IMG/VR virus record: IMGVR_UViG_3300045988_011417
Span: 1-5,732 of that record
DNA length: 5,732 nt
Source: a virus
Direction: 5' to 3' (one strand)
In this document: piece by piece, positions 1-5,732 of the stretch
Layout of the letters: every line of letters starts with the position of its first letter
Position numbering within the stretch: position 1 is the stretch's first letter
Program-made: the position numbers and the translations under genes
The notes under the pieces: model-generated
What the model was told of the DNA's origin: nothing
The model's database searches: none
Seen by the model: only the letters and a program-made list of their open reading frames with translations

Positions 1-119
1 ATTTTTTTTGTTACGTACCCTGCAACATATCTATAGGTTTCCGGTACTGCTTGCGCTATCTGTATTTGACCCATGCCCCATAGGTTTGCTAGCCATTTAC
101 TTGTGAAATATCCGTTATG
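1..119. repeat. Terminal direct repeat, left copy. It is identical to 5614..5732 and is a circular-assembly overlap, not a biological repeat.
   Basis: Base-by-base comparison: attttttttgttacgtaccctgcaacat...gaaatatccgttatg occurs at both ends. It lies inside the Rep coding frame. Confidence 0.97.
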
Positions 120-662
120 CTGTATCTTGTATAGGTGCTCTAGATCTGTTGGCTGCCATCCGTACAGTATCATATGGTAATGCGGCCTTGCTGTTTGTTC
201 TCCGTACTCTCCTGCTATAAAATAGCGTAATTTGCCCCTATAAGCCTTTCTGAGACGTTTTAAGAACTTTTGAACGTCAGTATACATTAACGTTTGGACG
301 CTTTCAGGGCGCTTCTCTCCCGGTTTCCAGACGTATTGTACTTTTCGCATGATTTCGCCTGTGTTTACTATCATACCCGGTACGTGGTCATCGTCATAAG
401 TTAATGTGATAAACCAAACTTCTTCTCTTGGATAGTCTCGTGCTTCTAATTCTATTCGTGTTGTCCAGTCCTCTCTTTGTCTGATTCTGCATCCAATGCA
501 TTGCCCGCATGGTATCAACATGACATTTTTTCTGTACATCAAATCTTCATACTTAAGTTGTTTCCCGCTTATTTCAGAAAAGCGGGCAAGTGTATACACC
601 CGCCCGCTTATGTTCTTGTCTTCCGGGTTGTACAGCCTTATTAATGGCTTGTAACAACTCAT
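1..662 (-). CDS. VP4: Replication initiation protein VP4 (HUH rolling-circle endonuclease, phiX174 gpA-like), N-terminal part. The full CDS is complement(join(5256..5613,1..662)), 339 aa.
   Basis: Hand translation from ATG 662..660 gives MSCYKPLIRLYNPEDKNISGRVYTLARFSE...MLIPCGQCIGCRIRQREDWTTRIELEA...EVWFITLTYDDDHVP...YFIAGEYGEQTARPHYHMILYGWQP...WLANLWGMGQIQ. It is open to position 1, with an upstream in-frame stop at 674..672. It carries a CxxCxxC cluster, RCR motif 1 (FITLTY) and motif 2 (HYH). The frame continues seamlessly into the 5256..5687 ORF through the 119-nt overlap. The ORF track misses it because it runs off the window edge. Confidence 0.95.
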   Translation of the reverse strand, partial: MSCYKPLIRLYNPEDKNISGRVYTLARFSEISGKQLKYEDLMYRKNVMLIPCGQCIGCRIRQREDWTTRIELEARDYPREEVWFITLTYDDDHVPGMIVNTGEIMRKVQYVWKPGEKRPESVQTLMYTDVQKFLKRLRKAYRGKLRYFIAGEYGEQTARPHYHMILYGWQPTDLEHLYKIQHNGYFTSKWLANLWGMGQIQIAQAVPETYRYVAGYVTKK

Positions 663-1522
663 TTCAAATAATCACCCGGCTTTCGTTTTTCTCCGTAGCT
701 TCCTGTTTTGTCTTGTGGCTTCATGCTTCTGCTCTGTTCTGTGCCTTTTCTTGTCTTTGCCGTTGCATCTGTAATAGCCTTGCTTGTGTCGTTTCCGACT
801 TCTGTAAGCGCTTTTTGCAGTCCGTATGGCGTCATGTGTGTTGTACTGAGCATTTGTTGCCAGCTTTGTGCTGCGTTGTACCAGTCACTTTGGCTCCAGC
901 TGCTGCTTTCGTATGCGTTAGGTACAAACCCTCCGCTTCTGCTTACTCCTAGTGCGCTGCTGCTTGCAAGTCCCATACTTGCGCCGCTGATTGTTCCCGC
1001 GCTTCCACCCGGTGTGCTTGCGCCACCATTTGCGAATGCTAAGATAGGGTTAAGCCCTGCTTTTTTCATGTCTTCAACGGCTCGCTGGTATGCTGTGCTT
1101 GACATGTGTTCTTGCCATTCACGGTTTGCAGCTGCTTCTGCACTGTTGTAGTTCATTGCTACGCTGTTTTCAATGTGGTTGTACACGCCTTGCATGATTG
1201 CTTGTAAGGTGTTGTAACCCATCTGCTTAAGCATGCTTTGACTGTTGTATTTGCCTTGCATGGCTGCTTCTTGCCCTTGGTATGCGTATGCCTGTTTTAG
1301 CCAGTCGTTTACCTGCTGAATGTTTGTGCCTGCTTGGCTTCCACTTTCAGAGTGTCCGCCGCCTTGGCTTGTGCTGCCGCCGCTACTTTGGCTATTGCCT
1401 GTTTGTCCCCATCCGCCAAACGCTCCGGCTATGTTTTTAGCTGCTCCTGCAAAAGTTCCGATTGTGTTTGCTACGTTTCCCGCTACGTTTAGTGCTGTTA
1501 AGAGTCCCGAAAATGCGCTCAT
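659..1522 (-). CDS. VP2: VP2 minor capsid / DNA pilot protein (gpH analogue), 287 aa.
   Basis: ATG at 1522..1520. The N-terminal region is Gly/Ser/Gln-rich and low in complexity. The central segment REWQEHMSSTAYQRAVEDMKKAGLNPILAF matches the conserved gokushovirus VP2 core as I recall it. It sits directly downstream of VP1. Its TGA stop (661..659) overlaps the Rep ATG (662..660) as ATGA. Confidence 0.85.
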   Translation of the reverse strand: MSAFSGLLTALNVAGNVANTIGTFAGAAKNIAGAFGGWGQTGNSQSSGGSTSQGGGHSESGSQAGTNIQQVNDWLKQAYAYQGQEAAMQGKYNSQSMLKQMGYNTLQAIMQGVYNHIENSVAMNYNSAEAAANREWQEHMSSTAYQRAVEDMKKAGLNPILAFANGGASTPGGSAGTISGASMGLASSSALGVSRSGGFVPNAYESSSWSQSDWYNAAQSWQQMLSTTHMTPYGLQKALTEVGNDTSKAITDATAKTRKGTEQSRSMKPQDKTGSYGEKRKPGDYLK

Positions 1523-1550
1523 TTAAAAATAGCCCGGGTTTTGCCCGGGC
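1523..1550 (-). terminator. Candidate intrinsic (probably leaky) terminator or attenuator between VP1 and VP2.
   Basis: The - strand reads GCCCGGG-CAAAA-CCCGGGC, a perfect 7-bp all-GC stem (1550..1544 pairing with 1538..1532) with a 5-nt loop. It is followed immediately by TATTTTTAA (1531..1523). Confidence 0.55.
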
Positions 1551-1561
1551 ATCCTCCTTTC

Positions 1562-3241
1562 TTACAGTTTATACAAGCCCGGTACGCTATACAGCGGCAT
1601 CCGTCTCGTGGTTTTGTTTGCTACGCGGATAGCTCCGAAAAATTGCGGCTCATTCTGCACGATCAATGTTCTTGCAACTTCACTCTTTCCTTCTGCCATC
1701 CATTCTTGCGATAGCGTCGGTACTTTTTCGTAGTTGTCTGCATAGTGCCAGAAATCTAGTGTCCCTTCTGCGTTGCTTCTCATGAGACCGGATACACGGT
1801 TAGGCTTCATCCGGTAGTCTGCCCATGCTTCTTGATAACCGAATGTTTCCTCATCGCTTGCTTTTCCGGTTAACATGATTTCTTTCTTTTTTACCGGTTG
1901 CTCGCCCAGATTTGCAAACTGTGGTACATAATAGTCAAGTCTGTCTTTTCTGCTCCAGAAACGTTCCAAGCCTTGTTGGTAACTGTGATTGTGTCGCACG
2001 CAACAGACACCGATTACAAAGCCGTGCTCTTCAAACGATTTGGTAAAAGAGCTTTCATTGATTGGCGTTACTGACATTGCACCGGTTTCACCGATTGGCG
2101 TGTCTTCGTTCGTCTGCTGTCCGCTGGTCTGCACAATCTGGTTGATGTTTACATGGTATCTGCCACCGCCAAGGTATTCCGGCACCTGTACGGTCTTATC
2201 CGAAATTACTACGTTCCACAGTGCCTGTACCTGTTCGCGGTATCTGCTGCCACCTCTTGCAAGTGCTTCGTAGTACTGCTGTACTGCTACGGCTTTTCTC
2301 AGGTCGTTGATGGTTGTGGCTGTTACACTGCTGAGGTCTGCGCCTAGGTATACGCTGTTTTTTCCATTTCCGGCGATTCCTTCACCCTGTAATTGTAATG
2401 GGAAAGAATTTTTTGCTGCTGCTATTGCGTTTAAGGCACCGTTTGTTTTTAACGGCGTTGTTGTTGGTCTGAAACTACTGATATATAAATCAGTTTCGTT
2501 TTCATTTGTCGAGATTCCCTGGTATGCTTTTACCGATGCATTGCCTTCCATGGGCAGCGTTACTTCCGGTCCGCGCTGAGGATAAGGCAGACAGCTTGTG
2601 AAGTAGTCATGGAATTTGTTTACTGGTAAGCATCTTCCGCCTCTTCTTGCTTGCGAAAGAGTTTTTTCCATTGTTTCGCTTTCTGGGCTTTCGTCCCAGT
2701 ATTCCACGTCTTCACTATCTGTCTTTAATACTGCTGGGTTACCTACATTTTCATCCCTAAAAAATTCATTCCATATCATGACGTATGCTCTGATGGGAAG
2801 TGCGTTGATGGAGAATTCTGCATCAACTTTTGTTGGTACTCCCATGTAGTCCAAAATACTTCCTTCTTGAGGTTTTTTAGCTTCTGTCGTGCCTTTGATT
2901 ATAATTTCTGGTATTTTGTATTCTTTTTTCGGGTTCCATGGTGTTTCATCTGCTTCTCCCATGAATCTTTTGAAATCATTCCACAAAATACGGTTAGGAC
3001 AATAGAAGTAGTAGAAGTCAATAAACGCATCGTCCATTACTGGATATTTCGGTGTGCTCATTCTGATGATTGCTGTCGTATCTACGTTGAAGGTATCGCC
3101 CGGTAATACCTCGTCAACATAGAATGGAATCAGCTTGCCGGAGTCGAACGTTGTTAAAATCGTCTGGTCACGGTTAAAGCGCGTTCGACTCGCTTTCATT
3201 TCTGGAATCTGGCTAAAATGCTGTTCATTGTTTCGATTCAC
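1562..3241 (-). CDS. VP1: VP1 major capsid protein (Microviridae F-protein fold family), 559 aa, GTG start.
   Basis: The N-terminus HFSQIPEMKASRTRFNRDQTILTTFDSGKLIPFYVDEVLPGDTF and the internal INDLRKAVAVQQYYEALARGGSRYREQVQALWNV...VPEYLGGG are hallmark Microviridae VP1 motifs. Codon 3241..3239 is GTG, not ATG. It is preceded by AAAGGAGGGAGAAAA, a strong Shine-Dalgarno site about 7 nt upstream. The next in-frame ATG (codon 15) would remove the conserved FSQIP segment. TAA stop at 1564..1562. Confidence 0.97.
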   Translation of the reverse strand: MNRNNEQHFSQIPEMKASRTRFNRDQTILTTFDSGKLIPFYVDEVLPGDTFNVDTTAIIRMSTPKYPVMDDAFIDFYYFYCPNRILWNDFKRFMGEADETPWNPKKEYKIPEIIIKGTTEAKKPQEGSILDYMGVPTKVDAEFSINALPIRAYVMIWNEFFRDENVGNPAVLKTDSEDVEYWDESPESETMEKTLSQARRGGRCLPVNKFHDYFTSCLPYPQRGPEVTLPMEGNASVKAYQGISTNENETDLYISSFRPTTTPLKTNGALNAIAAAKNSFPLQLQGEGIAGNGKNSVYLGADLSSVTATTINDLRKAVAVQQYYEALARGGSRYREQVQALWNVVISDKTVQVPEYLGGGRYHVNINQIVQTSGQQTNEDTPIGETGAMSVTPINESSFTKSFEEHGFVIGVCCVRHNHSYQQGLERFWSRKDRLDYYVPQFANLGEQPVKKKEIMLTGKASDEETFGYQEAWADYRMKPNRVSGLMRSNAEGTLDFWHYADNYEKVPTLSQEWMAEGKSEVARTLIVQNEPQFFGAIRVANKTTRRMPLYSVPGLYKL

Positions 3242-3636
3242 TTTTCTCCCTCCTTTACTTCAGGTTCTGCTGCTGGTTTTTCTGTTGCCTTTTTCTGCAG
3301 TTCTTCCAGCTTCATTGCGTTTGCCTGTGCGGTCGCGATCATGCGATGATACTCATGAATGTTCTGTGGAAATTCCGTAATATCTGTGTATGTATCGTTT
3401 AATGCTCCTTCTGACAGGCTTTTCAGAAACTGCGGGTCAAAACTTGCTTTTCGGACAATGTTTTTGATATCGCATTCATCCGAATAGCTTTCAATTTCCT
3501 GTTGGATATCGATTGGTGCAGTTTCTTGCAGTACTTCTTCTCCTTTTTCGTCTTTCGTCCAAACGTATTGTTTTCGAAGTTTTTCTCCTGATTCAGAAAA
3601 GAAGGGCTTTTGCCCTTCTTCGTATCGTTTATTCAC
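3238..3636 (-). CDS. VP3: VP3 internal scaffolding protein. The preferred start is GTG 3636..3634 (132 aa). The maximal ORF extends to ATG 3756 (172 aa).
   Basis: It lies immediately upstream of VP1, as in gokushoviruses. It is an acidic protein with ...IESYSDECDIKNIVRKASFDPQFLKSL...TDITEFPQNIHEYHRMIATAQANAMKLEE, resembling the VP3 D-x-D-I-N-x-I-V/R-x-F core. GTG 3636 is preceded by GGGAGGG with an 8-nt spacing and overlaps the upstream TAA (GTGAATAA). Its TGA stop (3240..3238) overlaps the VP1 GTG. The 40-codon extension up to 3756 lies entirely inside the upstream gene in another frame and looks like out-of-frame sequence. Confidence 0.72.
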   Translation of the reverse strand: MNKRYEEGQKPFFSESGEKLRKQYVWTKDEKGEEVLQETAPIDIQQEIESYSDECDIKNIVRKASFDPQFLKSLSEGALNDTYTDITEFPQNIHEYHRMIATAQANAMKLEELQKKATEKPAAEPEVKEGEK

Positions 3637-3868
3637 GCGGCTTGCCCTCCCATACCTTTTCTTTGTCGTTCGTGAACGTGCCAAGTTCATCTTCAAACAT
3701 TGCCAGTTTGAACCCGGTATAGTCTCCCGGTGCCTGTCCGATAAAGGTTTTTTCATCTTTCGCCATTACGTTACACATACGTGCAAAGGTTGCGCTGTTC
3801 TTGCTCTCGCCTACCCATGCGTAGCATTTTGCTACACTGTCCCATAGGCCAAAATATTCATGCTTCAT
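3629..3868 (-). CDS. Small conserved non-structural protein, VP5-like (ORF5 family of gokushoviruses), 79 aa.
   Basis: ATG 3868..3866 is preceded by AAAAGGAGAG about 9 nt upstream. The pattern F-x-x-x-D-S-V-A...N-S-A-T-F-A-R-M...A-P-G-D-Y-x-x-F-x-L-A-x-F-E-D-E-L-G-T-F matches the recalled family signature (D.ka..y..Pf....aA.R.F ... hPeDy.L..lG.fDd.tG). Its position just upstream of VP3 is canonical. Confidence 0.6.
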   Translation of the reverse strand: MKHEYFGLWDSVAKCYAWVGESKNSATFARMCNVMAKDEKTFIGQAPGDYTGFKLAMFEDELGTFTNDKEKVWEGKPRE

Positions 3869-3886
3869 GATATTTACTCTCCTTTT

Positions 3887-4009
3887 TTACAGCCGGATGC
3901 CACCGCGCATAGGTTTCTGGCTGAGGTTGATGGTTTTGGTTTTTCGTGCGGTTACGTTGAACATGCGGCGGTCTTTTGTGCCGTTCATCGTTTTACGATG
4001 TCGTGCCAT
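3887..4009 (-). CDS. Small highly basic DNA-binding/packaging protein (gokushovirus ORF8/VP8-like, functional analogue of phiX174 gpJ), 40 aa.
   Basis: It is not in the ORF track because it is too short. Hand translation gives MARHRKTMNGTKDRRMFNVTARKTKTINLSQKPMRGGIRL*, with ATG 4009..4007 and TAA 3889..3887. Roughly a third of the residues are Arg or Lys. The C-terminal PMRGGIRL matches the ending I recall as typical of this family. The Shine-Dalgarno site GAAGGGAG lies about 8 nt upstream. Confidence 0.8.
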   Translation of the reverse strand: MARHRKTMNGTKDRRMFNVTARKTKTINLSQKPMRGGIRL

Positions 4010-4238
4010 TGTTATACTCCCTTCGTATTAGTTCTAATTCAATGGCATTTGCAAAGCTTTTCATTTGCCAAATTTCATCTACCAGTCTTTTTGCATCCTC
4101 GATGTTTGACACTCTTTTAAGCATTTTGTAATTGCCATCAATTTCTTTGTATTTTCGTTCGAGTAGTTCTTCCAATGCTTCTTTGGTCTGGTCTCGTACA
4201 TTCCATGATTTCATTGCTAGTCCTTCTTTCCAGGTCAT
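3993..4238 (-). CDS. Hypothetical protein, 81 aa (or 73 aa from ATG 4214), predicted helical/coiled-coil and charged.
   Basis: The ORF is on the coding strand, packed between neighbours, and overlaps the next gene by 17 nt. ATG 4238 has no Shine-Dalgarno site. The internal ATG 4214..4212 is preceded by AAGAAGGA with a 6-nt spacing, so the shorter form is more likely. I recognise no motif. Confidence 0.5.
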   Translation of the reverse strand: MTWKEGLAMKSWNVRDQTKEALEELLERKYKEIDGNYKMLKRVSNIEDAKRLVDEIWQMKSFANAIELELIRREYNNGTTS

Positions 4239-4249
4239 TTGTCATTCAT

Positions 4250-4354
4250 TCACTGCCTGTCGTGCAGCACGTGATAAATCTCGTCTAGTTTTTCCAAGAT
4301 TTGTCGCATAACTGCGATTGCGGCCTTGAGGTCTTTAATGCTGATAAGTGCCAT
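4250..4354 (-). CDS. Candidate micro-ORF, 34 aa (MALISIKDLKAAIAVMRQILEKLDEIYHVLHDRQ), amphipathic helix, unknown function.
   Basis: It is below the ORF-track cutoff. ATG 4354..4352 lies 2 nt after the peptidase TAA stop and is preceded by AAAGGGGGTG 7-8 nt upstream. It fills an otherwise unexplained 118-nt gap on the coding strand. TGA stop at 4252..4250. Confidence 0.35.
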   Translation of the reverse strand: MALISIKDLKAAIAVMRQILEKLDEIYHVLHDRQ

Positions 4355-4356
4355 TT

Positions 4357-4746
4357 TTACACCCCCTTTCTGTATTTGCTGGTGCGTACATCGAAGTGCA
4401 CCCAACTTTTGTATACGATAATGCCGCATTCATCCGGTACGATTTCATTCAGTTTATTGGCAAGTTCTTTTGGACTTATTCCATTAACCCGGATGTCTGC
4501 TGCCATACCGCGCATGTGATAGCTGTATTTTGCTCCGCCGCATTTTGCGTTCCATTCTGGTGTTCTGTATCCGCTGGTGATGATTACTGGCTTTCCTATT
4601 TTATGCCGGAGGATGTCTAGAACGGTGTATAGGTAGTCGTCTATGAATACTACTTGACTGCCGTCTTTGCAAGCAAACTCTTTTACTTTGAAGTGTCTTG
4701 CCAGCTTTGTGTTTCCGTCTGTGTCCATGATATAGCTTTTGATCAT
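4357..4746 (-). CDS. Zinc D-Ala-D-Ala carboxypeptidase-fold peptidase, family M15 (Peptidase_M15_3 / LAS type). It is an endolysin-type cell-wall hydrolase of 129 aa from ATG 4746.
   Basis: The motifs are HFKVKEFACKDGS, SGYRTPEWN, GGAKYSYHMRGMAADI (the S-x-H-x-x-G-x-A-x-D zinc site) and WVHFDV (the distal His). Its size is similar to small phage LAS endolysins. The ORF track begins at 4755, but that codon is TTG, only 1 nt after the AAGGAG box. ATG 4746..4744 has AAGGAG 10 nt upstream, so I call that start. Confidence 0.88.
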   Translation of the reverse strand: MIKSYIMDTDGNTKLARHFKVKEFACKDGSQVVFIDDYLYTVLDILRHKIGKPVIITSGYRTPEWNAKCGGAKYSYHMRGMAADIRVNGISPKELANKLNEIVPDECGIIVYKSWVHFDVRTSKYRKGV

Positions 4747-4818
4747 TTCCGTCAAGCTCCTTACATCGAGTATTTTGATTGATATATCAGCAGTCGGTTT
4801 TGCTCCTTTGTTTTGAAT

Positions 4819-4832
4819 GGCGCTTTAGCGCC
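4819..4832. repeat. Mini-hairpin GGCGC-TTTA-GCGCC. It contains the 10-mer CGCTTTAGCG, which recurs at 5026..5035.
   Basis: Perfect 5-bp inverted repeat with a 4-nt loop, read directly. A second copy of the 10-mer lies on the other side of the iteron array. Confidence 0.5.
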
Positions 4833-4891
4833 TTGCCGTGCGTAGCGTATGCGGAGCTCGGCTAATCCATTCCTTTTTAGCGCTGTGCGCG

Positions 4892-4929
4892 TTTTCAACA
4901 CTTTCAACACTTTCAACAGGTTTTCAACA
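4892..4929. repeat. Iteron cluster 1: four direct copies of TTTCAACA.
   Basis: Perfect 8-mers at 4893..4900, 4902..4909, 4911..4918 and 4922..4929, spaced 9, 9 and 11 bp apart. Confidence 0.92.
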
Positions 4930-4964
4930 AAATGTTGCACAATGATTTTCGTTATTTTGACGAA

Positions 4965-5004
4965 GTTTCAACAATTCAACAAGTTTTCAACAAAACTTTC
5001 AACA
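4965..5004. repeat. Iteron cluster 2: three perfect copies and one imperfect copy of TTTCAACA, in direct orientation.
   Basis: Perfect 8-mers at 4966..4973, 4985..4992 and 4997..5004. An imperfect ATTCAACA is at 4974..4981. Spacing is 8, 11 and 12 bp. The orientation is the same as in cluster 1. Confidence 0.92.
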
Positions 5005-5024
5005 GTGTTTTTTGCTTTTTATTT

Positions 5025-5036
5025 ACGCTTTAGCGT
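5025..5036. repeat. Mini-hairpin ACGC-TTTA-GCGT, the second copy of CGCTTTAGCG.
   Basis: 4-bp inverted repeat with the same TTTA loop. It is embedded in the near-palindrome TTTACGC-TTTA-GCGTTAAA. Confidence 0.45.
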
Positions 5037-5103
5037 TAAATTTTAGTACTTATCAACTTTTCCACCACCTCTACTACTACTCCTACAACAAGTTAATATT
5101 ATA

Positions 5104-5149
5104 TCGCGCGTGCGCGCGTGCGCGCAATCGCGCGTGTGCGCACGCGCGA
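5104..5149. promoter_or_regulatory. Long GC-rich imperfect inverted repeat (hairpin/cruciform) made of two alternating pyrimidine-purine tracts. Candidate origin or structural control element.
   Basis: 5104..5115 pairs perfectly with 5138..5149 (12 bp). On the + strand, 5116..5124 pairs with 5129..5137 (6 Watson-Crick pairs and 3 G-T pairs). The loop is CAAT (5125..5128). Tracts 5105..5125 and 5129..5148 are perfectly alternating Py-Pu. The flanks are AT-rich. Confidence 0.8.
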
Positions 5150-5204
5150 ATTGGATTATTTTATAGACTGAATAGGTTGATACATGGAGTCTTTAAACGA
5201 CAAT

Positions 5205-5236
5205 AGCTCAGTACCTTACTTGATAGGTACTGGGCT
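5205..5236 (-). terminator. Hairpin about 20 nt downstream of the Rep stop. Weak candidate transcription terminator or structural element.
   Basis: AGCTCAGTACCT (5205..5216) pairs with AGGTACTGGGCT (5225..5236) around an 8-nt loop. That is 11 Watson-Crick pairs plus one non-Watson-Crick position (T-G on the + strand, A-C on the - strand). The 3' flank on the - strand is ATTGTCGTTTAAAGA, which is not a canonical U-tract. Confidence 0.3.
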
Positions 5237-5255
5237 AGGTGACACCATGACACTG

Positions 5256-5732
5256 TTAAAGTGTCCCTTTCTTCTTCATCTGCTTCTTTATTACCCTCTC
5301 TTTCGTTTTGCACTGTTCTGCAAAGTCTGCATTTTCGTACTTTAGTCGGTTTTCTGCTATGGCTGCTGCTTGTCTGTTCTGTTTAATTCTCCACAACCTT
5401 TGTGGGTTTTCTGCTTCCATCATTTTTTCATAATAACGTGGAATTTGTGCGTGTTTGCCGTTTGTGCATTGGATATATCCTTGCCTCCAGATTTCTGCTT
5501 TGTGTTCTTGATAGTAGTGGTCTCCCAGACCTGGTTTAAGGCTCATACATGCAAAAGGTTTTTGTTGTCCTAGTTCGTAATATACGTTTGCTTTTTGACT
5601 GTCTATCTCATACATTTTTTTTGTTACGTACCCTGCAACATATCTATAGGTTTCCGGTACTGCTTGCGCTATCTGTATTTGACCCATGCCCCATAGGTTT
5701 GCTAGCCATTTACTTGTGAAATATCCGTTATG
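5256..5732 (-). CDS. VP4: Replication initiation protein VP4, C-terminal part. Positions 5614..5732 duplicate 1..119.
   Basis: The translation ...GMGQIQIAQAVPETYRYVAGYVTKKMYEID... contains RCR motif 3, Y-V-A-G-Y-V-T-K-K. This has two Tyr residues separated by three residues, as in phiX174 gpA (YVAKYVNKK). The tail is basic. TAA stop at 5258..5256. The Met at 5687 used by the ORF track is internal. Confidence 0.95.
   Translation of the reverse strand, partial: HNGYFTSKWLANLWGMGQIQIAQAVPETYRYVAGYVTKKMYEIDSQKANVYYELGQQKPFACMSLKPGLGDHYYQEHKAEIWRQGYIQCTNGKHAQIPRYYEKMMEAENPQRLWRIKQNRQAAAIAENRLKYENADFAEQCKTKERVIKKQMKKKGTL
5614..5732. repeat. Terminal direct repeat, right copy (duplicate of 1..119).
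   Basis: Exact 119-nt identity with the window start. Confidence 0.97.

Follow-up and report, generated by a model that had tools for sequence, protein, structure and literature searches.

In the textbook account, microviruses replicate by rolling circle, with a host polymerase and nicking by Rep, and the cellular initiator has no role. Rolling-circle replication by their own HUH protein is thought to be all that they need, and a requirement for DnaA is therefore unexpected. The origin of phiX174 is a 30-nt site in gene A (CAACTTG^ATATTAATAAC) and, to our knowledge, it has neither DnaA boxes nor DnaA-trios. The origins of pSC101, P1, F and RK2 contain auxiliary DnaA boxes, which are paired with the 17–22-bp iterons of their own initiator; we know of no description of a box-plus-trio geometry in these origins.

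The closest described system is the basal unwinding system of Bacillus subtilis incC, which is composed of DnaA-box#6/7, trios and distal boxes, and is said to have been described by Richardson (in 2016 and 2019) and Pelliciari (in 2021). Autonomous function of the B. subtilis origin also requires box clusters upstream of dnaA. DnaA-trios have a published sequence definition (PMC10797057, PMC8287927), in which the boxes, usually in tandem, are followed by a GC-rich gap that averages 4 bp, the first trio being at most 16 bp, and most often 13 bp, from a DnaA box (PMC8287927). The distal boxes of incC raise the local concentration of DnaA (PMC6669920).

The stretch of DNA analysed here (the window, 5,732 nt) is a complete circular microvirus genome of 5613 nt plus a terminal redundancy of 119 nt. 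All the genes are on the minus strand, and the sole large non-coding stretch (4756–5255) runs from the VP4 stop codon to the beginning of an endolysin gene (peptidase M15). The HUH protein VP4 (PF23343) is the only replication protein found in the window, where no further DNA-binding replication protein was detected; the remaining ORFs encode capsid, scaffold, VP5 and endolysin, or have no family match. The tRNA and Rfam scans of the window gave no relevant match. The coding strand has 37% A and 19% T; this richness in A was dropped as an indicator of the packaged strand because the coding strand of phiMH2K shares it.

The non-coding stretch contains seven exact copies of TTTCAACA, all on the + strand (starts at 4893, 4902, 4911, 4922, 4966, 4985 and 4997), and one 7/8 copy, ATTCAACA, at 4974. 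Shuffled sequences contain 0.38 copies on average and 3 at most, and none of 200 shuffles reached seven. The repeats span 4893–5004 on the + strand in two groups of four, with start-to-start distances of 9, 9 and 11 nt in the first group and 8, 11 and 12 nt in the second; Tandem Repeats Finder reports a 9-nt unit in 2.9 exact copies at 4893–4918. Degenerate copies are present at 5051–5058 (TATCAACT) and 5083–5090 (CTACAACA). These counts bear out a preliminary description of the same DNA, which had reported seven perfect copies and one 7/8 copy in a single orientation, two groups of four spaced by 8–12 bp and beginning with an exact 9-bp tandem, degenerate copies at both places, and a location in the only large non-coding region. 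The AT-rich spacer that it put at 35 nt is 36 nt long (4930–4965), and the inverted copy that it saw there exists. It had also considered that the array is not a described feature of Microviridae, which is consistent with the literature searched, where no report of a DnaA-opening module in this family was found. The features of the locus are, in order:

4891–5103, + strand: invertible oriC-like cassette of 213 nt, with the distal boxes at one end and the AT-rich stretch at the other (delimited by blastn breakpoints in inverted relatives, and collinear with host oriC cores)
4893–4929, + strand: putative distal DnaA-box cluster I, four copies of TTTCAACA, the first three being an exact 9-nt tandem (from repeat counts and box conservation)
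4930–4965, + strand: inter-cluster spacer, 36 nt, which holds a degenerate inverted box TGTTGCAC (4933–4940) and a small palindrome TTCGTTATTTTGACGAA (4948–4964)
4966–5004, + strand: putative distal DnaA-box cluster II, with TTTCAACA, ATTCAACA, TTTCAACA and TTTCAACA (from alignment to host origins)
5005–5049, + strand: AT-rich linker with a weak hairpin, from the distal to the proximal boxes (DNA fold −3.3 kcal/mol, z −1.3)
5050–5066, + strand: putative proximal tandem DnaA boxes TTATCAACT and TTTTCCACC (TTTTCAACtTTTCCACa in most relatives)
5067–5070, + strand: box-to-trio spacer ACCT, 4 nt, whose length is kept and whose sequence is variable
5071–5085, minus strand: candidate DnaA-trios, CTA CTA CTA CTC CTA on the + strand, that is 3'-GAT GAT GAT GAG GAT-5' on the minus strand (from CTACTACTAC matches)
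5086–5095, + strand: invariant 10-mer CAACAAGTTA, where the trios give way to the AT-rich stretch (98% conserved in 135 cassettes)
5093–5103, no strand assigned: AT-rich stretch TTAATATTATA, short and presumed to be the unwinding element; its length and sequence vary between relatives
5104–5149, no strand assigned: GC-rich near-perfect hairpin with 21-nt arms, flanking the cassette and outside the invertible unit (DNA fold −29.5 kcal/mol, z −3.3)
5204–5237, + strand: conserved hairpin with loop TTACTTGATA, candidate VP4 nick site (fold −10.9 kcal/mol, z −4.6)

By its sequence, the phage module fits the published definition of a bacterial basal unwinding system. Trios were scored as at least three consecutive 3'-NAN-5' triplets, with 3'-GAT-5' preferred, on the strand that runs 3' to 5' away from the box: the window has five, four of which are 3'-GAT-5'. 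The motif CTACTACTAC has five matches in the window with at most one mismatch (0.14 expected), three of them overlapping within 5071–5085. The upstream box ends at 5058 and the proximal one at 5066, and the first trio starts at 5071 (12 and 4 nt away, respectively), while the two clusters of four are 45–180 nt upstream of the proximal boxes. The module has its parts in the same order as B. subtilis incC: distal clusters, tandem proximal boxes, a gap of about 4 bp, at least three 3'-GAT-5' trios and then AT-rich DNA. Unlike incC, it belongs to a 5.6-kb ssDNA phage, is not beside dnaA, can lie in either orientation and measures about 213 nt as a whole; its AT-rich part is very short, the trios are followed by CAACAAGTTA, and the box is TTTTCAACA instead of TTATCCACA.

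The same motif fills chromosome origins of Oscillospiraceae and Ruminococcus. A scan for three closely spaced copies of TTTCAACA, with one genome per species, gave at least 120 loci. Among the matches listed, about 46 come from Oscillospiraceae, Ruminococcus/Ruminococcaceae or other Clostridia MAGs, the array adjoins dnaA in 10 loci, and neither VP1 nor VP4 was found in the genome loci. Arrays of TTTCAACA are also present in R. albus (L143). The flanks of two loci (L124 and L190) encode DnaA (TIGR00362, 498 and 471 bits) and DnaN (TIGR00663). In all eight dnaA–dnaN intergenic regions examined, the most frequent 8-mer is TTTCAACA/TGTTGAAA, with 110 copies; the minor variant TTTCCACA has 19 copies and the canonical TTATCCACA has one. 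In several phage relatives, the fourth copy of cluster I also reads TTTCCACA. The phage boxes match the motif of the presumed host in both variant ratio and flanks: position 5 of the motif has A and C in a ratio of 110:19 in the hosts and 80:15 in the phages, and the flanking preferences are similar. The recognition helix of the host DnaA reads RDHSTIVY(A/S) or RDHSTMTT, compared to the canonical RDHTTV(I/L)HA, and the residues that differ, at positions 435, 438 and 439, are among those given as contacting bases (PMC5043019).

The phage cassettes are collinear with the host origin cores over about 200 nt, with 68–72% identity (one row of each of the alignments A1 and A2 had wrong coordinates and was disregarded; the remaining rows are valid). 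In the alignment, cluster II matches the host TTTTCAAC-TTTTCAACAAGTTTTCAACA column for column, and the orientation of the boxes relative to the trios is the same in phages and hosts. The hosts have TTTTCAACAgTTTCAACA or TTTTCCACA at the position of the proximal boxes, CTACTACTACTACTA as the counterpart of the trios, and a gap between the two which is also 4 nt (CCCC, GCCC or TACC). A hairpin occurs at the position of the linker in relatives and host origins as well, with a different sequence. The origins of five hosts (L109, L114, L124, L162 and L190) thus share with the phages the 8-mer, its minor variant and their frequency, the 4-nt spacer, the CTACTACTAC trios and the hairpin before the proximal boxes. 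They differ in their size (450–1250 nt), in having 5–26 boxes in both orientations, including true inverted boxes (TGTTGAAAA) between the clusters, and in their longer AT-rich tracts. They also lack the flanking GC hairpin and CAACAAGTTA; the latter was absent from the host origins examined and is specific to the phages.

The position, abundance and geometry of TTTCAACA in these chromosomes suggest that it is the DnaA box of the host. The repeats of the window are then probably DnaA boxes of the type found in origins of Oscillospiraceae/Ruminococcus (order Oscillospirales), and the cassette a 213-nt miniature of the host unwinding module. We infer, rather than regard as proven, that the phage infects Oscillospiraceae/Ruminococcus.

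The cassette is carried by about 150 related microvirus contigs, whose VP4 proteins are 37–100% identical. The preliminary description had proposed to look for the repeats in relatives, and the clusters are indeed kept in every GenBank relative examined with a VP4 at least 46% identical to that of the window, and in nearly all the IMG/VR relatives whose intergenic DNA is covered. A close relative without repeats (L020) continues into unrelated DNA right after the equivalent of position 5157; this contig is probably chimeric and was therefore set aside as uninformative. The box-plus-trio module was not found in Chp2, phiMH2K, SpV4 or two relatives at 35% VP4 identity, so it is specific to a clade and not general to Gokushovirinae.

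Conservation was calculated as identity to the window base over 135 unique cassettes. The distal box positions are 93.5% identical and the trios 92%, compared to 70% for the remainder of the cassette, which indicates that the motifs are under selection. Runs of 3 to 7 consecutive trios, mostly of 3 or 5, occur in every one of the 135 cassettes, and the box-to-trio spacer is 4 nt long in 121 of them, with many different sequences. An AT-rich stretch follows the trios in all the relatives (GTTAATATTATAT at 5092–5103 in the window), and in the window type a GC hairpin of great stability adjoins it directly. A dif/XerCD-like site, judged by eye at 5085–5115, was rejected, the AT-rich part being too variable between relatives.

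A host origin fragment captured once by illegitimate recombination and carried neutrally would also be collinear with host origins. Alternatively, the repeats could be part of a small unannotated gene, and other annotators have marked small hypothetical ORFs there in some relatives. A passenger or coding origin of this kind is extremely improbable: the cassette is retained over the whole range of VP4 identity (37–100%) in a genome of 5.6 kb whose size is strongly constrained, its conservation is motif-specific (93% versus 70%), and the length of the spacer is conserved. Two small ORFs, 4940..4761 (minus, 59 aa) and 4849..5046 (plus, 65 aa), were rejected; they have no Pfam or PHROG match, and they cross breakpoint 4891 or sit inside the flipped segment.

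The orientation of the cassette varies between phages. It is inverted in L004, L021, L043, L052, L067, L077 and L080; of 67 further microviruses, 17 have it inverted and 50 the other way round. In six relatives with an inverted module, blastn places the breakpoints at window positions 4891 and 5103, with one locus at 4892/5099. Relative to the nick-like hairpin, the cassette is on the same strand in 70 of 81 cases and on the opposite strand in 11. Inverted in this way, with precise breakpoints at 4891/5103, the cassette behaves as an autonomous double-stranded unit.

This inversion matters for the possibility that the boxes bind DnaA without opening the phage DNA. They might serve as a decoy, multicopy replicative forms titrating the initiator and blocking initiation on the host chromosome, or as a sensor, DnaA acting as a transcription factor that ties the expression of the endolysin and structural genes to the replication state of the host. 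The evidence for DnaA boxes of the host type is the same for this reading as for the opening of the cassette, DnaA is a known transcription factor, and the array is 137–250 nt upstream of the endolysin gene. A weak promoter-like match on the coding strand (TTGAAA-18-AATCAT, 9/12) overlaps cluster II. There is also a precedent in T5-like phages, whose DnaA-box cluster at the injection stop is called 'reminiscent of oriC' and given a proposed non-replicative role in part of a preprint (bioRxiv 10.1101/866236). In T5, as in the plasmids, a mobile element recruits the host initiator via clustered boxes, but this part of the preprint mentions no box-plus-trio unwinding geometry. A decoy or sensor is nonetheless unlikely. 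It leaves unexplained the trios, the strict 4-nt spacing and the AT-rich stretch, all kept over deep divergence, because titration or an operator needs boxes only. Moreover, the boxes of inverted cassettes are displaced by up to 200 nt and face the other way with respect to the downstream genes, at no apparent cost.

An operator array over an early promoter, which the preliminary description had listed among its readings, is not supported as the main function. The 9/12 match is the only one that touches the repeats; the same description had found no convincing −10 partner for TTGAAA. The promoter and terminator scan gave weak matches only (three promoter-like sites in 700 nt, versus 1.1 expected), and inversion of the cassette would reverse any promoter inside it.

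Every microvirus needs a single-strand priming site, and we know of none for gokushoviruses. The cassette could be a complementary-strand (minus) origin which, in the single strand, would recruit DnaA, DnaD or the primosome to prime the second strand, in the manner of the DnaA-box hairpin 'A site' of the ABC primosome or of DnaD on the TnnT strand opposite the trios. In the window type, 5'-CTACTACTACT-3' and the phiX-like ACTTGATA loop are on one strand, and this is the strand that is bound by DnaD in B. subtilis (PMC13220808). Such a role is improbable, since the repeat region is unstructured and the cassette flips. The repeats are all direct, and they fold like shuffled sequences on both strands (z +0.29 and −0.04). 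DnaA boxes are bound only when they are double-stranded. Both orientations are tolerated with respect to the genes (50/17) and to the nick-like hairpin (70/11), which argues against a strictly strand-specific element, and the GC hairpin at 5104–5149, which relatives keep beside the cassette with a variable sequence, is a better candidate for single-strand priming. The preliminary description had proposed a complementary-strand origin or primosome loading site on the grounds of a DnaA-box-like sequence with one mismatch. The link to DnaA stands and was understated, the repeat being an exact match to that of host origins and not a mismatched E. coli box; the single-strand part of the proposal is disfavoured.

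A separate hairpin of the non-coding region, at 5204–5237 and with a phiX174-like ACTTGATA loop, is likely the nick site. Its stems show covariation in distant relatives, and a hairpin built in the same way is present in Chp2. Its loop, TTACTTGATA (CAACTTGATA in L100), matches the nick region of phiX174, a likeness which concerns this hairpin and not the repeats. The invariant 10-mer CAACAAGTTA resembles phiX CAACTTGATA and had also been considered as the VP4 nick site; it was demoted because the loop of the covarying hairpin is closer to phiX.

A nick-site hairpin and direct repeats are often combined in HUH replicons such as pMV158, whose initiator is RepB, geminiviruses and other CRESS-DNA viruses. 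The preliminary description had accordingly considered the repeats as Rep (VP4) iterons, and they could be where VP4 or a small phage protein binds a rolling-circle double-strand origin. The repeats do form short direct-repeat clusters near a rolling-circle origin, share the non-coding region with the candidate nick hairpin, and have CAAC in common with CAACAAGTTA and with CAACTTGATA, which we take to be the phiX174 origin sequence. Several observations make this very improbable. The iterons of these replicons are specific to their Rep, co-vary with it and are close to the nick hairpin. On the contrary, TTTCAACA is unchanged while VP4 diverges to 37% identity, without co-variation. About 200 nt, including the GC hairpin, separate the repeats from the nick-like hairpin, relative to which they are flipped in 11 of 81 cases. 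The same 8-mer and its minor variant, at equal frequency, fill host origins that encode no VP4, whereas Chp2, phiMH2K and SpV4 have a homologous VP4 and none of these repeats; nor does the window encode a detectable additional DNA-binding replication protein. An iteron origin of the theta-plasmid type (RepA/Pi/TrfA) was also rejected, the window having no iteron-binding initiator besides VP4 and the unit being 8–9 bp long, compared to about 17–22 bp.

The most satisfactory explanation, and a probable one, is that the cassette serves as a site at which host DnaA binds and opens the double-stranded replicative form. The incoming single strand would first be converted into the replicative form, on which the distal boxes would collect host DnaA-ATP. 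DnaA would then seed on the proximal boxes and polymerise along the strand of the trios (the minus strand of the window), and this polymer would melt the adjoining AT-rich DNA. The opened region would start or assist the replication of phage DNA by the host machinery, most likely by loading of the host replicative helicase, which would lead to theta-type amplification or to maintenance of the replicative form. In addition, the opening might help the HUH protein VP4 to its single-stranded substrate. We infer DnaA binding, unwinding and the subsequent loading from the identity of the repeats with those of host origins and from the common architecture.

Several features of the cassette count against its opening by DnaA. 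The AT-rich stretch (about 11–18 nt) is shorter than the host unwinding elements; the proximal boxes are 8 nt apart in most phages, compared to 9 nt in the hosts, and the upstream box lacks the final A; and the invariant CAACAAGTTA, which has no host counterpart, is not accounted for. Since the B. subtilis origin needs upstream box clusters, the 213-nt cassette may not be a self-sufficient replicator either. A bolder version of the DnaA-opening model, which is rather unlikely, is that this gokushovirus clade captured a host origin core and that its double-stranded form is a DnaA-dependent theta mini-chromosome coupled to the host cell cycle, rolling-circle replication by VP4 (from the ACTTGATA hairpin) serving only to produce the progeny single strands. 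With such a mini-chromosome, the phages could persist like plasmids (in a carrier state) in Oscillospirales. It would follow from this version that the putative nick motif of the clade is opposite to the gene strand and that the packaged strand may be antisense, unlike that of all characterised Microviridae.

The cassette may be useful beyond the phages themselves. It would provide a sequence-based prediction of the host (Oscillospiraceae/Ruminococcaceae) for uncultured phages which have none, and it suggests that important gut anaerobes pair a non-canonical DnaA box, TTTTCAACA, with a DnaA whose recognition helix is altered. It would also be a natural minimal origin of 213 nt for the box-spacer-trio model, in which the inversions and the spacer variants make a ready mutational series. 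For the microviruses, opening of the cassette by DnaA would add a DnaA-dependent step to the replication of an abundant gokushovirus clade of the human and animal gut, and it may offer gokushoviruses a route to plasmid-like persistence.

The window begins and ends with the same 119 nt (1-119 and 5614-5732). This exact terminal redundancy indicates a circular genome of 5613 nt and a circularly closed assembly. All genes lie on the minus strand:

VP1, minus strand, Phage_F
VP2, minus strand
VP4, minus strand, 339-aa HUH initiator (PF23343), spanning the window-end junction
endolysin, minus strand, peptidase M15
two small ORFs, minus strand, without family match
VP5, minus strand
VP3, minus strand, Chlamy_scaf

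From this gene set (VP1-VP5 types, endolysin), the virus is a gokushovirus. Its sole large non-coding region, 4756-5255, runs from the VP4 stop codon to the endolysin start and contains the repeats.

The 5732-nt window contains seven copies of TTTCAACA, always on the + strand and between 4893 and 5004; 0.38 copies are expected from dinucleotide shuffling, and no shuffle reached seven. The array is as first described: seven perfect copies and a 7/8 copy (ATTCAACA, beginning at 4974) in one orientation, in two groups of four with 8-12-nt spacing, the first three copies forming an exact 9-nt tandem. The AT-rich spacer with TGTTGCAC at 4933-4940 measures 36 nt, and degenerate copies lie near 5051 and 5083.

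The two clusters occupy the same place in all of the first ten GenBank relatives examined (from human, pig and monkey faeces, 75-87% identical in nucleotide sequence), in nearly all of the 80 IMG/VR relatives listed whose fetched DNA covers the region, and in GenBank genomes with a VP4 identity of only 46-56%. The conservation of the 8-mer in related Microviridae intergenic regions, raised in the preliminary description, extends to 75 further IMG/VR microviruses among the matches listed, with VP4 identity down to 37%. The 8-mer itself does not change; the copy number varies and TTTCCACA occasionally replaces TTTCAACA. The repeats are absent from two relatives with 35% VP4 identity and from phiMH2K, Chp2 and SpV4. 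The lack of co-variation with VP4 speaks against iterons specific to Rep and in favour of a conserved binding partner, which is probably cellular. One relative with a 95% identical VP4 (L020, an 8.8-kb contig) lacks the cassette: its sequence is unrelated from position 4111, just before the GC hairpin, probably because of a chimeric assembly or an insertion.

One genome per bacterial or archaeal species was scanned for three TTTCAACA copies 0-4 nt apart, which gave at least 120 loci. According to their record titles, about 46 of the 120 loci listed come from Oscillospiraceae, Ruminococcus/Ruminococcaceae, Acutalibacteraceae or unclassified Clostridia/Eubacteriales. VP1/VP4 genes were not found in any of these 120, and dnaA adjoins the array in 10 of them. 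The flanks of two bacterial loci, L124 and L190, match the DnaA equivalog (498 and 471 bits) and also that of DnaN, the beta clamp; these arrays thus sit in the classical Firmicutes dnaA-dnaN origin. In eight dnaA-dnaN intergenic regions the commonest 8-mer is TTTCAACA/TGTTGAAA (110 copies), while TTTCCACA is a minority (19 copies, 15%) and TTATCCACA occurs once. A and C are used in the same ratio in the phage boxes (80:15), where preferences at the flanks are similar too.

In these hosts the DNA-recognition helix of DnaA reads RDHSTIVY(A/S), or RDHSTMTT in three hosts, as against RDHTTV(I/L)HA in B. subtilis, E. coli and Aquifex (variants from loci L109, L114, L124, L151, L162 and L190; also L137, L139 and L206). 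In E. coli numbering the altered residues are 435, 438 and 439, which are among the helix-5 residues making base-specific contacts (PMC5043019). Given the origin position, the dominance of the motif, the shared variant ratio and the altered helix, the simplest reading of TTTTCAACA is as the DnaA box in this group of bacteria, and its presence in place of TTATCCACA, together with the helix change, looks like a lineage-specific shift of DnaA-box specificity. The phage repeats are very probably host-type DnaA boxes, the host being deduced from the motif.

Arrays of 10-11 TTTCAACA copies are also seen in Thermotogota MAGs (Mesoaciditoga/Athalassotoga; L134, L168, L175, L210), and dense arrays in larger non-microvirus viral contigs (L277, L279, L288, L291, L300, L317). 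L288 (IMG/VR, 39 kb) has the full core, box-cccc-CTACTACTA-AT-rich, and L300 has 38 boxes within 1 kb. The same strategy may be shared by further mobile elements of these hosts.

The host origin ends with ...TTTTCAACAgTTTCAACA-cccc-CTACTACTACTACTA, then AT-rich DNA. The cassette of the window (4891-5103) and its border are organized as follows:

4893-4929, distal boxes, cluster I
4966-5004, distal boxes, cluster II
5050-5066, proximal boxes TTATCAACT/TTTTCCACC
between 5066 and 5071, 4-nt gap ACCT
5071-5085, trios CTACTACTACTCCTA, then CAACAAGTTAATATTATAT
5086-5095, CAACAAGTTA, at the trio/AT-rich junction
5104-5149, GC-rich hairpin bordering the cassette, 21-nt arms, very stable (-29.5 kcal/mol)

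The trinucleotides are DnaA-trios as defined in PMC10797057 and PMC8287927, 3'-GAT-5' on the complementary strand and directed away from the boxes. The published search rule for basal unwinding systems describes a species-specific box, often tandem, a first trio at most 16 bp away (most commonly 13 bp), a gap of about 4 bp and at least three NAN trios (PMC8287927); the window cassette falls within it. The B. subtilis origin requires both proximal boxes beside the trios and a distal box set (PMC6669920), which is also the layout of the window cassette. The gap between proximal box and first trio is 4 nt in 121/135 non-identical phage cassettes, as in host origins, and its sequence varies freely (TTGC, ACCT, CTCC, GCCT, others).

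Identity to the window base across the 135 non-identical phage cassettes
distal boxes: 93.5%
proximal boxes: 82.5%
trios: 92%
CAACAAGTTA: 98%
rest of cassette: 70%

Whole phage cassettes are collinear with host origin cores (68-72% identity over about 200 nt; two of these alignments were read without one row each). CAACAAGTTA, the most conserved element in the 135 cassettes, was not found in the host origins compared. A near-copy, TTCAACAAGTT, lies at 4975-4985 in cluster II.

In seven relatives (L004, L021, L043, L052, L067, L077, L080) the repeats are on the opposite strand relative to VP4. Blastn places the breakpoints at window positions 4891 and 5103 (4892 and 5099 in one locus). The shared breakpoints make the repeats part of a 213-nt unit, which also holds TTTTCAACTTTTCCAC, CTACTACTACTCC, CAACAAGTTA and the AT-rich end and which, judging from these genomes, works either way round relative to the genes. 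Of 67 further microviruses in which the core could be recognised, 50 carry it as the window does and 17 the other way round. Tolerance of both orientations fits a duplex-DNA element and sits badly with a promoter, a gene or a single-strand signal strictly tied to one strand. The idea of a small gene or of passenger DNA carried neutrally, at odds with this inversion and with the conservation pattern, is hardly credible. A DnaA decoy or DnaA-dependent operator would account for the boxes, but it leaves the trios and the fixed spacing unexplained and is unlikely; the promoter/operator reading proposed earlier suffers from the same gap and from the two orientations.

Relatives also have the GC-rich hairpin, with a variable sequence; in some (L001, L003, L007) it is duplicated or accompanied by further GC-rich palindromes. 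It may be a signal for priming on the single strand or the substrate of the recombination that inverts the cassette. On the other side of the cassette, the non-coding block 4796-4890, next to the endolysin gene, is conserved in close relatives about as well as coding DNA and contains:

4819-4832, hairpin GGCGCTTTAGCGCC
within 4796-4890, GCCGTGCG...GAGCTCGGCTAATCCATTCC

The block may, for instance, hold the promoter of the genes downstream. Four relatives (L001, L007, L008, L009) carry here 300-500 nt of extra DNA in which hypothetical ORFs of 79-133 aa are annotated; since it is absent from the window, the endolysin-cassette region is a gain/loss hotspot.

The phage motif is thus that of the dominant repeat of host origins, with shared architecture and geometry. 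Conservation is concentrated on the motifs, and the cassette shows no dependence on VP4 divergence or on orientation. Folding found no single-strand structure in the repeat region on either strand (z about 0). A single-strand priming site, which the preliminary description considered as a complementary-strand origin or primosome site, is therefore rather improbable, the boxes being direct repeats in a cassette of variable orientation. It is reasonably likely that the cassette is a working unwinding module. Host DnaA-ATP would bind the distal and proximal boxes of the double-stranded replicative form, then extend onto the trio strand, and the AT-rich end would melt. The most likely consequence would be that the host helicase is loaded and the replicative form is thereby replicated or maintained in a DnaA-dependent way; assistance to VP4, or to the extrusion of neighbouring hairpins, is also possible.

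VP4 itself probably nicks elsewhere, at a conserved hairpin directly downstream of its gene:

5204-5237, + strand, hairpin with a 13-bp stem and loop TTACTTGATA, then AGGTGACACC

It folds with -10.9 kcal/mol (z -4.6), and its loop matches the phiX174 nick region. In distant relatives (L098, L100, L003) the stems covary and the loop is retained; that of L100 is CAACTTGATA, the opening ten bases of the phiX174 origin. A hairpin built in the same way, with loop TCTACTTGATC, then GTGATAGC, is present on the coding strand of Chp2 (L338, about 2900-2945). Members of the window clade carry the ACTTGATA motif opposite the gene-bearing strand, and the packaged strand would then be antisense. The orientation of the hairpin is constant while the DnaA cassette flips. 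This separate likely Rep site makes binding of VP4 to the repeats still less likely. The earlier reading as VP4 iterons, which also conflicts with the invariance of the 8-mer across VP4 divergence, the same motif in hosts and the position of the repeats, is very improbable.

Full-text searches of openly accessible literature found no microvirus use of DnaA. The closest phage precedent found is a DnaA-box cluster resembling oriC at the injection-stop site of T5, proposed on bioinformatic grounds (bioRxiv 10.1101/866236). The DnaA box/trio origin module is a known type of element. What appears to be new is its occurrence in a phage with single-stranded DNA and an HUH initiator, where it takes the form of a compact invertible cassette, and the host-specific box variant. 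This variant leads to an apparently new host prediction for the phage, drawn from the motif, which would be the Oscillospiraceae/Ruminococcus group.

What the first reader, a model, noticed from the sequence alone, without database searches (positions are those of the whole stretch)
5086..5150. 44-nt alternating Py-Pu GC hairpin abutting the palindrome TAATATTA: candidate origin, nick site and Z-DNA/cruciform element
**What the sequence shows.** Positions 5105..5148 (CGCGCGTGCGCGCGTGCGCGC-AAT-CGCGCGTGTGCGCACGCGCG) are almost pure G+C in an otherwise AT-leaning genome. They consist of two perfectly alternating pyrimidine-purine tracts of 21 and 20 nt. They fold into a stem of about 20 bp, with a 12-bp perfect base. 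Immediately 5' on the + strand lies CAACAAGTTAATATTATAT. This contains the 8-nt palindrome TAATATTA (5094..5101), which matches 8 of 9 positions of the geminivirus/circovirus-type nonanucleotide TAATATTAC. It shares ATATTAA and AACTTG with the phiX174 origin core CAACTTGATATTAATAAC, although in a different order.

**Why it matters.** A GC stem next to an AT-rich nick motif is the classic HUH-endonuclease origin layout, and stable hairpins are also what ssDNA phages use as complementary-strand origins. The tract should additionally be strongly Z-DNA or cruciform prone in the supercoiled replicative form. It is dense in CGCG/GCGC/GCGCGC/TGCGCA restriction-type palindromes, which phages usually avoid.

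**Strand asymmetry.** Three stem positions are G-T pairs on the + strand but A-C mismatches on the coding strand. The full-length helix is therefore favoured on the complementary strand.
Basis: partly seen in the sequence, partly recalled or inferred. Interest (0 to 1): 0.66.

Follow-up and report, generated by a model that had tools for sequence, protein, structure and literature searches.

The report
Strand-specific CG hairpin beside gokushovirus origin
The GC hairpin is a real element kept by over a hundred related gut microviruses and it folds well on only one DNA strand, so it most likely helps copy the single-stranded genome; the likely nick site is a different, phiX174-like stem-loop about 75 bases away.

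Summary
Positions 5104-5149 form a 21-bp alternating pyrimidine-purine hairpin with three G·T pairs on the window + strand.

The hairpin is not an artefact. A same-type hairpin sits at the same place in 115 of 153 related gokushovirus contigs. Its sequence drifts by transitions while pairing is kept: A faces T in 72 of 75 cases, and 9 of 16 pairs show double changes.

About 24% of pairs are G·T on the + strand. The hairpin is stronger on that strand in 84 of 85 variants, which neither Z-DNA nor a cruciform can explain.

The nick-site reading is not supported. TAATATTA abuts the hairpin in only 21 of 82 contexts.

The conserved origin-like element is a stem-loop at 5204-5246: ACTTG|ATA, 17 nt, then TGACACC. 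phiX174 has the same geometry, and 61 of 77 environmental gokushoviruses, Chp2 and SpV4 carry a similar element.

In this gut clade that element lies on the non-coding strand, the same strand the hairpin favours.

Best reading: a single-strand-stage hairpin acting as a complementary-strand origin. This is inferred, not shown.

Boldest reading not excluded: this clade displaces and packages the antisense strand.

The parts
5104..5149 (+). Alternating (YG)n inverted repeat, the 'CG hairpin'. Arms are 5104-5124 and 5129-5149, with loop 5125-5128 (CAAT). The stem is 21 bp with 3 G·T pairs on the + strand.
   Evidence: for the window. for conservation, A-T compensation and strand asymmetry in relatives.
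5094..5103 (.). A/T-only run (TAATATTATA) between the conserved block and the hairpin. The A/T-richness is conserved; the sequence is not.
   Evidence: TAATATTA adjacent in 21 of 82 contexts.
5204..5246 (+). Origin-like stem-loop. The stem is 5204-5215 with 5226-5237 and the loop is TTACTTGATA (5216-5225). ACTTG is at 5218-5222, with the predicted nick between 5222 and 5223. After 17 nt comes TGACACC (5240-5246). The element lies on the non-coding strand.
   Evidence: covarying stems, conserved loop, fixed 17-18-nt spacing, a reversed-sequence null with almost no hits. (phiX174 origin CAACTTG|ATATTAATAACACTATA-GACCACC). (only copy in the window).
5071..5094 (+). Invariant block CTACTACTACTCCTACAACAAGTT, at the right end of the invertible module.
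4893..5004 (+). Eight direct copies of (T)TTCAACA in two clusters, flanking a small hairpin (TTCGTtattttgACGAA). They look like iterons.
4880..4891 (.). Mini GC box GCGCTGTGCGCG. This is the left boundary of the module, which is inverted in some relatives. The CG hairpin is the right boundary.
5256..5732 (-). 3' part of VP4, the rolling-circle initiator. It carries the HUH motif HYH and YVAGYVTKK. The gene continues at 118-539 because window positions 1-119 repeat 5614-5732.
   Evidence: (Pfam REP_ORF2-G2P, E = 1.8e-17).

Best explanation
**What it is.** The tract is a conserved, strand-specific DNA hairpin. It acts when the strand that carries the phiX174-like origin (window +, antisense to the genes) is single-stranded.

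**Most likely role.** It serves as, or is part of, a complementary-strand origin. That is the microvirus counterpart of the phiX174 n' site, the G4 and M13 minus-strand origin hairpins, and the sso of rolling-circle plasmids. A stable duplex stem on otherwise SSB-coated ssDNA marks where host RNA polymerase, primase or a primosome starts the second strand.

**Proposed sequence of events**
1. VP4 nicks at ACTTG|ATA in the loop of the 5204-5237 stem-loop (inferred from phiX174 homology).
2. The nicked strand is displaced (established for phiX174).
3. On that strand the (YG)n tract, a median 78 nt 5' of the nick, folds (shown by sequence statistics).
4. The fold nucleates priming (inferred).

**Shown versus inferred**
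- Shown: the hairpin constraint, the strand preference, and the coupling of that preference to the origin-bearing strand.
- Inferred: the priming function, and the identity of the packaged strand.
For: **Hairpin constraint**
- In 63 unique variants, + strand pairs are C-G 903, G·T 225 and A-T 108. Internal A's face T in 72 of 75 cases, although T makes up only about a quarter of the pyrimidines.
- On a register-anchored alignment, 99.4% of cells are standard pairs. Nine of 16 pairs carry double changes (36 cells), which 0 of 500 shuffles reach. Sliding the partner by +/-2 columns keeps 87-94% pairing but only 1-4 pairs with double changes.

**Strand specificity**
- The + strand is more stable in 62 of 63 variants, by a mean 5.3 kcal/mol.
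- The preference follows the origin-element strand whatever the orientation of the neighbouring module: 76 of 77 with the module forward, 6 of 6 reversed, 2 of 2 with no module.
- The gut set gives 29 of 29.
- The one environmental gokushovirus with such a hairpin (L313) has its origin element on the coding strand, and its hairpin is stronger on the coding strand (-22.4 versus -17.7). The asymmetry therefore tracks the origin strand, not the direction of transcription.

**Fit to known single-strand origins**
- The tract lies in non-coding DNA next to the origin-like element.
- Its structure is conserved while its sequence drifts.
- Single-strand origins are defined as orientation-specific, active only when single-stranded, and dependent on structure rather than sequence (PMC4595007).
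- Hairpins are expected to serve for microvirus complementary-strand initiation (PMC9865509).
Against: - There is no functional test and no sequence match to any characterised sso or n' site.
- 38 of 153 related genomes lack the hairpin, so it is dispensable or replaceable.
- Its position relative to the origin element varies. It is 5' of the nick in most genomes, but about 260 nt 3' in L140, L178 and L197, and far away in L313.
- If the packaged strand is the coding strand, as assumed for all Microviridae, the favoured strand would never be free ssDNA and this explanation fails.
- Perfect purine-pyrimidine alternation is not needed for a priming hairpin and remains unexplained. It may simply be inherited from a (CG)n ancestor that evolved by transitions only.
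- The register used for the formal count came from MFE folds, which biases the percentage paired.
Confidence: 0.5

Rival explanations
1. The tract is a double-strand structural element of the supercoiled replicative form. It adopts Z-DNA or extrudes as a cruciform to tune supercoiling or help melt the nearby origin.
For: - The arms alternate purine and pyrimidine perfectly over 21 and 20 nt in the window, and in every variant seen.
- The tract lies 22-198 nt from the origin-like stem-loop.
- phiX174 A protein needs supercoiled RF (my own knowledge).
Against: - Z-DNA and cruciform energetics are the same for CG-to-TG and CG-to-CA changes. The data show about 225 G·T pairs against about 3 unpaired A's on one strand, and 84 of 85 variants favour the same strand.
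- Z-DNA also does not require A to sit opposite T, yet it does in 72 of 75 cases.
- A central non-alternating loop is conserved.
Confidence: 0.12
2. The tract is an RNA-level element: an intrinsic terminator or a 3' stabiliser for the long transcript that ends after VP4.
For: - On the coding strand the hairpin lies downstream of the VP4 stop and is followed by A/U-rich sequence.
- In L313 a similar hairpin sits right after the VP2 stop, next to a classical GC stem followed by a T-rich tail.
Against: - The terminator scan reports nothing at this site on either strand, and no T-run follows the stem.
- In the mRNA sense, 24% of pairs are A·C mismatches, so selection is acting on the other strand.
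- The origin-like stem-loop, which is followed by TTTT or TATT on the coding strand, already lies between VP4 and the hairpin.
Confidence: 0.1
3. The tract is a by-product with no function of its own: a (CG)n-derived palindrome that persists, expands and promotes rearrangement. It is a recombination hot spot, not a selected element.
For: - It forms one exact boundary of a ~220-bp module that is inverted in L009, L024, L045 and L073. A mini GC box forms the other boundary.
- It is truncated or lost in some genomes (L048, L098, L195, L155) and absent from a quarter of relatives.
- The neighbouring spacers collect other GC hairpins.
Against: - It persists across VP1 divergence down to about 53% identity.
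- Its length stays at 39-53 nt.
- Changes are compensated at 9 of 16 pairs.
- A·C mismatches are strictly excluded on one strand.
Together these indicate purifying selection on one strand's fold.
Confidence: 0.12
4. This is the first reader's version: the hairpin plus TAATATTA is the VP4 origin, with the nick in or next to TAATATTA.
For: - A GC stem next to an A/T-rich motif resembles some HUH origins.
- TAATATTAT matches 8 of 9 positions of TAATATTAC.
- The adjacent conserved block contains AACTTG on the coding strand.
Against: - TAATATTA is adjacent in only 21 of 82 contexts, and inserts of up to 80 nt separate the A/T run from the hairpin.
- The loop is not conserved.
- The block and A/T run are inverted relative to the genes and the hairpin in some lineages.
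- A far better origin candidate, with phiX174 sequence and spacing, exists at 5218-5246 and across the subfamily.
Confidence: 0.03

Closest known systems
Complementary-strand origins of ssDNA replicons: the phiX174 n'/PriA site, the G4 and M13/f1 minus-strand origin hairpins, and the ssoA/ssoT/ssoU origins of rolling-circle plasmids and ICEBs1
   Same: - A non-coding element near the nick origin that forms a long imperfect hairpin.
- It works on one strand only.
- It is conserved as a structure rather than as a sequence (PMC4595007; PMC9865509).
   Different: - It is a single hairpin built almost wholly of alternating CG/TG.
- No RS_B/CS-6-like or promoter-like motifs were recognised.
- It is absent from a quarter of relatives.
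- No activity has been shown.
- The strand it favours is antisense to the genes.
phiX174 viral-strand origin (CAACTTG|ATATTAATAACACTATAGACCAC, inside gene A)
   Same: The neighbouring stem-loop at 5204-5246, not the CG hairpin, shares ACTTGATA, the 17-nt distance to GAC(C)ACC, and a total of 24 nt from the nick to ...CACC.
   Different: - The CG hairpin and TAATATTA share only short words with it, in a different order.
- The gokushovirus element is intergenic and folded as a stem-loop.
- In this clade it lies on the non-coding strand.
Geminivirus/circovirus (CRESS) origin stem-loop with TAATATTAC in the loop
   Same: A GC-rich stem lies near an A/T-rich motif that resembles the nonanucleotide at 8 of 9 positions.
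   Different: - The motif lies outside the stem, not in the loop.
- It is not conserved (21 of 82 contexts).
- VP4 belongs to the phiX174 A / REP_ORF2-G2P lineage.
Z-DNA-forming (CG)n/(TG)n tracts and cruciform-forming palindromes
   Same: Perfect purine-pyrimidine alternation over 20-21 nt per arm, and a near-perfect palindrome.
   Different: The pattern of evolution is strand-asymmetric and constrained by pairing. A duplex-level structure does not predict this.

Membership tests
Single-strand (complementary-strand) origin hairpins of ssDNA phages and rolling-circle plasmids | Extensive secondary structure of the displaced strand in a non-coding region | tested here: met
   A 21-bp stem at -29.5 kcal/mol, z = -5.3. 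It is intergenic, lying between the VP4 stop (5256) and the next gene.
Single-strand (complementary-strand) origin hairpins of ssDNA phages and rolling-circle plasmids | Orientation and strand specificity relative to the nick origin | tested here: met
   The hairpin is more stable on the strand carrying the ACTTG...TGACACC element in 84 of 85 unique variants. This includes genomes where the neighbouring module is inverted. L313 behaves the same way on its coding, origin-bearing strand. This is specificity of sequence evolution, not of measured activity.
Single-strand (complementary-strand) origin hairpins of ssDNA phages and rolling-circle plasmids | Structure conserved while primary sequence varies | tested here: met
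   There are 63-85 distinct sequences. Nine of 16 pairs show double changes, which 0 of 500 shuffles reach.
Single-strand (complementary-strand) origin hairpins of ssDNA phages and rolling-circle plasmids | Supports priming or conversion of ssDNA to dsDNA by RNA polymerase, primase or a primosome | not testable with these tools
   This needs an sso assay, such as M13-delta-ori or pHP13-type plasmid ssDNA accumulation.
Microviridae viral-strand origin (phiX174-type nick site) | Conserved recognition sequence (CAACTTG|ATA-like) with a GAC(C)ACC box about 17 nt downstream | tested here: not met
   Neither the CG hairpin nor TAATATTA (5094-5149) has this. The only copy in the window is at 5218-5246.
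Microviridae viral-strand origin (phiX174-type nick site) | Conservation of the proposed nick motif across relatives | tested here: not met
   TAATATTA is adjacent to the hairpin in 21 of 82 contexts. In contrast, the 5204-5246 element is found in 148 related contigs, in 61 of 77 environmental gokushoviruses, and in Chp2 and SpV4.
CRESS/geminivirus-type origin stem-loop | Nonanucleotide nick motif located in the loop of a conserved stem | tested here: not met
   The loop is CAAT in the window and TT, C, TAT or T(n) in relatives. The TAATATTA motif lies 5' of the stem.
Z-DNA / cruciform-forming tract | Alternating purine-pyrimidine run, or a perfect palindrome, long enough for the transition | tested here: met
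   Alternating runs of 21 and 20 nt, and an 86% palindrome.
Z-DNA / cruciform-forming tract | Selection acts on the duplex, so the two strands should evolve symmetrically | tested here: not met
   On the + strand, G·T makes up 24% of pairs and A·C about 0%.
Rho-independent terminator | GC-rich stem immediately followed by a T/U run | tested here: not met
   The scan finds no terminator-like site at 5104-5160 on either strand. The 3' flanks are AATTGG (+) and ATATAATATT (-).

The most novel reading that the evidence does not exclude
This large gut-associated gokushovirus clade has its rolling-circle origin on the strand antisense to all genes, so it would displace and package a negative-sense genome. 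That contrasts with phiX174 and with Chp2, SpV4 and most environmental gokushoviruses.

The G·T-tolerant CG hairpin would then be an independent molecular record of which strand lives as ssDNA. It would also be the clade's minus-strand (here, coding-strand) origin.

**Support**
- The origin-like element is on the VP1 strand in 61 of 77 environmental genomes and on the other strand in 1. In window relatives it is on the VP1 strand in 0 of 52 and on the other strand in 40.
- The hairpin asymmetry follows that strand.

**Not settled**
- Base skew and substitution spectra were not diagnostic.
- No virion-strand data exist here.
Probability: 0.4. Interest if true: 0.8.

Novelty: new variant of a known kind. 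Interest (0 to 1): 0.62.

Why it matters
**Gap in knowledge.** Gokushoviruses are among the most abundant ssDNA phages in gut viromes. Their cis-acting replication signals are essentially uncharacterised. The full-text searches found no description of this hairpin or of a gokushovirus origin.

**What this work provides**
- A conserved, testable candidate for the second-strand origin.
- A relocated viral-strand origin: a phiX174-like stem-loop with fixed geometry that recurs across the subfamily.
- A way to read strand usage from sequence alone, using the G·T versus A·C asymmetry of the hairpin.

**If the origin really is on the antisense strand**
- Positive-sense polarity would no longer hold for every member of the family.
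- Strand-specific library preparation, quantification and annotation of gut microviruses would need revisiting.

**Practical use.** The elements define a minimal cis region (about 4880-5250) for building replicons or synthetic phages from metagenomic genomes.

Tried and rejected
1. **tRNA or known RNA family.** ARAGORN found nothing and Rfam gave only two sub-threshold hits elsewhere.
2. **Promoter or terminator at the hairpin.** Nothing was predicted there.
3. **dif/XerCD attachment site.** I considered this because enterogokushoviruses integrate at dif (PMC7062461). By eye I saw no convincing dif-like 28-mer. No integrated copy turned up in 185,579 representative genomes. The invariant stem-loop gave 0 hits. 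The block pattern gave one free 5.7-kb contig binned with a Bacteroides MAG and one chance coding match.
4. **Base skew as an indicator of the packaged strand.** The coding strand here is A 37% / T 19%, and phiMH2K is similar. However, genomes with the origin element on the coding strand range from -0.29 to +0.31 in AT skew. Skew is therefore not diagnostic.
5. **Substitution spectrum in clusters at 90-95% identity.**
   - On the origin strand, the C>T rate is 0.133 against 0.089 for G>A, and G>T is 0.062 against 0.0125 for C>A.
   - Only a few control genomes were available, all with the origin element on the coding strand. In the closest pair the transversion bias follows the coding strand, and only the transition bias follows the origin strand. 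In a second group of six genomes the counts are nearly symmetric.
   - The test is inconclusive.
6. **Strand asymmetry of the accessory GC hairpins in relatives' spacers.** They are mostly Watson-Crick, so they are uninformative.
7. **Direct-repeat reading of the two arms.** In some lineages the arms are near-identical direct repeats. The A-T compensation and the slide controls favour the hairpin register.
8. **Scan for the hairpin outside microviruses.** My pattern was too narrow. It hit only (CG/TG)n runs in GC-rich contigs.
9. **Block AACTTGTTG as a second origin.** It has no GACACC box at the right distance, and its orientation flips between lineages.

Full report
**1. What the window is.**
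- The window is a circular gokushovirus genome (Microviridae). It carries a 119-nt terminal repeat from assembly, so the unit length is 5613 nt.
- All genes lie on the window - strand:
  - VP1 (1562-3241, Pfam Phage_F);
  - VP2 (659-1522);
  - VP3 (Chlamy_scaf);
  - VP5 (Phage_ORF5);
  - a Peptidase_M15_3;
  - VP4, the rolling-circle initiator (REP_ORF2-G2P, with HYH and YVAGYVTKK motifs), at 5256-5732 joined to 118-539.
- The closest GenBank records are human and pig gut gokushoviruses at 83-87% identity.
- The finding lies in a non-coding region of about 500 nt between the VP4 stop (5256) and the peptidase gene (about 4755).

**2.
- The sequence is as quoted.
- As ssDNA, the + strand forms a single 21-bp stem (5104-5124 with 5129-5149, loop CAAT). 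Energy is -29.5 kcal/mol, z = -5.3, and 0 of 200 shuffles fold as well.
- The coding (-) strand forms only a 12-bp outer stem plus a 5-bp inner stem. Energy is -25.8 kcal/mol, z = -2.7.
- The three G·T pairs are T5119-G5134, G5118-T5135 and G5116-T5137. T5111-A5142 is a Watson-Crick pair.

**3. It is conserved, and conserved as a hairpin.**
- An alignment with six GenBank relatives shows the tract at the same position, with differences that are almost all transitions.
- A scan of IMG/VR with a neighbouring invariant 24-mer returned 93 contigs. Nearly all carry a 39-53-nt alternating inverted repeat with a 1-6-nt A/T-rich centre. There are 63 distinct sequences.
- Among 153 microvirus-sized contigs that share the neighbouring conserved block, 115 have the hairpin.
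- A (YG)n repeat is self-complementary in any register through G·T pairs. The informative positions are therefore the rare A's.
  - They face T in 72 of 75 cases, although T is only about a quarter of the pyrimidines.
  - On a register-anchored alignment of 32 distinct inner stems, 99.4% of cells are standard pairs.
  - Nine of 16 pairs show changes on both sides (36 cells). None of 500 shuffles reaches this.
  - Sliding the partner by two columns keeps alternation and 87-94% pairing, but only 1-4 pairs keep double changes.
  - Caveat: the register came from MFE folds.

**4. Strand asymmetry is the key clue.**
- On the + strand, 24% of pairs are G·T (121 of 511 cells; 225 of 1236 pairs). A·C mismatches are essentially absent.
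- Every G·T on the + strand is an A·C mismatch on the coding strand.
- The + strand hairpin is more stable in 62 of 63 variants, by a mean 5.3 kcal/mol.
- Cruciform and Z-DNA energetics do not distinguish CG-to-TG from CG-to-CA, so selection on a duplex-level structure cannot give this pattern.
- The 1.5-fold excess of C>T over G>A substitutions on that strand cannot give a ratio of about 100:1 either.
- The selected object is therefore a single strand with the sense of window +.

**5. Where the nick origin most likely is.**
- TAATATTA is not conserved. It abuts the hairpin in 21 of 82 contexts, and many relatives have 30-80 nt of other hairpins between the A/T run and the CG hairpin.
- The stem-loop at 5204-5237 with its 3' flank is a much better candidate:
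  - Its stems covary widely (GCCCAGTACC, GTGGGCCTAATC, CTCCGCCAAGTA, ACCGGCACAAG and others).
  - The loop keeps (T)TACTTGAT, or in some lineages ACTTGT(C/T).
  - TGACACC follows the stem.
- The distance from CTTG to GACA is 17 or 18 nt in 92 of 101 distinct elements.
- The phiX174 record annotates its origin at 4306 within CAACTTG|ATATTAATAACACTATA-GACCACC. This has the same ACTTGATA core, the same 17-nt spacing, and the same 24 nt from the nick to ...CACC.
- Similar stem-loops occur in Chp2 (between VP3 and ORF8) and in SpV4.
- The window has exactly one copy of the full ACTTGATA...TGACACC pattern, at 5218-5246 on the + strand.
- A reversed-sequence null gives 2 hits in 77 genomes, against 62 real ones.
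- I therefore place the VP4 nick between 5222 and 5223. This is an inference from homology. The fact that A protein cleaves the decamer CAACTTGATA is from my own knowledge of the phiX174 literature.

**6. The origin-like element is on the non-coding strand here.**
- In Chp2, SpV4 and 61 of 77 diverse environmental gokushoviruses, it lies on the VP1 (coding) strand. One genome, L307, has it on the other strand.
- In 52 window relatives it is never on the VP1 strand. In 40 it is on the other strand. The remaining 12 fail my strict perfect-stem filter.
- GenBank annotation agrees: VP4 is on the opposite strand in KT264791 and KX513868.
- The CG hairpin's favoured strand is the origin-element strand in 84 of 85 variants, whatever the orientation of the neighbouring module.
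- The single environmental genome with such a hairpin (L313) has both the origin element and the favoured hairpin strand on the coding strand. That case separates 'origin strand' from 'non-coding strand', but it is n = 1.

**7. Mechanism proposed.**
- The simplest account of sections 4-6 is that the strand carrying the origin element is the one displaced by rolling-circle replication and present as ssDNA.
- On that strand the CG hairpin folds and serves a single-strand-stage function. The most probable function is initiation of the complementary strand.
- Single-strand origins are orientation-specific, active only as ssDNA and structure-dependent (PMC4595007).
- A hairpin for complementary-strand initiation is expected in every microvirus (PMC9865509).
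- Points against are listed under the best explanation:
  - no functional test;
  - the hairpin is absent in a quarter of relatives;
  - its position varies;
  - the account depends on which strand is packaged.

**8. Tests of strand identity that did not settle the matter.**
- AT skew varies too much among genomes with the origin on the coding strand.
- The substitution spectrum on the origin strand shows raised C>T and G>T.
- In the closest control pair (L297/L300), the transversion bias follows the coding strand and only the transition bias follows the origin strand. In a second control group of six genomes the counts are nearly symmetric.
- No integrated copies were found.

**9. Surroundings.**
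- The hairpin is the right-hand boundary of a ~220-bp module (4892-5103). The module holds eight TTTCAACA repeats, a small covarying hairpin, and the invariant block CTACTACTACnnCTACAACAAGTT followed by an A/T run.
- In L009, L024, L045 and L073 this module is inverted exactly between the mini GC box AGCGCTGTGCGCG and the CG hairpin.
- In another lineage (L105, L111 and others) the block lies on the gene strand and the origin element sits just upstream of the VP4 start.
- The module therefore works independently of orientation, or as duplex DNA. The origin element keeps a fixed relation to the genes within the clade.
- The quasi-palindromic CG tracts probably mediate the inversion.

**10. Novelty and verdict.**
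- Full-text searches found no description of this hairpin, of a gokushovirus origin, or of antisense placement of the origin. The library omits most subscription journals, so earlier mention in the older Chp or SpV4 papers cannot be excluded.
- As an element class (an intergenic hairpin of an ssDNA phage), it is a new variant of a known kind.
The nick-site and Z-DNA/cruciform interpretations are not supported.
- The most interesting outcome is the joint evidence that this clade's single-stranded form may be the antisense strand.

Noticed in passing
window 5204-5246 (+); also L100-L102 and L255-L334: A stem-loop with loop (T)TACTTGAT is followed 17-18 nt after CTTG by TGACACC. It has the same core and geometry as the phiX174 origin. 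It occurs in Chp2, SpV4 and 61 of 77 environmental gokushoviruses on the coding strand. In this gut clade it lies on the non-coding strand (0 versus 40 of 52).
   Followed up: yes
window 4892-5103; L009, L024, L045, L073; L105, L111 and others: A ~220-bp module (TTTCAACA repeats, the CTACTAC...CAACAAGTT block and an A/T run) is inverted in some relatives. The inversion runs exactly between the mini GC box AGCGCTGTGCGCG (4880-4891) and the CG hairpin. In another lineage the block lies on the gene strand, with the origin element just upstream of the VP4 ATG.
   Followed up: partly
window 4893-5004: Eight direct copies of (T)TTCAACA (TGTTGAAA on the coding strand) form two clusters around a small covarying hairpin (TTCGTtattttgACGAA). 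They look like iterons, and the binding factor is unknown. The 59-aa ORF at 4761-4940 that overlaps them has no Pfam match and is probably not a gene.
   Followed up: no
window 5058-5066: TTTTCCACC matches 8 of 9 positions of the DnaA-box consensus TTWTNCACA (from my own knowledge). One relative, MG945233, has TTTTTCACA, a full match. This may be chance or another repeat variant.
   Followed up: no
window 1-119 and 5614-5732: An exact 119-nt terminal direct repeat shows that the window is a circular assembly of 5613 nt. VP4 runs across the junction.
   Followed up: yes
window 4756-4892: This conserved stretch appears to be non-coding. It includes the hairpin GGCGCTTTAGCGCC (4819-4832), which is kept in relatives even where the flanking genes differ.
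   Followed up: no
L013, L032, L044, L081, L085, L020, L042, L006 (spacers between the CG hairpin and the origin stem-loop): Relatives carry arrays of further GC-rich hairpins in the variable spacers, up to about -48 kcal/mol. A recurrent ~33-nt hairpin, CGGCGCTTGTGAGCTTGCGAACAATAGCGCCG, lies between the A/T run and the CG hairpin. These are mostly Watson-Crick and show no strand bias.
   Followed up: partly
L313 3350-3420: This environmental gokushovirus has its origin element on the coding strand. It carries a similar (YG)n hairpin right after the VP2 stop, stronger on the coding strand. A classical GC stem with a T-rich tail (CCGCCCCAGAGGGCGGAATATTT) follows.
   Followed up: partly
L092, L297, L316: These genomes carry two copies of the origin-like stem-loop. 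In L092 this results from a local duplication that includes the VP4 3' end.
   Followed up: no
L335 (CAVKUS010000079.1): A 5.7-kb gokushovirus contig of this clade is binned in a 'Bacteroides sp. CAG:545' MAG. This is only a weak host hint. No integrated copy was found in the representative genomes.
   Followed up: partly
gut-clade clusters at 90-95% identity (whole genomes): The substitution spectrum is strongly strand-asymmetric. On the origin strand, C>T is 1.5 times G>A and G>T is about 5 times C>A. In other words, most substitution types favour A on the coding strand, matching its composition of A 37% / T 19%.
   Followed up: partly
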